In this document: positions 1 to 64,000 of the stretch, in pieces
Position numbering within the stretch: position 1 is the first letter of the stretch
How the letters are laid out: each line of letters begins with the position of its first letter
Source: an uncultured Desulfosarcina sp.
GTDB taxonomy: Bacteria; Desulfobacterota; Desulfobacteria; Desulfobacterales; Desulfosarcinaceae
Reading direction: 5' to 3'
NCBI GenBank assembly: GCA_963674945.2
Contig: CAXXWQ010000003.1
Location: 1,952,001-2,016,000 of the forward strand
Length of the DNA: 64,000 nucleotides
Program-made: the position numbers and the translations under genes
Notes under the pieces: model-generated
What the model was told of the DNA's origin: nothing
The model's input: the letters and a program-made list of their open reading frames with translations, nothing else
The model's database searches: none

Positions 1-354
1 ACCTCCCGCAACATGGTGAAACAACATGAACAAACCGTCAATCGCTTCACCCGGGCACTGTTGGCCGGTTGGCGGGCCGCCATGAAGCCGGAGAACGAAC
101 CGGTGGCGATTCGCATCCTTGCCACCTACGATCGGGATACGTCAAAAGAGGTGATCGGCCGCCAACTGGCAATCACACGCCAAATGGTACGGCCCGAAAC
201 CGGCTTTCCCATTGGCCGTATCGACAGAAAAGCATGGATGCAGACGGAACGGATCATGCTTCGTCAGAGGTTGATTTCCAGGCCGGTGAACGTCCATCAA
301 CGGTTCTGGACCGAAACCGCTCTGGTGAATACCATGCCTTCCTCCAACGATTGA
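1..354 (+). CDS. C-terminal part of an ABC-type substrate-binding protein (NMT1/SsuA-like); 5' end outside the window
   Basis: Open frame from the window edge; 'VNRFTRALLAGWRAAM..P.NE..AI.IL' and 'IGRID.KAW.QTE.IM..Q.LI..PV' fit NMT1/THI5-like C-termini. Confidence 0.55.
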   Translation, partial: TSRNMVKQHEQTVNRFTRALLAGWRAAMKPENEPVAIRILATYDRDTSKEVIGRQLAITRQMVRPETGFPIGRIDRKAWMQTERIMLRQRLISRPVNVHQRFWTETALVNTMPSSND

Positions 355-454
355 AGGACTCGAATCATCGATATGAACAGGCGGGTTAGCGGATACGTTG
401 AGCATGGGGAATGAAACCTGGAAGAATCGTACCGTTTCTCGCGAGAAAAGAAGT

Positions 455-1222
455 TTACTGTTCTGGATATTGCTCCTTGACCTTTTCGTGCAACCGGCGA
501 GACCGCATCCATAAAAAACCCGTGTCCGAATCGTAATCATAGGAGAGCAGGCGATCGGTGTTTTCGTCTATCCAGTGAAATTTTTCTATATCCTTTCGAT
601 TCTGGATTCCCTTTCCAAAACGCCGGAATGCCTCCTCCTTGAGGTTTTTGTAATCTAAGAAATTAGACGTCCATACGGTCAGCGAGTATAGGGACCCTTG
701 CCAGAAACCGTAGACGATGCTGTCCACACCGGCCCGGCCGAAGTGTTGCGTTGCTTTTTTTGGGGTAAACAGCGCAACACCACCATATGCCGGGTCCGTT
801 CCCGCGGGTGTCAGATCGTCAAGCTGTGACAATTGTACGCCCCATTTCAAGCCGAGGTATCCGATCCCACCTTCGTCGGCGACTAAATCGCCGGATTCAC
901 GTCCGGGGACGGGGAAAAGATTATCTGGAGGCGGCGCTGCATCCTTTTCTGCCGGAGACGAGGGCTGTTGGCCGTCGTCCGGTGGCGCCGAAAGGATCAT
1001 TCGCTCCACCTCCTCTTCGTCGATTCGAACGACCTGCCCGTTTTTATAGAACATGACGCTGCCGTCTTCCTTCCAGGCACGTCGTGTGTGATACATCTCC
1101 CCGGACTTGAGGATGATCATATCGGCTTCGACGACACATTGTCCCACCGACAAAAGCAGGACCACACCCCAAAGGATTATTCGACCGCTGCGCAATTTCG
1201 TTTCCATAAAACGTTTTGCCAT
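455..1222 (-). CDS. Hypothetical secreted protein
   Basis: 255-aa ORF with a signal-peptide-like N-terminus, 'ADMIILKSG' and a Pro-rich linker. Confidence 0.7.
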   Translation of the reverse strand: MAKRFMETKLRSGRIILWGVVLLLSVGQCVVEADMIILKSGEMYHTRRAWKEDGSVMFYKNGQVVRIDEEEVERMILSAPPDDGQQPSSPAEKDAAPPPDNLFPVPGRESGDLVADEGGIGYLGLKWGVQLSQLDDLTPAGTDPAYGGVALFTPKKATQHFGRAGVDSIVYGFWQGSLYSLTVWTSNFLDYKNLKEEAFRRFGKGIQNRKDIEKFHWIDENTDRLLSYDYDSDTGFLWMRSRRLHEKVKEQYPEQ

Positions 1223-1342
1223 TAGAATTACAAGGCAACTTTATCTGCCTTGGATGTGCCATGTCAATTCCCAACTTTTTCCGAGTCCATCATATTTGAC
1301 AACGCTGCAATGGTTGTGAAATAGAGCGAACAGGAGGATTTT

Positions 1343-1741
1343 GTGAAAAAGAAAAAGGAAAATCAATACGATCCCATCCCCCCACCGTGTGTGTGGACAT
1401 ATACGCTAACGGATGGATACCGGGTGTTGGCAGGGAAAACAGATACGGATAACGACCGCCTCAGCCTGAAGCTGGCCGGTCCCAACGATTGGTGGTTTCA
1501 TGTACGCGGCATGCCGGGCAGCCATGTGGTTCTTTTTGTTGGAGAAGGCGGGGTGCCGGACAAACAGACCTTGCTTCAGGCAGCTGCCATCGCCGCATAT
1601 CATAGCAAGGCAAAAGAGGGCGGGATCGTCTCTGTGTCCGGCACCCTTGCCCGGTACGTAACCAAGCCCAAAGGAGCCAAAGCCGGTAGTGTGACGATTC
1701 GCAAGGAACGAATTTTCAAGGTGCGTCCATCACTGCCCTAA
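1343..1741 (+). CDS. NFACT RNA-binding domain (DUF814) protein
   Basis: 'GKTDTDNDRLS...DWWFHVRGMPGSHVV...AAAIAAYHSKA...YVTKPKGAKAGSV'; AGGAGG RBS. Confidence 0.9.
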   Translation: MKKKKENQYDPIPPPCVWTYTLTDGYRVLAGKTDTDNDRLSLKLAGPNDWWFHVRGMPGSHVVLFVGEGGVPDKQTLLQAAAIAAYHSKAKEGGIVSVSGTLARYVTKPKGAKAGSVTIRKERIFKVRPSLP

Positions 1742-1806
1742 CCCGAGTTGAGGGGTACCCCCATTCTCGAACCGGTCCAAATGGGGATGTAATCCATGGG
1801 ACGCAA

Positions 1807-2091
1807 TCAGTCCATCCATGGCCTCGACAGTCGCCTGCGATGGTCTCCGATGAAAATCAGGTTTCCCCACTGACCGTTCTGGCTGGAGAGGCTGCGGAAG
1901 AGCACTGTCCGCCCGAAGGGGTGGACCGACTTCAAGCCATTGGTGTTGATAAAAACCTGGTCCACATCCGATGCGTGGGATTTTATCGCATTGATCAGTT
2001 CATGGGCGGAAGTACCATCGAAATCTCCCACCAGGTTAATATGGACACTGTCCTTACATCGTAGCTGGGATATTTTGAAATTTATGGCCAT
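1807..2091 (-). CDS. Small STAS-like (anti-sigma antagonist-like) protein
   Basis: 'INLVGDFDGTSAHELI...INTNGLKSVHPFG'; RBS upstream. Confidence 0.65.
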   Translation of the reverse strand: MAINFKISQLRCKDSVHINLVGDFDGTSAHELINAIKSHASDVDQVFINTNGLKSVHPFGRTVLFRSLSSQNGQWGNLIFIGDHRRRLSRPWMD

Positions 2092-2473
2092 TGGTCGCCT
2101 CCTATCCTGTGATCATTCGTCGGCACCGTTCATTCGATTTCACATACTGTCCGGTGACAGCTCAAATAGCAATTTAAAGGCCACTTTTTGTCCTTTTGAA
2201 AAAAATTATTTTTTTCTATTATATAAGATAGTTGCAAAACAACCACAGGCAAAGGGGAGTGGGAGGTTGTTTGGATTGTGAAATCAATTTCCCATCTGTC
2301 CCCCATCCATGAGAAAAATGGAAAAATAATTTTCCACCATTTGCCGAATGCCATTTAGAAAATTTAAGTTTTTTTAATAGAAAACCGATGCTATCCTTAT
2401 TCGAATATCATACCTGTGTAGGCGCTACGTACTTCACTCTTTCACCTGGACGGCGGCGATAGGGAATTATTTC

Positions 2474-4333
2474 ATGGCGAACGGGACAGACAAGCAAAAC
2501 GGTTTCGGCCAGACGGCACTGGAGATGAATTACATCGACCGGGAGCAACTGAAAAAGGCGAGAGTGGTTCAGGCGCGCATTTTCGAAAGGACGCAAGTCA
2601 AACCACCGATTAGTGATATTTTGATCGAAATGGGTGCCATAACAATCGACCAAAGGGATGAAATCCGAAAGAACCAGGACGAATCCTCGGAAATCGGAAC
2701 CACCGGAACAAAATCAGGCGCACCCTCCCCAAAGAAAGAGACGTCCGAAAATAACCACAACAATCTGGATATCGAGGTATCCAGTGATAAGTTGACGGCA
2801 ACAATCCTCATCCATAAAAATGCACAGGCCAAAGAATATGGTGTAAACGATGTCAAGCTGGAACTCCACTCACGGGGAATCGTCAGCGGTATTGCAGAGG
2901 ACAAACTCATTGCCGCATTTTTACAAAACAAATTCAGTGTAGGCAAACCGTGGACGATTGCAACAGGCACCGAGGCCGTTCCGGAAAGTCCCCCTGAAAT
3001 CGAATACCAATTCGATACGGATCCCATAAAAATCGGCACCATGACCGAAAATGGATTTATGGATTGGAAGAATCGCGGCCAATTGCCCCAGGTCAAGGAA
3101 GGTGACCTGCTTGCACAAAAAAAACCCGGTCAACCAGGAAAACCGGGGATGGATGTATATGGCAAGATCATCCCCATTCCCAAACCCGAGAAGCAAAAGT
3201 TCATCTGCGGAAAGGGCGCCCGCAGGTCGGAAGACGGGTTACAGGTGCATGCCACCTTATCCGGCATTCCCAAGCTTTCCCTCAATAACGAAATATCGGT
3301 AATGCAAACCTTATTCATCGAAGGGGATGTCTCCATCGAGACCGGACACGTGGAATTTGACGGACATATCGAAGTATCCGGGGCCATCGAGAAAGGATAC
3401 CGGGTAAAGGGAGGAAGCCTGCGCGCCAAAGAGATCAGAAATGCACAGATCGAAGTCGACGGGGACATAACCGCATTAAACGGTATTTTTGGTGCCACCA
3501 TCAAGGCCAATGGCAATATGAAAGCAGGTCACGTCCATAATGCAAATATCACACTGGCAGGCGACCTGGCCGTGGAAAAGGAGATCATCGACGCCGCTAT
3601 CGAAATCAATGGACGCTGCCTGATCAACGATGGCATCATTCTATCGTCCACCATTGCGGCGAAGATGGGCATCGTGGCGATGGATATCGGAAACCAGGCC
3701 GCCAGGGCCAGCGAGTTGGTCGTAGGCATCGACAAGCAACTGGAACGGGAAGAAAATTCCGTAAAAACGGAGATGCAGGGGGTCCAGAAAGAGCAGGAAG
3801 AACGTTTCCAAAAAATCAAAGAGCTGAAACGACAATCGGACGAAATCAATACCACCCTTGGAGAAGTGGCCCAGAAGCAGGATAAATGCATGGTCCAACA
3901 CCGAAGCCTTCAGGAAAGGCTTGAAGCCGGCCTCCTGGCACACCAGGGAGCCGCAGTGGAAAAAATCCAGGAAACCATCCGAGCATTGAAGGCAAAGCAG
4001 GACGCCTACGATCAGGAGGTAAACCGGCTCATGGATGAAGATGAAGCGATTGGTAAAAAGATCGCCGGTATTCAAAAGGAAATTTCTGAGACCAAAGTGG
4101 AGATTGAGAGCCTTACCGACCGCCTTCTCGTGATCACGGAAGCGCGGAAAACGAATCTGGGCATCGCCTTGGTCAAGGTGGGCGGGACAATCTGTTCGGG
4201 GACCAGGATCACCGGCCCCAACGCCGTACTCGTCCTCGATAAGGATCTCAAACGACTTTCCATCATGGAAACGAACAAAGCCGGACATGACGGAACGAAA
4301 AATTGGCATTTTGAATTGGGGACGTACCGATAA
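2474..4333 (+). CDS. FapA / DUF342 family protein
   Basis: 'VKEGDLLA..PG..GKPGMDVYG', 'GDVSIETGHVEFDG' beta-helix region and a C-terminal coiled coil. Confidence 0.85.
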   Translation: MANGTDKQNGFGQTALEMNYIDREQLKKARVVQARIFERTQVKPPISDILIEMGAITIDQRDEIRKNQDESSEIGTTGTKSGAPSPKKETSENNHNNLDIEVSSDKLTATILIHKNAQAKEYGVNDVKLELHSRGIVSGIAEDKLIAAFLQNKFSVGKPWTIATGTEAVPESPPEIEYQFDTDPIKIGTMTENGFMDWKNRGQLPQVKEGDLLAQKKPGQPGKPGMDVYGKIIPIPKPEKQKFICGKGARRSEDGLQVHATLSGIPKLSLNNEISVMQTLFIEGDVSIETGHVEFDGHIEVSGAIEKGYRVKGGSLRAKEIRNAQIEVDGDITALNGIFGATIKANGNMKAGHVHNANITLAGDLAVEKEIIDAAIEINGRCLINDGIILSSTIAAKMGIVAMDIGNQAARASELVVGIDKQLEREENSVKTEMQGVQKEQEERFQKIKELKRQSDEINTTLGEVAQKQDKCMVQHRSLQERLEAGLLAHQGAAVEKIQETIRALKAKQDAYDQEVNRLMDEDEAIGKKIAGIQKEISETKVEIESLTDRLLVITEARKTNLGIALVKVGGTICSGTRITGPNAVLVLDKDLKRLSIMETNKAGHDGTKNWHFELGTYR

Positions 4334-4426
4334 GGTTTAATGTCTTGACGGAGGAAGGAATTACGGATATAAATCATGAATTTGATGGTATTTTTCCTTA
4401 CCCTTTCAATGGAGGCATAATCGACA

Positions 4427-4696
4427 ATGAATAAAGGTGATCTAATCAACGAGGTGGCCAAAATCGTCGCAACGAAAAAACAAGCCCAGGAAGTGGTTGA
4501 CTGTGTTTTTTCGTCAGTCATTGATAACCTGAAGAAAAACGAAGCCGTCCAGATCGCCGGTTTTGGTACCTTTAAAACCGCCAAACGGGAAGCGCGCACC
4601 GGCCGCAATCCACAAACGGGTGAAGAAATGAAAATCGAAGCCAGGATGGTTCCGAAATTCGTTCCGGCAAAGGCGTTGAAAGAGGCGGTTAAGTAG
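4427..4696 (+). CDS. hup: HU family DNA-binding protein
   Basis: 'MNKGDLI...GFGTFK...REARTGRNPQTGE.MKI.A..VPKF.PAKALKEAVK'. Confidence 0.97.
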   Translation: MNKGDLINEVAKIVATKKQAQEVVDCVFSSVIDNLKKNEAVQIAGFGTFKTAKREARTGRNPQTGEEMKIEARMVPKFVPAKALKEAVK

Positions 4697-4722
4697 AACA
4701 CACCTGAACGTTCGTCTCGGTA

Positions 4723-4755
4723 AAAGGCAGGGCAACTGTGCTCTGCCTTTTTTTG
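4723..4755 (+). terminator. Intrinsic terminator after the HU gene
   Basis: AAAGGCAGGGCA-actg-TGCTCTGCCTTT followed by a T run. Confidence 0.8.
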
Positions 4756-4825
4756 TGGGACGTTTCGGCCAGCGGCAAAACGGCTTCGCGTTGACTTTCA
4801 CCAATGGGGTTGTTACTACGTATTT

Positions 4826-6799
4826 ATGGAATCAGGTGAAATTGTAGAATATATTGATGATCAGAAGATCATTTGCGCAGTCGTACTGGAAAGCGGTAAT
4901 CATCATCTGCGTCTATTGACAGAGCAAAACAAAGAAATCAACGTCGCTGTCCAACGATTGTCATATCGCGGGAAATCCCGTTTGGACCCATCGATGGATA
5001 GAATCCGTCTGGTCGAGTCACTCAGACGTTTGTCTTCAACGCGAAACGCCATTGCCGGTGAAGTCGAAATCAAAAATCTCTGGGAGATCCTCAATCAGGA
5101 AAAAGAGTGGATTGACCTGAAATTGATGACCGGTCTCTGTTTTCCCAACGAAATCGATGAAGATCATGAAGCCGGCGTTATCCGGGCAATTTTCAATGGA
5201 CGCCGCTACTTTCGGTTCAAGCCCGACAGATTCCTTGCACTCAGTGAAGCTGAAATTGATGAAATTATTGAAAGAGAAAAAAAAATCGCCCATCAGGCCC
5301 AGTTGATCCAAGATGGTGCAAAATGGCTCTTATCAGCGCAACCCAATTCGAAAGATGAATTGCCGGAATGCCATGAAGAGATCATGGAGGCGTTCACATC
5401 CTACTACCTGAAAGAGAAGGACAGCCCCCAATACCAAATGGTCCGCGCGATGATGAAAGAGGCGGGCCTCACGGCAAATGAGGACATCTTTCAACATCTG
5501 GTAAAAATGGGAAAATGGACACCGGATGAAAACATCGACCTTCTGCGGTTCAACATTTCCATAGAGTTTCCCCAACCGGTGCTCAACCTCGCCCAATCAC
5601 TATCTTTTACATCCATAGCGGGTGATCGTGTAGATCTCACCCACTTGGATACCATCACCATCGACGGGCAGGCCACCTTGGATTTCGACGATGCCCTGAG
5701 CATCGAAACCCGAAAAGATCATTTTCTCGTGGGGATCCACATCTCCGATGTCGCCGAATATGTCAGAAAAAATGACCGTCTGGACAAGGAGGCGCGATCC
5801 CGCGGCAGCTCAATTTACATGCCGGACAACCGAATCTCCATGACCCCCCCGATCCTTGCAGAAAATCGATTCAGCCTGAAAAAGGACCATGTACGACCGA
5901 CGATCAGTACGATGGTAAAAATCAGTCGGACCGGGGACATTATCAGCTACGATGTTTTCCCCTCTCTGATCCGTGTCAATCAACAGCTCAGTTATTTCGA
6001 GGCCAATGTTGGCGCGGAAGAGGGACAACCCATCTCCGTTTTGTTCGACATCGCATCAAGATTCAGAAAAATGCGCCTGGGACAGGGTGCCATCCAGATC
6101 ACCCTTCCCGAAATCAACATTTGGCTGGATGAGACCGGCACGCCCATCGTCAGCCGGGTCAATCGTGAGAGCCCCGGCAGGATGTTGGTTGCCGAAATGA
6201 TGATCCTTGCCAACTGGCTCTGTGCCCGATTATTGGCGGAAAACGATACCCCGGCAATTTTCAGATCGCAGCCAAAACCCAAAGCACGAATACTAAAAAA
6301 TGGTACGGGAACGCTTTTTCAAAATTGGATGCAGCGCAAACTGCTCAACCGCTTCGTTTTGCGAGCAAAACCGGCAAAACACTGTGGGCTGGGCCTCGAT
6401 GCCTATGTCACCGCGACGTCACCCATCCGAAAATACTTCGATTTGGTCACCCAGCGCCAAATCCGATCCGTGTTGGGTTTAGAAAAGGCGTATACCGAAC
6501 AGGAAATCGAAGAGATTATCGGACAACTGGCCCAACCCATGGCCGATGTGGGACGGATTCAATTTCGGAGGAACCGCTACTGGTTGCTCAAACACCTGGA
6601 GGGACGAATCGGTAAGAAAGAAGAGGCCATCGTTCTTCGGCGGCGGAACAATGCATATTCCGTATTGCTGACGGCGTATATGCTGGAGTGTGCACTTCCC
6701 CAATCCAGCGGAATCGAATTGAAACCCGAAGATTTGGTGCAAGTCACCATTCAGCACGTGAACGCGCGCAACAACACCCTATCTGTCTTCATGGGATGA
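4826..6799 (+). CDS. RNB-domain exoribonuclease (RNase II/R family)
   Basis: 'ITIDGQATLDFDDALS', 'LVAEMMILAN', 'HCGLGLDAYVTATSPIRKYFDL'. Confidence 0.93.
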   Translation: MESGEIVEYIDDQKIICAVVLESGNHHLRLLTEQNKEINVAVQRLSYRGKSRLDPSMDRIRLVESLRRLSSTRNAIAGEVEIKNLWEILNQEKEWIDLKLMTGLCFPNEIDEDHEAGVIRAIFNGRRYFRFKPDRFLALSEAEIDEIIEREKKIAHQAQLIQDGAKWLLSAQPNSKDELPECHEEIMEAFTSYYLKEKDSPQYQMVRAMMKEAGLTANEDIFQHLVKMGKWTPDENIDLLRFNISIEFPQPVLNLAQSLSFTSIAGDRVDLTHLDTITIDGQATLDFDDALSIETRKDHFLVGIHISDVAEYVRKNDRLDKEARSRGSSIYMPDNRISMTPPILAENRFSLKKDHVRPTISTMVKISRTGDIISYDVFPSLIRVNQQLSYFEANVGAEEGQPISVLFDIASRFRKMRLGQGAIQITLPEINIWLDETGTPIVSRVNRESPGRMLVAEMMILANWLCARLLAENDTPAIFRSQPKPKARILKNGTGTLFQNWMQRKLLNRFVLRAKPAKHCGLGLDAYVTATSPIRKYFDLVTQRQIRSVLGLEKAYTEQEIEEIIGQLAQPMADVGRIQFRRNRYWLLKHLEGRIGKKEEAIVLRRRNNAYSVLLTAYMLECALPQSSGIELKPEDLVQVTIQHVNARNNTLSVFMG

Positions 6800-7038
6800 A
6801 AGGTTAATGGCATCGAAATGGTTGGACTTTCTCAGCAACTGTGTATAAATAAAATGATTGACTTTCATATATTATGATCTATTTTAGTCTATTTGTTGAG
6901 AGTACTTCCTCTACTGACATTTCGGACAACACATGGAGAACCATTAGAGAGGGTGATGCAACGGCTATAGGTCCCCCAGAGAAGACGCGAAGCGCTAACC
7001 AAATAGTAAAATCAATCATATTCAGGACGAATGAAGAT

Positions 7039-7689
7039 ATGGGTATTCGAGAACGAAAAGAAAGAGAGAAGGAACGACGTCGACAACAGATCATCGTTGC
7101 AGCAAAACGGGTATTTTCGGAAAAGGGATTCAACAAGGCTACAATGGAGGACATTGCCAAAGAGGCTGAGTTGAGTCCGGGGACGCTCTACTTATATTTC
7201 AAGAACAAAGAAGAACTTTACGCATCGCTGTCCATACGAATTCTCCAGTACCTTCACATCCGCGTATCCCATGTAAACAAAGACACGACCATGGATACCG
7301 ATAAAAAATTAAAGGCTCTGGTAGAGGCAATGTACGATGTCTATGATTTTGATCCGTTGATCATCATCAACCTGTTCCACCTTCAATCCAGCGAGACCCT
7401 GAAAAACCTGTCTGACGCCATGCTGGAGGAGATCAAGCAACTCTCCAAAAAATCCATCGGGGCCATGGCCGAGATTTTTGAAGAGGGGATGAAAAACGGC
7501 ATCTACATCGAACATCATCCAATGGCCTTGGCCGACATCTTCTGGTCCATGTTTTCCGGTGTCGTGCTATGGGAAGCAAGCAAGAAGATTATCAATTCGG
7601 ATAAGGACTATATGAAGACAACGCTCGCCACGGCTTTCGAGCTCTTTGAACAGGGCATTCGAAAACATGAAGTTGCCAAGTCAAAATAG
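7039..7689 (+). CDS. TetR/AcrR family transcriptional regulator (start placed at ATG 7039)
   Basis: '[43 protein letters not shown]'. Confidence 0.93.
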
Positions 7690-7731
7690 CACCATCATCC
7701 ACGTCCTCGGACTCACCGAAATCAAAAAAAC

Positions 7732-7768
7732 AAAGCCCCTGTGTTGCGCAGGGGCTTTTCATTTTTTT
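7732..7768. terminator. Probably bidirectional intrinsic terminator between tetR and the cytochrome c3 gene
   Basis: AAAGCCCCTGTG-ttg-CGCAGGGGCTTT with A and T runs on the flanks, between convergent genes. Confidence 0.75.
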
Positions 7769-7835
7769 ACCTACAGACGACGGATTCATTCATCGTGCCT
7801 GTCCGGAGACAGGCCACATTATGGATGGGCACTGC

Positions 7836-8321
7836 CTACTGCTTGGGGTGACACTCGATACAACCCGTGGGACCGGTAACCGGGACCGGCTTATCCATCG
7901 CCACAAGGGTTTTCGCGCTTTTTTCGATCTCCATTTTCATGGCCTTGTGGCACCCGATACATTGACCGTGGTAGGCGTTTTTGTAGTATCGATGGGCATT
8001 TTCCCTGTCGACGGTGTCGGAATCGTCTTTCTTTGGCAGGGTATCAAGATCATGGCAGCCACCGGTCATGCAGCCGGTAATGGGCTCCTCGACATTCCAG
8101 GTATGATGGCATTTGTTGCAGGCGATCACGAAATGGCGATTATGCTGAAACTCCACGGCGGCCCGTTTTGCCTCCACCGATTCCGGTGGTCCCAAGGAAA
8201 TGGTTCCCATGGGAACACACATCTCTTTCTCTTCGGCAATGGCGACTCCCAACGTGGAAAAGGCAATCACACCAAGCAGCAACACCACTCCCATACACGA
8301 TAGGCTACGCATACGTTTCAT
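7836..8321 (-). CDS. Tetraheme class III cytochrome c3
   Basis: Signal peptide; 'VEFQHNRH'; heme motifs CNKCH, CMTGGCH, CIGCH, CIECH. Confidence 0.92.
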   Translation of the reverse strand: MKRMRSLSCMGVVLLLGVIAFSTLGVAIAEEKEMCVPMGTISLGPPESVEAKRAAVEFQHNRHFVIACNKCHHTWNVEEPITGCMTGGCHDLDTLPKKDDSDTVDRENAHRYYKNAYHGQCIGCHKAMKMEIEKSAKTLVAMDKPVPVTGPTGCIECHPKQ

Positions 8322-8562
8322 CCTCCTCGATTTTTTCTTGGGCCTTGGTAATTAAAAAAACGAAGCAGATATAAACCTAATTGAAAAATTTTTCAATGAA
8401 TAAATGTCCGGGACCGAAAGCGGACGCACGTAAAACGATCGGCTTTTTTTTGCCAATACGAATCGTATGATTGCAAACGAAGGAGGATGGATGCGGGACG
8501 GGGACGATCCAAGCGTTCTATTATCCCTCTTTCATCGTCCTTACGTCTCTTCACGTGGCCTT

Positions 8563-11190
8563 CTATCGGCGCACGGCACGAACGGAGCCACAGCTCTCCA
8601 CACTTTGGGACATTCTCGTGAAAACGGTTTCCGGCACGGATGTTACCACATCCACCACCTGGTGGAATCCGCGGGCAAAAGAGTCGGAGGTCCAGTACCA
8701 TTTTGCACCGGACCCCGGGAAAAAGGGCCTGTTCTTGTAGATGGTCGCCAGTTCACCGGCGGTGGGCAAGGACCAGTCCGCGTGTCCCCCGGTGTTCAGA
8801 CTTTGGACATAGGTGTTGGCAACGTCATAGGGGATACACCGTCCCAGCACCAGATAGGAATCGAGAATACACCAGGTCAATCCGGTGAGTCGATCGGTAA
8901 CCGTACCATCCCCATTATCGACGAAGCGGCTCGACAGCGGCTTGATCTGTTTGGACACTTGCTTTTGCAGGGATAAAATCCGCTGGTTTTCCCTTTCCCG
9001 ATGCTCCCGTTCGGCTTGCTGCTGCGCCAGCTCATTGCGCCGCGCGGCTTCTTCCCGTTGGGTACGGATGGCATCTTGCAGTTCCGACTCGAGCCGATCT
9101 CGCAGATTGGTGGCGGACAATGCATAGGGACCGCCGCCATGGTTCCGGATGTATTCATCCAGACGCCTGACGCGCAGGACAATATCCTTGGCGGGATCGG
9201 ATGCATAGGCCTTTGTCTCTTTCCATCGTTGATTCTGGGCCAGATCGGCATTCAATCGATCGATGCGCTGGCCAATCGCCTCCCTTTGGGTGGTATCCGG
9301 TCGCCTTGCAAGATAATCGGAATAGATACCCCTGGCACGGACTAAGTCGTCTCCGGCGAGAATCACCTTCTCCGTGAGTTCCGCCAAATCCTTTTTATCC
9401 TGCAGCTGGGCACGCAACCCCTTGATCTTGTCCATGAGATCGCCATTGGAGAGGTCCCCATTGGAAAAGGCGGCCAGAAATCGATCACAATATTCGATGC
9501 AGGGTTCCCATTTTTTGCTGAGATCACAATTTGAAATTTTCTTTTCTATTGTGCCGAGGTACTCTTTGGCAAGGTCCTGGACCATCCGTTCCACCACCTG
9601 CCGCTCCTCACCCTGGGGAAACTGCTCGAGATAGGATTGGTAGGCGGCATACCGGGACAGAAAATCGGTGGCGGCGAGTTTTTTCAGGCTCTCGAAATAG
9701 GCCGTTCCCAACAACAGGCCGATTCCCTGGATGGATTCGTCGATTTGTTTTTTGTAGGTGCTTTCGGGATATTTGGTGAGAAAAGCCGTATAGAGGGAAA
9801 GGGCCTTCTTCTCAAACTTATCATCGATGGGCAGTCTGCTTACATCGGCAAGGGTTCTTTCATAATCTTGTTTTTCGATCTCCACATTGACATCCGCCAG
9901 TCGACGTTCCAGCTCCGCTCGATGGGAATCTTCAGGATGCGCCTTGATATACCGCATCATCAATACGATCTGTTCATCCAGGGCTTCACTGGCTGCGATC
10001 CGCTCCTCCAGCGTTTCGTACCGGAGTCTTGCCTCTCTGATTTTCATCAGTTTGCCACCGACTGCGACCGCGATGGCAAGAACGATCACCGCTGCCAGCG
10101 CAATGAGCAGTTTTGTTTGCCTGCTCATCTGTTTCTGTTTTTCCATGGATTGGTCCACGGGGAGCCCCACCGGTTCGGCAATCTCCGGCTCGGGTAAAGT
10201 GACGGCGGACTGCGGTTCCATGGGCGCCTGGGCAGACGGCGCGCGTGATTCCATGGCAAGTGCGTCGACAGAAAAATCGTTTATCTCCTGCCGCAAGGTT
10301 TCGGAAGACTCCTGGTCAATGGCAGGCGGTGGGGACGAGGACGTTGCGGGAGAGACCCGTGCAGGTGGCGGTATACTGGCACCTTCCTCGTCTTTGATCT
10401 TCAGGCTCTCCATCATCACGTGCATGAGGGGCTCGTGAATTTCTCTGACCCGCTCGGGATCGGCCGCTTCGATCTGAATCGCCGCGTTGTCCCAGCTGAT
10501 GATCCGGTAGGCAGCCTCATTGCCCGTCACGTCACCGTACTGGGCCGCAATCAGTTCGCCACCCTTGATATACAAGAGACCGGATCGACGCTGACTGCTC
10601 ACCTTCAGTGTATATGTCGCCTCTTCCATCTCCGACATCTGAAGAAAAGAGGGTAGGCTGATGCCATGAATCTGTCCGCCGATTCCGGGAACCGCCTCCA
10701 TCTTTTTCTGGCTCAGAAACTTTTTCACCAGCGCATCCAGTTGGCTGTAATCTTCTTTGCTCATGTTGGATGAGCAATACCCCAACAGGATTTCGACCTT
10801 ATCCGTCTCCCGTTCCCAAGGCCAGAGGGCACCGTAGAAGGAGCCGGTTTTCATTTTTTTCAGAAAGAGAGCCTGGTCCTTGCGAATGCCGCCGATAAAC
10901 TTCACGGTGGGTTCGAAGCGCATGGAGACCCGCAGGTTTTTACCGGATGCCTTGGCTGGCGGTCCGAAGTAATCGGCCATGATCCCAGTCAGCTCCTCCA
11001 TGGAGTACCCTGGTGCGGTCACCTGATACATGCTTCTTGGCCGCTCGTAGAAACGGGAGGCCACCCCCGGCAGATCGTCCACCCCTTTTACCAGGGTCAG
11101 GAATCCGATCAAGGCGGCTTCGTTTTTCACCAGGTCCCGGATTTCTTTGCTGTCACCGGTCAACAATTCTCGGATCAGCGCTGAAACCAT
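8563..11190 (-). CDS. Membrane-anchored DUF4388 + DUF1566 (Lcl C-terminal) domain protein
   Basis: 'GISLPSFLQMSEMEEATYTL..GLLYIKGGELIAA' (DUF4388), one TM helix, helical repeats, 'FVDNGDGTVTDRLTGLTW...GGHADWSLPT..EL' (DUF1566). Confidence 0.85.
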   Translation of the reverse strand: MVSALIRELLTGDSKEIRDLVKNEAALIGFLTLVKGVDDLPGVASRFYERPRSMYQVTAPGYSMEELTGIMADYFGPPAKASGKNLRVSMRFEPTVKFIGGIRKDQALFLKKMKTGSFYGALWPWERETDKVEILLGYCSSNMSKEDYSQLDALVKKFLSQKKMEAVPGIGGQIHGISLPSFLQMSEMEEATYTLKVSSQRRSGLLYIKGGELIAAQYGDVTGNEAAYRIISWDNAAIQIEAADPERVREIHEPLMHVMMESLKIKDEEGASIPPPARVSPATSSSPPPAIDQESSETLRQEINDFSVDALAMESRAPSAQAPMEPQSAVTLPEPEIAEPVGLPVDQSMEKQKQMSRQTKLLIALAAVIVLAIAVAVGGKLMKIREARLRYETLEERIAASEALDEQIVLMMRYIKAHPEDSHRAELERRLADVNVEIEKQDYERTLADVSRLPIDDKFEKKALSLYTAFLTKYPESTYKKQIDESIQGIGLLLGTAYFESLKKLAATDFLSRYAAYQSYLEQFPQGEERQVVERMVQDLAKEYLGTIEKKISNCDLSKKWEPCIEYCDRFLAAFSNGDLSNGDLMDKIKGLRAQLQDKKDLAELTEKVILAGDDLVRARGIYSDYLARRPDTTQREAIGQRIDRLNADLAQNQRWKETKAYASDPAKDIVLRVRRLDEYIRNHGGGPYALSATNLRDRLESELQDAIRTQREEAARRNELAQQQAEREHRERENQRILSLQKQVSKQIKPLSSRFVDNGDGTVTDRLTGLTWCILDSYLVLGRCIPYDVANTYVQSLNTGGHADWSLPTAGELATIYKNRPFFPGSGAKWYWTSDSFARGFHQVVDVVTSVPETVFTRMSQSVESCGSVRAVRR

Positions 11191-11439
11191 TGATTACCAT
11201 ATCCTCTTGTTGTCTATCGGAATTGACTTCATCCCGATTTTCAATTTTTTCCAATAATCTATAGCAGATGGCAATAGTTCTTGTCAAAATCCGATCTCGT
11301 TCAACAAGCCTTCCCGCCATCAACGCACAATTAGATACAATATCGCCCATTTCCCTGCATCCCTTAAACGAAATGGGTGCCCCCCATGATATTTCCCACA
11401 CCGTGGTACGTTTCATTGACAGCCACAACCGCTTTTTGA

Positions 11440-11730
11440 GTGAAAATCGCTATCCGGTGGGTACATCGGTCACGGCTGCGGCGGGGCATCCAACATATGG
11501 CCCTTTTGCCCGATGGAGAAGTACACGCCTGCAGAAAATTTCCATCGTTGATGGAAAAGCGTGCATGACAATTCCCTCTATGACATCTGCCAGAGTGATT
11601 TGGCCAACGATACCGTGCCGGTCGGCTCGGTTTTCGCGAAGCGTCTCTTCGAAGCCGTATGTTGGAGGTGTATGGCTTTCGTCCAGAGCAAGGGCCTGAA
11701 TCCTTTTTCGGACAAGGACCCTTTCTGATT
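11440..11730 (+). pseudogene. Frameshifted remnant of a radical SAM/SPASM maturase C-terminus (SbtM-like)
   Basis: Successive frames read 'GYIGHGCGG', 'MALLPDGEVHACRKFPS', 'HDNSLYDICQSDLA', 'VCWRCMAFVQSKGLNPFSDKDPF*'; boundaries approximate. Confidence 0.6.
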
Positions 11731-11831
11731 CGCCCAATCGGCAACGACGCTAGGGCGATGACGAGATCTTCCTTGATGACGATAAACTTCACAGGGTCTG
11801 TGCCTATTAATGTATTCCCTTTTTTATTTTC

Positions 11832-11975
11832 TTACGGCAGTTCGGGCATCGGCAGATAACTGCGATCAACAATCTTCTCAATGGGGACCTTCTTTGCCAA
11901 CTTTCCGATATTGATCATGATTTCCTGTTGTTTGTAAATCTGCCCTTCCGGTTCCCTTCCATCTGCGGAGCAACT
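11832..11975 (-). pseudogene. 3' remnant of a substrate-binding-protein-like gene
   Basis: Reads '[45 protein letters not shown]'; no 5' part; abuts the IS remnant. Confidence 0.45.
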
Positions 11976-12600
11976 TCGCTTAGAATGCATCAGTTCCACC
12001 GGGTAAGCCCGCGATTACGTAACGGTAAGGTCGCCGGTGAAAAAGAAACAATCTCGCGGCGCCTGTATGTGCATGTTTACTATTCTCCGGACAACGAAAC
12101 CAAAAAAGAATTCACCTTCCATAAGGACTTGCTTGAACTGAAAGCGCAAATTGAGGAAGGAAAAACCGAGTTCACGAAGTCAGCGCAAAAGAAAACAGAC
12201 AAGTACTTGACCTGTTCAAGAAAGGGGTGCGGGGGACAGCTGAAAGTGGGATTCAACGATAAATCCATTACTGAAGCGAAGAAGTACTTCGGCTATTTCG
12301 CCCTCGTCAGCAATCAGACGATGGAAACATTTACCGCACTTGAAAACTATCGGATGCGAGAAAAAATCGAAGAACTTTTTACCGTGCAAAAGGGGAGGTT
12401 CGCCGGTGCGCGACCGCGCACATGGTACCCATACAATCTGCGCGGAAGGCAATTTGTACAATTTATCTTGCTGGACCATCAGTGTTTCCTGACGAAAAGA
12501 ATAAAGCACGTGCAAGCCAAGCCCAAGAAGAGAGAACCCAAAAAACTAAATCACTTATCAATGTGGATGACGCCGATCGGGAAAGAAATTACACCGGTCC
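11960..12600 (+). pseudogene. IS1634-family transposase remnant (C-terminal part only)
   Basis: '[10 protein letters not shown]', '[11 protein letters not shown]', '[15 protein letters not shown]', 'RGRQFVQFI'; N-terminal DDE region and element ends missing; boundaries approximate. Confidence 0.75.
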
Positions 12601-12604
12601 GGTC

Positions 12605-13417
12605 CTATACCTTAAATCGTCCCACCATTTCATTTAACTGTTCCGCAAGTTTTGAAAGCTCTTCGGCACTCAGGCGAACCTGTGAACTGCTATTGGCCAT
12701 TTCGCCGGCGGCGTGGTTTACCTCGCTGATTGACTGTGTGATTTCACCGGCCACGCTTGAACTCTGGGCCACATTTTCATTGACTTCGGATAACCCATTG
12801 GAGACCTGGAAGATGTTTTCGGCGATTTCCTTGGTAGAGGCGGATTGTTCCTCCACTGCGGTGGCGATGGTGGCAACGATTTGGTTGACGTCGTCGATTA
12901 CCTTGCCGATCTGCTCGATCGCATCGATGGTACAACCGGTGGAGTTCTGGATACCGTCGATTTGCTGTTTGATGTCCAGGGTAGCTTCGGCCGTCTGCTT
13001 GGCCAGGTCCTTGATTTCGTTGGCCACCACAGCGAATCCTTTGCCGGCTTCTCCGGCCCGGGCCGCCTCAATGGTCGCATTGAGAGCCAGCAAGTTGGTC
13101 TGTTCCGAAATCTCGGTGATGGTCTCCGTTACCTTTCCGATGTTTTGGGCAGCCTTGCCCAGGGTCGCCATCTGTTCTCCGGCGTCCGTGGTTTGGGTAA
13201 CCGCCTGATCAGAAATGGACCTGGCTTTTTCTGCATTCTTAGCGATTTCATCGATGGTGGCAGTCATCTCTTCCGCAGCCGAAGCGACCATGCCGGTATT
13301 GGTATTGGATTGCTCCATGGCGGCAGAAACCGAGGTCATATTAGCACTCATCTCCTCTGCTGCCCCAGCGACGGTGTCGGACTTTCCCGATGTCTGCTCG
13401 GCGCTGGCCGACATTTG
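12605..13417 (-). pseudogene. Methyl-accepting chemotaxis protein signalling domain, 5'-truncated by the prophage end
   Basis: '[40 protein letters not shown]'; the frame runs directly into the prophage terminus at 13418. Confidence 0.88.
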
Positions 13418-13426
13418 TGTAACGCG

Positions 13427-13465
13427 GCACCTGGTTTGAAACCATTTTGCACCTGGTTTGAAACC
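13427..13465. repeat. Left-end transposase-binding sites: two direct copies of GCACCTGGTTTGAAACC
   Basis: 17-bp perfect repeats at 13427-13443 and 13449-13465 (22-bp period). Confidence 0.85.
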
Positions 13466-13489
13466 GCGTAAATTGCCCTTAAATCCCCT

Positions 13490-14248
13490 TTAAAAATTCG
13501 TAATCAGCAACTCATTCCCAACCGTCTGCTTGCCAGTCGAAACTGTATATTTAAGCGAAACGGGTTTGATCTCGAATGCTTTAAATACCTTCCTTATATC
13601 GGGATGGTCGTTGATACTGAGTAAGAATTTTCCATTAATGCCGGCCAAAACATCGGCCATCTGTTCATAGTCAGATATCGTCATGTTGTGTTTGTAAACC
13701 GGGCTCTTATAATAAGGTGGATCACAATAAAACAAGGTCCCAGCCCGATCGTATTTCGAAATAAAATCATCCCAGGACAGATGCTCAATCGTAACACCAA
13801 TAAGCCGCAGATGGACGGAAGAGAGTTCCTCCTCCATCCGGACCAGGTTGATTCTCGGTTGGCTCATCGGTGCTGTTCCATAAACCCTGCCTCTTACCCT
13901 CCCTCCAAAACATAGCCGCTGCAGATAGTAATATCTGGCCGCGCGTTGGATATCCGTAAGCCCTCCAGCATCCTGTTGCCGCTTCCAGTCCTCGAACCAC
14001 TCCCTGGATGCCAATAGCCACTTGAACTGCTTTAAAAATTCCTCCAGATGATTCTGCAGCACCCTGTAGAATGCGACCAGATCGCCATCCAGGTCATTGA
14101 TCACCTCGTATTTGGATTGCTCCTTCCTGAAAAACACCCATGCAGCACCGGCGAACACTTCGCAATAGGATCTATGCTTGGGCATCATTTCAATGATGGT
14201 ATTTGAGAGTTTCGATTTTCCGCCGATATAAGCCAATGGACTGTTCAC
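13490..14248 (-). CDS. DNA adenine methyltransferase (D12/Dam class) at the mom position
   Basis: 'YIGGKSKL', 'YCEVFAGAAWV', 'EVINDLD', 'YCDPPY'; GTG at 14248 with GGAG RBS. Confidence 0.93.
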   Translation of the reverse strand: MNSPLAYIGGKSKLSNTIIEMMPKHRSYCEVFAGAAWVFFRKEQSKYEVINDLDGDLVAFYRVLQNHLEEFLKQFKWLLASREWFEDWKRQQDAGGLTDIQRAARYYYLQRLCFGGRVRGRVYGTAPMSQPRINLVRMEEELSSVHLRLIGVTIEHLSWDDFISKYDRAGTLFYCDPPYYKSPVYKHNMTISDYEQMADVLAGINGKFLLSINDHPDIRKVFKAFEIKPVSLKYTVSTGKQTVGNELLITNF

Positions 14249-14275
14249 GGTAATCTCCAAACGTATTTTGGCCAC

Positions 14276-14360
14276 AAGGGCCGTCTGTTTTCAGATGTTT
14301 GGTTGTCCACTGGCAGCCATTCGCCCTGGGGATGTCGCCACATCCACCAGGGCGGCCCTT
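14276..14360 (-). promoter_or_regulatory. Multi-stem structured leader upstream of the methyltransferase
   Basis: AAGGGCCG/CGGCCCTT outer stem enclosing three hairpins. Confidence 0.55.
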
Positions 14361-14367
14361 TTCGTTT

Positions 14368-17300
14368 CTACGGTGTTGCGTTGGTAACCGTCTTGAACCC
14401 GGTCACGATCATATCGTCACCGTCTGTGGCATCGACGATCGTCCCCCTGGCCGGGTAATTGATATGCACCGTCTGGCCGTTGGTCGCGGCCGTGGCTGCG
14501 GTAAATGTCCTCGTCGCGCCGGAGCCGCTGGGAGAAGACAGATTGATCGGCGTATCGATATCCCAATCGTAGTAAAGGAAAAGATCGCCGGTGTTATATG
14601 ATGTCGTGTCGACCGATTGGGACCACGTGACCGATACGCTCGATCCATTGATCGAAACCGCTGTGATATAAGGCCAGTCAACGCCGAAAGAGGCATTGTT
14701 CGTTGCTGCCCATCCTTCGACTATCCCGCCGCCGGCTGAATTGTCGTGCGCATAATAATTGACATTATCAACGTAGATGCGATCCGAGACGGTGTTGCTG
14801 TAAAACTCGATTTTATGCATCAACGTCACACCATAGGAATCGGAGCAATTCCCAGGGTTGTACACAAAGGCATTCAGATCATTTATGGAGTTGTTGTTAT
14901 AAAACAGCCCGTTATACGGCACACCGAATGAACAGTTACCTGTCACTGAGTAATCCGACGGGTAGCCGGTAAATGCATGTTGCATCGTCATGGAACCGGC
15001 ACCGAGAGTAGTATTACCCTCGAACATCACCCTGTAAGCTGAACCGAACACAAGCGGGCAGGAATTCCACGTATGGGTAATCGTGTTAAACCCGAAATAT
15101 AAATTTATCGCCGGGGCGCAGATTGCTACCTCGTCGCCCGCCGATGCGGCCGAAACATTTTCAGTAAAAGTAAAATCGTCATATGCATGGGCCTGGATCT
15201 CATATGTTTCACCGATCAGCGACCCGGTCAGAAACACCATGTAGTAACCAGAAAAATCAGTCGATGTGCTATCCCAATTTGCATGGGCTAATTCTATTGT
15301 GTTTGTACCAACTGCAGAGATCACATCCCGGTCAAAGGTCGTAACGTCTGGCGTGCTGTTATAGACAGCATCATAGGATGCCCCCTCTTCCCTCGGGTAT
15401 GTGATCGTATTGCAGACAACGATATTATTTTCGAGCACGGAACCGTTGCCGGTGATCCCACCGCCGCCAACTGTGGCCCCGGATTTCAGGATCAGACCGA
15501 CGAAACCGCCGTCAATCGTGTTTCGCACGATCCGGTTGTTTTTCCCGGCCCGTATTTCAATGTTATGGCCGACTCCGGACGTATTGTCCGAATCGATATT
15601 GTTGTAGTAAATGAGCGCATCGTTCGCGTATGGCAGATATATGCTGCCAAGCGTCGATCGATGTAATTCGCATCGTCGGACCTCTATCCCGTCCACCGGG
15701 ACCGCGTTGGTGCTTTGGATCGCCCTTGTATAGTTGGCGGCCCATCGCAAATCCTGTATGCGGATATGGTCGTTCCCGCCGATATTGAGCAACGTTGCCC
15801 CCATGTATGCGGAGGATGAGCAGGTCGACACAACCGGTTCGCACGTTCCGCCCGACCAACCGTCAAGGGTTACCGGGTTTCCGCTCGTACCGTATATGTT
15901 CACATCGAGGCTGTCCTCGGTGATAGTTCCTGTAAAATAAAAGATATCTCCGCTGTAATCACCTGTCAGGGCTTCAAATTGTGCGGTCGAATATGGAGAG
16001 CTTTCAGATCCGTCTCCATCCAACCCATCAGCAACATAATATGTATTCGCTGAAGCGCTTGTTCCCACCGATACGGTCCATCCCAATGTGGTTGTAAGGG
16101 CGGTGTAGGCTGCATCCGATGAGGATGTCCGGTTCGCGTTCCCGGTCAGATTGATGTTGCCGCCGGTGGCGCCATGGGCGGCAAGGTCGATCAGGATATT
16201 GTCCACCTCCGTTGCATCCAAACCGAGATTGTCGAACGTGAGGATTGCCCCGTTTCCGGTGTTGAACGGCCACGAACCGCCGGTATAGTCGTCAATACCG
16301 CAGCCGGAGAGAAAGATGCTGGTTGCCAGGGACGCAGGCAGATCCGCAATGTCCCCTGTAATGGCAGTCCCTTCCAGGTTGAGCACGCTGGTCGGAGATA
16401 TAGAAAAATCAGATGCCGCCCCGGTAACGCTCGTATCTTTTAAATTTACAAATGAAACGAGACCGCTCGGTAAACCCGTCACACTGCCGCCTATGTTGGT
16501 TGAATTGATCGCCAGTCCGCCGGTAAGGCTACGCGGTAGGTCTGCCAGAGTCGAGCCGCCTGTGAATGTCACGCCGACCAATCCCAATAAATCGGTTAGA
16601 CCGGATGGAAGATCTCCGGCATCAAGTGACAGTCCGGTCTCGCCATTTGCAGCCAGGTATGTGACGGAATGCCAGTCTCCCGTTATAGTTCCACTGTACG
16701 TCGTCGCCGTCGAATAGGTGTGCTCGTAAAGGGTTTCGGTGACAGGGCCGGTCACGGTCGTACTGGTAGAATCACCCCAATCGATCTCAATTTCGCTCCC
16801 GGACGGCAGTGAAACGGTAAAACCGAGCGTAAGATCAACGGAACCATCCTGAGTAAACGCCATCTCCTGCGTTGGCTCTCCGATTGTCCAGCCCAGCACA
16901 TAGGCAAGGTTTCCATACGCCGTATCGGAATCTGTTGTCCTGCTATCGTTGCCGGTCAGATCAAGAGTCCCGCCGGTTATCGAATTTGCATCCGCATAGG
17001 TGTTCAGATCTATCAGAATATTGTTAACTTCCGTGGCATCCAGACCAAGATCTGCGAATGAAATTGTTTTCCCCGATGCCGTCTGCATCGGCCACGTCCC
17101 GGATGTATACGTGTTGACGGACGTATTGCTGATATCGACGTTTCCTGTAATGGTGGAGGGAAGGTCCGCGATGTCACCGCCAATTGCGGTATTCGATGCA
17201 AGAAAACTTCCGGCAAGCCCACTCCACAGATCTCCGATATCGCCCGTTACCTGCGTTCCCTCAATATCAAGGACAGAGACGACATGCGGCAGGGCTGCCA

Positions 17301-18435
17301 GCGATCCGCTTGCGGCGGTGTTCCTGAGATGAAGGTCGGTGATGTTCTGGGAAAGCGCCGTGGCATCCCCATAGGCCAGCGTATTGTCAAGGTTGAGAAT
17401 GCCGTTGAGTCCGGATGGCAATTCGGCCAGATTGATCGTAAGGCCGGTCTCGTTGGCCGCATGAAAATAGGTGATATCGTCCAGGTCATACCGGATCATG
17501 CCGTTATATGTATTGCTCGTGGGGTAGGTATGCGCAAAGTTCTGCGACGATACCGGGCCGTTGACGGTCGTTATATCCCCGTCACCCCAGACGATCTCCA
17601 CTGAACTTGCGGCCGGTAAAGAGAGCGTGAAATCGAGATTTGCATCTCCGATCTGCGAAAACGGCATGTAATCGTAATTGAGTTCCGGGATTCGATACGT
17701 GACCATCAGCGTATAGCTGTCGGTTTCAGGAACAGGTGTATTATCAACGTCGAAGCACAGACCTTCTCCGGTGGCGAGCGTATTCGCGCCAGTTACCGAG
17801 TAGATCCTTGTCTGCTCCGTGCCAGTGCTCGCCTCGATAACGGAATGGTTCATCGCCGTCCCGCCCCTGTCTTCCAGGGAGATCTCGGCGGTGGTCGTGC
17901 AGGTACCGGAACAGTGAACCCCGAAGGACTCGATGGTCATCGGCAGGTTGGCGATGAAAAACTCGTAATCGTCGTCTGCTGCGGCCAAATTATCTTTTCG
18001 GTATGTATATGTATTAACAACAACCTGATTTGCGATGGAATCATTAAGCGTCTCGATATCATCGGCGAGGTCGGATATCTCATCTTCATGATTCGTAACG
18101 GTGTCACTGAGCGCTTCAATCTCGTCGGAAAGCCCCGACACATCCGGAAGTTCGCTATCCCGCGCGATGGATTGCGGGATGTCGCTGTCCTCGAGCAACT
18201 CCAGGATCGATGAATACGGCACCCTGGTTATGTTCCAGGTCCCGTCCGGATTATTGATCGCCAGGGCCTCGTCGTCACGATCCGGAGATGCGTCCTGGGG
18301 GTAGCTGGTGGCCGGGGCCTCCGTGTCTTTGGACATCTCCATGTATTTATCTGAAGCTACCGGATCACTTCCCGTCGAGGCGCAGCCGGTAACCAGTGCG
18401 ATCATGAGACAAACGAGGATATAGGTCTTTTTCAT
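14368..18435 (-). CDS. 1355-aa predicted lipoprotein with duplicated PKD-like + LRR-like modules, a right-handed beta-helix and an Ig-like C-terminus
   Basis: Lipobox 'LVTGC'; 'EIVWGDG' and 'EIDWGDS' PKD-like units; 'GDIADLP' LRR-like repeats; parallel beta-helix repeats in the C-terminal third. Confidence 0.8.
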   Translation of the reverse strand: MKKTYILVCLMIALVTGCASTGSDPVASDKYMEMSKDTEAPATSYPQDASPDRDDEALAINNPDGTWNITRVPYSSILELLEDSDIPQSIARDSELPDVSGLSDEIEALSDTVTNHEDEISDLADDIETLNDSIANQVVVNTYTYRKDNLAAADDDYEFFIANLPMTIESFGVHCSGTCTTTAEISLEDRGGTAMNHSVIEASTGTEQTRIYSVTGANTLATGEGLCFDVDNTPVPETDSYTLMVTYRIPELNYDYMPFSQIGDANLDFTLSLPAASSVEIVWGDGDITTVNGPVSSQNFAHTYPTSNTYNGMIRYDLDDITYFHAANETGLTINLAELPSGLNGILNLDNTLAYGDATALSQNITDLHLRNTAASGSLAALPHVVSVLDIEGTQVTGDIGDLWSGLAGSFLASNTAIGGDIADLPSTITGNVDISNTSVNTYTSGTWPMQTASGKTISFADLGLDATEVNNILIDLNTYADANSITGGTLDLTGNDSRTTDSDTAYGNLAYVLGWTIGEPTQEMAFTQDGSVDLTLGFTVSLPSGSEIEIDWGDSTSTTVTGPVTETLYEHTYSTATTYSGTITGDWHSVTYLAANGETGLSLDAGDLPSGLTDLLGLVGVTFTGGSTLADLPRSLTGGLAINSTNIGGSVTGLPSGLVSFVNLKDTSVTGAASDFSISPTSVLNLEGTAITGDIADLPASLATSIFLSGCGIDDYTGGSWPFNTGNGAILTFDNLGLDATEVDNILIDLAAHGATGGNINLTGNANRTSSSDAAYTALTTTLGWTVSVGTSASANTYYVADGLDGDGSESSPYSTAQFEALTGDYSGDIFYFTGTITEDSLDVNIYGTSGNPVTLDGWSGGTCEPVVSTCSSSAYMGATLLNIGGNDHIRIQDLRWAANYTRAIQSTNAVPVDGIEVRRCELHRSTLGSIYLPYANDALIYYNNIDSDNTSGVGHNIEIRAGKNNRIVRNTIDGGFVGLILKSGATVGGGGITGNGSVLENNIVVCNTITYPREEGASYDAVYNSTPDVTTFDRDVISAVGTNTIELAHANWDSTSTDFSGYYMVFLTGSLIGETYEIQAHAYDDFTFTENVSAASAGDEVAICAPAINLYFGFNTITHTWNSCPLVFGSAYRVMFEGNTTLGAGSMTMQHAFTGYPSDYSVTGNCSFGVPYNGLFYNNNSINDLNAFVYNPGNCSDSYGVTLMHKIEFYSNTVSDRIYVDNVNYYAHDNSAGGGIVEGWAATNNASFGVDWPYITAVSINGSSVSVTWSQSVDTTSYNTGDLFLYYDWDIDTPINLSSPSGSGATRTFTAATAATNGQTVHINYPARGTIVDATDGDDMIVTGFKTVTNATP

Positions 18436-18442
18436 TTCAACC

Positions 18443-18913
18443 TCACATTTCTACAAAGTAGACAAAATTCTCATCGTTTTCATCCATACTCACGTCTGGG
18501 ATCCATATCTGGCAGGTTTGCGGCTCGTACAGGCGAACAACACCATCGTCTGGTATGAGGAAAATCAGATCATGGCTGATGCCCCGCTTAACGTGCGGAA
18601 AGTTCATCCCTTTGGCGCGACCGAAGGCCCAGGAAAGGGAAAGATCTATCGGAACGGCGCCACCGGACTGCCTTTTCGCATTGGCCTCGTCGACCAGCAA
18701 ACGAGTGAGCGCCCCTTGGAACATCCGCGCAAACTCTTCGCACTCGAGATATCCTTTCCGAGGCTTCAATTTATGAATGCCAAGGGATACGGCACGCGTC
18801 GAAAACTCATTCACGCCAGGCGACCAGGTCCGCCTGTCCGATAGCCATCGGTGATATAAGTTTGGCCATATGCCAAGCAGCCGCTGTTCGATCTGCTCTG
18901 CCGTAATGATCAT
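18443..18913 (-). CDS. Putative papain/transglutaminase-fold cysteine protease (MOA agglutinin C-terminal-like)
   Basis: 'YLECEEFA', 'SHDLIFLI', 'LYEPQT' give a Cys-His-Glu pattern. Confidence 0.55.
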   Translation of the reverse strand: MIITAEQIEQRLLGIWPNLYHRWLSDRRTWSPGVNEFSTRAVSLGIHKLKPRKGYLECEEFARMFQGALTRLLVDEANAKRQSGGAVPIDLSLSWAFGRAKGMNFPHVKRGISHDLIFLIPDDGVVRLYEPQTCQIWIPDVSMDENDENFVYFVEM

Positions 18914-18925
18914 GATGCCCGCCTT

Positions 18926-19459
18926 TTATATATATTCGAGAACGACATAGCCCCGGTTCATCGTGTCGTCGCTGAATGCCGCATTATCGAAGAGCCCGCC
19001 GGACGACCTGTTGAGTCGGATTTTTATTGCGCCGTACAGATCTTCGCCGACACTGAACCAACCGTCCGCGACATCATTGCTCTGGCTGCTGTTGTCTAAC
19101 GGAAAAGAACCGTAGGTTGTCCCTTCATCCGTGAAAATATGTACGGCCCGGATCCCGAGAATCGCGCTCTGTTCGACACCAGGATCGATGTCCCAGTTTT
19201 GGCTGTCGCTCTGCATGTCCCACGGTCCGATCGGCACCAACTTCTGCTTTACGGCCATCAGTTTGCCGATCGCCTCGAGCACCTGGGCGTCGTTGGCATC
19301 GTCCAGCGTTATGCCGGCGGCCGCACAAATGGCAACCAGCTCACGCTGCATCATGTTGAGCCACTTGGACCAGACCTCCGTTGCCAGAATTCCGCTGGCC
19401 GAATCGCCGTCGGTAAACTCATTTTCTCCGGTGGCGCTGGGTGAATCGATCTTGTGCAT
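18926..19459 (-). CDS. Short tail-fibre protein with a Mu gpS-like N-terminus (177 aa)
   Basis: 'MHKIDSPSA...FTDGD..SGILAT....WLNMMQRELVAICAAAGITLD'; directly after gp48. Confidence 0.8.
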   Translation of the reverse strand: MHKIDSPSATGENEFTDGDSASGILATEVWSKWLNMMQRELVAICAAAGITLDDANDAQVLEAIGKLMAVKQKLVPIGPWDMQSDSQNWDIDPGVEQSAILGIRAVHIFTDEGTTYGSFPLDNSSQSNDVADGWFSVGEDLYGAIKIRLNRSSGGLFDNAAFSDDTMNRGYVVLEYI

Positions 19460-20004
19460 CAGGTACCTCCATATCCGAATAAAACGGTAAGATGGGCCGG
19501 GTTGACGGAGAGAATCGCGCACTCCAGCGCATCGTTGCCCCAGGTACGGATCCGGTCGCCGGCTCGCATCTGCCCAGCACGCGCCCAGCGCACGCTGGTT
19601 TCCGGCGCATTGACGCGCCAAACCGTCGGATTGCCGCCCACGTTTTCGTCGATGGTGATCGTGTAGCCCAGCGAGTCTGCAAGGCGAATGAAGAATCCGG
19701 GCGACTGTCCTCCCACCGCCGTCACTCTGGCCAGCAGCGCCGCCCTGCGCTCTCCGAGCGTATCCAGATCTCCGGTGCATGGATCAGGCAGGCCCCAGAC
19801 CGTCTCCCACTCGGTGAGCAGCTCGATCGCGCGGGACGGGTCCATCTCCAGTAAAAGATCCTCCACGCGCTCGCCGATCCGCGCGAACTCCACGGCCATA
19901 CCCTCTATAAAGCGGCTCATGTTCGATCCGGGATCGCGCGTCCATGCGCTTCCCGGCGGGAGCAACGCCTTAATTTGGCTGGTGTAATCATCGATCAGGG
20001 CCAT
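19459..20004 (-). CDS. Baseplate protein, Mu gp48 / YmfQ (DUF2313)
   Basis: 'ALLPPGSAW', 'ELLTEWETVWGLPDPC', 'LECAILSVNPAH'. Confidence 0.9.
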   Translation of the reverse strand: MALIDDYTSQIKALLPPGSAWTRDPGSNMSRFIEGMAVEFARIGERVEDLLLEMDPSRAIELLTEWETVWGLPDPCTGDLDTLGERRAALLARVTAVGGQSPGFFIRLADSLGYTITIDENVGGNPTVWRVNAPETSVRWARAGQMRAGDRIRTWGNDALECAILSVNPAHLTVLFGYGGT

Positions 20005-21077
20005 GTTATCGTTCCCAAGGTTGGTATTTCGTCGTCATCGCATGTCACATCCGCTACCGGCGATGACAGCACGTGGCTTACCTCTCCCTTTGCGAACGAA
20101 ATTGCTTCATTGATGCGGGACAGCGGGATCGTACCGCCGGGCTCGCCTTCCTGACTGAGCAATGCGGAAAGCTCTGCCTCGATGGCCGTGCGGACAGACG
20201 TTGTGTTCGGCGTCGGCGTGATGGTGAAATTGATCGCCTTTTCCGTCGGCGCAGCGACCGTCATGGTTACGTTCACGGCACGCCCCACCGTAACGCCGGT
20301 ATTGGGATCGACGTGTTCTTCGATGTAATCGGCAACCGCCGCGATCTTGGATGAATCAGGAAAAATAGGATCGATGTCGTCACATACGAACAGCAAGGTG
20401 ACCGATCCTGGTGCCGGCGAGTTCTCATAGACCCACGCCCGCGTGACGCCCGACACTTCCAGCGCCCATTGGCGATAGACGGCGGCATTGGCGCCGGTGA
20501 AATAGGATGCGGTGCGCCGGAGCACACGCCGGCGGTATGCGGCAATCGTCTCAACGTCCAGCCCGCCGGCCAGGCCGTCCTCGTCGACGATAGCGGAAGA
20601 GTTGACGCCGGCGATGGGAGAAACCAGATCGATCGTCTCTCCGGATGCGGTATTCCAATCGGCGCCGATCTCCTCTGCCTTCAACGTCACTGTGGCCGAG
20701 CCACTGGCGATGACGGCAGAGGACTGTGTGACGAACACCACGCCATCCGCTCGCTGCCACAGGCTGCCCGTTTCGATCACGGATCCGTTCGTGCCCGTCG
20801 CCGTAACATTTCCTCGCGCATAGTCGCCCGCAATTCGGCTGACACCGTGGACCGCGCCGAATCGCAAGAGGATATCCTCATCCTGGGTGTCCGGCAGGAT
20901 CTGGCGCGATACCCACTCCATATTTCCATACAGCCCGTGGGCCATGCCGGCCAGCACGCGCGCGAACGCCTTCGTTGCCTTTCTGCGCATCACATTGCCA
21001 GCTTCCAGGAAACGGCTGTTGATGTCCGTTACGGTTCTGATAATCAGTGTTTGCATCTCTGGTCTGTCAAACGGCAC
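19995..21077 (-). CDS. Baseplate J / Mu gp47
   Basis: 'MPFDRP', 'QILPDT', 'GGLDVE', 'YRQWALEVSGVTRAW'. Confidence 0.92.
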   Translation of the reverse strand: MPFDRPEMQTLIIRTVTDINSRFLEAGNVMRRKATKAFARVLAGMAHGLYGNMEWVSRQILPDTQDEDILLRFGAVHGVSRIAGDYARGNVTATGTNGSVIETGSLWQRADGVVFVTQSSAVIASGSATVTLKAEEIGADWNTASGETIDLVSPIAGVNSSAIVDEDGLAGGLDVETIAAYRRRVLRRTASYFTGANAAVYRQWALEVSGVTRAWVYENSPAPGSVTLLFVCDDIDPIFPDSSKIAAVADYIEEHVDPNTGVTVGRAVNVTMTVAAPTEKAINFTITPTPNTTSVRTAIEAELSALLSQEGEPGGTIPLSRINEAISFAKGEVSHVLSSPVADVTCDDDEIPTLGTITWP

Positions 21078-21087
21078 GAGTTTCCTC

Positions 21088-21621
21088 CTATCTTCCGCTC
21101 ACACCGCCACCGGTCCGATCGGTGATGGCGAATCCGTTCTCATCCAGAATTACCTGGCTGTCGTCCACGTACACAACGGCGCCCGGCGGTCCGTTGTAAA
21201 CGGCATAGGCATACTCCCGGCCATCTTCTGATTGCAGCTTGATGGACAGCGCCAGCACACCTTGCCGCACGCTGCTTGCGGATACCTCCACCGTTTTGGC
21301 GACGGAATCCTCGATCATCCATGCCAGCCCCTCCCTGGCGTAAGTTTCCGCGAGCCGCAACCGAGACGGCAGATCCTTTTCCCGATCCAGCAGCCACAAC
21401 CTGCATCCGATCAGATCTCCCTCTACGTCCGGATAAATGTCACCCCACCATCCGCGCCGGTCATCCGTGCCGTCAGGAATCGCATCGGATGCGCTTGCCC
21501 GGCGGTCCGTAAACAGGCTGATGATCACGGCGGTGCGAAGTCCCTCGTCGATGGCCGTCCCGCCTTCGCCAAGGTCCAGATCGATGATTCCGTTTTTGTA
21601 TGTGAGTGCCAGATCGCCCAT
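21088..21621 (-). CDS. Mu gp46 family baseplate protein
   Basis: 'LRTAVIISLFTDRRA..D.IPDGTDDRRGWWGD...G.RLWLLDREK'. Confidence 0.92.
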   Translation of the reverse strand: MGDLALTYKNGIIDLDLGEGGTAIDEGLRTAVIISLFTDRRASASDAIPDGTDDRRGWWGDIYPDVEGDLIGCRLWLLDREKDLPSRLRLAETYAREGLAWMIEDSVAKTVEVSASSVRQGVLALSIKLQSEDGREYAYAVYNGPPGAVVYVDDSQVILDENGFAITDRTGGGVSGR

Positions 21622-22319
21622 TACATCTCCTGGTTCGGCGTACCCGTTGTGCCGCCGGAATCGCCCGGATGATCGTGTTCGTTGTATGTGGATCGGATGC
21701 CCGCCATGCTGCCGTCGCCGTCGGATACGTCGCCCGGCGTGCTGATGTTCCCGGTTCCGGCAGCTCCGGTCATGATCAGCCCGCCGCCGAACTGGCCACT
21801 GTTAGCGACCGCCACATCGCCGGCGAATGTCGCGTTGCCTGTAAACTCTACCAATGGCGTGTCGAACGTAACCTTGCTCGATGCCGTGACGGTCACCAAG
21901 GGGCAAACCACTTCGGTTTCCACGGCCACGTCGGCGGCCAGGCGATCGCAGCCGTATACGTGGATCGTCTTGTCCCGTTTGAGGTGGACTACCTGGCCCT
22001 GGTCGTCGTAAAAGGCGACTTCTCCCTGGGCAAGGCCCCTGATCCGGTACCGCCGGTCGCCCACCTTGACAACGGCGCCGTGATCCGTGTTGCCACCCAG
22101 TGCCAGAACCAGTGCCTCCGCCCCTGGGATCGGATGAGAAGAAAACCCGTAGTCCTCCCACCGTTCCACCCGGTCGCGCACCTCGCCGGAAAAGATCGCA
22201 AGCTGCAATTCCTGCATTTTCGGATCGTCGTACACCAGCTTGACCACCGCACGCCGGGCCATCAGCCGGACGCGCCGGGAAAGGGGCGCCACCAATCGCG
22301 AAACCGTCCGGGCTACCAT
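21621..22319 (-). CDS. Baseplate spike, Mu gp45 / gpV
   Basis: 'YGFSSHPIPGAE', 'DRRYRIRGL..GEVAFYDDQG', C-terminal 'HDHPGDSGGTTGTPNQ'. Confidence 0.92.
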   Translation of the reverse strand: MVARTVSRLVAPLSRRVRLMARRAVVKLVYDDPKMQELQLAIFSGEVRDRVERWEDYGFSSHPIPGAEALVLALGGNTDHGAVVKVGDRRYRIRGLAQGEVAFYDDQGQVVHLKRDKTIHVYGCDRLAADVAVETEVVCPLVTVTASSKVTFDTPLVEFTGNATFAGDVAVANSGQFGGGLIMTGAAGTGNISTPGDVSDGDGSMAGIRSTYNEHDHPGDSGGTTGTPNQEM

Positions 22320-23353
22320 GGCGCGCCCCCGTCGTCCTCCGGTACCGGCAGCAAATCGAACGCCGTTGGCGGGCACAGCTCGATATCGGTTGTGGTGCCG
22401 GCGTCCTTGTCCAGCCGGTAGGCCACGGCCACGATCAGCATGTCGGCGTCCAAATGCAGGTACGGGCAATCGAGCCGCACTCTTTTATTGGGCGCCCACA
22501 GCCCGGAGGCGTGATGCCAGCCCTGCACGGTCACAAGGGGCCTTGCGCTTCTTCCCATGCGCACCGCCGCCTCCCACACGGCCCGGTCGTCCAGTGCGGC
22601 CGCATCGCCGATGTCCTCGGCAACGATAATGAGCGGCCGGTACCGCGAAACACTCCCGTCCGTGGCCTCGCCTTTCGGCCCGGCGTTCTGGTCCGGCGTG
22701 TCGGTGTCGAACCCGACATTCTGCCCCTTGCAGACATACCGGCTGTACCGGTCCCGCATGGAAAAGGTGCCCCGTGCGGCCTTGACGTTTTTTCCCTGGA
22801 TCAGGTCCGTGCCCACGCGTTCGGTCCCGGCGCGGGTGATCGCCAGGCCGCCCTGGGCATCGGAGATCATCAACAAACCGCGCATGCGGGCCGCCCGTTC
22901 CAGCGCCTCCCAGGCTGTCTCGCCTTCCTGGAGAGCGGCCGATGTGAATGCCTTGCCCACGGATGTCTCTGCCCGGACAGTAATCCCGAACGGCTTGCAG
23001 ATATCCGATGCCACCTGGAGGATATTGCGGCCCCGCCATTCGCCGCTGGCCGCGATGGCGCTGCAGTCCACCAGGTCCCCGGTCGCATCCCGGCCCACCA
23101 CGGTCATGCCGTGCCGTTTGACGTCGAAGAAGGGCAGCACGTCATCGACATACCCGGTGATAGCCGTATCGCCGTCAACGGAAACCGTGCAGGCGTCCCC
23201 GATCCGGATCGGCAGGGCCTGGTCCCGGCCGGCCCAGCGATCGGACACTGTCAGTTCGAAGGTACCGGCCACCTGTTCGATGCCGCGCCGGATCTCGATC
23301 TCCTCCCATCCACCGTATTGCCGCCCGTTGATTTCGAGAATGACATCAGCCAT
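22313..23353 (-). CDS. Baseplate hub, Mu gp44 (gpP)
   Basis: 'INGRQYGGW', 'VGRDATGDLVDCS', 'RYRPLII', 'LWAPN'. Confidence 0.92.
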   Translation of the reverse strand: MADVILEINGRQYGGWEEIEIRRGIEQVAGTFELTVSDRWAGRDQALPIRIGDACTVSVDGDTAITGYVDDVLPFFDVKRHGMTVVGRDATGDLVDCSAIAASGEWRGRNILQVASDICKPFGITVRAETSVGKAFTSAALQEGETAWEALERAARMRGLLMISDAQGGLAITRAGTERVGTDLIQGKNVKAARGTFSMRDRYSRYVCKGQNVGFDTDTPDQNAGPKGEATDGSVSRYRPLIIVAEDIGDAAALDDRAVWEAAVRMGRSARPLVTVQGWHHASGLWAPNKRVRLDCPYLHLDADMLIVAVAYRLDKDAGTTTDIELCPPTAFDLLPVPEDDGGAPW

Positions 23354-24545
23354 CGATCAGCACCTCCAGCTCTTCTCCGCCCGGCACGAATCCGGGATGG
23401 GCGATGCGGTTTCGTGCCACGATGTTTTCCGCTTGCGTGGCGTCGCCATACAGTCGATGAGCCAGCACCAGGGCCGGAATCGTGGCCCCCGGCGTAATTT
23501 TTCTCACCCTCGCCAGGTTGGCACCGCGCTTCGTTATGTCGGCAACCATGGCCGCACGAAGATCCATTAGCGCGACATAGCTTTCATCGCCTGCGGTTTC
23601 CGCCTCTGCGTCCATCTGATCGGCCAGCTCCTCCATCCGGGCCTTGGCGTCATCGTAACTGTCGAACGCCACGCTTGCCGTGGCCCGGACCGCCTCGACG
23701 ACGGCAGCACGGCGCACCAACGCGTTGAACGCCCGCGTGTTGTTTGTCTTGCGGACAATGCTTTTCGCCGTACCCGCCGGCAGTGCGGCGCTTTCATCGG
23801 TAAACAGATCCCACAACTGACGGTATGCGTCGAAAGCACGATCGATCCGGTCCGGCAGCAGCACGATATCGGCCACCAGACCGTAGATGTCTGTTGCAAG
23901 GTCTGCCGGAGCGCGGATCAGCTCCTCCGCCGATGCAGCCAGGCCCTGGAGATCAGAAACGAAATCGCTCACCATATCCGGGACATTGGGGAATCTGCGG
24001 CGCACGGCATCGATTTGATCCGATACCCGATGAACGAGAGACTTTGCGTGGTCGACCACGAATTGCGGGCTGTCGGCCACAAACGTATCGGAGAACGCTG
24101 ACTGCACAGCCGCCGATGCCGTGTCTGCTGCAGATTCGGTATTTTTTGCGGTGTCCGCCGTCGCCCTTGGGAAAACCGCCTCCCCGGATTCGACAAAGGT
24201 GACGGCAAATCGCGCCATTCCGCCCTCGCGAGTACTCTCTCGTGGACCACGCGCTTCGATTACCGTTGCGGTCATTTCGCCGAGGTAGGGGTGGACCAGT
24301 TTCCCAGGCCCTGGTTCCTCCAGTGCTGCGATCAACGCATCCCTGGCTGCCATGTAGTCAGCACCGAGAACAAAGAGGTTCATCCGGAACCGTCGCGCCT
24401 TTTTGCCCAGGTCCTCGGCATATGGTTTGTCACGGAGGGGAAATTCGTGCAGGGCCACGTTGCGGCCGATCTCACCGTCGGCCGATTCGATGACAAAGGG
24501 CACGTTTCTAAACGACCCTGGCAGTAGTGTTTCTTTCCAGCTCAT
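23346..24545 (-). CDS. DNA circularization protein (Mu gpN-like)
   Basis: 'SFRNVPF', 'HEFPLRDKPYAEDLG', 'LVHPYLG', 'PALVLAHRLYGD...RNRIAHPGFVP'. Confidence 0.92.
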   Translation of the reverse strand: MSWKETLLPGSFRNVPFVIESADGEIGRNVALHEFPLRDKPYAEDLGKKARRFRMNLFVLGADYMAARDALIAALEEPGPGKLVHPYLGEMTATVIEARGPRESTREGGMARFAVTFVESGEAVFPRATADTAKNTESAADTASAAVQSAFSDTFVADSPQFVVDHAKSLVHRVSDQIDAVRRRFPNVPDMVSDFVSDLQGLAASAEELIRAPADLATDIYGLVADIVLLPDRIDRAFDAYRQLWDLFTDESAALPAGTAKSIVRKTNNTRAFNALVRRAAVVEAVRATASVAFDSYDDAKARMEELADQMDAEAETAGDESYVALMDLRAAMVADITKRGANLARVRKITPGATIPALVLAHRLYGDATQAENIVARNRIAHPGFVPGGEELEVLIDG

Positions 24546-26317
24546 CAGTGGGCCACCATCATCCTTCCGGCGTCCATGTCGATGTCAAATCCGCGACTGG
24601 ATTTGAGTTGATTTACTCGAACCGGCGCATCACTTTCGATGGAAATGGCCAGCTCGCCGGAAAAGCGTTTTTCAAGTTCTGCCACTTCGCGGCGGTCCAG
24701 TTCGTCCCAAATGGTTTTGTATGCAGCAGAGCCCGGACCGGCACCCTGGACTTCCATTCTTCTCATCATCTCCCGTAGCGTATTGGTATCGGTCATTGCG
24801 GCCTGACTTTCGGCAATCTTCTTGCCGATGGCGTTACTGGCCGCCGCAATGGCACCGGTGGCCGCCGCAGGCGTTAAAGAAAGGGCGCCAACTGCCATGC
24901 CACCGACTCCTCCGCCGGCCGCTGCGCCTGTTGCGGCCCCGGAAGCGCCTTTATCCCATAACGATGCAGGTCCATTTACGACATAGACCGGTATCGCATC
25001 ACCGAATTTTCCTGCCTGGCCAATTGCACCAGTCAATCCTTTCTTCTTACCGAATATCTCTCTTCCCCACCGGGCCATATTCATCCCCGCACCAGTCAAT
25101 TTGTAGGCGGCGATAAGGCCGCCTCCGACCAGCGTCACATTCTTGCCCATCTCGAGCCACCGCTCGACCGTTCCTGGCTTGAGACCGTCCAGGTATTCAG
25201 TGACCTTTTTGATTGGTTCGGTAAGCTGGTTGTCGGAAAGCTGTTCCCATACTGTGTATAGTGCCCGTAATGAGGAATTGAGGGTCTTCGACGCACGGAT
25301 TGAGTCCTCGACGGTTGTTTTTCCGTCCGCATGCACATCGTAAAATTTTTTAAGGCTTTCGACCTTGCCGGTCCGCTGGAACTCACTGGCAGCGGCATTG
25401 AAAGCTCTGATTGCTTCGGCATCGAACACCTTGGAGAGCGCCAGCTTGCTTCCTTTTGTTTTTTCGATGATCTCGGTCATGATCTCGGGAAGAGAACGCA
25501 TTTGCGTTGTTGACCCTTTTTCGAAAATTCTGATTCCACCCTTTCGGAGCAACTTGACCTTGTCTGCATCGCCCAGTGTGCGCAAAACAGCTTCGAAGGC
25601 AGTGGTCGCCTGTTCGCGGTTGCCGGTACCTTGCTGGATCACTTGCAGTGCCGCTCCCATTTCTCGGATGGCCTTTACACCCGTGCGTCCCATTGAAGTA
25701 TATGCAGTAACAACACGCGGTCCCATTGCGGCCAGGTCTTGAAGGGTGAAAGCGCCCTCTTTGCCCTGAACACTGAGGATATCCAGCGCCTCGAACGCCT
25801 CCTTGGCCCCGATCCCCATTTTTTGGAACTCTGCTAAGATGCCGCCGATGGAAATGCCATCTCCGCCTGTCGCCGAAATTGCCAGGCCGATGTTGCGGAT
25901 GTTCTCCTCGGCAAACTTGAGGTCGCCGGTCTTTTCGATGATCTCCTCTACGGCGGACGTGATCTGGCCTGGGTAAACACGGATATCCGGCGCCTTGGCC
26001 ACTTCAAAGATCCTCTTTTTAAGACCATTGATCTCTTCGTCGCTACGGTTCGCCTGAATACCGATACGGACGAACCGCTCCTCCAGGTTTCCCACCTGCC
26101 GGATCGCGCCGATGCCGGCCGCACCCGTGAGAAACGCCGTGTACCGGTTACCCAGACGATCGATACCCCTCCCGGCCAGGGCCACACCACGACTTAAAAG
26201 CCGCATGCTGGACGCCCCTTTTCGGCCGAACCGGTTCAGGGAGTTGGTGTACTGCTTCGCCTTGGACTGGAGATTGCCGGAAAGATCGACGATGATGGAT
26301 GTTCTCAGGTCGCTCAT
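24545..26317 (-). CDS. Tail tape-measure protein
   Basis: Position after the chaperone; helical Ala/Gly-rich; 'QGKEGAFTLQDLA'. Confidence 0.88.
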   Translation of the reverse strand: MSDLRTSIIVDLSGNLQSKAKQYTNSLNRFGRKGASSMRLLSRGVALAGRGIDRLGNRYTAFLTGAAGIGAIRQVGNLEERFVRIGIQANRSDEEINGLKKRIFEVAKAPDIRVYPGQITSAVEEIIEKTGDLKFAEENIRNIGLAISATGGDGISIGGILAEFQKMGIGAKEAFEALDILSVQGKEGAFTLQDLAAMGPRVVTAYTSMGRTGVKAIREMGAALQVIQQGTGNREQATTAFEAVLRTLGDADKVKLLRKGGIRIFEKGSTTQMRSLPEIMTEIIEKTKGSKLALSKVFDAEAIRAFNAAASEFQRTGKVESLKKFYDVHADGKTTVEDSIRASKTLNSSLRALYTVWEQLSDNQLTEPIKKVTEYLDGLKPGTVERWLEMGKNVTLVGGGLIAAYKLTGAGMNMARWGREIFGKKKGLTGAIGQAGKFGDAIPVYVVNGPASLWDKGASGAATGAAAGGGVGGMAVGALSLTPAAATGAIAAASNAIGKKIAESQAAMTDTNTLREMMRRMEVQGAGPGSAAYKTIWDELDRREVAELEKRFSGELAISIESDAPVRVNQLKSSRGFDIDMDAGRMMVAH

Positions 26318-26467
26318 TTAATCGCGCTTTAAAAAGGGTTGCATGGTGTTTAAAAACTCCCGAAAGGGAAGGTTGACGATTTCGGACCGGGTAAATCCGG
26401 TCCTGGCAGCCAATATCAGCAGGCCGGGCGCCACCATGTCACTCACCGCCTGCTGAATCGCGCCCCC
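26318..26467 (-). CDS. Frameshift extension of the tail assembly chaperone (Mu gp41.5 / G-T-like)
   Basis: GGGGGCGC at 26467-26460; the -2 frame stays open to TAA 26318-26320, abutting the tape-measure ATG. Confidence 0.7.
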   Translation of the reverse strand, partial: GGAIQQAVSDMVAPGLLILAARTGFTRSEIVNLPFREFLNTMQPFLKRD

Positions 26468-26798
26468 GGTCGCGCACCTTATCCAGGGTTGCCGCCTCCA
26501 ATACTTCAGCGCCTTCCTGCAACAGCGAAAGATCGGGAGCGCTGAGTTTCTTCAGTTCGGAAAGGGAAAGTGGCCCTTCATACTCACCGACCTTCACGAT
26601 CTGTCGGCGCAACGTATTGAGCGCTACCATGGTAGGGCTGGCGATTAACTGAAACCCTTCCTCGGTCCGGATCACCTTTTCGCTTTCGTCGGTTGCGTCG
26701 ATCAGATCGGCGGCGGTTGCCTCGCGGATCATGGCATGCCTGTGAACCTTCTCTCCGATTGTAAGCCCATTGATCAGTTCAATTTCATGTGTTGCCAT
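26439..26798 (-). CDS. Tail assembly chaperone (Mu gp41-like)
   Basis: Between tube and tape measure; 'LINGLTIG...IREATAAD...LKKLS..DL'. Confidence 0.85.
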   Translation of the reverse strand: MATHEIELINGLTIGEKVHRHAMIREATAADLIDATDESEKVIRTEEGFQLIASPTMVALNTLRRQIVKVGEYEGPLSLSELKKLSAPDLSLLQEGAEVLEAATLDKVRDRGRDSAGGE

Positions 26799-27163
26799 CA
26801 AATCATCTCCTCTGCCGGGCTTCCCTCGAATGTCAGGGGAACGCTCCCGCCTTCGCTGGCGGTCATCTCCGGGGTGTTCGTCAGCCACCAGCCTTGCCCA
26901 ACGTACTGCTGGCCGGTATCGCACTCGAACGAAATGGTAACGTCATCCCATCCGCGCATCTCTGCCAGCTTCGTCTCCTTGCCAACCGAGATTTCGCATT
27001 CAAGCTTTCCCTGTTTCGGCGTCTCGAAAAAACCCTGCACATCGTTGGCCCCGACGACCGTGGTGCGTTCATCTCCGCCGATATCCAGCTTCGCCCCTGG
27101 TTTGGACTCAAGGACTTTGCCATCCACCTTGATAACCGCTTTGCCTAATTTTTTTTTGGACAT
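26798..27163 (-). CDS. Tail tube protein (Mu gpM-like)
   Basis: 121 aa after the sheath; 'GKAVIKVDG..LESKPGAKLDIGG.ER', 'FECDTG..Y'. Confidence 0.88.
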   Translation of the reverse strand: MSKKKLGKAVIKVDGKVLESKPGAKLDIGGDERTTVVGANDVQGFFETPKQGKLECEISVGKETKLAEMRGWDDVTISFECDTGQQYVGQGWWLTNTPEMTASEGGSVPLTFEGSPAEEMI

Positions 27164-27191
27164 CGTATGTCCTCCGTTTTGCTAAGTTGTC

Positions 27192-28658
27192 CTACAAAAT
27201 GAACTGCAGCTTGGCCGCGAAGATCCTGAGCTGGTTGACCAGGTCGGGTGGTATGAGAAAGTCCGCCCGGTTGCGGTCGCTCACGTTTCTCTCGGCGACC
27301 AAGTCCTGTTTGAACTGGTCGAGATTTTCCACCCGGCCGTCCCGCTCCCACTCCAGCGCCAGGGCGATCAGTTCGGCGCGCAATGTGGATGGTGTGACGA
27401 CGGCCTGTCCTGGATCGAATTTGGTGCCATCGTCGGTCAACTTGTGGCGGGGGAACTTATTGGTAATCCTGGCCCGTAGGCTGTACCGAAGGTAGCTCAA
27501 CGTCGCCTGGGTGGTGATGTCCAGATAACTCGGGTCGTCTACGCCGTATGCATTGGTCTGGTACATGCTGATTTCCCGCTCGATCCGCACCTGGCCGCCA
27601 TCGTCCACCATGTGGGTTGCGATACCGTCATAAAGCAGCAGGTTCCGCTCTTCCTGTGTCCACCGGACCTCCTCTACCGCTGGAAGGATTCCTGGCAGTA
27701 CGAGCGTCTGCAGCGGCCTGGCCGGATCGTTCAATAGCGCCGCTGCCGCCTGCCCGGCATAGGCTGACGCCCATAAGTACGGCGGCATCGGGCTGATGCC
27801 AGTCCCCATGCAGGTAACGTGGGGAGAATTTCTGCCACTGCCGTAAGTCGCCGTCGCGCTGTAGTCCCCACGAAAGGCGGTATAGGCGATGCCGTCGATC
27901 TGCCGGGTGCCGGAAATCCGGCTGGCCAGCTCCGTCTCCAGAAGCGTCATGTTGGCGGCATCCGTGTACGGCATCACGATCGCCTGGTACCACTCGTCTC
28001 CCATGGCGGCGATGGCGCTGGTGATGTCCGGGTTGCCGGCGCCGGACGACATGGCCACGACGGTCGCGGACAAGCCGGACGGCAACGTCTCTCCCTGGTA
28101 GTAGTTTACCCGGACGTCGATGCCGTTTCCGCACTCTCCGGCATTTCTCGCGGTCAGGGTAACGACGCCGGCCGATGCCGATGCCGTCACGGGCAGGCTC
28201 GTGTTTGCGTTGATGGCCGCCGCCAGATCCGTCGCGATATCGGCGATGGCGTCCCCGGATGCGATCGCGAGGCGAACCCGTGTGCCGGCGATGTAACAGT
28301 ACACCATGCCGGATTCTGTGGGCGCACCGGCAAAGGTGATGGTCCCGGTGGCGTCATCCGCCTCGCCATCGTCGGCCAGCGGCAGCCCCCAGCTCTCGGT
28401 GAACCGGTTCCCGGCCTTGAGCACGGCGAACATGGACGCGAGCATGGAGCCGCGCCCGAACAGCTTTTCCGCCTGGTCCGCGCTGGTGATGCGCACCGGC
28501 GTTCCGGCTGCGGCCGTGCCGGCTGCCAGCATCTGCCCGAGCACGAGGATCTTGTACGGCATGTCCGGCGTGGCCAGGATCGCCCGCGTACTGTCGAACT
28601 CGATGTATGCAAGGGGCACGCGAAGGTTTGACGGGATCGATTCGAATGAAACACTCAT
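27192..28658 (-). CDS. Tail sheath protein (Mu gpL-like)
   Basis: 'LRVPLAYIEFD', 'FGRGSML', 'DPARPLQTL', 'KFPRHKL', 'PPDLVNQLRIFA'. Confidence 0.95.
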   Translation of the reverse strand: MSVSFESIPSNLRVPLAYIEFDSTRAILATPDMPYKILVLGQMLAAGTAAAGTPVRITSADQAEKLFGRGSMLASMFAVLKAGNRFTESWGLPLADDGEADDATGTITFAGAPTESGMVYCYIAGTRVRLAIASGDAIADIATDLAAAINANTSLPVTASASAGVVTLTARNAGECGNGIDVRVNYYQGETLPSGLSATVVAMSSGAGNPDITSAIAAMGDEWYQAIVMPYTDAANMTLLETELASRISGTRQIDGIAYTAFRGDYSATATYGSGRNSPHVTCMGTGISPMPPYLWASAYAGQAAAALLNDPARPLQTLVLPGILPAVEEVRWTQEERNLLLYDGIATHMVDDGGQVRIEREISMYQTNAYGVDDPSYLDITTQATLSYLRYSLRARITNKFPRHKLTDDGTKFDPGQAVVTPSTLRAELIALALEWERDGRVENLDQFKQDLVAERNVSDRNRADFLIPPDLVNQLRIFAAKLQFIL

Positions 28659-28852
28659 GATTTATCGCCTCCTGTTTTTTTTGCCGGCGTGGTGGATACG
28701 GCCGTCTCGACCGATCCATCGCGCAGCCGTCTCAGCCAGTACTGGGTCATCGGAACCTCCTGCCCCTTTTCGGACAGAAATTTCTCCGGCCTGCCCGGCA
28801 TGCGGATTTTCAGCCCCTTGGCCGGTTTGACGAAAAACTTATTTGCCATCAT
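28655..28852 (-). CDS. DUF2635 (Mu gp38-like) protein
   Basis: 'VKPAKGLKIR.P', 'YWLRRLRDGSV'. Confidence 0.88.
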   Translation of the reverse strand: MMANKFFVKPAKGLKIRMPGRPEKFLSEKGQEVPMTQYWLRRLRDGSVETAVSTTPAKKTGGDKS

Positions 28853-29403
28853 GAACCTCCTTCGAGTTCTATGGTGTCGACCGGTGTTGGTTCACCGTCT
28901 GATTCCGGATCCATATCCCATTCGGCCACGACCGTGAGAAGATCGTCCAACGTCGACGGGTCGTCAACGAATTCGGTATCGAACCAGGTTGAAAACACGA
29001 TTTGCCAGACGCAAATCCCCTTATCGAGTAGATCCGCATCCGTAATGTTGAAAACCCGCTCCGGCTTTATCGGGCCGATATCAAGCCCAAGGTCACGGCC
29101 GGATATGAGCGTCACCACGTTTTCCACGATGGCAACAGCACCATGGCGCCGGCTTCGATCGTTGGACCAGTCCTTGAATGCAACGGCGACCAGAATGGCC
29201 GGCCGCCATCGATACGTCGTTCCTTCCGAAACGGTTTCAAAAGATCCCGATTCGATAGCGACGAACGCTGCCGGCAACTTGCTTCTCTTGGCAGCCTCGT
29301 TGCGCGTCTTTGTACCGTCGGAGCCGAACAGGTCTACGTCGCGGACGGTAATTCCTCCGGATTTCAAAAGAGTGACGATACCGTTTTCTATTTCTGCAAG
29401 CAT
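28849..29403 (-). CDS. Tail completion protein (Mu gp37-like)
   Basis: 'MLAEIENGIV..LK', 'LPAAFV'; synteny. Confidence 0.7.
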   Translation of the reverse strand: MLAEIENGIVTLLKSGGITVRDVDLFGSDGTKTRNEAAKRSKLPAAFVAIESGSFETVSEGTTYRWRPAILVAVAFKDWSNDRSRRHGAVAIVENVVTLISGRDLGLDIGPIKPERVFNITDADLLDKGICVWQIVFSTWFDTEFVDDPSTLDDLLTVVAEWDMDPESDGEPTPVDTIELEGGS

Positions 29404-29919
29404 TTAACGATCCCTTAAATGGTCTTTTACCAGTTCCGAAAATTCGCGGCGGTCATCCGCGTTGACGCCCAGATAGGGCCGGGCCGGTATCCGGATCCGC
29501 GCACGCCTGCTGACGATGGAAAAGTCCGCCCCCTCCTGGTGGACACGGCCGTACACCTTGTTTGTGCCGATCGCCACCCAGTTCCGGCCCGTTTTGTAGA
29601 CAATGCTTCCGCGCAGATGGCCGCTGTCGGTAAGGATTTTCCGCCTGGTGACGTAGGTGGAGAAACGCTTGGTCAACTGCCCTTTCTTGGTGTACTTCTT
29701 TCCCCGGTGGGCGCCGTAGATGGTTCTCAGTTTGAGCGGCACCCAGGGATTTCCGTCCGGATCACGCTCTTCGGTAAAACGTTTGTCGGTCTCCACCAGC
29801 ATGTATTCGCCAAAGGCCGTGAGAACCGGTTGCAGGTCGATCGACTTGCGCACATACTTGCGCATCAGGGCGATGGCCTCTTCGTCGTTGATGGTGATTT
29901 TGGCAGCGATACCGGCCAT
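29404..29919 (-). CDS. Virion morphogenesis protein (Mu gpG-like)
   Basis: 'RF..ERDPDGNPWVPL', 'ILTDSGHLRGSI', 'GTNKVYGRVHQ.G', 'IPARPYLG'. Confidence 0.92.
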   Translation of the reverse strand: MAGIAAKITINDEEAIALMRKYVRKSIDLQPVLTAFGEYMLVETDKRFTEERDPDGNPWVPLKLRTIYGAHRGKKYTKKGQLTKRFSTYVTRRKILTDSGHLRGSIVYKTGRNWVAIGTNKVYGRVHQEGADFSIVSRRARIRIPARPYLGVNADDRREFSELVKDHLRDR

Positions 29920-30350
29920 TAATATTTCTCCATGGTCGACGGTGAAAAAATCTGGGGCCGCGCGTTCGACTTGATCGCGGTGGCCGATGCTTCCTCGGGT
30001 GTATCCGGTTCCGGCTGCACGCCGATTCCCGCATCCCCGGACAGCACCTTGCTTAACCAGGAGATGGTGTCCTTGTAATCGGTCCTACGATCCTCCGGAG
30101 CGCCGTGCTTGCCCTGAAACAGGTTGTAAATGGCGATGGCCACGGCGGACTTTCGGATCATGGGCGGAACGGTGGTAAACGGCACCTTGTAACGATTCAA
30201 GCAGTAGCTGTCGATCTCTGCGCCTGCGTCGGAAATGGCCCGGTTTACCCGCCCCGTATCAACGACGCCCGCATCGTCATCGTCCGTGATGTCGATCAGC
30301 TCCTGTTCGCTGATCTTCTCCAGCATGTCGGCAAGTGAGCAGTAGGGCAT
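29919..30350 (-). CDS. DUF1320 / Mu gp36 head-tail connector
   Basis: 'MPYCS..D', 'AISDAGAEIDSY...RYKVP', 'YKDTISWL'. Confidence 0.9.
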   Translation of the reverse strand: MPYCSLADMLEKISEQELIDITDDDDAGVVDTGRVNRAISDAGAEIDSYCLNRYKVPFTTVPPMIRKSAVAIAIYNLFQGKHGAPEDRRTDYKDTISWLSKVLSGDAGIGVQPEPDTPEEASATAIKSNARPQIFSPSTMEKY

Positions 30351-30353
30351 CGC

Positions 30354-30656
30354 TTACGCCTCCGGCGGCTCTGCTGTGTGTTCGTTTACAAGGGCCACCA
30401 GGTCATCTTTCCTTGCATCACTGGCATATGGCACTTCCAGTTTGGCGAGCAGCTCCTTCAATTTCGGAACGGTCATCTCCTCGGGCGGTTTCGTTTTGGC
30501 GATCACGCCGTCATCCTCATCTGCCACCGGCATTGCCTTGCCGATGGAGATGAGCCGGTCGACTTCATTTTTGGGAAGGCCGGAAATTTTATCCCCCGAC
30601 AAATACTGTTTTTTCTCGAAGATGATACAGTTTCCAGGGCTGACGATAATATCCAC
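30354..30656 (-). CDS. Small head-associated protein with a C-terminal HeH/LEM-like motif
   Basis: 'MTVPKLKELL...V.Y...ARKDDLVALV'. Confidence 0.65.
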   Translation of the reverse strand: MDIIVSPGNCIIFEKKQYLSGDKISGLPKNEVDRLISIGKAMPVADEDDGVIAKTKPPEEMTVPKLKELLAKLEVPYASDARKDDLVALVNEHTAEPPEA

Positions 30657-30722
30657 GCTATTCTCCTTTTGCTTCGCCCCGTCCGGCGATCGGCCGGGGC
30701 GTCAGTTCACTGCACCAATGGC

Positions 30723-31733
30723 CTATTGCACGGTGGCCACAACGACCGCACCGGGCCGCTTGAGAACGGGCAGGGGCCTGCTTTCCGCCTTGACCCAACG
30801 TCCGGATGGATCTTTTTCCGGCCACGATTTGGAAAAGAACATCACACCGCGACCGCCTTCGCCGATATTCCCGACGCCTCCGGGCGCATCGTCGTCAACG
30901 ACCGGAGCATACGGCACGTCGACCAGTTCGTCGCACAGACCGACGAGAATGAACTCGTTGCTGGCAATATATCGCTGGCGGGTACCGCTGGCATCGATGT
31001 AGGATCCGTTGTATTCGACCAGTTCAACCTCGACCAGCTTGGTGATCCGGCCGCTTTCCGCGATCTGGGATCCCTTGTCGGTTTTGAGCAGTTCGCGAAC
31101 GGAATTGTTGACAAGCAGGGAATCGCCGACGCCGGAGCCATGGAATGCCACCCACCCGGTGATTGCGGCGCCGCTGTCATCCTCGATCAACTGCTTCCAG
31201 GTCCGGATGTTGGCAATGGGGTTGGAATCGTCCAGATCACTCCACCGGTCCGTCGTCGTCAGCACCGTTTTATGCGTGTCGTCGACGTTGTAGTTGACCA
31301 GCACAGTTGACAGGTCGCTGTCGTAAACAATGCCTTTCAGTGCATTGACCGCCCAGAATTCCAGGGTTCGATCATGCTTGCCGCGCATGTCCTTTTGCTC
31401 GCGGGCGATCCTGTCCTTCATCATTTCGACACCCGCTTTGCCGAACGCCCGCACCGCATTGAGTTCGGCCGTGGCGATGAAACGCTTGTTGGCGATTCGC
31501 GGGGCGGTCAGAGTGATGGTCTTGCGGGTTGTCTTGTCATCCACCGTGGCAGGGGCGAAAATCGATATGTTGGACAGCAATTTCTCGCTTCCGGAAATAA
31601 CGTCGAACGCCAGCCGGTCGGACGGCTGCATGTTCTCCTGCCCGGCAAAAAGCCTGTTGTAGACAAGGCGGGAAGGGGCCTGGATTGCGTTGACCGCTGC
31701 GGTCAGTGTGCGGACCTTAAACAGGTTGTCCAT
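30723..31733 (-). CDS. Major capsid protein (lambda gpE-like family)
   Basis: 336 aa after the decoration gene; 'LTAAVN', 'RTLEFWAVNALKG', 'AESRPLPV..RP'. Confidence 0.85.
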   Translation of the reverse strand: MDNLFKVRTLTAAVNAIQAPSRLVYNRLFAGQENMQPSDRLAFDVISGSEKLLSNISIFAPATVDDKTTRKTITLTAPRIANKRFIATAELNAVRAFGKAGVEMMKDRIAREQKDMRGKHDRTLEFWAVNALKGIVYDSDLSTVLVNYNVDDTHKTVLTTTDRWSDLDDSNPIANIRTWKQLIEDDSGAAITGWVAFHGSGVGDSLLVNNSVRELLKTDKGSQIAESGRITKLVEVELVEYNGSYIDASGTRQRYIASNEFILVGLCDELVDVPYAPVVDDDAPGGVGNIGEGGRGVMFFSKSWPEKDPSGRWVKAESRPLPVLKRPGAVVVATVQ

Positions 31734-31750
31734 GAGATTTCCTCCGTTGT

Positions 31751-32415
31751 GATTTCAAATTTTAAATCTGAGATTTCAAATTGGTTACGACCATTCCGTG
31801 TCCACGGATATGCCCCGGTCCTGCATGGCCATGTATGCGGCCTGTTTCTGGGCGGCGGTGATGCCGGTCGGCCAGCCCAGATCGGCGCTTCGGAATTTTC
31901 CGAGAACATACGCCTGGGCCTCCGCATCCTCGCTGGATGCATCCGCGTCCTCGGCGAGGATCGCGCGGGGCGTAGCCAGGCCGTTGACCGCCGAAGGAGC
32001 AAGCTCCTTGCATTTATACCGCTCGTCAACGGTGGTGGTGATCTCGGCGCTCGCACTGGACGTTCCGCCGGTGATGGTCTCTTCGGCGGCGAAGGTGCCG
32101 GTCACGGTCTTGACTTCGATGCTGCCGGAATTGACCTGGACGACAACGCCGGTTGCGCCGGACGTCCCGCCGGTCACGGTTTCGGCTGCCTGAAAGGGAC
32201 CGTCGGAGACCGTTCCGTGATTGATTTTAAGCTCCGACTCACTGATCATGCCCAGCACGGCGCCGCGCGCCAATGCCGCCTGGCCCGCAGCGAGCGTAAC
32301 CGGTTTCAACTCATGCACATCGCCGGCAACAAGTTGGCTGACAACCTCGGTGTCCAAGTTTTCCGTCATGACTTCCTCCTTACGATTTCAAATTTCAAAT
32401 TTGATATTTCAAATT
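31751..32415. repeat. 32-bp AT-rich direct repeats flanking the head decoration gene
   Basis: 31751-31782 and 32384-32415 are identical at 29/32 positions. Confidence 0.85.
31785..32369 (-). CDS. Head decoration protein (gpD-like) with an internal repeat insertion
   Basis: 'LARGAVLG' and 'PRAILAEDADAS' flank two 'GxFxxxETxTGGTS' repeats. Confidence 0.75.
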   Translation of the reverse strand: MTENLDTEVVSQLVAGDVHELKPVTLAAGQAALARGAVLGMISESELKINHGTVSDGPFQAAETVTGGTSGATGVVVQVNSGSIEVKTVTGTFAAEETITGGTSSASAEITTTVDERYKCKELAPSAVNGLATPRAILAEDADASSEDAEAQAYVLGKFRSADLGWPTGITAAQKQAAYMAMQDRGISVDTEWS

Positions 32416-32422
32416 CCTTCAG

Positions 32423-33544
32423 CTATCGGTTGGCCCGCTCGCCGATGTCTTTTCCCAGGGCGAATTCCGCATCGGCATCCTTTTGCTTGGCGGACGCACC
32501 GGATTTCGTGGCGATCTCCGAGAAGAGGGGATTCTCTCCATCCTCTTTGAACAGTCCCTTGAACCAGTCCAGAGGGCTTTGTTTTTCCTCACCCTCGGCA
32601 AATTCGATGGCATCGTCGGCAAGACCCTGCATGAAGGCCACCAGGCCGCTGTCGCGCAGCGCCGGCGAGATGGCGCCGTCGGTTACCTTCCCGTCCACCC
32701 ACGAGACGATCTCGGCATCCCTCTGCTTCTTGCCGGCCTTTCGCTGCTTCTCGGCGAACTCGGCTTCGGCATCGGCCTTGGCCTTGGCGGCGGCCTCTTC
32801 CTTGGCCTTCTTGATGTCCGTCTCGGAAAACTGTCCGCCGGGTGCGGATGGCATCACATCGATGGACGCATCCGGGTCCTTTTCAAACTTCTTCCAGATC
32901 TTGAACGCTTCGAAAAACTCGGAAAACTTCATGGATTCATCCTCCTGTGGTTTGGGTTCGGCGGCCCTTCGCTCCTCGTCGCTGATCTCCCGGATATCCC
33001 ATTCCGGTATGATCGCGTCCGCGCGCTCGGCCCCCTCCGTTTCGATAAAATACTCCCGCATCCGGCGGAACACCTCGGCAATGGCGCCCCACGTCCAGGG
33101 GCGCGGTTCCGAGAATTCGAACTCGGCATCCGCTTCGCCGGAAGCAAAGGTCATGTTTTTCAAACCCTTTACCGCCGGCGGCATGGCGCCCAAAAAACCA
33201 ACGTGGCGCAGCCTTCCGTCGTTGTAGAAGGCGGCGCTTCGCTTTGGGAAACGGCCTTTTTTGACCATGTCCGCAAAGGTCGGCTCGACGTCCTTGAACC
33301 TGGCCAAAAGAACCTTTCGACCTCCGGATGTGTCGACCTTCAACGCATTGACAAGACCATACGCCGGATCATTCTCCTCCGGGTGTCCTACCACCGCCGG
33401 CGGCTCGTGGAATGCGGGATCAAATGTGGATACGGCTTTATCGATCAGGTCATCACCATCGAAAATCTTGCCGCTGCTGGATTTTTGCGTTCCTCCCGCA
33501 AAAATCTCCACCCAATCGTCGAATCCTTTGCGTTTATTTGCCAT
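32423..33544 (-). CDS. Prohead protease/scaffold (Mu gpI-like)
   Basis: 'WVEIFAGG', 'PAVVGHP', 'FPKRSA', 'LRHVGFLGAMPPAVKGL'. Confidence 0.9.
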   Translation of the reverse strand: MANKRKGFDDWVEIFAGGTQKSSSGKIFDGDDLIDKAVSTFDPAFHEPPAVVGHPEENDPAYGLVNALKVDTSGGRKVLLARFKDVEPTFADMVKKGRFPKRSAAFYNDGRLRHVGFLGAMPPAVKGLKNMTFASGEADAEFEFSEPRPWTWGAIAEVFRRMREYFIETEGAERADAIIPEWDIREISDEERRAAEPKPQEDESMKFSEFFEAFKIWKKFEKDPDASIDVMPSAPGGQFSETDIKKAKEEAAAKAKADAEAEFAEKQRKAGKKQRDAEIVSWVDGKVTDGAISPALRDSGLVAFMQGLADDAIEFAEGEEKQSPLDWFKGLFKEDGENPLFSEIATKSGASAKQKDADAEFALGKDIGERANR

Positions 33545-33568
33545 TTACGAATCCTTTGCGTTTATTGG

Positions 33569-33670
33569 TTTGGGCCAAACAAAAAGGGGCACGTGTGAGA
33601 GTGTGGCCCCACACGGCCCCTTTTTGCTTCGCTATTGCGTCCGGGGGTGATCAGCCCCCATCGGCCCAAA
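33569..33670 (-). promoter_or_regulatory. Three-way-junction structured leader upstream of the protease/capsid operon
   Basis: TTTGGGCC/GGCCCAAA closing stem; GGGGG-ctgatca-CCCCC hairpin; CAAAAAGGGGC...GCCCCTTTTTG long hairpin. Confidence 0.65.
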
Positions 33671-33689
33671 TTTTAAATACGATTAAAGG

Positions 33690-33878
33690 TTACGCACATC
33701 CTATCGTTAACGAAGGTGCCGAAACGTTGCCATCGCCATCGATACAGGTCCTGTTCGCAGGACAATTGGCAAGATCGGCAACCCGCAATACAGGCGACGG
33801 CGTTGGCTTTTTCTCGGCATGCGTTGCCGGCACGGCGAGGAAAAAGATGCAAAGAAATATCGTGATCGCTTTTCTCAT
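33690..33878 (-). CDS. Small hypothetical secreted protein
   Basis: 62 aa; signal peptide ending ATHA. Confidence 0.5.
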   Translation of the reverse strand: MRKAITIFLCIFFLAVPATHAEKKPTPSPVLRVADLANCPANRTCIDGDGNVSAPSLTIGCA

Positions 33879-33887
33879 TATTGCCCC

Positions 33888-34394
33888 CTACTTGCTGAAG
33901 ACAAGGATGACCGTATAATTCGCCGATGCCGTTGCCTGTCCGACGACTCGTAAGGACAATGATCCGGATACCGGTTCATAAATGGGCATGGCCGGACCGA
34001 TTGCCCTTGCCTCGGTTGGGTGAATCAAGTTTGCTCCGGCGCCGAGCAAGACATCCCTCGGCGTCGATGGCGCGATATCGACCGTCTCCGATATTGCGAG
34101 ACTGGATTCCAGGACCTGTACGTCGGCCGTTTCCGGATCGGTTCCGCCCGCCGTCGTCAGCGTTTTGACATCGACGAGGTAATAATTGTTCTTCCTGAGT
34201 ACCTCCAACCAGGTGGAGGGGATTGCCGTGTCAGGCACGCTGCCGTCCGATGCGTCGCCGGTGCAGGCGAAAACGATATGGATATTGTCGCGGCCGACCT
34301 TGACGCCGTTGACATCGACGCTGCCCGCAGCGAACGCCTGGCCGGCAATGAGCAAACAGATCAACATGGTGGCGAAACAAACGAGTTTTTTCAT
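33888..34394 (-). CDS. Hypothetical secreted beta-rich protein
   Basis: 'MKKLVCFATMLICLLIAGQAFA' signal peptide. Confidence 0.7.
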   Translation of the reverse strand: MKKLVCFATMLICLLIAGQAFAAGSVDVNGVKVGRDNIHIVFACTGDASDGSVPDTAIPSTWLEVLRKNNYYLVDVKTLTTAGGTDPETADVQVLESSLAISETVDIAPSTPRDVLLGAGANLIHPTEARAIGPAMPIYEPVSGSLSLRVVGQATASANYTVILVFSK

Positions 34395-34655
34395 ACTTGC
34401 ACCTTTTTGCATCGTGTTATAGATTGGCTTTGCAGGCATCGGCCGGGCCGCGCACCATAGGCCGTTTGCCGGGCGCTACGGACCGCGCGGGGTCCGGGAG
34501 CTTCCAACCTCAGACGAATCACATCACATCCGCTTGTCGCAACCGCATTAAAACCGTCTTTAAATCCCTCGATATCGCCCGATCGGCCTCTCTCGCGGGT
34601 ACTGACACGCGATAAACCGAGATCGTCCAGTTTTGGGGCTCTCCGTGCGTCGTTG

Positions 34656-35888
34656 CTACCGGCCATAAATCAAGTGTCCTTTTCGCAAATTTGCCGCCCC
34701 GGTCAGAGAGCCCCGGAAAAAATCCTTGCTCACCAGTTGGCCGTTCATGGTTTCCGCCCACAATCCGAGAACCTTGTTCTTTCCGATCCGAACGGCCTTG
34801 ACGTATTTCCTTCGGATGCCGACGCGACCGGAGACGGCGCTCTTGGCAAACGATACCCAGATCTCGTATGGCTCCTCGATCAGCTCGCGGATCAGCGGAA
34901 AGTATGCGTCCCTTCCGTCCCACCTGGTGTCCGGCTTTTCGACGATGTGATCGACGATGGCCTGGGTGACCATCACGTTTCCGCCGGCCGGGTCGGTCAT
35001 CATGACCTCATCGCCGCCGATGGCCTTGCGCAATGCCGAACGAAGCCCTTCCTCATTTCCTTTTTTCACTGGCTTTCCGAGGCTCGCCTTTGCCACGTCG
35101 ACGGACTCTCCGATCGGTGCGCGCCCATAGTTCTCCGGATGCTTCGGATTCATGTCGATCCACGGTCCTTTATCTTCCGCCAGACGCTTGGCCTGGTCCC
35201 GGCCCCATGCCGCTTCACCCACGTTGTAATCAAAGCCCGGATCGATGCCGTTGGGGATCGTATGCGTCTTGCCCTGCTTGTCGGTCCACTGATAGGTTCC
35301 ATCGTCCGGGGCAGTGTCCGGAGTGCTTTTTCCCATCTTCTCCATATAGCGTCTGCCAACGGCGAACTTCTTGCACTTGCATCCCCAGCCGTTCATTGGT
35401 GTGTGGGTCTGCCACCACGGATCGTCCGACGGCAGCACGAGGCCATCCCAGGATAGATGCGTTTCGCGCGGGTGAATGCTGTCTCCATGCCGGTAAAGGC
35501 TGTACGGATTGAGTTTTTTCAGGGCCGGATCGTTGATCTGTTTTTCCCGCCCGGCGTTGTATGCCTGGCGAAGGTTGGTGTCGTAGATCACCCGTGTGCG
35601 CCACCCACGGCCGCCCTTGTATGACCATCCGTGTTTTTGCACCAGCGCATCGAAGTCTTTGCGGAAATCTGCGATTGTCGTTCCCTTGGAGATGGCCTTG
35701 TCTACGGATGTGCGAAGATCGCAGAGAAGTTCATCCTTCATGGCGCCGGCGATCATGAACCCGCGCGCGTGCATGCCCTGCCATAAGTCGTTCCAGTGTC
35801 GCGTCGGGATATTGACCTTGCCGCGAAAAAACGCGATCGCCTCGTCAAAGGGAAGGCTGGCATATTGCATTTGGGAAGTTACGGTCAC
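34656..35888 (-). CDS. MuF (gp30) minor head protein with a C-terminal PBECR2-like nuclease extension
   Basis: 'IYDTNLRQAYNAGR', 'DDPWWQTHTPMNGWGCKC', 'GIDPGFDYNVG', then ~170 extra aa containing 'LIEEPYEIW...RRKYVK'. Confidence 0.85.
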   Translation of the reverse strand: MTVTSQMQYASLPFDEAIAFFRGKVNIPTRHWNDLWQGMHARGFMIAGAMKDELLCDLRTSVDKAISKGTTIADFRKDFDALVQKHGWSYKGGRGWRTRVIYDTNLRQAYNAGREKQINDPALKKLNPYSLYRHGDSIHPRETHLSWDGLVLPSDDPWWQTHTPMNGWGCKCKKFAVGRRYMEKMGKSTPDTAPDDGTYQWTDKQGKTHTIPNGIDPGFDYNVGEAAWGRDQAKRLAEDKGPWIDMNPKHPENYGRAPIGESVDVAKASLGKPVKKGNEEGLRSALRKAIGGDEVMMTDPAGGNVMVTQAIVDHIVEKPDTRWDGRDAYFPLIRELIEEPYEIWVSFAKSAVSGRVGIRRKYVKAVRIGKNKVLGLWAETMNGQLVSKDFFRGSLTGAANLRKGHLIYGR

Positions 35889-37384
35889 AGATCAATCCCC
35901 TGGGTGATTTCGTGGCGGCCGGCCAGATCGGCGGCGGTCAGGGCCTTTTCCATGATGTTGCCGATGGCGTCCGGCTGCATGTCAGGATACAATTCGATTA
36001 GCCCGTCACGGAACGCCTCCATGGTATCTACGGAATCAAGCAAGTCCCGCACTGGAGAGAGAAGAGAATCCATCGCCGCAGCGCTTTCTTTATCGGCACG
36101 CGCGGCATACCGGTCGGCCGCATCGTCATCCGTCTCGGCGAACGCTCCGCCATTTTCCGGCGTTGCCGTATCGTCGACCGGATCCGGCGCCGCTGTTACG
36201 GTAAAATCGTCCGGCTCGAGGTTATAGGTCCGCTGGTAGTAAACCGGTGTGAAGCGAACGCCCTGGGCTTTCAACTGGGTGTCGCGCTCGGCGCGATCGC
36301 TCTGGACATCGTCTTCTTCGTACCAGGCGAACTCCGGCGGTATGGCGTTGGGAACGTTGAGTACGGAGATCCATCCGAACAACTGGGTGAATGCGCTTTT
36401 CACCATCCGCTTGTCCTTGTCCACGATATCCGCACGCACCTCCAGGTGTCCCTGGGTGGCGGCGTAGGATCCGCCCTTGTCCAGCTCCGTGGACAGGGTC
36501 TGGCCCAACACGGCCTTGGACACCTCCCGGTTGCATGCGGAGATAAGGTTCTCGTAAATATCTGCGGAAGCGGACTTCGAACTGAATTCCAATGCGGTGA
36601 TCGATTCATCATCGTTGATCACGGCCACGGCGTCCTGGACCATCTGGGAAAGAGAGGAGAGCAATCGCCCCCGGTCCCCGTCGTTGGTCGACCGTGGAAC
36701 CTTCCCGATCATCCATGGCATCCCGAATTTCTCGGTGAAGACAGCCCAGAACTGGAATCCACCCTTCTTGAAGGCAACCGGCCAGAAACAGCGTGACAGC
36801 ACCTTTTCCCCATACGGGTTTAGGTATGTGGCATGATGGCGGGGAAGAATAAACTTGCCCGCCGGCAGGATTTCGCCATCGGTTTGGTTCTCCATGGACA
36901 AAAACCGGAGGTCGTTCTCCTCTCCGAACACGAACCACTCGGGCGGTTTGCCCTCCACCTTTTTCGGCAGCCAGTACTTTCCATCGGCGCCCCACGTCAC
37001 CTCGATGGGGCTCATGCCGAAAAACGGCGCGTCGAGCATTTCAACGATGACCTGGTAGGCATCGATGCCGTCCATGAACGCTTCGCAAAGTTCGGCCGCT
37101 GCCTTGTCCGCCTTCGAATCGCCTCCGGGCCGCACTTCCCATTCGCATGACAGCACGCCGGACTTCCGGCTGTCATAGCAGCTCCACACATGGGCATCGG
37201 CCAGCAGCTCGCGATATACCGATACGTCCTGTCCCAGCTTTTCCAGCACCGGGTCCGGATCGGGAAGGTAGCCGAACATGCCCCACCAGTCCATCGACCG
37301 GCTGCGGATGGCGATCTCGGACGACATAACGTCGCGGCCCTTATCGATCTCGATGTATTCGGTTGGAGATGTCCAGAGTTTCAA
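35885..37384 (-). CDS. Portal protein (Mu gp29, DUF935)
   Basis: 'NPYGE..LSRCFWP..FKKGG..FW..FTEKFGMP', 'SKAVLGQTLST', 'GSYAA...HLEVR'. Confidence 0.95.
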   Translation of the reverse strand: MKLWTSPTEYIEIDKGRDVMSSEIAIRSRSMDWWGMFGYLPDPDPVLEKLGQDVSVYRELLADAHVWSCYDSRKSGVLSCEWEVRPGGDSKADKAAAELCEAFMDGIDAYQVIVEMLDAPFFGMSPIEVTWGADGKYWLPKKVEGKPPEWFVFGEENDLRFLSMENQTDGEILPAGKFILPRHHATYLNPYGEKVLSRCFWPVAFKKGGFQFWAVFTEKFGMPWMIGKVPRSTNDGDRGRLLSSLSQMVQDAVAVINDDESITALEFSSKSASADIYENLISACNREVSKAVLGQTLSTELDKGGSYAATQGHLEVRADIVDKDKRMVKSAFTQLFGWISVLNVPNAIPPEFAWYEEDDVQSDRAERDTQLKAQGVRFTPVYYQRTYNLEPDDFTVTAAPDPVDDTATPENGGAFAETDDDAADRYAARADKESAAAMDSLLSPVRDLLDSVDTMEAFRDGLIELYPDMQPDAIGNIMEKALTAADLAGRHEITQGIDL

Positions 37385-37393
37385 AGAATGCTC

Positions 37394-39040
37394 CTAATAT
37401 GCCGTCAACGGGGGACGGCTGTCGATATAGGGCCGGGCTCTTCCCGTCATCACGCGTCTGGCGCCGGTGATCACCTGCGGCATCGATGCGACCTGGTTGA
37501 GTGCTGCATACTCTCCAAGGGCAAGAGCGATGGCAAAATCTCCATGCCGGTATAGATCCGGATCCTTCAAGTCCTTGCGTTGCACTTTCGGCACCATGGG
37601 AATGCCGTCGATGGATTCGACGGCGCGCAAATCCGATTCGATGGAAACGTCCCTGGGAAGGTCATAAATGCCGTCCTCGAAACCTTTTGTCATCTTTGGC
37701 ATCCACTCCCCGTACCATTTCCGGGACAGGTCGACCTGGTGAACCATGCTCCATCCGAACTCGTCTGCGGTCAGCTCGGCAAGGCCCAGACCTGGGCCTG
37801 TAGCGTCGATGGCAACACCACGGAAATTTGGCAAGGCCCTTAATAGCGACCAAAGGATTTGAATCTGCTGTCCCAGTGGGACATTCTGCATTTCGATGAC
37901 GAACGGAACCCGGCGCATGAGCTGGGAAGTTATGGCGATCGGGGCGATTACTGAAAAATGCCGATGGCGGGCAAAGTCCATTCCGGCCACGTATCTGACC
38001 TGTTGATCAAGCGGTCCGAATAACGGATCCAGGTTGGCCCTGATCCACACTTTACCCCACTTCGTTCGTTCGGCTGCGGAAAGATGCTCGAAGTCATCGT
38101 CGCACACCAATCGTTGCACTGGCCTTACTTGCGGCATCGCCCGCTCAATCCAAACACCGGGAATGCACATCCCGCCAGAATCGCGCGGAATTGCGTCAAG
38201 CTCCTCGCGCATGGCGGCCTTTCTCGGGCCATATGCGTTGCGGATCCGGTTGTACCAGCGCTTTTTCCCTTCTTCCGTGGCAGCCTGGCCCTTCATTAAA
38301 CAAACCCGCTCATACAGACCATTTGCCACAGCGTCATCGAAAGTCACCTTGTAAACAACCGCCTCGGTCTTGTCGCCGTACATACCGTTGTTGATGTCCC
38401 GGATGAGCTGATTAAATGGATTGTCTATCCCATTGTGGGTGGATATGATGCGGATCTTGCCGCCCCAGATCAAAAGGGCTGTTGCCGCGTCAAGGACGCC
38501 TTGCACATCGGCATGGAAGGCCGCCTCGTCGATGACAACGATACCTTGCAGGCCGCGTATGTTTGACGGTCGTGAGGAAAGGGCCACGATCTGGAATCCG
38601 GATGCGAACCGGATCCGGTAGGCGGCGATGTGCTTGGTGTTTCCCTTTTCGTCCTGGTCCTCGAAGAGAAACGCCTCGATATCGGAAATCCCTTGTCCCT
38701 GGGCCTCCATGATGACGCGGGCGAACTTGGCGCAGTAACCGATGAACTCAAGCCCTTTTTCCTTTGTGTCGCCGATATAATACACATTGTCGCCGCCGGC
38801 TTCCTTTCGGGTACCGGCCGTGATGGTATCGTCCAGGGCCTCGCAAAAGGTGATCCCGGTGCGCCGGCCTTTTTCTCCAGCCTTGACGGGGCATTTTATT
38901 TTGATCCACTCCGCCTGGTGTTTCATCAACACGCCTTCGGAAAGCGGATCAAACCCTTCCGGAATATTGCGCACCTTGGCCGGAAGCTCCTCCCAGTCAA
39001 TCGTGCGCTGCGTGTCTTTCAGCGGTGCCAGGGCTGCCAT
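37394..39040 (-). CDS. Large terminase (Mu gp28-like)
   Basis: 'EKGRRTGIT', 'VVIDEAAFH', 'IISTHNG', 'GMDFAR', 'RHGDFAIA'. Confidence 0.95.
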   Translation of the reverse strand: MAALAPLKDTQRTIDWEELPAKVRNIPEGFDPLSEGVLMKHQAEWIKIKCPVKAGEKGRRTGITFCEALDDTITAGTRKEAGGDNVYYIGDTKEKGLEFIGYCAKFARVIMEAQGQGISDIEAFLFEDQDEKGNTKHIAAYRIRFASGFQIVALSSRPSNIRGLQGIVVIDEAAFHADVQGVLDAATALLIWGGKIRIISTHNGIDNPFNQLIRDINNGMYGDKTEAVVYKVTFDDAVANGLYERVCLMKGQAATEEGKKRWYNRIRNAYGPRKAAMREELDAIPRDSGGMCIPGVWIERAMPQVRPVQRLVCDDDFEHLSAAERTKWGKVWIRANLDPLFGPLDQQVRYVAGMDFARHRHFSVIAPIAITSQLMRRVPFVIEMQNVPLGQQIQILWSLLRALPNFRGVAIDATGPGLGLAELTADEFGWSMVHQVDLSRKWYGEWMPKMTKGFEDGIYDLPRDVSIESDLRAVESIDGIPMVPKVQRKDLKDPDLYRHGDFAIALALGEYAALNQVASMPQVITGARRVMTGRARPYIDSRPPLTAY

Positions 39041-39562
39041 TTAAACCACTCCCAGAACTTTCTCCCGCCAGAACCGGGCCTGATCCTCATCCATGCCTTG
39101 CGCCCTTGCCGCTTCGCCCACGCGATCGGCAGCCTCTTCCAGAACCATCTTGCGAACGTCATTTTTCCATTTTGCCATTTGTATATGTGCGCTCTGAAGC
39201 TTGGCCACATCGGAAATGAGACGGGAATTCTCGGTGATGTCAGCCGTTCCGTCCACGAGTGCCGCCATTACTTTCTGGAGAAGCAACTTGCCGACGGCCT
39301 CTTCCATCGGCATCCCCTCCTCAACTCCGCTTGTTATTGCTTTGGCCTGGTCCTCGAATTGCTTGATGTTCTTGTATGCTTCGAGAAATCGTTTCCCATA
39401 CCGGCCAATGGATGATCTACTGATGTCGTACCCTTTTGATTTAACAAAGGCCGCAACGTCATCATACGTTGTGCCTGGCTCCAGGAGCAGGCGATTGACT
39501 GCTTGACGAATCTCTATGGGAAGATCGGTTTCAACCCGGCTGTTTGTTTTGACCGTAGCCAT
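39041..39562 (-). CDS. Small terminase (Mu gp27, DUF3486)
   Basis: 'LPIEIR..VNRLL', 'GYDISRSSIGRYG'; directly upstream of the large terminase. Confidence 0.88.
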   Translation of the reverse strand: MATVKTNSRVETDLPIEIRQAVNRLLLEPGTTYDDVAAFVKSKGYDISRSSIGRYGKRFLEAYKNIKQFEDQAKAITSGVEEGMPMEEAVGKLLLQKVMAALVDGTADITENSRLISDVAKLQSAHIQMAKWKNDVRKMVLEEAADRVGEAARAQGMDEDQARFWREKVLGVV

Positions 39563-39811
39563 TTATGCCAGCTCCAGCTCTGTGGTTCGAATTTTCTCTA
39601 AGATGCCGGACAGCTCTTTTTTTTGCCGCGCTGCTTCCCGCAAGTTGACAAGGGCGGAGTCAACATCAATTTCGGAAAGAGGACGGATGTTGGCGCCGGC
39701 CAAAAAATTCTGCGTTGCGCGGATATTGGCTGAAATAGAAGTCTCCAGCTCCATTTTTTTCATTTTAAACTCTGAAAGATGACCCATCAAAATGGCTCTC
39801 TCAATGTTCAT
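39563..39811 (-). CDS. Hypothetical phage protein
   Basis: 82-aa ORF packed in the late operon. Confidence 0.7.
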   Translation of the reverse strand: MNIERAILMGHLSEFKMKKMELETSISANIRATQNFLAGANIRPLSEIDVDSALVNLREAARQKKELSGILEKIRTTELELA

Positions 39812-40170
39812 TCGACCGCCCCCTTCTCCCTAACGGCAGGGCAAAACATGTTTTTTTCGATTTTCTCAACCAATTTGGTCTGGGCCTGTGTGTTCAGGGA
39901 AATGACCGACAAGGTTTCGCTGTAAAGGTTCTCAAGGCGGACGTATGTTTTTTCATATGTTTTGACCAACTCGACATTGTTCTCGTACAGATTTTTAATG
40001 GCGGAAACATCTTCCTTGTATTGAGTCAATGTGGCATTGACAGCACGATCTCTGGATTCGTCTTTTCTTTGATCCCTCTTATAATCGAAGAACCAAATGA
40101 TGAAAATCACGCCCGGCAACCCAAGAAGATTTACTACCCATTGCACCAGAGGGGAGCTAATCGTTTCCAA
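39808..40170 (-). CDS. Hypothetical membrane protein (1 TM + coiled coil) in the lysis region
   Basis: 'LGLPGVIFIIWFFD' TM segment. Confidence 0.7.
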   Translation of the reverse strand: METISSPLVQWVVNLLGLPGVIFIIWFFDYKRDQRKDESRDRAVNATLTQYKEDVSAIKNLYENNVELVKTYEKTYVRLENLYSETLSVISLNTQAQTKLVEKIEKNMFCPAVREKGAVE

Positions 40171-40374
40171 TTATGCCATCCTTTCAAATTCGGTTTGACA
40201 GATGGTGCACCGCGTGCATCCCGGATATGCATCCCGCCGTGCTTTCGGTATTTCTTCTCCGCAATCCTCGCAGTACATGAGTTGCCCTATCCCGACAGGT
40301 CGTAGTTTGTGGTTTTCCATCGCGGCCTGAAAGAGCATGTCGGTCACCTTCAGGCCGCGATCGCCATCGTCCAT
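40171..40374 (-). CDS. TraR/DksA C4-type zinc-finger protein
   Basis: 'CEDCGEEIPKARR.AYPGCTRCTICQ..FE'. Confidence 0.92.
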   Translation of the reverse strand: MDDGDRGLKVTDMLFQAAMENHKLRPVGIGQLMYCEDCGEEIPKARRDAYPGCTRCTICQTEFERMA

Positions 40375-40394
40375 GATTATTCCGCTTCTTCGGC

Positions 40395-40574
40395 CTACAC
40401 GCCCAACTTGGCGTTCAGTTGTTCTCTCCGGCTCTTCCGTTCGACAATATACCTCCCGATGGTTTCCGGCGTCAGCTCTATGCCCTGGTACTTTTTCACG
40501 CGATCGATGATGTCATAGATGAGATTCAGGGCGATGGCGGTTTCTACAATCGGCAAATCTTTTGTTTCAGGCAT
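40395..40574 (-). CDS. Small hypothetical protein (59 aa, below the ORF-track cutoff)
   Basis: MPETKDLPIVETAIALNLIYDIIDRVKKYQGIELTPE...; AAAGGA RBS; fills an operon gap. Confidence 0.65.
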   Translation of the reverse strand: MPETKDLPIVETAIALNLIYDIIDRVKKYQGIELTPETIGRYIVERKSRREQLNAKLGV

Positions 40575-40595
40575 GGCCTGTCCTTTCGTTTATCG

Positions 40596-41186
40596 TTATT
40601 GCTCAGCGGCTTTTGCAATACTGATCGTAATCTGCCGCAGGTAATCACGAAACAACACCTTGTCCTCCGCCGGTATCTCTCCAAAGGCAGCCCAGTCATC
40701 CAGGATCTTATTTGCCTTGCGAAAATAACCGACGATTTGATGGTTGAGATCCGGATTGGTTTCGATCAGGGTCTGTTGGTAAGGGAGATATAACTCCTGG
40801 GCCTCGATATATGCGTCCTGGGCGTCGGCATAAACCGCAACCGCGATGGTGCCCGGATCGTTGGTTTGCGATTTTATCTGCTCTGTGGCGCTTTGGCCGG
40901 CACATCCCTGCATAAACACCATCAATGGACAGATGGACAGAGCGCAGATTATGATTAGAACGCCAACAGACGCCCGCCCGCTCTGTCCGTTGGTCTGGCT
41001 GCCCAGTGAGACTGCGCCTTTTGTAACGAACCGAAGAATAATGTTGAGTATGGGGACGGCGGCCAGCATCGCCTGATAGAACCCGTCCGGCAAATCCACA
41101 CCTAACGCAGCCATAATCGAAATGGCGGCGAGCACGATGGCATTGAAATTGATTGTTTTAGATTTGATCGCGGACTTTGTTTCCAT
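40596..41186 (-). CDS. Lysis-cassette membrane protein (holin-like N-terminus plus an internal lipobox-like domain)
   Basis: Two N-terminal TM helices, then 'GQSGRASVGVLIIICALSICPLMVFMQGC'. Confidence 0.6.
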   Translation of the reverse strand: METKSAIKSKTINFNAIVLAAISIMAALGVDLPDGFYQAMLAAVPILNIILRFVTKGAVSLGSQTNGQSGRASVGVLIIICALSICPLMVFMQGCAGQSATEQIKSQTNDPGTIAVAVYADAQDAYIEAQELYLPYQQTLIETNPDLNHQIVGYFRKANKILDDWAAFGEIPAEDKVLFRDYLRQITISIAKAAEQ

Positions 41187-41199
41187 AAGAGAATCCTCC

Positions 41200-41622
41200 C
41201 TAAAATTGCTCGTAAATTGTCAGATGGGCCGAGTCGTTTTCTCCCATCACATCCATGAATGCCTGAAACGCGCGCCCGGAATTGAGCACGGCGCGGACAG
41301 CTTTGAGCGTGCCGAAGTGCTGTGCCAGCAGGATACATCCCTCGGTGTCGTCGATTTCGTTGCCGGGGTGGAACCTGATAAAATCGCGACCGGGGACATC
41401 GCACACTTCGAACGTCTCGCCGAATCGTTCTGAAAAAACCCGTTTCAATCTGTATTGCTGCGCCGGAATGGAGGATCGGCCCCTTGCGTTCTCAAGGTCA
41501 GCCGGTTCCAGCGTCACGCAGAACACCTGCTTGTTGATCCGGAGCACGCCGAACGTACCGAAATCTGCGTTTTCCTCCAGGCGAATTAGCTCAATGATAG
41601 GCGTCATGGACTCGGCTTCCAA
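41200..41622 (-). CDS. DUF5675 family protein (putative endolysin)
   Basis: 'TFGVL', 'CVTLE', 'SSIPA..Y', 'VPGRDFIRFHPGN...DTEGCILL', 'VLNS..AF'. Confidence 0.85.
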   Translation of the reverse strand: MEAESMTPIIELIRLEENADFGTFGVLRINKQVFCVTLEPADLENARGRSSIPAQQYRLKRVFSERFGETFEVCDVPGRDFIRFHPGNEIDDTEGCILLAQHFGTLKAVRAVLNSGRAFQAFMDVMGENDSAHLTIYEQF

Positions 41623-41693
41623 AATTTCCAGCCGGCTTTGCTGTTCGCCGGCGTCGATGATGGAAAGATCTCATGCAGTCGTGTGAACACACA

Positions 41694-41709
41694 AGTGAAC
41701 TACTTCACT
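41694..41709. promoter_or_regulatory. Dyad AGTGAA-ctac-TTCACT, candidate Mor-dependent late-promoter site
   Basis: Palindrome in the gap between mor and the first lysis gene. Confidence 0.4.
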
Positions 41710-41749
41710 ATTTCACTTCCCTTTTTGGGTTTTTTAGTTGGGAGGGTGG

Positions 41750-42067
41750 TCAAAACAAAGAGAGTTGGATTTGTCCGGAGGATTGCTTTTTGCCAATACA
41801 TCCTCCTTTGGCGAGTATTATCCTGACCCATCGAACTGTCAATCCATATTTCACGGCGAGTTCGCGGTAATTCTTGCCGTTAAATTCGGAACAGATGGCT
41901 CTGTTGCGCGCGTTTTTTGCGATGCTGCCGATGGTGGGCAGGTTCAGCGGGCTGCCGCCGAACCCTCCTATCAATCGCAACAGAGCCTCCATCCCGATAA
42001 GATCGGCCACATATCGAAGTTCGTCCGGCAGGTCATCGTGTTTTATTTTGTGGCGGTATTCTGTCAT
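41750..42067 (-). CDS. mor: Mor/C family transcription activator
   Basis: 'FGGSPL.LP', 'RNRAI..EFNGKNYRELAVKYGLTVRWVR.IL'. Confidence 0.92.
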   Translation of the reverse strand: MTEYRHKIKHDDLPDELRYVADLIGMEALLRLIGGFGGSPLNLPTIGSIAKNARNRAICSEFNGKNYRELAVKYGLTVRWVRIILAKGGCIGKKQSSGQIQLSLF

Positions 42068-42074
42068 CGGTCGA

Positions 42075-42341
42075 CTAAATGAGCTTTTTTAACGTCCTGT
42101 TTTTCAATATTTTCGGTGGATTCAACCCTCTGAATTGTCCATCAACGACACGCACTTCCTCCATTTCCCATCCAGATTGACTCGATTTTCCGGCGGCAAT
42201 GAAGAAACGCAACGCATTCGGCGACAACAGAACATCTCCTGTTGCATAAATAACATTATCTGCATTCCCACGAATCCTGAAATGATGGACTTTTAAGTAT
42301 CGCTTTGCCAGAAATAAAGACAACCTTTGCATCAATGTCAT
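42075..42341 (-). CDS. Hypothetical phage protein
   Basis: 88-aa ORF in the semi-essential early region. Confidence 0.55.
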   Translation of the reverse strand: MTLMQRLSLFLAKRYLKVHHFRIRGNADNVIYATGDVLLSPNALRFFIAAGKSSQSGWEMEEVRVVDGQFRGLNPPKILKNRTLKKLI

Positions 42342-42359
42342 CGTCCGAACTCCATGTAA

Positions 42360-42587
42360 TTACAGATCAGACCGATACCCATGAGGAGCTGGCTCACCAT
42401 AAACCTTGGTCATTAATTCGTCGCTCCAATAAGTTTCGTGTTCCAAATGCGATTCCCTCAATTCTTTTACGGTTTTTAGCTCTACGTTTGCCGATTTGGC
42501 CCCTGTACACATAAATTCACCATACCAGCAGGCCGCCGTTCCGCACTCGCTACAAACCTCAATAATTTTGTTTTCAAAATTTGGCAT
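42360..42587 (-). CDS. Hypothetical Cys-rich protein
   Basis: 'CSECGTAACWYGEFMC'; GGAG RBS. Confidence 0.65.
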   Translation of the reverse strand: MPNFENKIIEVCSECGTAACWYGEFMCTGAKSANVELKTVKELRESHLEHETYWSDELMTKVYGEPAPHGYRSDL

Positions 42588-42618
42588 TCAAGCTCCTTTT
42601 GTTCGTGAGTATCCTGGG

Positions 42619-42867
42619 TTAAGTGGCAACATCATCAAGATGAAACGTGCCAACAACTACCGTCGATTCATTCACTTGTGAAACAGCCTCGAAAAGGAAA
42701 AAGTCACCATGCGGGTATTTTTTCTTCAAGCGAATGATCTCCTCTTCGGCCGGCTCCCGTTCGTCATAGAAACAAGTTGGCCCGAAGTGCGATGGCTGGC
42801 GAAATGATACGCCGATAATCTCGTCATCGTTAAGGTGTTCCAGGTTGATGACACACCAAAGTTTCAT
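42619..42867 (-). CDS. Hypothetical phage protein
   Basis: 82 aa; ATGA overlap with the upstream ORF. Confidence 0.65.
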   Translation of the reverse strand: MKLWCVINLEHLNDDEIIGVSFRQPSHFGPTCFYDEREPAEEEIIRLKKKYPHGDFFLFEAVSQVNESTVVVGTFHLDDVAT

Positions 42868-43031
42868 GCATTCTCTCCAAAATTAAATTCATTCATACAA
42901 TTCGCGCACCTGATTTTCGCAATAAAGAGGAAACCTTGATCATCAACATCAAAAAATACCTTCCAGTTGTCATATCCGCAAAGCAGGCAAATGAACGGCT
43001 TTACTGTTCGAATATTGATGATCTTTCCCAT
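42864..43031 (-). CDS. Small zinc-ribbon protein (55 aa, not in the ORF track)
   Basis: MGKIINIRTVKPFICLLCGYDNW...IRCANCMNEF; start and stop overlap both neighbours. Confidence 0.65.
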   Translation of the reverse strand: MGKIINIRTVKPFICLLCGYDNWKVFFDVDDQGFLFIAKIRCANCMNEFNFGENA

Positions 43032-43522
43032 CAGGTGTAACTCGGAACGTACACGTTGTACTGTGACACCAACTGCCTATCGTTGCTTGTTATATAGTCC
43101 ATTGTGGTTGAAAGGTTCGCGTGACCAAGCATTCTTTGAACAGTGATCGGGCTGGCACCCCTGAGAATCATGTTTGTCGCAAGGGAATGCCGGAATTTGT
43201 GTGGGTGAACTCGTTTCGTAATGGTTGTTCTTTTTTTTACGGTATTGACCAACAGCCGCAGCGCCCATGGCGAGTATTGCCTGTTTCCATGGAGTGTCGT
43301 GAAGAGATAGCTGTCAGCTTCGCGTGGATACTCTGCAAGATATTGCTCTACGTGTTCATGGATCGGCCGCTGTGTTCCGATTGCGCATGTCATTTTTCGT
43401 ATGATCTTCTCGCGATTGTAGATCGTATTGTGTTTTAATCCATCGCGGATAAGCATCTCCCGGCAAAATGATTTCACCAGATCGACATCTTCAACATCAT
43501 TTTCAACTGCAAGCGTCAGCAT
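43031..43522 (-). CDS. Short tyrosine-recombinase-like protein (internally deleted XerC/D-like)
   Basis: 'VHPHKFRHSLAT...GAS...VQRMLGHANLSTTMDY'; only 163 aa from ATG 43522. Confidence 0.8.
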   Translation of the reverse strand: MLTLAVENDVEDVDLVKSFCREMLIRDGLKHNTIYNREKIIRKMTCAIGTQRPIHEHVEQYLAEYPREADSYLFTTLHGNRQYSPWALRLLVNTVKKRTTITKRVHPHKFRHSLATNMILRGASPITVQRMLGHANLSTTMDYITSNDRQLVSQYNVYVPSYT

Positions 43523-44076
43523 CTTTCTCTCCTGTTTCCTTTCTTTTTCTCCCATTGCCCATGCATTTCTTCAGGTGTAAGTATGCGGCTAAAGCCGTCC
43601 TCAGGAGACCTGTTTTCTGCAAATTCCGTTCGCATCGTTCCATCACGCTCCGCCTGATTCTGGCGAACCTCCCGTGCGCGATCCGCGTCGTCGGCCAGGT
43701 CGTAAGCGATCGATTTCAGGTAGCCGTGAGATTCGACCGGTAGACGCCGAGGCGGGACATTCACCATCCGCTCCATTGCCATCCCCCATAATCCAGCATC
43801 GATGGGCCGGGACGGTTTCCCTTTCCACTCAATTTGCGGTTCTGTAATAAGGGTAGCAACCTCGCCGGCAAGGCGTAACGCCCGGCCCCAGACAAGGCCG
43901 CGATATCCCTTTGATCCGTTATATGGCGGACGGAAAAGAGAAAGATACGGCAAGATGTTCCGCGAAACGCTCGTCGGCATAACGGCAACTGTTTTAAGGC
44001 ACTGCCGCGCATCCGCGTTTCCGGTCCACGCCTCAGCGCTCGCAACAGCTCCACAGGAAGGGCATATCAACTTCAT
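43516..44076 (-). CDS. Conserved-type Mu-like phage early hypothetical protein
   Basis: 'MKLICPSCGA', 'YLSLFRP', 'LP..SHGYL..I'. Confidence 0.75.
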   Translation of the reverse strand: MKLICPSCGAVASAEAWTGNADARQCLKTVAVMPTSVSRNILPYLSLFRPPYNGSKGYRGLVWGRALRLAGEVATLITEPQIEWKGKPSRPIDAGLWGMAMERMVNVPPRRLPVESHGYLKSIAYDLADDADRAREVRQNQAERDGTMRTEFAENRSPEDGFSRILTPEEMHGQWEKKKGNRRERC

Positions 44077-44276
44077 CTTTCTCCTTTCACGAAAAACCGG
44101 TCACACGTCCGTTCGCCTGGTGTAGGTTTGTCAGGATCATCCTCGGCCCATTTTTCCCACTGTGTGCAATAAGTCCATAGCCCGGTTTCCCTCCGCCGAA
44201 ACGAGTATGCACCACAGAATCTGCATACACTTTCAACTTTTCGATGGATATCCATGCCGCTCCATCCGGTATTCAT
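44073..44276 (-). CDS. Small Cys-rich hypothetical protein
   Basis: 'CRFC...YC...TCDRF'; coupled to the next gene. Confidence 0.5.
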   Translation of the reverse strand: MNTGWSGMDIHRKVESVCRFCGAYSFRRRETGLWTYCTQWEKWAEDDPDKPTPGERTCDRFFVKGER

Positions 44277-44469
44277 ACCGCCCCCGGCCTACGCACCGGG
44301 TGGAGATATCGAAGCCGTTGGCCCTGAGTTCGGCGATTACTGTATTGACGGCACACACGTCCGCCTGCATCATGATTTCGCGCGTTCCGCGCCACATGCC
44401 GTCCACCAGCAGGTTATGTACCCGCCGCAGCCTGTCACTTTCCTCAATCATCGCATAATGGATTGCCAT
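44233..44469 (-). CDS. Small winged-HTH protein
   Basis: 'SDRLRRV..LL.DG','TREI','AVNTVIAELRANGFDI'. Confidence 0.7.
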   Translation of the reverse strand: MAIHYAMIEESDRLRRVHNLLVDGMWRGTREIMMQADVCAVNTVIAELRANGFDISTRCVGRGRYEYRMERHGYPSKS

Positions 44470-44894
44470 TTTTAGATCTCCCCCGATAGATCCCACCCCT
44501 CACGTTTCGCCTGATAGCGAAGGGCGGTGATTATTTTGTACAGCAGGTGATCCGGAACCCATTCGATTCTGTCCGTCTTGCAGATCCTCTTGGCCAGCGC
44601 ATGTGCATAATTCCAGGGTTTTCCGCCAACGGTGAGAAGTGCCTCGATCTTCTTTAGCTGTGCGGCCCTGTTTCCACGGCTCATGTTCTTCGGCCGCCCA
44701 GGATAACCACGCCGACTGCGTCCGTACTTGAAACCGGACTGGCCAAGGTGCGCCAGTACTTTACGCCGTCCTTTTACAGTAAGGGCTCGCGCAAAAATAA
44801 TTTAACATATTATGAGGCTAATAGTCTCATTAACTATCCTATGGTTGTTTGCAACAAATCCGTATAATTGGCTAAATAGCAATATATTGTCCTG

Positions 44895-45722
44895 TTGCTC
44901 ATAATGAGATCATTGGCCTTGACAGAATCGACCTGTAGGGCTAATTGTATCATTATGAATAAGACAAAATACCATCTCCAAGACATAAAGGATTTCTTTG
45001 GTGTTCACAAAATCGCCACTTTTAATCAACTTCAAGAGGCGCTTGGAAATCCGGCTCGAGCAACGCTGTTTCGAAAATTGGCGCAGCTGAAGTATCTGAG
45101 CAGTTATTCGCATCGAGGTAAATTTTATACTCTTTTATGCATTGCGCGATTTTCTAAACTTGGCCTTTGGTCTTGCAAATATGTTTGGTTTTCACGTTTC
45201 GGTAATTTGCTTCAAACAGCCGAGACCCTTGTTGCCCGATCAGAGGCGGGGTACAGCGCCGCCGAACTAAAAGATATTTTGCACGTCAAGACCAAACATG
45301 CGTTGACCCAACTGGTACGCGACAACCGGCTTCAGCGTAAAAAATTCGAGGCTGTCTACATTTATCTGTCTCCTGAAAACGTTGTTGCTCGCAGACAGGA
45401 GAAAGTTCGCAAATCCCGTTTAAAAAAGTCCTTGGCTTCTGTTATCGTAACCAATCCCGACTTGGCCGCAGAAGAGGCCAAGGCCATAATTGTTCTTTTT
45501 TGCAGTATGCTCGATGAACGCCAACGCCGGCTATACGCCGGGCTTGAATCGTTAAAGTTGGGCCACGGCGGTGACGCCTACATCGCATCGCTGCTTGGCA
45601 TGGATCCTCATACCGTAGCACGTGGTCGACAAGAACTGATCAGCGGCGATTTGAGTACCCAAAAAGTTCGGGCAGCAGGAGGCGGGCGCCTTCTGCAAGA
45701 AAAAAAACGCCCGAAATCATAG
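44895..45722 (+). CDS. ISAzo13 ORF A (N-terminal extension plus the HTH part of the transposase)
   Basis: 'LDERQRRLYAGLES.KLGHGG...IA..LG....TVARGR.EL...VR..GGGR'; ends just after an A8 run. Confidence 0.85.
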   Translation: MLIMRSLALTESTCRANCIIMNKTKYHLQDIKDFFGVHKIATFNQLQEALGNPARATLFRKLAQLKYLSSYSHRGKFYTLLCIARFSKLGLWSCKYVWFSRFGNLLQTAETLVARSEAGYSAAELKDILHVKTKHALTQLVRDNRLQRKKFEAVYIYLSPENVVARRQEKVRKSRLKKSLASVIVTNPDLAAEEAKAIIVLFCSMLDERQRRLYAGLESLKLGHGGDAYIASLLGMDPHTVARGRQELISGDLSTQKVRAAGGGRLLQEKKRPKS

Positions 45723-45739
45723 ACGCCATCGCCGTCATC

Positions 45740-46663
45740 ATGGAGCACGAGACCGCTGGTGATCCGGTAAGTGGGTGTAAGTGGACACGCAAGACCACAG
45801 GAAAAATCGCCCAACAATTGAAACGTGCCGGCATCCGGGTATCGGCCAAAACAGTGGGTAGATTGTTAAAGCAAATGAACTATTCCCTACGCTTGAATCT
45901 TAAATGTCTTGAATCCGGGCAGAGTAAACCACCCGATCCCCACCAGCGTGATTTACAGTTTCGCTATCTTCGCAGCCAGATACGCTGCTATAAAGCCGAC
46001 GGAATGCCCGTGATCAGTGTTGATACCAAAAGCCGAGAACTAATAGGACCGTTCCATCAGGCCGGGCGTCGATGGAGCCAAGCACCGATAAAAGTCTTGG
46101 ATCATGATTTCCCCTCTGACGCCAATGGTGTTGCGATCCCATACGGTATCTATGACATTATTCAAAACAAGGGCTTTGTATGTGTTGGCACCAGTCGCGA
46201 TACTTCCGAGTTTGCCGTAGATTCTATCCGTACATGGTGGCAAAAAGTTGGTTCTCGCCACTATCCTGATGCCGATCGTCTGCTCATTCTGGCCGATTGT
46301 GGTGGAAGCAATGGCTACAGAATCCGGCTTTGGAAACAGCAGCTGCAGATCCGTCTTTGCAGCCGCTTCGGCCTGAAGGTCAAAGTATGTCATTATCCAC
46401 CCGGTTCCTCCAAGTGGAATCCCATCGAACACCGTATGTTTTCTTTCATTAGCAACAACTGGGCAGCACAACCCTTGCTTGATTACGAAACTGTGTTGAA
46501 ATTCATTCGTTCGACCAAAACCGCGACAGGGTTGAAAATCCGCGTTTTTCTTAACAACAAGAATTACCGTAAAGGTAAAAAGGTCTCCGACCAACAAATG
46601 CATCAAATAAACTTGAGACGATATACTCAACGGCCAAATTGGAACTATTCGATCTCACCATGA
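45740..46663 (+). CDS. ISAzo13 DDE transposase catalytic part (-1 frame to ORF A)
   Basis: 'TAGDP', 'PVISVDTK', 'DHDF', 'ADCGGSN', 'HYPPGSSKWNPIEHRMFS', 'WNYSI.P'. Confidence 0.93.
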   Translation: MEHETAGDPVSGCKWTRKTTGKIAQQLKRAGIRVSAKTVGRLLKQMNYSLRLNLKCLESGQSKPPDPHQRDLQFRYLRSQIRCYKADGMPVISVDTKSRELIGPFHQAGRRWSQAPIKVLDHDFPSDANGVAIPYGIYDIIQNKGFVCVGTSRDTSEFAVDSIRTWWQKVGSRHYPDADRLLILADCGGSNGYRIRLWKQQLQIRLCSRFGLKVKVCHYPPGSSKWNPIEHRMFSFISNNWAAQPLLDYETVLKFIRSTKTATGLKIRVFLNNKNYRKGKKVSDQQMHQINLRRYTQRPNWNYSISP

Positions 46664-46871
46664 AAATGTGAATTTATTTTTGCGCGAGCCCTAAGGTCCG
46701 CCGCGCTCGACACCCCGGCCACATTCATCAACATATCCCGATAGACGACGTCATCCATGCCCAACTGCTTCTTGGCGATATGGATCTTCGCAAGATCAAT
46801 ATTTCGTTGGTTTTTAATGGTCTGTTTTCTCACCGATCATCTCCTATGAGCTATGAGCTATGAGCTAAATT

Positions 46872-46933
46872 CGGCTGCTCATCAGGCCGCCCGCGCCACC
46901 GGACGACGATCCCGCCAAAAGCGGGATTTCGCA
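46872..46933 (-). ncRNA. Type II hammerhead ribozyme
   Basis: Minus strand: UGC-GAAA-UCCCGC(uuuug)GCGGGA-UC^-GUCGUCC(ggUGGCgc)GGGCGGC-CUGAUGA-GCA-GCCG; complete core, three stems and a possible loop I pseudoknot. Confidence 0.88.
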
Positions 46934-47548
46934 CTACAACGCCGCAAGATCCATTGACACCTGCCGCCACTTATCCTCTGGGAATTTTCGTTCGTAGAAT
47001 CTGATGTAGCTCTTCGATCCGACCACCTGGATGCTGTCGCCGATGGCCTCCATGGCCCTTAACCATTTTTCGTCGTCGATTTCGTACCGCCGCAGGCCGA
47101 TGATTTGCCGGACGTTTAGACGCCCCTCTTTGTCCACCTGGAACGCATCCATAACGATCACCTTGATCTCGTCGCGCCCTTCCTCTGTCCAGTCGGTGAG
47201 ACACTCGTCGATCAGCGCCTTTGCCGCTTTCAAACGCTCATCAAGCGAAATATGTTCGCTGATCGCCACTTGGATTTTCTTTGTCCCGTCATAGGAAATA
47301 AGGCTCACGTTCCCCTTGTTCCCGCCGAGATGAACTCCGTACTTCTCGGCCGACAAATCGATGAACGCGGAAACGTCCCCCATGCTCCTGACTTTAAATT
47401 CCTTCATGTTTTTTTGAAGTGTTTCTGCCGCCGTAAAAAGTTCTCTGACCAGTGAATCGCGCTCCTGGTCGATTTCATCCACCATGCTCTTCGGGACAAG
47501 GCGCCCCTTGGCATCCTCCATAAAGTCGTCTTTGTTCAGCTCCGCCAT
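46934..47548 (-). CDS. DUF3164 family protein
   Basis: 'MEDAKGRLVP', 'GG.KGNVSL.SYDG', 'DERL.AAKALIDECL..W', 'SKSYIRFYER'. Confidence 0.92.
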   Translation of the reverse strand: MAELNKDDFMEDAKGRLVPKSMVDEIDQERDSLVRELFTAAETLQKNMKEFKVRSMGDVSAFIDLSAEKYGVHLGGNKGNVSLISYDGTKKIQVAISEHISLDERLKAAKALIDECLTDWTEEGRDEIKVIVMDAFQVDKEGRLNVRQIIGLRRYEIDDEKWLRAMEAIGDSIQVVGSKSYIRFYERKFPEDKWRQVSMDLAAL

Positions 47549-47589
47549 TGGTTCCTCCTTGATGTAAAGTCGATCCGTAACGCCCCGGC

Positions 47590-47787
47590 TCATGCTGCAC
47601 TCCGATCCAATTGCCGATGAGCCATGCCGTTGGCGTCCATTATCTTTCGCATCCGGATCAGCGTAACGAGCGCCTTTTGCTTGGCTTCACGACTCTTCTC
47701 GTCGATTACCGAGATGTCATGTAGGTCCATATAAATATCGTTCAACCCTTCGTGTATCTGATCGATCTGCGCCTGTTTTTCCATCAT
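47590..47787 (-). CDS. Small hypothetical protein
   Basis: MMEKQAQIDQIHEGLND...; GGAGG RBS. Confidence 0.6.
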   Translation of the reverse strand: MMEKQAQIDQIHEGLNDIYMDLHDISVIDEKSREAKQKALVTLIRMRKIMDANGMAHRQLDRSAA

Positions 47788-47810
47788 CTCTTTCCTCCTT
47801 TTCCTACAGC

Positions 47811-48113
47811 CTATCTCACATTGCACCTCTGGCAAGCCAGGTAAAGCCGCGCCCGTTGGGGACTGGTCGCCCCAAACGGCTTCCTCCGCTCTTCCGCGCA
47901 GCGCGACAGCGGGATCTCTCCCATCACCGGGCATATCACCGTCTCGTTTCCGTACTCCTCGGCCACCCGCTGCATCATATTCTCCAGGCTTCCGGCATAG
48001 GTCCCTTTCAGCGCCTGGTTGACGGCGGAAGGGGAATACCCCAACCGACGGGCGACGGCTGCCTGTCCGCCTTCTGCAACCGCCTTGCGCAGCAACGCCA
48101 TATTATCTGTCAT
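47811..48113 (-). CDS. HTH protein with a Cys-rich C-terminus (Mu-like early gene)
   Basis: 'GQAAVARRLGYSPSAVNQAL.G.Y.G', 'CPVMGEI...RC', 'ACQRC'. Confidence 0.8.
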   Translation of the reverse strand: MTDNMALLRKAVAEGGQAAVARRLGYSPSAVNQALKGTYAGSLENMMQRVAEEYGNETVICPVMGEIPLSRCAEERRKPFGATSPQRARLYLACQRCNVR

Positions 48114-48439
48114 CGCTCGTCTCCTTCCTCCCTACACTTTTTCCCTAACGGGTTTCCGCACCGTTCGCACCTCATTGGGTACTCCGGCCCAACATCACGC
48201 ACCAACCGATACGCATGGTACGATCCGGCGTGGCCGGAAAGGTTGTCGCTGATTTTAGCCACATATCCATGTTTCAAGAGGCCAAGGACGAATTTTCTCA
48301 CATTATTGGTCTTTGCTCCGGATGTTCTGCAAAGATCTGGTACGGAAAACCGGCGCAGGATGCGCATGCTCTGCCACACCTTCCGCCGCGATGTGTTTTT
48401 TCTAGGCGATGATGCAACCATTCCCTTGATTCCAGCCAT
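48110..48439 (-). CDS. Winged-helix phage early protein
   Basis: 'R.KVWQSMRILRRFS..DL', 'YRLVRD.GP..P'. Confidence 0.75.
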   Translation of the reverse strand: MAGIKGMVASSPRKNTSRRKVWQSMRILRRFSVPDLCRTSGAKTNNVRKFVLGLLKHGYVAKISDNLSGHAGSYHAYRLVRDVGPEYPMRCERCGNPLGKKCREEGDER

Positions 48440-49158
48440 TAACGCCGCCTCCCGAACGTGGGTTGATCAAAGAAAAGCGGACGGTCTCCCCATTCGGCAA
48501 GGGAAACCGACTCCAGCCCATTGATCTTGGCCAGTTGCTCAATCCGCGACAGGCCGGTGGTCATGCGCCCGATGTTGGCTCTGGCCGCCTCGTGCAGCCT
48601 CTCCAGCAGGTCATGTTCCACACCCACCTCGCACACGGTTTCGGCAAGCGTCCGCGCGTCGGCAATGGTGATGCCGCGAAACTCCACCCACTGGGTGACG
48701 CGCCTGGCAAATCGACCGTTGTTTTGCAGCTTCCTGGCCATCTCCTCCATTCCGATGAGCACGACCGGCGACCCGGTGTTGTCGTAGATGTCCCGTAACA
48801 CGTCGATCATGTCGGTCTGGCGAAGTAGATAATCCGCCTCGTCGACGAAGATCGGCCTCGGTCTTTCCATCAAGCAGCGCACCGAAGCGTCCACCATTGG
48901 CGCCCGGAATCGACCTGTCGGCTGGCCCAGTTCAACCATCAGGGCACTGAGCATGCTGGTCACCGTCCAGCAGGCATTGGCCCGAAGGAAGATGCCGTCC
49001 AGCGTGTTGGTGGCGAAGGCGACCGTTGTGCTTTTTCCTTCTCCTGGATGGCCCCATAAAAGCCCCATCCCCTCAACACCCATGGGACGGTCGGTCAGTT
49101 CGCGAACCGCCGCCAGAAACCGGCGGACATTCGCCGTCATTGCCATTTCGTGCTTCAT
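48439..49158 (-). CDS. AAA+ transposition ATPase (MuB-like)
   Basis: Walker A 'GHPGEGKS', Walker B 'IFVDEAD', 'LRDIYD', 'VVLIGM'. Confidence 0.9.
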   Translation of the reverse strand: MKHEMAMTANVRRFLAAVRELTDRPMGVEGMGLLWGHPGEGKSTTVAFATNTLDGIFLRANACWTVTSMLSALMVELGQPTGRFRAPMVDASVRCLMERPRPIFVDEADYLLRQTDMIDVLRDIYDNTGSPVVLIGMEEMARKLQNNGRFARRVTQWVEFRGITIADARTLAETVCEVGVEHDLLERLHEAARANIGRMTTGLSRIEQLAKINGLESVSLAEWGDRPLFFDQPTFGRRR

Positions 49159-49223
49159 GTGGTAACCTCCTTTTTGTCTTACGCTTTACCAAAAGGCCGG
49201 TGTTGCCCGCACCGGCCGACCTT

Positions 49224-49610
49224 TTACCCTGCCAAACGTGGAAATTTTTCACCGAGCCCATAATCTGCGACCATCTTTTTGGCCGATTGGTACAATGTGC
49301 CAAGGTTCACAGCGTGGCGATTGGCCTCGATTTCTAAGTCCCTCCGCTTCCGTTTGATGTTTGTTTTACTGGCCTCTTCCATTATTTCTTGATGTTTTCT
49401 CGCGTGGCCGGATGCCCGGCGCAGACGATGCCGGATAATGGTTTCTACGATAGCCTCCTCCGAAAACTCAATATTGAGGTGTTTTATAAGGTCAACCAGC
49501 ACCTCCTTCGGCAAGTCTTTCATTCCGAGTTTTCGATTGCTCTTTTGGTATTGTTTCTTCATCTTTGCCCTTTTTTTGGCCATCTCTCCCTCTCTTCCCT
49601 CAGTCATCAC
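49224..49610 (-). CDS. Hypothetical basic protein between the transposase and ATPase genes
   Basis: 128-aa ORF whose start overlaps the transposase stop. Confidence 0.6.
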   Translation of the reverse strand: MMTEGREGEMAKKRAKMKKQYQKSNRKLGMKDLPKEVLVDLIKHLNIEFSEEAIVETIIRHRLRRASGHARKHQEIMEEASKTNIKRKRRDLEIEANRHAVNLGTLYQSAKKMVADYGLGEKFPRLAG

Positions 49611-51745
49611 TCGTTACAACTTGCCATTTTCCCTGTTTGCAGAAAGTGCTCATACCGTTTCATCCAAGCCAAATCTGCATCTGGAAGGTATTTTCCATCG
49701 GCCAGGTCCTGGGTGAGATACTCGTATTTTTCCCATTGAGTAGACGGCATCCTGTTTGCCTGCTTGTCCGCCAGCCGGATCACGTCCTTTGCGCGCTCCT
49801 CCTCATCTTCGCTGATGGCGATGGGAGAAGGGCCAAGTTCCTTTCGCCGCATGTCCTCTACCGCCATCGCCGCCTCATCCAACGCGCCGGTGCTGTATTC
49901 TTCGCTTTGTTTTGGATGGTCCACGATGTTTGCAATCTTTGATTCCCTATAGCCGAGGATCTCATCGTGGATAAACCGAGTTTTTGCCTCTCGCGCGACC
50001 TTCTTCAGCTCCCGGCTGCCCTCGCGCATCACCTTCTTTTGGATGTCCTTCGCTTTATCTGCGATCTCTTTTCGGTTATGGCCAGTACGGTCAGGATTGA
50101 CAGCGGTGCATATATACGTCCCATCCTCTCCGAACACGTAAATTGTGCCGTAATCAGTACGGTCCAACAGAACCCTTACGCGTCCTTCGTGCCCGGCCAG
50201 CTCTGGTGTGATAAACCATGCGTTTTCAACCCTGATACCCTTTCTTCGGATATCCCGGAAACCGCCGTCCGACGGCGCAGGTGAAAGAAGAATATCCAAC
50301 GCCCGCTCGTTGCTGATGCGCCGCACTGGTCCGGTCCAATCCCTTGCCACCTGTGCCGGCGTCATGCCGTCGAGTCCGTCATGGGAGTTGTGATGGTAGA
50401 TGGCATCCACCCACCGGTCACAGATTTCCTGGAATTCGTCGGATGAAATTTTGATATCCACCGGATCCGATCCCTGCTTCATCATTCGCTGTGCAAATGT
50501 GCGTCTTGACTCTATGGCTTTTCTGTCCGCAACGCTGTGGCCGATGTAGCCTGGTAACAGTTCGACGATGGAGTGGGAAAAGGTTTTGAATGCACGTTCG
50601 ATATGCGGCTTCTTCTCTGGAGAGAAAGGCGGGCAAAGCACCTGTTCGACTTCAAGGTCTGAAAATATTCGCACCATATGCCGCGACACATAGTCGGCGC
50701 CATTATCGGTCTTTGCTGATTCTGGCACACCCCAGTCAAGCAAGGCACGCCTGGTGAGTGCCGCCACCGATTCCGCCTTTGATGTCGGAGACACCAGCAG
50801 CTTGATCCGCCTTGAATAGACATCGATCACGCCTATTATCGTGTGCCGGCCATCGGTGAGCATCACGTCTCCCGGCGTAGAGTCGTATTCCCATAACTGA
50901 TTCAGTCTGAAGACCTGCTCGGATGCGTCGCCGAAGGCGAACATTTTCCTATTTTTCCACTCATCAGGATTCTTCAGGTATAGGAGGAGACTCTCGTTTT
51001 CATCCTTCCATTTGGAAACGTATCGCCTTATCGCATGCGCGCTCGGTATTTCCTGGCCGTCGAATCTTGCTTTTATGGACATGCGTATCCCTGGGATCGA
51101 TACATGAGGGTGATCGACGATCATTGCCTGGATGAACTTCTGCATGTGCTCAGGCACCGACGTCTTTGACATGCTGACGTAGTTCCTTGCCAGCCCAGCC
51201 GGTCCATTCTCCTTGTACTCAGTCTCCCATCGGTAAAAAGTGGACCAAGAAAGGACGATTTTTCCTTTTCGTTTTTTCATTGCGCTGGTTACGTTGGGTG
51301 GAAATTTTATCGTCCCCGCCTTCACCTCTTTTATAAATAGGAGCGTTCCCTTCTTTTTGGGCAGCTTCGTTGCGGCCAGAAACCCATCACGCGCCTTCAG
51401 GATCTCCTCGTTCGCGTACGCCTCGTCTTTTTGCTCGTCTGTGAGTGCGTTATATGCCGCAAGTTTCGCCTCCACTTCATCCTGTTTTGCGATTTTCGCG
51501 GCCATCGCCTCTGCGTTCACGCCAAGGCCCCGTATGAATCCTGAGGATTCACCTCCGTATAACGTTGAGAATACTGCCGCCCGAACATCGTCCGGCAGTA
51601 GTGACGTCGGAAATAATTTCCTTGGCCCACCTCGAACGCGCTGGCCTACGGTTGGCCATCTCTCGTTTTGGGCTCGTATTCGCACCATCCGAGGCGAAAG
51701 ACCGATACATTCAGAAATTGAATTGACAGTCAGACAATGCTCCAT
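49607..51745 (-). CDS. Mu-like DDE transposase (MuA-like)
   Basis: N-terminal HTH; 'WEYDSTPGD', 'IDVYSRR', 'KTDNGADY', 'KPHIERAF'. Confidence 0.95.
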   Translation of the reverse strand: MEHCLTVNSISECIGLSPRMVRIRAQNERWPTVGQRVRGGPRKLFPTSLLPDDVRAAVFSTLYGGESSGFIRGLGVNAEAMAAKIAKQDEVEAKLAAYNALTDEQKDEAYANEEILKARDGFLAATKLPKKKGTLLFIKEVKAGTIKFPPNVTSAMKKRKGKIVLSWSTFYRWETEYKENGPAGLARNYVSMSKTSVPEHMQKFIQAMIVDHPHVSIPGIRMSIKARFDGQEIPSAHAIRRYVSKWKDENESLLLYLKNPDEWKNRKMFAFGDASEQVFRLNQLWEYDSTPGDVMLTDGRHTIIGVIDVYSRRIKLLVSPTSKAESVAALTRRALLDWGVPESAKTDNGADYVSRHMVRIFSDLEVEQVLCPPFSPEKKPHIERAFKTFSHSIVELLPGYIGHSVADRKAIESRRTFAQRMMKQGSDPVDIKISSDEFQEICDRWVDAIYHHNSHDGLDGMTPAQVARDWTGPVRRISNERALDILLSPAPSDGGFRDIRRKGIRVENAWFITPELAGHEGRVRVLLDRTDYGTIYVFGEDGTYICTAVNPDRTGHNRKEIADKAKDIQKKVMREGSRELKKVAREAKTRFIHDEILGYRESKIANIVDHPKQSEEYSTGALDEAAMAVEDMRRKELGPSPIAISEDEEERAKDVIRLADKQANRMPSTQWEKYEYLTQDLADGKYLPDADLAWMKRYEHFLQTGKMASCNE

Positions 51746-51753
51746 GCCGCCCT

Positions 51754-52503
51754 CTACAATGGTTGGGATATCGCCTGTAAAATACCTTCTATGTGCCGCT
51801 GCGCCTCGGTCGGATCGGTATCTTTCCAGTCCTTGAGACGCTCCTCGTTGATGGCGTCCAAGAATTCGTTGAACGCCTTGCGAAACCGGTCGCTCATCTT
51901 TACCGCCGGCACATTGGTTTTTCTCTTGGCCCTGTCAACGGTCGTTTTCACTTTTTCGCCGTGGATCTTCCTGGCCGTCTGTTTTATGTGCGCCGCCGTT
52001 ATCCGGCCGTCCGCCGTTTCCACGGCCTTCCTCCAGATCTCGATCTGTTTTTCCTCTGGGTATTTGACGAGGGCTCTTGCCTGTGCTTCGTTTTGTGGAA
52101 TTGGTTTTTCGTCTTGTCTCCAATTGGAGACATTCTTAATTTGTTCCGCGTATGGCAGAAGACGATCTACAATGTCAGCAGCATCGATCATACGATACGC
52201 ATGCGCCCGCTGTATATCCCATAAATCTTTTGCATAACCTGCAAAAGTGGAATGCGTGGACCGGTAGAGCATGGATGTATTAATCTCCCTCAATGCGCAT
52301 CCTACCTCGTAAAACGCCTTGAAATTCCTGGTGACCACATCCTCCAGCTCCGCCAGGCGTTTCTTCTCCCGGACCGACATGGGCGGCATGCCTGGGAAGG
52401 ACTCGTTCAGCGGAACGATGCTGTCGTCGTCAATGTCCAAGACGTCCGGTTCGACGGGTGCGTTGGATGTCTTTCGAAACAATGGATTCTCGCTTTTTGA
52501 CAT
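51754..52503 (-). CDS. Phage early protein (DUF3102-like)
   Basis: 'FYEVG.AL.EI....LYR.TH.TF..Y', 'PQNEAQARAL', 'ITAAHI'. Confidence 0.7.
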   Translation of the reverse strand: MSKSENPLFRKTSNAPVEPDVLDIDDDSIVPLNESFPGMPPMSVREKKRLAELEDVVTRNFKAFYEVGCALREINTSMLYRSTHSTFAGYAKDLWDIQRAHAYRMIDAADIVDRLLPYAEQIKNVSNWRQDEKPIPQNEAQARALVKYPEEKQIEIWRKAVETADGRITAAHIKQTARKIHGEKVKTTVDRAKRKTNVPAVKMSDRFRKAFNEFLDAINEERLKDWKDTDPTEAQRHIEGILQAISQPL

Positions 52504-52516
52504 GGTTACCCCTTTC

Positions 52517-52987
52517 TTATTTCGTCATCTCTTCGAGAAACATTTCACGCTTCCTGACTTCCGACCTGGCCTCGCTCAGCTTCTCCTTCCATCTCTGGAT
52601 CTCGGACCGAAGTGCGTCCGGTCCAGGCATGGAAAACATGCCGACTGTGTCGTTTAAAATTTCGATCGGGTCGTTGGATCCGGTTGCCCGGCAGAAGGCT
52701 GGAAGGTACTCGGCTGGGATGCGATAGTTGTCCTTGCTTTCGGCCGTCCACGCATCGATGACGGCCTTGGTGATCTCGACACCCAATAGATGGCTCATCT
52801 CCCCGGCGATCTGGTGCCGGGAAAGGCTACATTCCTTGATCGCCCGATTTAGCGCCCGCCGCAAACGGTCACGGACGTTCATCGTGCCCTCGCTGCCCGC
52901 AGCGGCCCGCTTCTCTTCGGTTAACCGGGTTAGATGGTCGAACAAACTGAGCTGCGCCGTATCTATTTGATTGCGTTTCTTAGGCAT
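52517..52987 (-). CDS. Phage regulatory protein (CII-like)
   Basis: 'LSRHQIAGEMSHLLG..ITK..IDAWTAESK...RIPAEYLPAFC'. Confidence 0.7.
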   Translation of the reverse strand: MPKKRNQIDTAQLSLFDHLTRLTEEKRAAAGSEGTMNVRDRLRRALNRAIKECSLSRHQIAGEMSHLLGVEITKAVIDAWTAESKDNYRIPAEYLPAFCRATGSNDPIEILNDTVGMFSMPGPDALRSEIQRWKEKLSEARSEVRKREMFLEEMTK

Positions 52988-53017
52988 TGACGTGAAATGG
53001 GTATATTGATAGATCTA

Positions 53018-53272
53018 TTAATTAGCAGAAGAAGACTTGCGAGGACGACGGCCGTCCCAGTTGTAATAATCAGCGAATGCGACTTTCGGGTCCAATCCGA
53101 TTTCTTTCGAAATGGCACGGAATAAACGGTCGGAGATCAGCTTTTGGTGGATGACACGGGATATGGTCATTTCGGAAACACCGTGCTTTTCCGCAAGAGC
53201 CTTCTGCGTTACCCCTTTCCGCTTGAGCATGTATTGAATATCCATGGCGGTGATTGGCTCAGAAAATGTCAT
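53018..53272 (-). CDS. Ner/Cro-like HTH regulator
   Basis: 'I..MLKRKGVTQKALAEKHGVSEMTISRVI'; first gene of the early operon. Confidence 0.85.
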   Translation of the reverse strand: MTFSEPITAMDIQYMLKRKGVTQKALAEKHGVSEMTISRVIHQKLISDRLFRAISKEIGLDPKVAFADYYNWDGRRPRKSSSAN

Positions 53273-53299
53273 GAGAAGCTCCTTGGATAAATAAAAGGA

Positions 53300-53785
53300 T
53301 TGAATATGTCGGCCAAGCTTGCATTAAAGTTCTTTAATAAAATACTCGGCTCTATCGATAATGTGCAGCCTGAGATTGTTGGGGGTGGAAAACTGGCTGA
53401 AATATTATGGCCATTAAACGATATATTCAGGTCACGCATGGACCGTATTTTATCGATAAGGTACGATCCAAAGTTCGAGGATGAGGCGGATAAGGCCATA
53501 GAAAGGTTTGCATCAAATCCGATTCCGTCTTCATGGGAAGATATATCGCCAGGCGCATGGCGGGTCCTGTTTGAACGCCACCGGCAATTGATCATTGTGG
53601 CCATGATCAACGAAAAGACTGGGAATGCATTCACGACAATTCCCTCAGGTCTTCCGGAAAGCGCAATTTTACCTGGTATAATGCTGCTTCTGCTTCATGA
53701 AATGAAGCTTCCGTTTTCAGTAGGTGATCAAAAAGATCTCGGAGTTTGGCAAGGTCTTCCTCCTGAATCGATGAAGCGACACTAA
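53300..53785 (+). CDS. Hypothetical protein inside the immunity region
   Basis: 161-aa ORF between ner and the repressor. Confidence 0.6.
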   Translation: MNMSAKLALKFFNKILGSIDNVQPEIVGGGKLAEILWPLNDIFRSRMDRILSIRYDPKFEDEADKAIERFASNPIPSSWEDISPGAWRVLFERHRQLIIVAMINEKTGNAFTTIPSGLPESAILPGIMLLLLHEMKLPFSVGDQKDLGVWQGLPPESMKRH

Positions 53786-54011
53786 AGGCTTTTCTTTGAT
53801 TGAATAAGCACATTGTAAGTCTCTTCTTGTACGGAATTGAACCAATCGGAGGAAATTTGCGCTACTAAGATTCTTTTCTTTCCGATTAGATTTTTGAGTT
53901 TTTTTATGATCCTTTTGAAAAACACGTTTTCTCCATGTCTATTTTTAATTCGGATATAGATATGGTTTTATATGCCAAGTGGATGATAAGTCAAGGTTTA
54001 AAATAGGCCGA

Positions 54012-54464
54012 ATGGATAATTTGCCAGAAATAATACGCCGATTAAAAGAAATGGAGGATTTAAAAAGCGATAAAGAGATCGCTGAACTATTCGATTTAAC
54101 GCCACAAGAGTTTAGCAGAAGAAAAAAACGTGGAACATTACTTGCAAAAATTATAGATTGGGGAATATGCCAATCGGCAGATTTAAATTGGCTTTTAACT
54201 GGTGAAGGCTCGCCTTATGTCGGCCAACAGAGGCACTCCTCGAACGTCCTCGATATTAAACACAATTGTGTCATTCAGGAATTCGATGACAAGGAATTCG
54301 CTATCGAGGTCAATGAGGCGCTGGTGGCCCTGGAAAAGGCATCGACAAAAAATTTTTATGAGATCGGCGGATACATAAAAAGGGCTGCCCAGGAGGCGAA
54401 GCAAAAACATTCCGTCGACGATGAAACTCGTTTGACAGGGACGGAAGATACAGCAAAAAAATAA
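54012..54464 (+). CDS. Phage CI-like repressor (HTH)
   Basis: 'IIRRLKE...LKSDKEIAELFDLT...FS.RKKRG', 'DLNWLLTGEG'; divergent from ner. Confidence 0.85.
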   Translation: MDNLPEIIRRLKEMEDLKSDKEIAELFDLTPQEFSRRKKRGTLLAKIIDWGICQSADLNWLLTGEGSPYVGQQRHSSNVLDIKHNCVIQEFDDKEFAIEVNEALVALEKASTKNFYEIGGYIKRAAQEAKQKHSVDDETRLTGTEDTAKK

Positions 54465-54484
54465 AGGCTGACGGGCACCAGAGA

Positions 54485-54859
54485 ATGAAACAGAGTTCTA
54501 TTGAGCCGCCCCGTCGTGATCAGCGCGTCAGCGATAGAAAATTTCACGATGGGTATTTGGAGATGGTTGTCCATCTATCAGGCTATATTGGGCATGTCAC
54601 AACCTATGGCAACTTCCCGAAAACCGTGGGAATCAAATATCTGGCTGGTTGTTATTTACATGATTTTACTGATATTGACAGGCCGAAAAAAATACTCGAT
54701 GCGGTATGCAAGACAATAGATACAAGACTCATATCCACTTTGCATTTTAAATTTGAAGGTTTGCTCCGCGTCGGGATTATATATCCGTTCGATCACCGAT
54801 GCGCCCTCGTCAGGATTTTCGCTCCAAGGAATGAACCCGAAACCTGTTTTGGTATTTGA
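54485..54859 (+). CDS. Hypothetical protein
   Basis: 124-aa ORF downstream of the repressor. Confidence 0.5.
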   Translation: MKQSSIEPPRRDQRVSDRKFHDGYLEMVVHLSGYIGHVTTYGNFPKTVGIKYLAGCYLHDFTDIDRPKKILDAVCKTIDTRLISTLHFKFEGLLRVGIIYPFDHRCALVRIFAPRNEPETCFGI

Positions 54860-54889
54860 GCAGTGTATTTAAAATGAAGGAATTTTCTG

Positions 54890-55396
54890 ATGAATAAAAT
54901 TATTTTCTCAATATTGTCTTTATTAATGTTGGCAGGATGCTCTAATGATTATTCGAACGAACAGAAAGCAAAACCCCTTGAAAGAACAGTTCACATAAAA
55001 ATGAATACAGCTATAAACAAGGGAGAACAAGAAATTCTGCGCATAGCCGTTTTTGAATTTTTTATGACGTGCCAACCATTAAAACAAAAATATCTCGATG
55101 ATATTGAATATATTGAATATGTTTCAAAAATGTCATGCGACAAGGATTCATATTATGATTATCGCTGTGAAAAATATGGTTGGTCAAATGTGCTTTATTT
55201 AAAAATGAAAATAAAAGATGACGCCAAGTTGATTCCTTCTGATTTGCGTGCTTGGGGTCATATCGAACACATCTACATCGGCGGTCCATCAACCCCTGGA
55301 TTTACTATGTCCAAATTTCCACTGCTTTGCGGCGCACAACAGTATGACGGAGAAGATGTATTTATTCCATCCCAAGGAATGGCCAAACTTTTTTGA
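54890..55396 (+). CDS. Predicted lipoprotein (moron)
   Basis: 'MNKIIFSILSLLMLAGC' lipobox; AT-rich. Confidence 0.8.
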   Translation: MNKIIFSILSLLMLAGCSNDYSNEQKAKPLERTVHIKMNTAINKGEQEILRIAVFEFFMTCQPLKQKYLDDIEYIEYVSKMSCDKDSYYDYRCEKYGWSNVLYLKMKIKDDAKLIPSDLRAWGHIEHIYIGGPSTPGFTMSKFPLLCGAQQYDGEDVFIPSQGMAKLF

Positions 55397-55425
55397 GGAT
55401 GTATAAAAAAGAGGGGAAGGCTTAA

Positions 55426-55818
55426 ATGAAAAAAACAATATTTATGCTTCTTTTAATATTATTTCCGACGTGCGTTTTTTGTGGCGAGTGGTACGAGGGC
55501 GGAACATTATTTGAAGCGAATGCACTTGAATGGCAAAAGGCCACCTATGCAAATAAAATGGCGACATGTGCTAATTTTCTTGCCGCATATGCTAAAGCAG
55601 GATTATTAAATGACGACTTGACATCAAGGTTTAATGAGCCTGATGATTACAAGCCGTATGCCATAGAATTAGCAAATTCGCTCGATAAGGTTTTTAAGAG
55701 GGACCCTGATGACGGTAAAAATATCATGCTGTTTTCAAACCAAGAAGTTAAAACGTTTGCCGCCATGATCGTTATTGGTAGCGGATGGGCAAAGCCGGAA
55801 TACTCCAACGGCAATTAG
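55426..55818 (+). CDS. Predicted secreted protein (moron)
   Basis: Signal peptide, then 'WYEGGTL..A.ALEWQ.ATYANKMATCA'. Confidence 0.75.
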   Translation: MKKTIFMLLLILFPTCVFCGEWYEGGTLFEANALEWQKATYANKMATCANFLAAYAKAGLLNDDLTSRFNEPDDYKPYAIELANSLDKVFKRDPDDGKNIMLFSNQEVKTFAAMIVIGSGWAKPEYSNGN

Positions 55819-56043
55819 GTTACCAAAAATACGTCAAACTCATTTCCGACTTTCAAAAATCTGCTGTTTTTATTACCAACCGAAATAATTAATAAAATCT
55901 ATTTTTATATAATTTTTTACCCATTTCCGTTCATTTCCGACTTTTTTCATTTTACTGTTTCTGAAAACAACTTTTAAATCTGGCTTAAATCATTAATCAA
56001 CGCGCCTTCATATCTATTTCAAACACCTGTCGTAGATATCACA

Positions 56044-56206
56044 TGGTTTTAAACCAGCCGTCAAATCCACCCGAAATTTCCATTTTGGTTTCAAACCGAC
56101 TGTAACGCCGTTATCCGATCCAGTCCAATCACAACCAACCAAAATCACGACACATCCCACCACATCACATCAAATCCCGGCCAATCCCATTGGTTTCATA
56201 CCAGGT
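56044..56206. repeat. Right-end transposase-binding sites (three copies)
   Basis: TGGTTTTAAACCA 56044, TGGTTTCAAACCG 56086, TGGTTTCATACCAGGTG 56191; inverted relative to the left-end sites. Confidence 0.8.
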
Positions 56207-56364
56207 GATAGGGCACAGGACTCGTAGTCGGAAACAGTAGGAATATTGATTACGGACAAGGTAGGAAGGGGAGGGCATTTTGATCACCGCTGTCTGTCAT
56301 TTTGTGTAAGACTTTTGTGTAACAGCCGGAATTGATCAAAATTGTAGGTATCTCTAGAAAAATC

Positions 56365-56394
56365 AATGGCCTACCGCGTAAACAGTAGGCCATT
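56365..56394. other. Hairpin immediately 3' of the tRNA fragment
   Basis: AATGGCCTAC-N10-GTAGGCCATT. Confidence 0.6.
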
Positions 56395-56400
56395 TGATGG

Positions 56401-56445
56401 TGGTGCCGAGGGACAGAATCGAACTGCCGACACGGGGATTTTCAG
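56401..56445 (-). pseudogene. 3' half of tRNA-Phe(GAA): att site of an integrated element
   Basis: Minus strand CTGAAAA-TCCCC-GTGTC-GGCAG-TTCGATT-CTGTC-CCTCGGC-A-CCA; no D arm or 5' acceptor strand. Confidence 0.9.
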
Positions 56446-56701
56446 ACTTCGTGCCTGGTTTTTCAAACCCCCTTGCCTGACAGTAACTTGCAGAAATAAC
56501 ATTAAAAACGCCATAAACCATTTTACCCTAATTTCCTCTGTTTTCCGCATTCTAAATAATTTTCTTTAGCCATTCTTTAGCCAAAAAACCGGTTTAAGCT
56601 CCTCTAAAAAAGCCTTTAAATAAGGCCGTACAAATTGGATTTCTATAGGGCCTTTGTATAGGCAAGGCCGACTTTTTACGCTAATTAGCGTGAAAATTGT
56701 T

Positions 56702-56896
56702 TGCCACCCCTGTCGTCCGCTCTGCTCCCGACTATCTTCCTTTTCCGAACGGCTCCGCTAACGCTCCGGGCCGGCTTAACATCTCGAGCCAAAAGGAAGA
56801 TAGTCGGGAGCACCACGATTTTGTATCCATCCAGCCAAACCGTCTTGAATGAGCTTTGCCTGGACGGACAAAATCGGGGCTCCGACAGGGGCGGCA
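56702..56896. other. 195-nt three-way-junction structured element
   Basis: Outer stem 56702-56715/56883-56896; 22-bp perfect IR 56723-56744/56791-56812; third stem 56816-56876. Confidence 0.75.
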
Positions 56897-57031
56897 CTAA
56901 TGGCTTCCAAAGCCAACTGTTTTTTTATAACTAATTGTTTCCATAACTAATTTCAGCTTAGGAGAAAAATATCAATCCATTTTTAATAAAGCCTTGCTAA
57001 GATGTAAACACTAAAAATTAACGAAAAACCT

Positions 57032-58024
57032 ATGGCTAAAAAAGAAATCCAGACGCGGAAATCCCGCTTTGACCGCGTTCCGGATCAGCGCATTCTGCAA
57101 ATCCAACCGCGCGATATTGAAATACTGGTTGCTTTGGCTCGCTATCGCTTTCTGACTTCACGCCAATTAATCGCCTTAACCGGCGGAGGGGAACAAGGGG
57201 TTTTGCGGCGCTTGCACCGGCTCTTTCACAATGGCTTTATTAATCGCCCCCGAGTGCAGATAAAAACCAGGACAATCGGCACCGAGCCCATGGCCTACGC
57301 CTTAAGTCGAAAAGGAGCCGACTGGCTCTGTGAGCAAGGCAAAATCACCGGCCGGAAACAAAACCAAATTAGAAGGGACCAGTGGGTCAGGGATGTCTTC
57401 CTGGATCACGCCTTATTGGTATCAAACTTCATGGTAACCATGGAGCTGGCTTGCCAGGCCGTAAGCAATTTAGAACTTTTAAGACAGGAGGATATGGTCA
57501 GGCATATCGAAAGATTAAACCTTAAAACAAAAATGAGAGACAGGATAAATCCTCTCTGCGGCCGGTTTCTATCCGACTATGTGCTTGATAGAGATGGGCA
57601 AAAAATAAAATTGTCTATTGTGCCGGACCAGCTATTCGGTCTGTATTTCCCGGACGAGCCGGACGGCAAAAACGAAATTTTCTTTGCTCTGGAAGCAGAC
57701 CGCTCCACCATGCCCATTATCCGGTCTGATTTTAAAAGCTCCTCCTATTTAAAAAAGATGCTGGGCTACTGGGAAGGCTATCACCAGAATGTCTATGAAA
57801 AATTATACGGCATAAAGGGCTTGCAGGTTTTGACCATTACCACCACTAAGGAGCGGATAAACAATATGATTGAGGCCGGCAAATTAATTGATCAAAGAAA
57901 AAAAGGCTCCCGCATGTTCCTGTTTGCTTGCTCAAGCGACATAGACATCGAACGCCCCACCTATATTCTGGAACAAATCTGGCGAAACGGGCGGGACAAG
58001 GAGCTTGTGAGCATGATTGAGTAA
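57032..58024 (+). CDS. Replication-relaxation (Replic_Relax) family protein
   Basis: 'RDIEIL.AL.RYRFLTS.QL', 'RRL..L...G.I.R', 'LDH.L', 'PDQLF', 'ALEADRST', 'K...Y'. Confidence 0.85.
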   Translation: MAKKEIQTRKSRFDRVPDQRILQIQPRDIEILVALARYRFLTSRQLIALTGGGEQGVLRRLHRLFHNGFINRPRVQIKTRTIGTEPMAYALSRKGADWLCEQGKITGRKQNQIRRDQWVRDVFLDHALLVSNFMVTMELACQAVSNLELLRQEDMVRHIERLNLKTKMRDRINPLCGRFLSDYVLDRDGQKIKLSIVPDQLFGLYFPDEPDGKNEIFFALEADRSTMPIIRSDFKSSSYLKKMLGYWEGYHQNVYEKLYGIKGLQVLTITTTKERINNMIEAGKLIDQRKKGSRMFLFACSSDIDIERPTYILEQIWRNGRDKELVSMIE

Positions 58025-58093
58025 ATAGCTTGGCGCGGCCAGTATGTCGAAATTTTTCCATAATCCTTTAATTTTATGGTGATAAAATAATAT

Positions 58094-58277
58094 ATCAACC
58101 TGGTTCCATCCAGGGGCTCAAGTGAAGATCTGCTCGCTTGTTAGAAAAACATTCAGAGCAGACTCAGGTGCCTTTTCTTGGAGAGTAACCTTGTTTCTCG
58201 GATGTTATCGGGCAAGGTTAGGTCGCTCTTTTGTTTCCGAGGCAAAGACAGGCGGTTGAACCAGGTTGATTTTTTTC
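58094..58277 (+). ncRNA. Candidate ~180-nt structured ncRNA of unknown class
   Basis: 13-bp terminal IR ATCAACCTGGTTC/GAACCAGGTTGAT, three internal hairpins, extended -10 TGaTAAAAT at 58080-58088, T run at the 3' end. Confidence 0.6.
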
Positions 58278-58450
58278 TATATTTAAATTTCTCACCGTTC
58301 AATTAACTTTCTAATTTAATGTTTATATAACTATCTTAAATAATATGCAAAAAGAACATTTTTCCTATTGACAAGATCTTGTTTGGAAATTATTTTTTAT
58401 GTGAGAAATATATACTTTTGGCCATACGAAAATAGAAAAGGAAAATCGTT

Positions 58451-59218
58451 ATGGCACAAAAAAAAGATTGGCTTCTAATATGTTTGACCAGTTTTATCAT
58501 TTATCCAGTCTTTTCTGCCGAAAGCGCTAATCGAATCGAACCAACCTCTTTGATTCAAGTAAAATGTGATTATCGGGTAGGCAGTAATGAAACTCTTTTA
58601 AACGCGCGCCAGGCCTGTTTTCGAGAAGCCAGGCGGCGGGCCACGGAAAAAGCCGGTGTTTATCTGCGTAGCTATACCAAACTTCACTATCAAGCCGGTA
58701 AAACCTTCCCCATATTGGAAGAAAAAATCGAAACTTTTACTGCCGGTTTTATAAAGGCAGATATTTTAAAAGAAGAAATCCGTTTAGAACATGACCAGCT
58801 TATTATCAGTCTGACCGTAGGCGCGAGAGTCCGCTTGGATGACCTGAAAAAAAGGTTTTATGAGTATACCCTATCAAATGAGCCTGTCCGAAAAGCGTTG
58901 ATAGCCAAGCCTCAAGTAATATATGAAAAAACATTTAGAAAGAAAGATCAGGATAAAGACGGCAATATTCGCGCGTTTACCTGGAATAAAGAGATAAAAA
59001 TCGGTGATATTATCGAAGTAATCAGCCTGGCACCGAAGCAATCCAATATTTATATTTATCGCGGGAAACAGTTCGAGCCCAGTTGGAAATTAGCTCAAAA
59101 CGGCTACCACCAGGGACGGATCGAACACGTACCTGTAGGCAAGAGCTATTACCTTTGGACTGAATCTAAGGACGATTTCGAAATCAAAGTAAAGATCACC
59201 CGCCGGAGTGGAATATAA
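58451..59218 (+). CDS. Hypothetical secreted protein
   Basis: Signal peptide; 'ARQA...EARRRA.EKAGVYL.SYT' resembles an LPP20/FlgT-N-like domain. Confidence 0.7.
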   Translation: MAQKKDWLLICLTSFIIYPVFSAESANRIEPTSLIQVKCDYRVGSNETLLNARQACFREARRRATEKAGVYLRSYTKLHYQAGKTFPILEEKIETFTAGFIKADILKEEIRLEHDQLIISLTVGARVRLDDLKKRFYEYTLSNEPVRKALIAKPQVIYEKTFRKKDQDKDGNIRAFTWNKEIKIGDIIEVISLAPKQSNIYIYRGKQFEPSWKLAQNGYHQGRIEHVPVGKSYYLWTESKDDFEIKVKITRRSGI

Positions 59219-59633
59219 ATCTCCATATTTTCTTAATATGACTTATAATTCCAAGCCAGTCAAAAGCATGGGGTTTTTACAGTAAGCTCCTTATTGCGAA
59301 GGCCGGAACATAGTTTTTGAAAAATAAAAAGTCTTATTAGGAGCAGCATTTCATTACTATACCTAAATACCATACGTAGTACAAATATTTAACTGCCTAT
59401 ATAAATCTTCAAATCCGCCGACAAAATGACGCAATTTGGAGAGACATGACATTTTTTGACAGTTGGTGGCGCAATATAATATAATAATAACAGTGGTATA
59501 CTGTTGTGCATGATTTTTGCAATTTAAATCGTTCATTAAAAAAATAAAGGAGAATGATTATAATCTGAAATTAAAAGGCTTAATTAACGAAAATTTTTCT
59601 TGACAAATTGAAACATTAAAAAATAGACATATT

Positions 59634-59924
59634 ATGGAGGCTCCCCTCATGAAGAATAAATCCATTTCTATTTCAGATTTACAAAAACAACTGCCATCTT
59701 TAGTCGTTGGATTAAATAAGTCCGGTATTATAATCACAGACGGAAAAGCCGAGGTTGCTGTGCTATTAAGTATTCGGGAATATCGATCAATGAAAGCAAT
59801 GATAAAATTAGCAGGCGATCCAGAAAAACTACTTTCTTATTATAAAAATGTAAAAAAGGTTCAAGACGGGGATCTTGCTGATTACAAAAATGTGACAAAG
59901 TTAATTTCTGGTAGCAATAAATAA
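59634..59924 (+). CDS. Phd/YefM family antitoxin
   Basis: 'ISISDLQKQLPSLV', 'IIITDGKAEVAVLLSIREY..M'; TTGACA box upstream. Confidence 0.8.
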   Translation: MEAPLMKNKSISISDLQKQLPSLVVGLNKSGIIITDGKAEVAVLLSIREYRSMKAMIKLAGDPEKLLSYYKNVKKVQDGDLADYKNVTKLISGSNK

Positions 59925-59939
59925 ATCGAGGTTATTACA

Positions 59940-60206
59940 ATGTCGGAAGTATTTGACGAACTTTTTTATGATGAAAAAGTTTATGATTATCTCGACCCAC
60001 TTTCTAAAAACACCCCTACATATAAAGAACGTGATTGTATAGAGGAACTTTTCAAGAAAGTATGTAAGGGCATAGATCCGCTATATCCCATTCCAAATCA
60101 GCCTGGTGCCTACCAACCGATTGAGGATTGTAATCACGAAATTTTGTTTGCAAAAAGGAAAAAAAAGCTAGTTGCCATTAATATTCGACGAGTAAAAAAT
60201 CCTTAA
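59940..60206 (+). CDS. Putative divergent toxin partner (weakly RelE-like)
   Basis: 88 aa directly after the antitoxin; C-terminal 'HEILF....KKLVAINIRR' strands. Confidence 0.45.
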   Translation: MSEVFDELFYDEKVYDYLDPLSKNTPTYKERDCIEELFKKVCKGIDPLYPIPNQPGAYQPIEDCNHEILFAKRKKKLVAINIRRVKNP

Positions 60207-60216
60207 AGTATATTTC

Positions 60217-60492
60217 ATGAAAACGTTATATACAATTCTTCAGCTAATTGGCTTGATTTTAGAAATCATTGGTGTTGTATGTATGGCTAATATGTACGTA
60301 AAAATCCACCCAAAATGGAAAATAATCAAACAATTAGGCAGTGCGTTAGTTGGAGGAAAATTGTTTCGAGGGGCAACGAGTGGGGGAACTTACCTTACAG
60401 AAAATATTGGCGTGTCTTTTCGTGGACTATCTCTTGTTGGTTTAGGATTTTGCGTTCAAGCAATTGGTGTGATTTTATCCTTTTTTATGTAA
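60217..60492 (+). CDS. Small two-TM membrane protein
   Basis: Two hydrophobic segments; co-oriented with the TA pair. Confidence 0.65.
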   Translation: MKTLYTILQLIGLILEIIGVVCMANMYVKIHPKWKIIKQLGSALVGGKLFRGATSGGTYLTENIGVSFRGLSLVGLGFCVQAIGVILSFFM

Positions 60493-60524
60493 CATTTATA
60501 TCTGTCTTTTTTTAACACAAACTC

Positions 60525-60550
60525 AAACCGCCTTTAAAAGGCGGTTTTTT
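60525..60550. terminator. Probably bidirectional terminator
   Basis: AAACCGCCTTT-a-AAAGGCGGTTTTTT between convergent genes. Confidence 0.8.
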
Positions 60551-60581
60551 CAATTCAAAATTATCTGCCTCAATTTATAAA

Positions 60582-61655
60582 TTAATTCACATTACACATA
60601 AATGTTTCTCTATTCTGAACGCAAACATGCCAAGTATATTTTCCTTCTACCGAATCGAAATGATAAATTTGTATAGTTGGATACGCGTTAGGCTGATATT
60701 CCGTTCCCAATTTAAAAACAGTAGAGGCCTGAGCCGCTATAAATAAATGAACTTTTTCGATTTGGGCATAACCATCCTTTCCGCGCAAATTCCGTATCAA
60801 ATCATGAATCTTTTTTAATATTCTATTAAGCTTTTCACTGCTACTCATGGCGTCAGTACGAGGACCGTCACCGCTTAAATGAATCCATATAGTTTTATCC
60901 GATAAATCATTAGGAATCTGCGATTTTGGAATATCAATGGTGAAGGGCAATGCAATTGCGATTTCAGTACCAGAAAAATTTATCGGAAAAGTGATATCTA
61001 TATCTTCTAAATCATCCATATCATCCAGTGTGTGCCACTTTAGCTTAAATCTATTGTAATCCATAGTAATAAGATTTGCTCGGTTAGCGATTTCCACCCC
61101 TGCGGCATATAAAAGCGGGACAGGAGCAAGACCGGCAAATACTAAAAATGGAGTATCAGTACCAGTATCAATATATCTTTCGTTTAAAATTCTGCTGAAT
61201 ATCTGAATTTCAGCAAGCGCCTTTTCAGGAGAAATAGATGCCGTGTTTATGGTCAATGAATTCACATTCCCGTAACGGTATTTCGGGGGCATATCTTTGA
61301 TTGGAGGCGAATCATGCATGCCCGGCAATCCTCGGAAATATATCAGGCAGGATTTACGGTGCTTATTAACCTGTCTTAGCCCCCATATTCCAATTATTAC
61401 CCCTAAGAGCGCCAGGATTAATCCCGTATACGTAACGGTATCTGGTCCGATACTAACAGAAAAAGATGCTGGTAGACCCTCCGGTTTAATTTCAAAAACA
61501 ACCAGCAGCCACCATATCCCGCCGGGTGCCATTAGGCCGACACCTAAAGTCAAAAGAAACCGTGCAAAGCTGGTTATTGGATCAACAGACCTGAATTTCA
61601 GCCATTGGTTCCAGAACTGCCAACATAGATTCACTACCTTATCAAACATTTTCAT
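60582..61655 (-). CDS. CBASS effector, 2TM-SAVED protein
   Basis: Two N-terminal TM helices; SAVED-like 'FAGLAPVPLLYAAG' and 'VHLFIAAQASTVFKLG'. Confidence 0.88.
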   Translation of the reverse strand: MKMFDKVVNLCWQFWNQWLKFRSVDPITSFARFLLTLGVGLMAPGGIWWLLVVFEIKPEGLPASFSVSIGPDTVTYTGLILALLGVIIGIWGLRQVNKHRKSCLIYFRGLPGMHDSPPIKDMPPKYRYGNVNSLTINTASISPEKALAEIQIFSRILNERYIDTGTDTPFLVFAGLAPVPLLYAAGVEIANRANLITMDYNRFKLKWHTLDDMDDLEDIDITFPINFSGTEIAIALPFTIDIPKSQIPNDLSDKTIWIHLSGDGPRTDAMSSSEKLNRILKKIHDLIRNLRGKDGYAQIEKVHLFIAAQASTVFKLGTEYQPNAYPTIQIYHFDSVEGKYTWHVCVQNRETFMCNVN

Positions 61656-62166
61656 TCACCTCCGGAATTACCACTGTAGCTAACTCTACAAATTGAGCCG
61701 ACCGGTTTCCCCGCCATACACGGATATTTCTGGTCCCGATGATCAAAAAAAATAAAAATTCACCAAAGAATTCTCCCCGTCTCAGAGTATTTTTCCAATC
61801 TTTAAAATCAACCCTTGAAGGATGCGGTGTGGGTTCAGGGTGGGTATGCCAGAGCCCGACAAGAGTTTGGGTTTTGTCTGATAATTTCCATTTCTGATAA
61901 ACTAATTTGTTATGATGGGCTGATCGGAAGAAAAAGGTATAACGTCGTTTATCCCGGCGTGTCGGCTCAGTAATACTATCTACAACAATGTGATCGCCTA
62001 CCAGTAAATGCCGCCCGATTAATAATCCGCCCGCTTCCTTTCTTCGTTTGTCAATTTGTCGATAAGATATTAATCTGTCGACAACACTTTCAAGCACAAT
62101 AAGTTTGCGTTTATTTTCTATTGGACAAGAAAGCCGCATTAAGTAGTTTTCCCGCAAACCGGACAA
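61642..62166 (-). CDS. cap3: CBASS Cap3 JAB/MPN peptidase
   Basis: 'EAGGLLIG', 'VGLWHTHPE..P.PS.VD..DW'. Confidence 0.9.
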   Translation of the reverse strand: MSGLRENYLMRLSCPIENKRKLIVLESVVDRLISYRQIDKRRKEAGGLLIGRHLLVGDHIVVDSITEPTRRDKRRYTFFFRSAHHNKLVYQKWKLSDKTQTLVGLWHTHPEPTPHPSRVDFKDWKNTLRRGEFFGEFLFFLIIGTRNIRVWRGNRSAQFVELATVVIPEVNENV

Positions 62167-63899
62167 GACGGTTTGGCATAATCATTGGAATTAATTTCCG
62201 GCGGCATGGATGCCGCTTTATTGTACCAGTCGCTAAGCTCCAACTTTTCCCTTAAAGCTTCGGAACTGTCTCCGACCCAAAATTTATAGCAGGCCGACTT
62301 ATTGTTAACGATATAATTTAAAGCCAGTTCGCTTGTCATAGTGGCCGTTTTAATAGCGTCCAATGCTGAAAAAGGCGTAAAACCACCCCCACAGCCGGTA
62401 AGGTCTTTGCCGACCATCTGGTACGGCTTTAAGAATGATGATCTAAAATACGGTCCTTGTGGGCCTTTCTCTATTAAGCATTCTAAACAGCCGTTTGAAT
62501 TGTGATCGATAAGTATCGCGTGACCGCCAATTCCGCAAGCTTCCAACCAACAGCAAATTAACGGTGGCGGAGATTTAATTTTATAAAACTCTTTGTTCAT
62601 CTCGCGCAAACCAGTCAAGTCAGCAGTCGCGTCAATTATGATATCAACCTCTTGCAAGCCATTTTTCTCTAACCATTTTTCCCTTTTAATCGGTTCAGGG
62701 ATCACCTTGATATACGGGAGCCTCTGGCTAAGATTTTGATAAATAGCCTCGGCTTTTCGATTTCCAATGTCTTCACCCCCCAATAAATGGCGGTGAATGT
62801 TATCCGCGGACAAAATATCGTCGTCAATTACAACCAATTTACCGATACCGCTAAGCGCCAGTTGTTCCGCAATTCTTGAACCGACCGCGCCGCCTCCGAT
62901 TATAGCCACCGAAATATCATATATCGATTTATTTGCTCCCCCCCGTTCTACAAGGTACTCTCGATTCTGTCTTAAAATGTTAATTGGTGAGACATTCCAG
63001 TTTTGTATATCCTTGCTGAGAAAAAAAGGATATTTTGAGCGGCCCGAAATAGTGACGCCGAACATGGCCTTATGCCGGGATGGCCGGATTTGTGAAAAAA
63101 TAAAGAACTCAGTCCGATCCTTTTCTTTCCGGTTTTTAGTTTTTTCAGCTTTTCTTAGTAGTTGGGTGAACTTATCACGGTCTGACGGTTTAATACTGTT
63201 ATATAATTTTTTAACATAATTGGGGGTCAGGCCGGCGTCCATATCAGGTGGGAAGCCAGGAATATGGAGCGGAATATAATATCCTTTTTTAATTTGATTT
63301 TTTTTAAATCTTTCCGTGTATCCGTAGTTTTCTGGTAAAGTCGAATTATAGCATAAGTTCGGAGTTGTTTTTCTCCTAAAAGTCTTTTTCTTAGAGGAAG
63401 AGGAACTGATTTTAAAATTAATTTTACTTACTTTATCACCAGGCTCAAAAAAACAATGGATAGTCGTAATTTCCGGAAGCGATTGCCAATATCCTTCAAA
63501 CTCTTCAAATAGTTCGGTAAGATCCCTGTGGTAACTGCCTTTAAGGACTTTGATGACCTGATCGATAGATTGATATAGTACGGCTTTCGGATTATCCGCA
63601 TTAATAAAAATACTCGCAGACTTATCAATAAAGCAGATATCACCGTTAAAATTGACATGATTATGAAAATCGTGTGTTTCTGGCGAAGATAAAAAGAAAT
63701 AAGGAAGAGCGTTAGGAAAATTTATGGGTTCACAAATTAAAAGTTCATATTCAATTTTGCCAGCTTGAACCAGGCATGAAAAGGCTTTTGAAAGTTTCTT
63801 TTTGTAACCATCAATTCTTTTCGGAAGGCTCTCGATCTCTACGGCTTCGACGAAAATTATTTTAGCATGATCCCGCAATAAAATTTCAAAATCATACAA
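62139..63899 (-). CDS. cap2: CBASS Cap2 E2-E1 (ThiF) fusion
   Basis: E2-like 'P.NFPNALP...HVNFNGDICF'; ThiF 'IIGGGAVGS', 'DILSADNIHRH'; CLEC and CPVC zinc ligands; 'GCGG'. Confidence 0.9.
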   Translation of the reverse strand: MYDFEILLRDHAKIIFVEAVEIESLPKRIDGYKKKLSKAFSCLVQAGKIEYELLICEPINFPNALPYFFLSSPETHDFHNHVNFNGDICFIDKSASIFINADNPKAVLYQSIDQVIKVLKGSYHRDLTELFEEFEGYWQSLPEITTIHCFFEPGDKVSKINFKISSSSSKKKTFRRKTTPNLCYNSTLPENYGYTERFKKNQIKKGYYIPLHIPGFPPDMDAGLTPNYVKKLYNSIKPSDRDKFTQLLRKAEKTKNRKEKDRTEFFIFSQIRPSRHKAMFGVTISGRSKYPFFLSKDIQNWNVSPINILRQNREYLVERGGANKSIYDISVAIIGGGAVGSRIAEQLALSGIGKLVVIDDDILSADNIHRHLLGGEDIGNRKAEAIYQNLSQRLPYIKVIPEPIKREKWLEKNGLQEVDIIIDATADLTGLREMNKEFYKIKSPPPLICCWLEACGIGGHAILIDHNSNGCLECLIEKGPQGPYFRSSFLKPYQMVGKDLTGCGGGFTPFSALDAIKTATMTSELALNYIVNNKSACYKFWVGDSSEALREKLELSDWYNKAASMPPEINSNDYAKPSCPVCGKTT

Positions 63900-63901
63900 A
63901 A

Positions 63902-64000
63902 CTATGCGCTTTCTCCAGCCGGGACAAAACCGGCCACAGTTGCTTTCTTAGCGGTATCTTTAGATTCCGGAACCGGAAAGTCATCACCGAATTGTTTCCT
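63902..64000 (-). CDS. Probable CD-NTase C-terminus (partial)
   Basis: Reads RKQFGDDFPVPESKDTAKKATVAGFVPAGESA*; directly upstream of cap2. Confidence 0.7.
   Translation of the reverse strand, partial: RKQFGDDFPVPESKDTAKKATVAGFVPAGESA

Follow-up and report, generated by a model that had tools for sequence, protein, structure and literature searches.

Type II hammerhead ribozymes with a pseudoknot of the kind considered here were described in 2011, often with several members in one prophage operon (Perreault et al.; PMC3088659). That report places prophage hammerheads at the flanks of genes and records cleavage in vitro and in E. coli for some of them; the flanked genes are, in its account, not constant, and the processing of long phage transcripts is suggested as a role (PMC3088659). 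In Desulfovibrio vulgaris, three type II hammerheads near phage-like genes were found by cyPhyRNA-seq to cleave in vivo (PMC8782182). With respect to neighbouring genes, hammerhead and twister ribozymes are reported to have their strongest association with genes of Mu-like phages (PMC10085705), and enrichment near such genes has been noted for hammerhead, twister, pistol, hatchet and twister-sister (Roth 2014 and Weinberg 2015, as summarised in PMC10085705). The processing of polycistronic RNA by these ribozymes is recorded as a suggestion and not as an established fact, and the function of bacterial and phage hammerheads is described as still open (PMC6765202).

The hammerhead reported here is an ordinary addition to a known family, found in surroundings that are also known: earlier publications cover the family, the pseudoknot, the prophage context and the link with genes of Mu-like phages. 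The Rfam covariance model RF02276 (Hammerhead_II) matches along its full length (model positions 1-66 of 66) at 46934-46869 of the window, by which we mean the whole stretch of DNA analysed (64,000 nucleotides). The match lies on the minus strand, the same strand as the neighbouring genes, and its 55.1 bits exceed the gathering score of 37 (E 1.2e-8); the lineage model R1 gives 75.8 bits. It is the sole gathering-level Rfam match within the 64-kb window, and a laxer scan of 28000-57000 (E ≤ 1) returned the hammerhead alone, with no second ribozyme of any class in the prophage. The 7.08-Mb genome contains two RF02276 matches, each of 55.1 bits and both within near-identical prophage copies, while none of 14 control genomes has a match. 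The predicted stability of the 66-mer is unremarkable: its thermodynamic z-score is -0.56, not significant compared with shuffled sequences, and the minimum free energy structure (-28.1 kcal/mol) is better by 2.1 kcal/mol than the nested hammerhead fold (-26.0 kcal/mol). Since the folding energy is not distinctive, the case for a ribozyme is built on the covariance model and on covariation in relatives (see below). With these, the locus is almost certainly a type II hammerhead ribozyme and, by analogy with characterised members of the family, it very probably cleaves itself.

The strand order is that of the type II topology: stem II 5' strand, GAAA, stem III hairpin, C17, stem I hairpin, CUGAUGA, stem II 3' strand, all on the minus strand. 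Stem II begins at the base that directly follows the DUF3164 stop codon (TAG, 46936-46934), and the unpaired position 1 of RF02276 is the G of that codon. The 5' strand of stem II (UGC, 46931-46933) pairs with GCA at 46878-46876 to give an open helix of 3 bp (U46933-A46876, G46932-C46877 and C46931-G46878). The GAAA segment at 46927-46930 comprises G12, A13 and A14 (46930-46928) and A15.1, and leads into the stem III hairpin (46909-46927; loop UUUUG), which consists of A15.1-U16.1 and six further pairs, with an optional eighth U.G pair. The stem I hairpin (46886-46907; loop GUGGCG) pairs 46907-46900 with 46893-46886, from G46907-C46886 through G46900-C46893, in 8 bp including two G.U pairs. 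It is followed by C3-A9 (CUGAUGA, 46885-46879) and by the 3' strand of stem II with the pseudoknot tail GCCG at 46875-46872, the two together occupying 46872-46878. By the definition used in PMC3088659 (C3 U4 G5 A6 N7 G8 A9; G12 A13 A14), the core is complete. The A15.1-U16.1 pair is present as A46927-U46909, position H17, which should not be G, is C46908, and the Watson-Crick pairs that flank the core are present in stem I (G46907-C46886, positions 1.1-2.1) and in stem II (G46878-C46931, positions 10.1-11.1). The loop I bases UGGC (46898-46895) can pair with the GCCG tail, forming a pseudoknot of 4 bp with one G.U, which reaches the minimum of four pairs expected for this type between loop I and the bases behind stem II. 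When the chemistry of the family is applied to the RF02276 alignment, the scissile bond is predicted to lie 3' of C17, between C46908 and G46907.

A sequence-only reading of this DNA had proposed a type II hammerhead with a loop I/3'-tail pseudoknot and had named a comparison with Rfam among its checks; the full-length RF02276 match above the gathering score (55.1 bits) and the covariation confirm the proposal. Its placement of the start at the base after the DUF3164 stop, its full core and open 3-bp stem II, and its pairing of loop I UGGC with the 3' GCCG all agree with the pair listing, and the alignment predicts the same cleavage position, 3' of C46908. One detail needs correction: it gave both closed stems 7 bp, which is right for stem III when A15.1-U16.1 is counted, while stem I has 8 bp.

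The ribozyme is located in the early operon of a Mu-like prophage, within a 100-nt gap that separates a DUF3164 gene from gemA. The Pfam assignments that characterize such an operon are all found here in a single orientation: a transposase with rve and Mu-transpos_C domains, a MuB-type ATPase, GemA and Mor. The genes lie on the minus strand and overlap or abut one another. At the upstream end there are two regulators (53018-53272 and 52517-52987), followed by the MuA-like transposase with its two domains (49607-51745), the MuB-like ATPase (48439-49158; AAA_22 domain), small regulator genes, and the DUF3164 family gene (46934-47593; 219 aa; PF11363, E 6e-83; phrog_846, E 2.3e-86, category unknown function). 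Downstream of the ribozyme come gemA, further small genes and mor, the middle-gene activator (41750-42067; PF08765, E 4e-12). A simple promoter and terminator scan of 46834-46933 found no promoter-like or terminator-like site. Elsewhere in the early operon, a terminator-like hairpin at 49195-49217 (minus strand; 8 pairs, 7 of them G-C, followed by UUUUGG) lies just upstream of the MuB-like gene; the number of terminator-like sites in the region is not above that in shuffled sequences. We also note a 174-aa frame at 43031-43555 (minus strand) that contains the C-terminal part only of a tyrosine-recombinase domain (PF00589, profile positions 64-170 of 172), an unusual passenger within a Mu-like early region.

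In the window copy, gemA is split by an IS element of the ISAzo13 type (about 44785-46691, plus strand; DDE transposase, PF07592, E 1.8e-117). The element is 1.9 kb long and is inserted about 140 nt into gemA; its transposase, on the strand opposite to gemA, is in two plus-strand frames (44895-45722 and 45740-46663), and the junctions are flanked by a TAA or TAAGG duplication. The 5' part of gemA (46692-46833, minus strand) has a GTG start at 46833 preceded by GGAG at 46844-46841 and covers positions 1-25 of the GemA profile PF06252, and the 3' part (44472-44784, minus strand) covers positions 55-119 (E 3.5e-7). Five further copies of the element occur elsewhere in the genome. It is absent from the second copy of the prophage, which is found on contig C1 (409362-434175, corresponding to window 28795-56217), is 99.7-99.99% identical over about 25 kb and runs up to the contig end. 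This second copy carries an identical hammerhead (C1:417539-417604) and an intact gemA of 149 aa, and could represent either a genuine second integration or strain variation within the assembly. The sequence-only reading was thus right about the prophage early operon, with MuA, MuB, GemA and Mor identified by Pfam, and in part about a gemA-mor segment downstream: mor is present in the same orientation, and the segment is broken in this copy because the IS element cuts gemA in two. Any separation of messages by the ribozyme is therefore moot for gemA here, while the intact arrangement is kept in the C1 copy. The genome has a third DUF3164 locus (L063, C3:425381-425962; 66% identical), which lacks a hammerhead. 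A short hairpin (GCCGC-UUU-GCGGC) and an AT-rich stretch with few genes lie beyond the stop codon of this third gene; pairwise alignment of the locus with the ribozyme gave scattered matches only, so that a decayed hammerhead could not be established there.

The leader on the 3' side of the ribozyme consists of a seven-base tandem repeat, the GGAG motif and the gemA GTG, in that order. The repeat (GCUCAUA in the RNA strand; 46844-46867, minus strand; period 7, 3.4 copies, 100% matches in TRF) sits between the hammerhead and the gemA ribosome-binding site and is lacking in relatives. Here the ribozyme is 35 nt from the start codon, and 24 of these nucleotides are repeat; it looks like a local 7-nt expansion that has widened the gap from about 14 nt. 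The repeat is complementary to AUGAGC of the ribozyme core, and when the downstream leader is attached, an alternative hairpin using AUGAGCAGC enters the minimum free energy structure (-37.0). The pairing between repeat and core is not beyond chance, as 16% of shuffled leaders pair equally well and there is no trend in 14 relatives. We therefore reject the repeat, which is moreover missing in relatives, as a conserved switch acting against the ribozyme.

Conservation of the fold was analysed in two alignments of relatives. In a MAFFT alignment of 15 sequences, 92.8% of the cells at paired positions can pair, compared with 27.6-43.7% when the partners are slid, and 11 pairs are changed on both sides. 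The R1-fitted alignment of 20 distinct relatives from the same bacterial order, which by its construction leans towards structure, gives 93.1% compared with 26.0-43.4%, with 14 pairs changed on both sides; none of 500 shuffles of this alignment reached its covariation score. Among the 20 relatives, stem I is paired in 96.2% of cells and all 8 of its pairs are changed on both sides, and stem III is paired in 99.2%, with 5 of the 6 modelled pairs changed on both sides. In stem II the third pair (U-A) occurs in 6 of 20 relatives and the other two in 19 and 20. For the pseudoknot the paired share is 91.3% of cells and a single pair is changed on both sides; as judged from these sequences it counts as conserved, but covariation does not prove it. 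The GAAA segment (G12 A13 A14 A15.1) is invariant in all 15 aligned relatives, as are C3, U4, G5, G8 and A9. Since the DUF3164 proteins of hammerhead-bearing prophages are just 31-68% identical and pairing is nevertheless retained, the fold has persisted through the turnover of the stem sequences.

Core position A6 is also invariant in the 20-sequence set apart from one relative, G272, which has G at this position at two loci (L049 and L059; 1423-1489, minus strand). There, hammerheads directly after DUF3164 carry CUGGUGAG, and Rfam still gives them 60.9 bits; G may be a tolerated variant of the core, or these copies may be inactive.

The spacing between hammerhead and upstream stop codon shows a regularity. 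Relative to the stop of an open frame (100 codons or longer), model position 1 falls at -2 to +3 nt in 13 of the 20 distinct hammerheads; a further 3 are 16-35 nt from an upstream stop and 4 have no such stop within 40 nt. On the downstream side, 9 of the 20 ribozymes are followed at 6-19 nt by the next start codon to have a Shine-Dalgarno-like motif.

A search of 100 related genomes with RF02276 gave matches above the cut-off in 6 of them, a sub-threshold match in G066 being left out as a coding-looking stretch. There are 16 matches in total, 10 of which belong to G072. By tblastn in the six genomes, a DUF3164 gene is found no more than 60 nt away for 10 of the 16, seven of them lying downstream of the gene and three upstream; these ten are not all independent, as several contigs of G072 have identical copies. 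The hammerheads of G015a and G052 follow a gene other than DUF3164, and that of G015a directly precedes gemA. In G072, two type II hammerheads that are about 690 nt apart stand on either side of DUF3164 (L032, contig C61, 1501-2255; also L041/L044 on C111 and L043/L045 on C99); an RNA excised between the two would have 5'-OH and 2',3'-cyclic phosphate ends. Several of these G072 ribozymes are also preceded by a conserved 34-nt hairpin (GUCGGGUUAGAGCG...CUCGUAACCCGAC).

The same picture of uneven occurrence emerges from DUF3164 itself. A sample of 300 genomes of the order contains 15 DUF3164 loci in 10 genomes other than the present one; a hammerhead lies no more than 1.5 kb from the gene at 9 of the 15 (5 of the 10 genomes) and is missing at 6. 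Beyond the order sample it is missing at 27 of 28 DUF3164 loci. These loci were collected by protein similarity, and the ribozyme is present at 1 of 8 in genomes (L003, from a Desulfobacterales MAG and the closest, at 64% identity) and at 0 of 20 in IMG/VR. No other ribozyme class was found at hammerhead-less DUF3164 loci in an Rfam search at E ≤ 0.1 covering 12 of the 18 DUF3164 loci from the order survey, all 18 of which had been included in the hammerhead count, nor at the 28 loci elsewhere, where the one hammerhead in L003 was the single find. Because its occurrence across DUF3164 loci is patchy, the ribozyme is a lineage-specific and optional occupant of the gap between DUF3164 and gemA, and, being missing at many of these loci, it is dispensable for this kind of phage. 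Stable hairpins do follow the stop codon in some hammerhead-less loci (L057, -18.4; L061, -20.9; L055, -13.1; L063, -12.3), while no hairpin of note was seen in L048 and L056 and the loci outside the order are mixed. The idea that a plain hairpin replaces the ribozyme where the latter is missing was dropped, as this evidence is too weak.

We propose that the hammerhead cuts the early message after DUF3164, separating two mRNA segments and capping their new ends; the statement as a whole is one that we hold with some confidence, and for the separating and capping role on its own we consider the chances to be about even. A separation of the transposition-gene mRNA from the gemA-mor segment is plausible and agrees with the conserved position at gene boundaries and with published suggestions (PMC3088659, PMC6765202). 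Going by the chemistry of the family, a Mg2+-dependent in-line attack at C46908/G46907 would cut the early messenger RNA in two between DUF3164 and gemA. The upstream product would close with the stem III hairpin followed by U and C, and its terminal 2',3'-cyclic phosphate would lie 2 nt beyond that hairpin and 26 nt beyond the DUF3164 stop; this product would retain the stop codon with enough 3' sequence for normal termination. The downstream product would carry its 5'-OH on G46907, the base with which the stem I hairpin opens, and would continue through the spent core and the leader into gemA. Only the type II permutation, in which stem II is open, would place a closed hairpin at both new ends. 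Such ends would be expected to protect the upstream RNA against 3' exonucleases and the downstream RNA against decay that depends on the 5' end; with both products shielded, separate lifetimes become possible, and the two gene blocks would be free to differ in lifetime and in translation. These consequences for stability assume RNA decay rules of the E. coli type. Counting against activity are the lengths of stem II, which has 3 bp, and of the pseudoknot, which has only 4 bp including one G.U; a construct in PMC3088659 cleaved about 20-fold more slowly once its pseudoknot had been shortened from 6 to 4 bp.

An unlikely alternative is that the active ribozyme serves to lower downstream expression: as an insulator it would restrict read-through to gemA, mor and the late activators, and the 5'-OH RNA would be degraded or poorly translated. 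The anatomy would be the same as for the separation of messages, and the site is just ahead of gemA and Mor, regulators of the next stage. The cleavage products of the glmS ribozyme are removed by cellular RNases (PMC6765202), and in the 9 of 20 relatives with a start codon 6-19 nt past the ribozyme, the fold and ribosome binding may compete. The new 5' end would, however, be buried in an 8-bp hairpin, which is protective in well-studied bacteria, and the hammerheads on both flanks of DUF3164 in G072 fit a general punctuation of the message better than the silencing of one block.

It is also conceivable, if very unlikely, that the cut is gated by translation: a ribosome terminating on DUF3164 would cover stem II, GAAA and half of stem III, and cleavage would take place only once upstream traffic stops. 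The argument from the ribosome footprint is general knowledge. The position of 13 of the 20 hammerheads at -2 to +3 nt from the upstream stop is what such gating would call for, and it holds whatever the upstream gene, which is other than DUF3164 in G015a, in G052 and on contig C121 of G072. Against this, tight packing is usual in phage genomes and could alone explain the spacing, and 7 of the 20 are at least 16 nt from a stop or have none within 40 nt.

We give still less credence to a neutral passenger, a hammerhead that spreads with or within prophages and may cleave with no benefit to the phage. Patchy occurrence would follow naturally (a hammerhead at 9 of the 15 DUF3164 loci in relatives and at 1 of the 28 beyond the order sample), as would the 10 copies in G072 alone and the G at core position 6 at the two loci of G272. 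Yet the core and the pairing have been kept despite complete turnover of the stem sequences, among prophages whose DUF3164 proteins are 31-68% identical, and this points to purifying selection on the fold. A chance match that is no ribozyme at all, for which one could cite a folding energy no better than that of shuffled sequences, can safely be set aside in view of the E value of 1.2e-8, the full-length match, the presence of all core bases, the covariation in 20 relatives and the 14 control genomes with no match.

The preferred account remains a hammerhead that separates and caps the early messages. A bolder generalization combines elements of the above: hammerheads of type II abutting a stop codon would be terminator-free punctuation of Mu-like early operons, leaving a hairpin-capped 3' end behind one gene and a hairpin-capped 5'-OH leader ahead of the next, with cutting gated by upstream translation. 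We regard it as improbable in this full form. If true, it would assign a defined task to bacterial hammerheads and account for the occurrence, in these prophage operons, of the type II permutation, which alone caps both products.

The locus adds no new kind of RNA. What it adds is a comparative set, in which one ribozyme lineage occupies one operon position in Mu-like prophages of one bacterial order, and which includes natural controls in the form of related prophages that lack the ribozyme and of two near-identical copies in one genome. There is in addition a measurable regularity, as the ribozyme starts no more than 3 nt from the upstream stop in 13 of 20 cases. The natural controls and the stop-codon regularity make the idea of mRNA punctuation testable. 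A full-text literature search for 'DUF3164' with 'ribozyme' returned no paper, and the link between DUF3164 and hammerheads may be unstated in the open literature searched; the gene lists and supplements of Roth 2014 and Weinberg 2015, which fall outside that search, may hold it.

Among known systems, the glmS ribozyme needs a metabolite cofactor, sits in a 5' UTR and destabilises its own mRNA. It resembles the present case as a bacterial self-cleaving RNA within an mRNA, the 5'-OH product of which alters the fate of the message (PMC6765202), and differs in that no ligand pocket is expected in the hammerhead here. Among published gene associations of bacterial ribozymes, those with genes of Mu-like phages are the strongest (PMC10085705), and this is also the present setting. 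The hammerheads of D. vulgaris are likewise of type II and lie near hypothetical and phage-like genes, two of them close together (PMC8782182). Both of their cleavage ends have been captured in vivo and cleavage has been obtained in vitro, which makes them the best experimental stand-in for the present copy, although they belong to another organism and to other loci (PMC8782182).

A close likeness is to the hammerheads of RF02276 as described in PMC3088659. They share with the present copy the capped stems I and III, the open and short stem II, the same core and a pseudoknot formed right after stem II; they too lie between genes of prophage operons, and the same role in transcript processing has been proposed for them (PMC3088659). 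Some members of that set cleave in vitro and in E. coli, whereas the present copy is known from its sequence. The flanking genes are inconstant in that account, in contrast to the copy described here and its lineage, which are tied to one position, after DUF3164 and before gemA, within one bacterial order.

Follow-up and report, generated by a model that had tools for sequence, protein, structure and literature searches.

A predicted structured RNA family beside the relaxase genes of MOBC-like mobilizable elements, with a divergent member in a tRNA-Phe-bounded island

The window analysed in this study is the whole 64 kb stretch G000:C3:1952001–2016000, which takes in the left end of an integrated island about 40 kb long that is bounded by a tRNA-Phe duplication. 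The left att site (56403–56445, − strand) is a 43 bp sequence repeat of the 3′ half of tRNA-Phe, and the second copy lies at C3:2048440–2048482 in the intact tRNA-Phe gene (G000:C3:2048440–2048513). From the left, the island contains a cruciform, a Replic_Relax gene, the RNA candidate reported here and a cargo of a Phd antitoxin, CBASS (CD-NTase, E1/E2, JAB and SAVED-2TM), TIR and copies of IS1595, with a VirD4/TrwB-like ATPase and tyrosine integrases at the far end. The CBASS operon (DncV-like cyclase, E1/E2, JAB and SAVED-2TM effector) lies at 60582–63899 (− strand) in the window and at L016:1902–2897 (− strand). A type II hammerhead ribozyme (55 bits; 46869–46934, − strand) is found in a Mu-like prophage in the window, and the 201 nt around it are identical at G000:C1:417473–417673. 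Elsewhere in the genome, a DUF932 gene at G000:C3:2377442–2378371 is 49% identical to that of locus L114 and possibly marks a second mobile element.

The Replic_Relax gene (57032–58024, + strand) encodes a protein of 330 amino acids which, from its PF13814 match and its fold model, a winged helix with a FokI-like nuclease fold (pLDDT 88), is a putative MOBC-type relaxase or initiator; no sequence relative of it was found in the PDB. In the available text of PMC3424549, PF13814 is listed among PD-(D/E)XK families, with a role in plasmid replication and relaxation, and in that of PMC5357655 it is counted as MobC. Upstream of the gene lies a second structure, a three-way cruciform (56702–56896, no strand assigned; z −9.9/−9.4) that is a candidate oriT or replication origin. 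It is nearly purely Watson–Crick, folds on both strands and is stronger than the fold of the RNA candidate. Counterparts occur at L023, L024, L146, L033 and L068, and that of L093 is 84% identical to it over 126 nt. At the window, L023 and L024, the minus strand of the cruciform or the sequence just outside it contains a short motif that we take to resemble the CS-6 box of ssoA. Four backbone genes of the window island recur, in unchanged order and with 35–52% identity, in the G343 element; the primase gene of the latter lies directly behind the RNA, whereas the window island lacks the CHC2-Toprim primase and has about 32 kb of other DNA instead. This G343 element (L176; G343:C52:1–15143), a more complete one of the type seen in the window, carries ParA/ParB, the cruciform, the relaxase, the RNA and the primase, as well as a RadC-like gene, genes for proteins of 237 and 299 amino acids and VirD4.

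The RNA candidate (58094–58276, + strand) begins 70 nt behind the end of the Replic_Relax gene and is predicted, from its fold and from covariance models, to be a noncoding RNA of 177 nt forming a four-way junction, followed by a U tail. The extended −10 box pointed out in an earlier note on this sequence is present on the + strand at 58080–58088 (TG at 58080–58081 and TAAAAT at 58083–58088) as its predicted promoter, with no good −35 box. The closing arms named in that note also pair perfectly over 13 bp, 58094–58106 with 58258–58270, to form the helix P1, after which a T run continues to 58276. Within P1 the fold places a long hairpin, P2 (58109–58182), which has both an internal and an apical loop, and the hairpins P3 (58186–58220) and P4 (58221–58257), the latter two also seen in covariation. 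Two of the inner stems proposed earlier were recovered (58129–58135 with 58156–58162, and 58186–58193 with 58213–58220); the third is right at its base only, because its loop, 58236–58241, more likely kisses 58197–58202 in P3. For the + strand the predicted folding energy is −65.2 kcal/mol (z −3.25) and the centroid is well defined, and none of 200 shuffles folded as well; the − strand has a z of −3.79 and a poorly defined centroid. As had been reported, no ORF covers the candidate at a length of at least 50 amino acids, and chance ORFs of 25–49 amino acids overlap it. It is present as a single copy in the 7.08 Mb genome. Contigs assembled from the public runs X1 and X3 span it with identical letters, an agreement that counts only against assembly error; one of the runs may derive from the source sample itself. 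The copy in the window is divergent in that it departs from both conserved unpaired motifs of the family, in P2, and has no separate terminator hairpin of the kind present in homologues. A sigma70-like site (10/12) at 58098–58071 (− strand) overlaps the RNA promoter and is aimed antisense into the 3′ end of the relaxase gene.

Nucleotide searches with the RNA candidate gave only chance matches of 20–32 nt in 150 related genomes, only an AT-rich match of 26–29 nt in Staphylococcus phage records among phages, and no match among plasmids; a search of 59 sources with R1, a model of the single sequence, yielded no homologue. Because the searches at the DNA level failed, the loci of relaxase relatives were gathered instead, 137 besides the window. 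One is viral, seven come from searching genomes across the class and 49 from genome contigs, and of 234 metagenomic loci the best 80 were taken. At least 300 nt is available behind the relaxase gene in 117 of the 138 loci, the window included. Among viral contigs, neither the window relaxase alone nor the primase alignment found a relative and the relaxase alignment found one; plasmid records yielded one weak relaxase relative and phage records none. Three exact-pattern scans of viral contigs returned 2, 12 and 26 stretches, none of which was scored by the covariance model R2 described below.

Inspected by eye, a subset of the loci carries a −10 box, a stretch with paired ends and a terminator 3′ of the relaxase stop codon, and R2 was built from 12 such sequences, including that of the window. 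At E < 1e-6, R2 has matches at 16 of the 137 loci besides the window, every one of them on the relaxase strand, so that the search for homologues and their gene neighbours suggested in the earlier note leads to a family. These are 11 training loci and five loci outside the training set (L096, L123, L115, L106 and L026), where L096 scores 140 bits, L123 80 bits and L026 33 bits; L115 is a near-copy of L114, and the RNA of L106 is cut by the contig end. Weak R2 scores were obtained at L126, L136 and L097. Fifteen of the 17 copies begin at most 75 nt from the relaxase stop codon, the others being 1.5 kb (L096) and 1.9 kb (L123) away. All 17 R2 matches lie on element loci of the Replic_Relax/VirD4/primase type and none lies elsewhere in the genomes searched, R2 giving no match over 150 genomes of the phylum and one, an already known relaxase locus, over 150 genomes of the order; such genome searches lose divergent members, as R2 missed the RNA of L026 at the whole-genome level. 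The candidate had been described as standing alone; it does have its own predicted promoter, but it is a conserved part of one Replic_Relax/VirD4/primase element lineage. A hand-made junction descriptor proved too loose, matching the window and dozens of other places and missing L094, L118 and L123. At L033, L035, L037, L129, L130, L132 and L068, paired-end units of 225–265 nt with a terminator lie 3′ of the relaxase stop codon; they are scored by neither R2 nor R3 (a model described below) and may be divergent subfamilies. A Rep3 initiator is also encoded at L130.

The family forms a nearly perfect four-way junction of 177–230 bases. Its ends are closed by P1, the long hairpin P2 contains an internal and an apical loop, and P3 and P4 follow with linkers of 0–3 nt. 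In alignment A4 both sides change in 45 of 56 pairs and 82% of the cells pair, compared with at most 50% in slid-partner controls. The closing helices covary (8 of 9 and 3 of 5 pairs), and P3 has changes on both sides in 9 of 10 pairs, or 10 of 10 when the window is excluded. All 12 of 12 sequences can form 4–9 Watson–Crick pairs between the P4 loop and the strand that follows the P3 stem, which in the window are those of 58197–58202 with 58236–58241. The kissing strands form a mean of 6.3 bp with their own partner versus 4.3 bp with that of another member (0 of 5000 permutations), figures that are overstated, since the RNA ends and kissing windows were picked by eye, the windows after the pairing had been seen, and since the members are related. 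Only 56% of the cells of the kissing helix are paired in one fixed register, because the register slides. Very few letters are conserved across the family; the unpaired letters of the P2 internal loop are variable, and the apical-loop subtypes track the relaxase clades by eye.

At the flanks of the unit, 14 of 15 members have a −10 hexamer that ends 4–10 nt ahead of P1 (shuffles: mean 2.2, maximum 8 in 5000, overstated for the same reasons), and the opposite strand has a −10 box at the 3′ end in 0 of 13 members. Several homologues have a full −35/−10 pair, the −35 box overlapping the relaxase stop codon in some, and in homologues a hairpin terminator stands behind the RNA; the displaced copies of L096 and L123 retain their own −10 box and terminator. 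From these signals the unit is very probably transcribed from its own predicted promoter as a noncoding RNA. The terminator stems of L023, L024, L146, L094, L105, L114, L026, L129, L068 and L123 share GACACC/GGTGTC or close variants, more than a plain terminator needs, and these letters are possibly a recognition site for a protein or the primase. G–U pairs make up 109 of 691 predicted pairs (16%) in ten members, compared with 12 of 342 in six upstream cruciforms, and nine of the ten members fold better on the + strand, whereas the six cruciforms fold well on both strands. Given this difference in G–U content and strand bias, we infer that the downstream unit is RNA-like and the upstream cruciform DNA-origin-like.

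The place of the window copy in this family was assessed with R3, a held-out covariance model of 102 positions covering P3 and P4, built from 13 sequences with the window excluded. The RNA candidate was the top R3 match both in the window (28.2 bits, E 4.9e-5; next match 13.5 bits) and in the whole 7 Mb genome (E 0.0055; next match 15.9 bits). A held-out HMM of sequence only placed it first in the window (E 0.0037) and second genome-wide (E 0.39), and its pairwise identity to homologues barely exceeds that of shuffled sequence; family membership of the window copy therefore rests on structure, position and strand.

With regard to described RNAs, Rfam 15 gave nothing in the window at the gathering score except the hammerhead elsewhere, and nothing over the RNA candidate at E ≤ 10. 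Over 16 homologous loci no Rfam family scored above gathering, six further sources gave only tRNA, and L095 and L105 gave at E ≤ 10 only weak partial or terminator-type matches far below gathering. In a search of titles and abstract openings in a largely open-access literature collection, no description of this RNA was found. The designation in the earlier note, an unclassified island-borne RNA and not a retron, is supported by homologues that covary and carry promoter and terminator, with no link to Rfam or a reverse transcriptase (RT). In our judgement the family is genuine, a structured and so far undescribed RNA that goes with MOBC-like mobilizable elements. A resemblance to glycine and SAM riboswitches was dropped as Rfam gave no match, and very few conserved letters generally argue against a ribozyme or a riboswitch. 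A type I toxin mRNA with 5′–3′ pairing was rejected, there being no conserved small ORF: the ORFs within 13 members differ in strand, position and sequence, and no common peptide was seen by eye.

In a quick maximum-likelihood tree of 105 relaxases, from which near-duplicates, fragments and most low-scoring rows were left out, the RNA is spread over the basal relaxase lineages, and it is retained beside relaxases about 30–45% identical to that of the window. No R2 match occurs in a clade of 65 rows (100% support) or in the group of L100, L101, L103, L109 and L116, so that neither the relaxase nor the primase always needs the RNA. At L093, which has the closest relaxase (58% identity), the cruciform is present and the RNA was not found within 1975 nt behind the relaxase gene. 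ParA/ParB or a Rep3 initiator is encoded on some of the elements.

An RNA recognized by a protein of its own element best fits a unit that keeps its shape without its sequence, has its own predicted promoter and terminator, and is passed down within a single lineage of elements. The longest loop matches to the own locus (8–13 nt), as would be sought for a guide, bridge or cis-antisense RNA, equal the cross-locus background, and the duplex energies are alike for own and cross-locus pairs (−10.4 versus −10.5 and −14.9 versus −14.3). Action through protein binding and not base pairing is thus the probable mode as judged from these comparisons. The RNA, probably transcribed from its own promoter, would act in trans by its shape; it would bind the relaxase or primase module of the element and, once bound, would assist transfer or second-strand synthesis. 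This reading is preferred here tentatively and by analogy with sgm-sRNA of Salmonella Genomic Island 1 (SGI1), and a partner in the DNA-processing module of the element is somewhat less likely than not. In a more specific form, which is rather unlikely to be correct, the relaxosome or primosome would be a ribonucleoprotein with this RNA, a four-way junction locked by its kissing loop, as a structural subunit, bound by the MOBC-type relaxase, the VirD4 motor or the primase and needed for transfer. The kissing strands would then possibly join RNAs into a ring, by analogy with the pRNA of phi29, which forms a ring on its motor.

A transcribed RNA could also have its target outside the DNA-processing module. 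It might inhibit a host or defence protein or act as its decoy, or it might be an RNA antitoxin silencing the PD-(D/E)XK nuclease. The self-contained unit of promoter, RNA and terminator, movable to 1.5–1.9 kb from the relaxase, would suit such a role, as would structure kept with hardly any sequence and the DUF932, RadC and ArdC-like genes near it at L114, L123 and L098. However, no copy came to light away from these elements (0 matches in 150 phylum genomes; the one match in 150 order genomes being a known relaxase locus), many relaxase relatives without it speak against an obligatory antitoxin, and it lacks the repeats that characterize type III antitoxin RNAs. This target outside the module appears improbable, if worth keeping in mind.

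Another conceivable role is that of a replication-control or primer RNA of the episomal form, in partnership with the CHC2-Toprim primase and with the upstream cruciform as the origin. Among the 21 loci with a convergent primase gene, 12 have a strong R2 match, one a weak match and seven an unscored paired-end unit, compared with R2 matches at 0 of 35 loci with a co-directional primase gene; the ParA/ParB or Rep3 genes of some elements point the same way. The 35 co-directional loci fall mostly in one clade, however, and may reflect a single event. The RNA has no complementarity to the cruciform or the relaxase leader above controls, its ends are sealed in P1 with a terminator behind, leaving no obvious free primer end, and it persists in the window island without the primase. 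A primer or replication-control role is unlikely.

The unit might instead act as DNA, namely as a single-strand origin (sso) in the folded transferred strand, primed by RNA polymerase or by the element primase. The strand-specific fold behind a relaxase gene recalls sso1 of ICEBs1 (available text of PMC4595007), the fold also beats shuffles with DNA parameters (z −2.0 to −6.9), and a primase is close by in most members. Yet the linear −10 box at a fixed distance, the full −35/−10 pairs of several members and the terminator would all be superfluous for an sso, and the G–U content and the kissing loop are RNA-like, the DNA-type signature being found in the upstream cruciform. An sso seems quite unlikely on this evidence.

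Much less credible is a retron-like template or a guide RNA of the neighbouring nuclease, for which paired a1/a2-like ends with internal hairpins, the adjacent nuclease-fold protein and the variable unpaired letters of the P2 internal loop might be cited. A retron ncRNA has its branching G directly after the 5′ arm; here a C follows on the + strand and an A on the − strand, with no G on either. No cognate RT is adjacent: of the three RT matches (PF00078) in the genome none lies in the window, as the earlier note had said, or in the remainder of the island, the nearest being about 141 kb beyond the island end, and no RT was found among 24 neighbour proteins picked from homologous loci. The loops, as noted, match their own locus no better than others. 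Equally far-fetched is the view that the window copy has no relation to the family and is instead a chance fold, a decayed structure or a MITE, since against its modest z, low similarity to homologues and lost conserved loop motifs and terminator stand the first rank in the genome with held-out R3 (28.2 versus 15.9 bits) at the expected position and strand, four intact helices, the kissing pair and the −10 box, while the 13 bp terminal inverted repeats come as a single copy without a target-site duplication by eye and with arms that differ among homologues, so that neither a MITE nor a known Rfam family, both raised in the earlier note, accounts for it.

In conclusion, this study describes a compact, covariation-supported RNA family with a predicted promoter and terminator, a candidate origin and three candidate protein partners, which makes the question of a relaxosome or primosome RNA directly testable. 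To our knowledge, hardly any RNA is known to have a direct part in conjugative transfer, sgm-sRNA of SGI1 being the one close precedent, and if the subunit reading were true, no earlier RNA would have been shown to belong to a conjugative DNA-processing machine. The host elements bear defence cargo such as CBASS, and the family is kept across diverse relaxases.

Compared with known systems, the family resembles retron msr–msd RNAs in its paired 5′ and 3′ arms around several hairpins and in structure kept over sequence; it differs in having no RT nearby and no branch G, and in lying downstream rather than upstream of the neighbouring gene. sso1 of ICEBs1 is described in the available text of PMC4595007 as lying directly behind the relaxase gene nicK, as orientation-specific and as dependent on structure over sequence. 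The present unit is likewise a strand-specific fold behind a relaxase gene, sso1 having three stem-loops, but sso1 acts as DNA, whereas the RNA family has a linear promoter, a terminator, G–U-rich helices and a kissing loop (PMC4595007). As in the streptococcal IME_Class_8/MOBC modules, a PF13814 relaxase and VirD4 occur in an integrated element with no full T4SS seen (PMC5357655). The available text of PMC5357655 mentions no RNA for IME_Class_8, and the RNA-family elements add the CHC2-Toprim primase and often a second Replic_Relax gene or ParAB; IME_Class_8 has a serine integrase, whereas the window island has tyrosine integrases. Mobilization of SGI1 requires sgm-sRNA in trans with no need for oriT pairing, and, in the available text of PMC9299015, the authors propose protein binding and leave the mechanism open. 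Whereas sgm-sRNA arises by cleavage from the 3′ end of a transcript of about 700 nt and goes with the tyrosine-recombinase-like MpsA/MpsB, a primary transcript of 180–230 nt with its own promoter and terminator is predicted here, in the company of a PD-(D/E)XK relaxase, VirD4 and a primase (PMC9299015). In both cases, likened by description only, an RNA encoded by an integrative mobilizable element lies in its mobilization module, with an unusual relaxase (PMC9299015).
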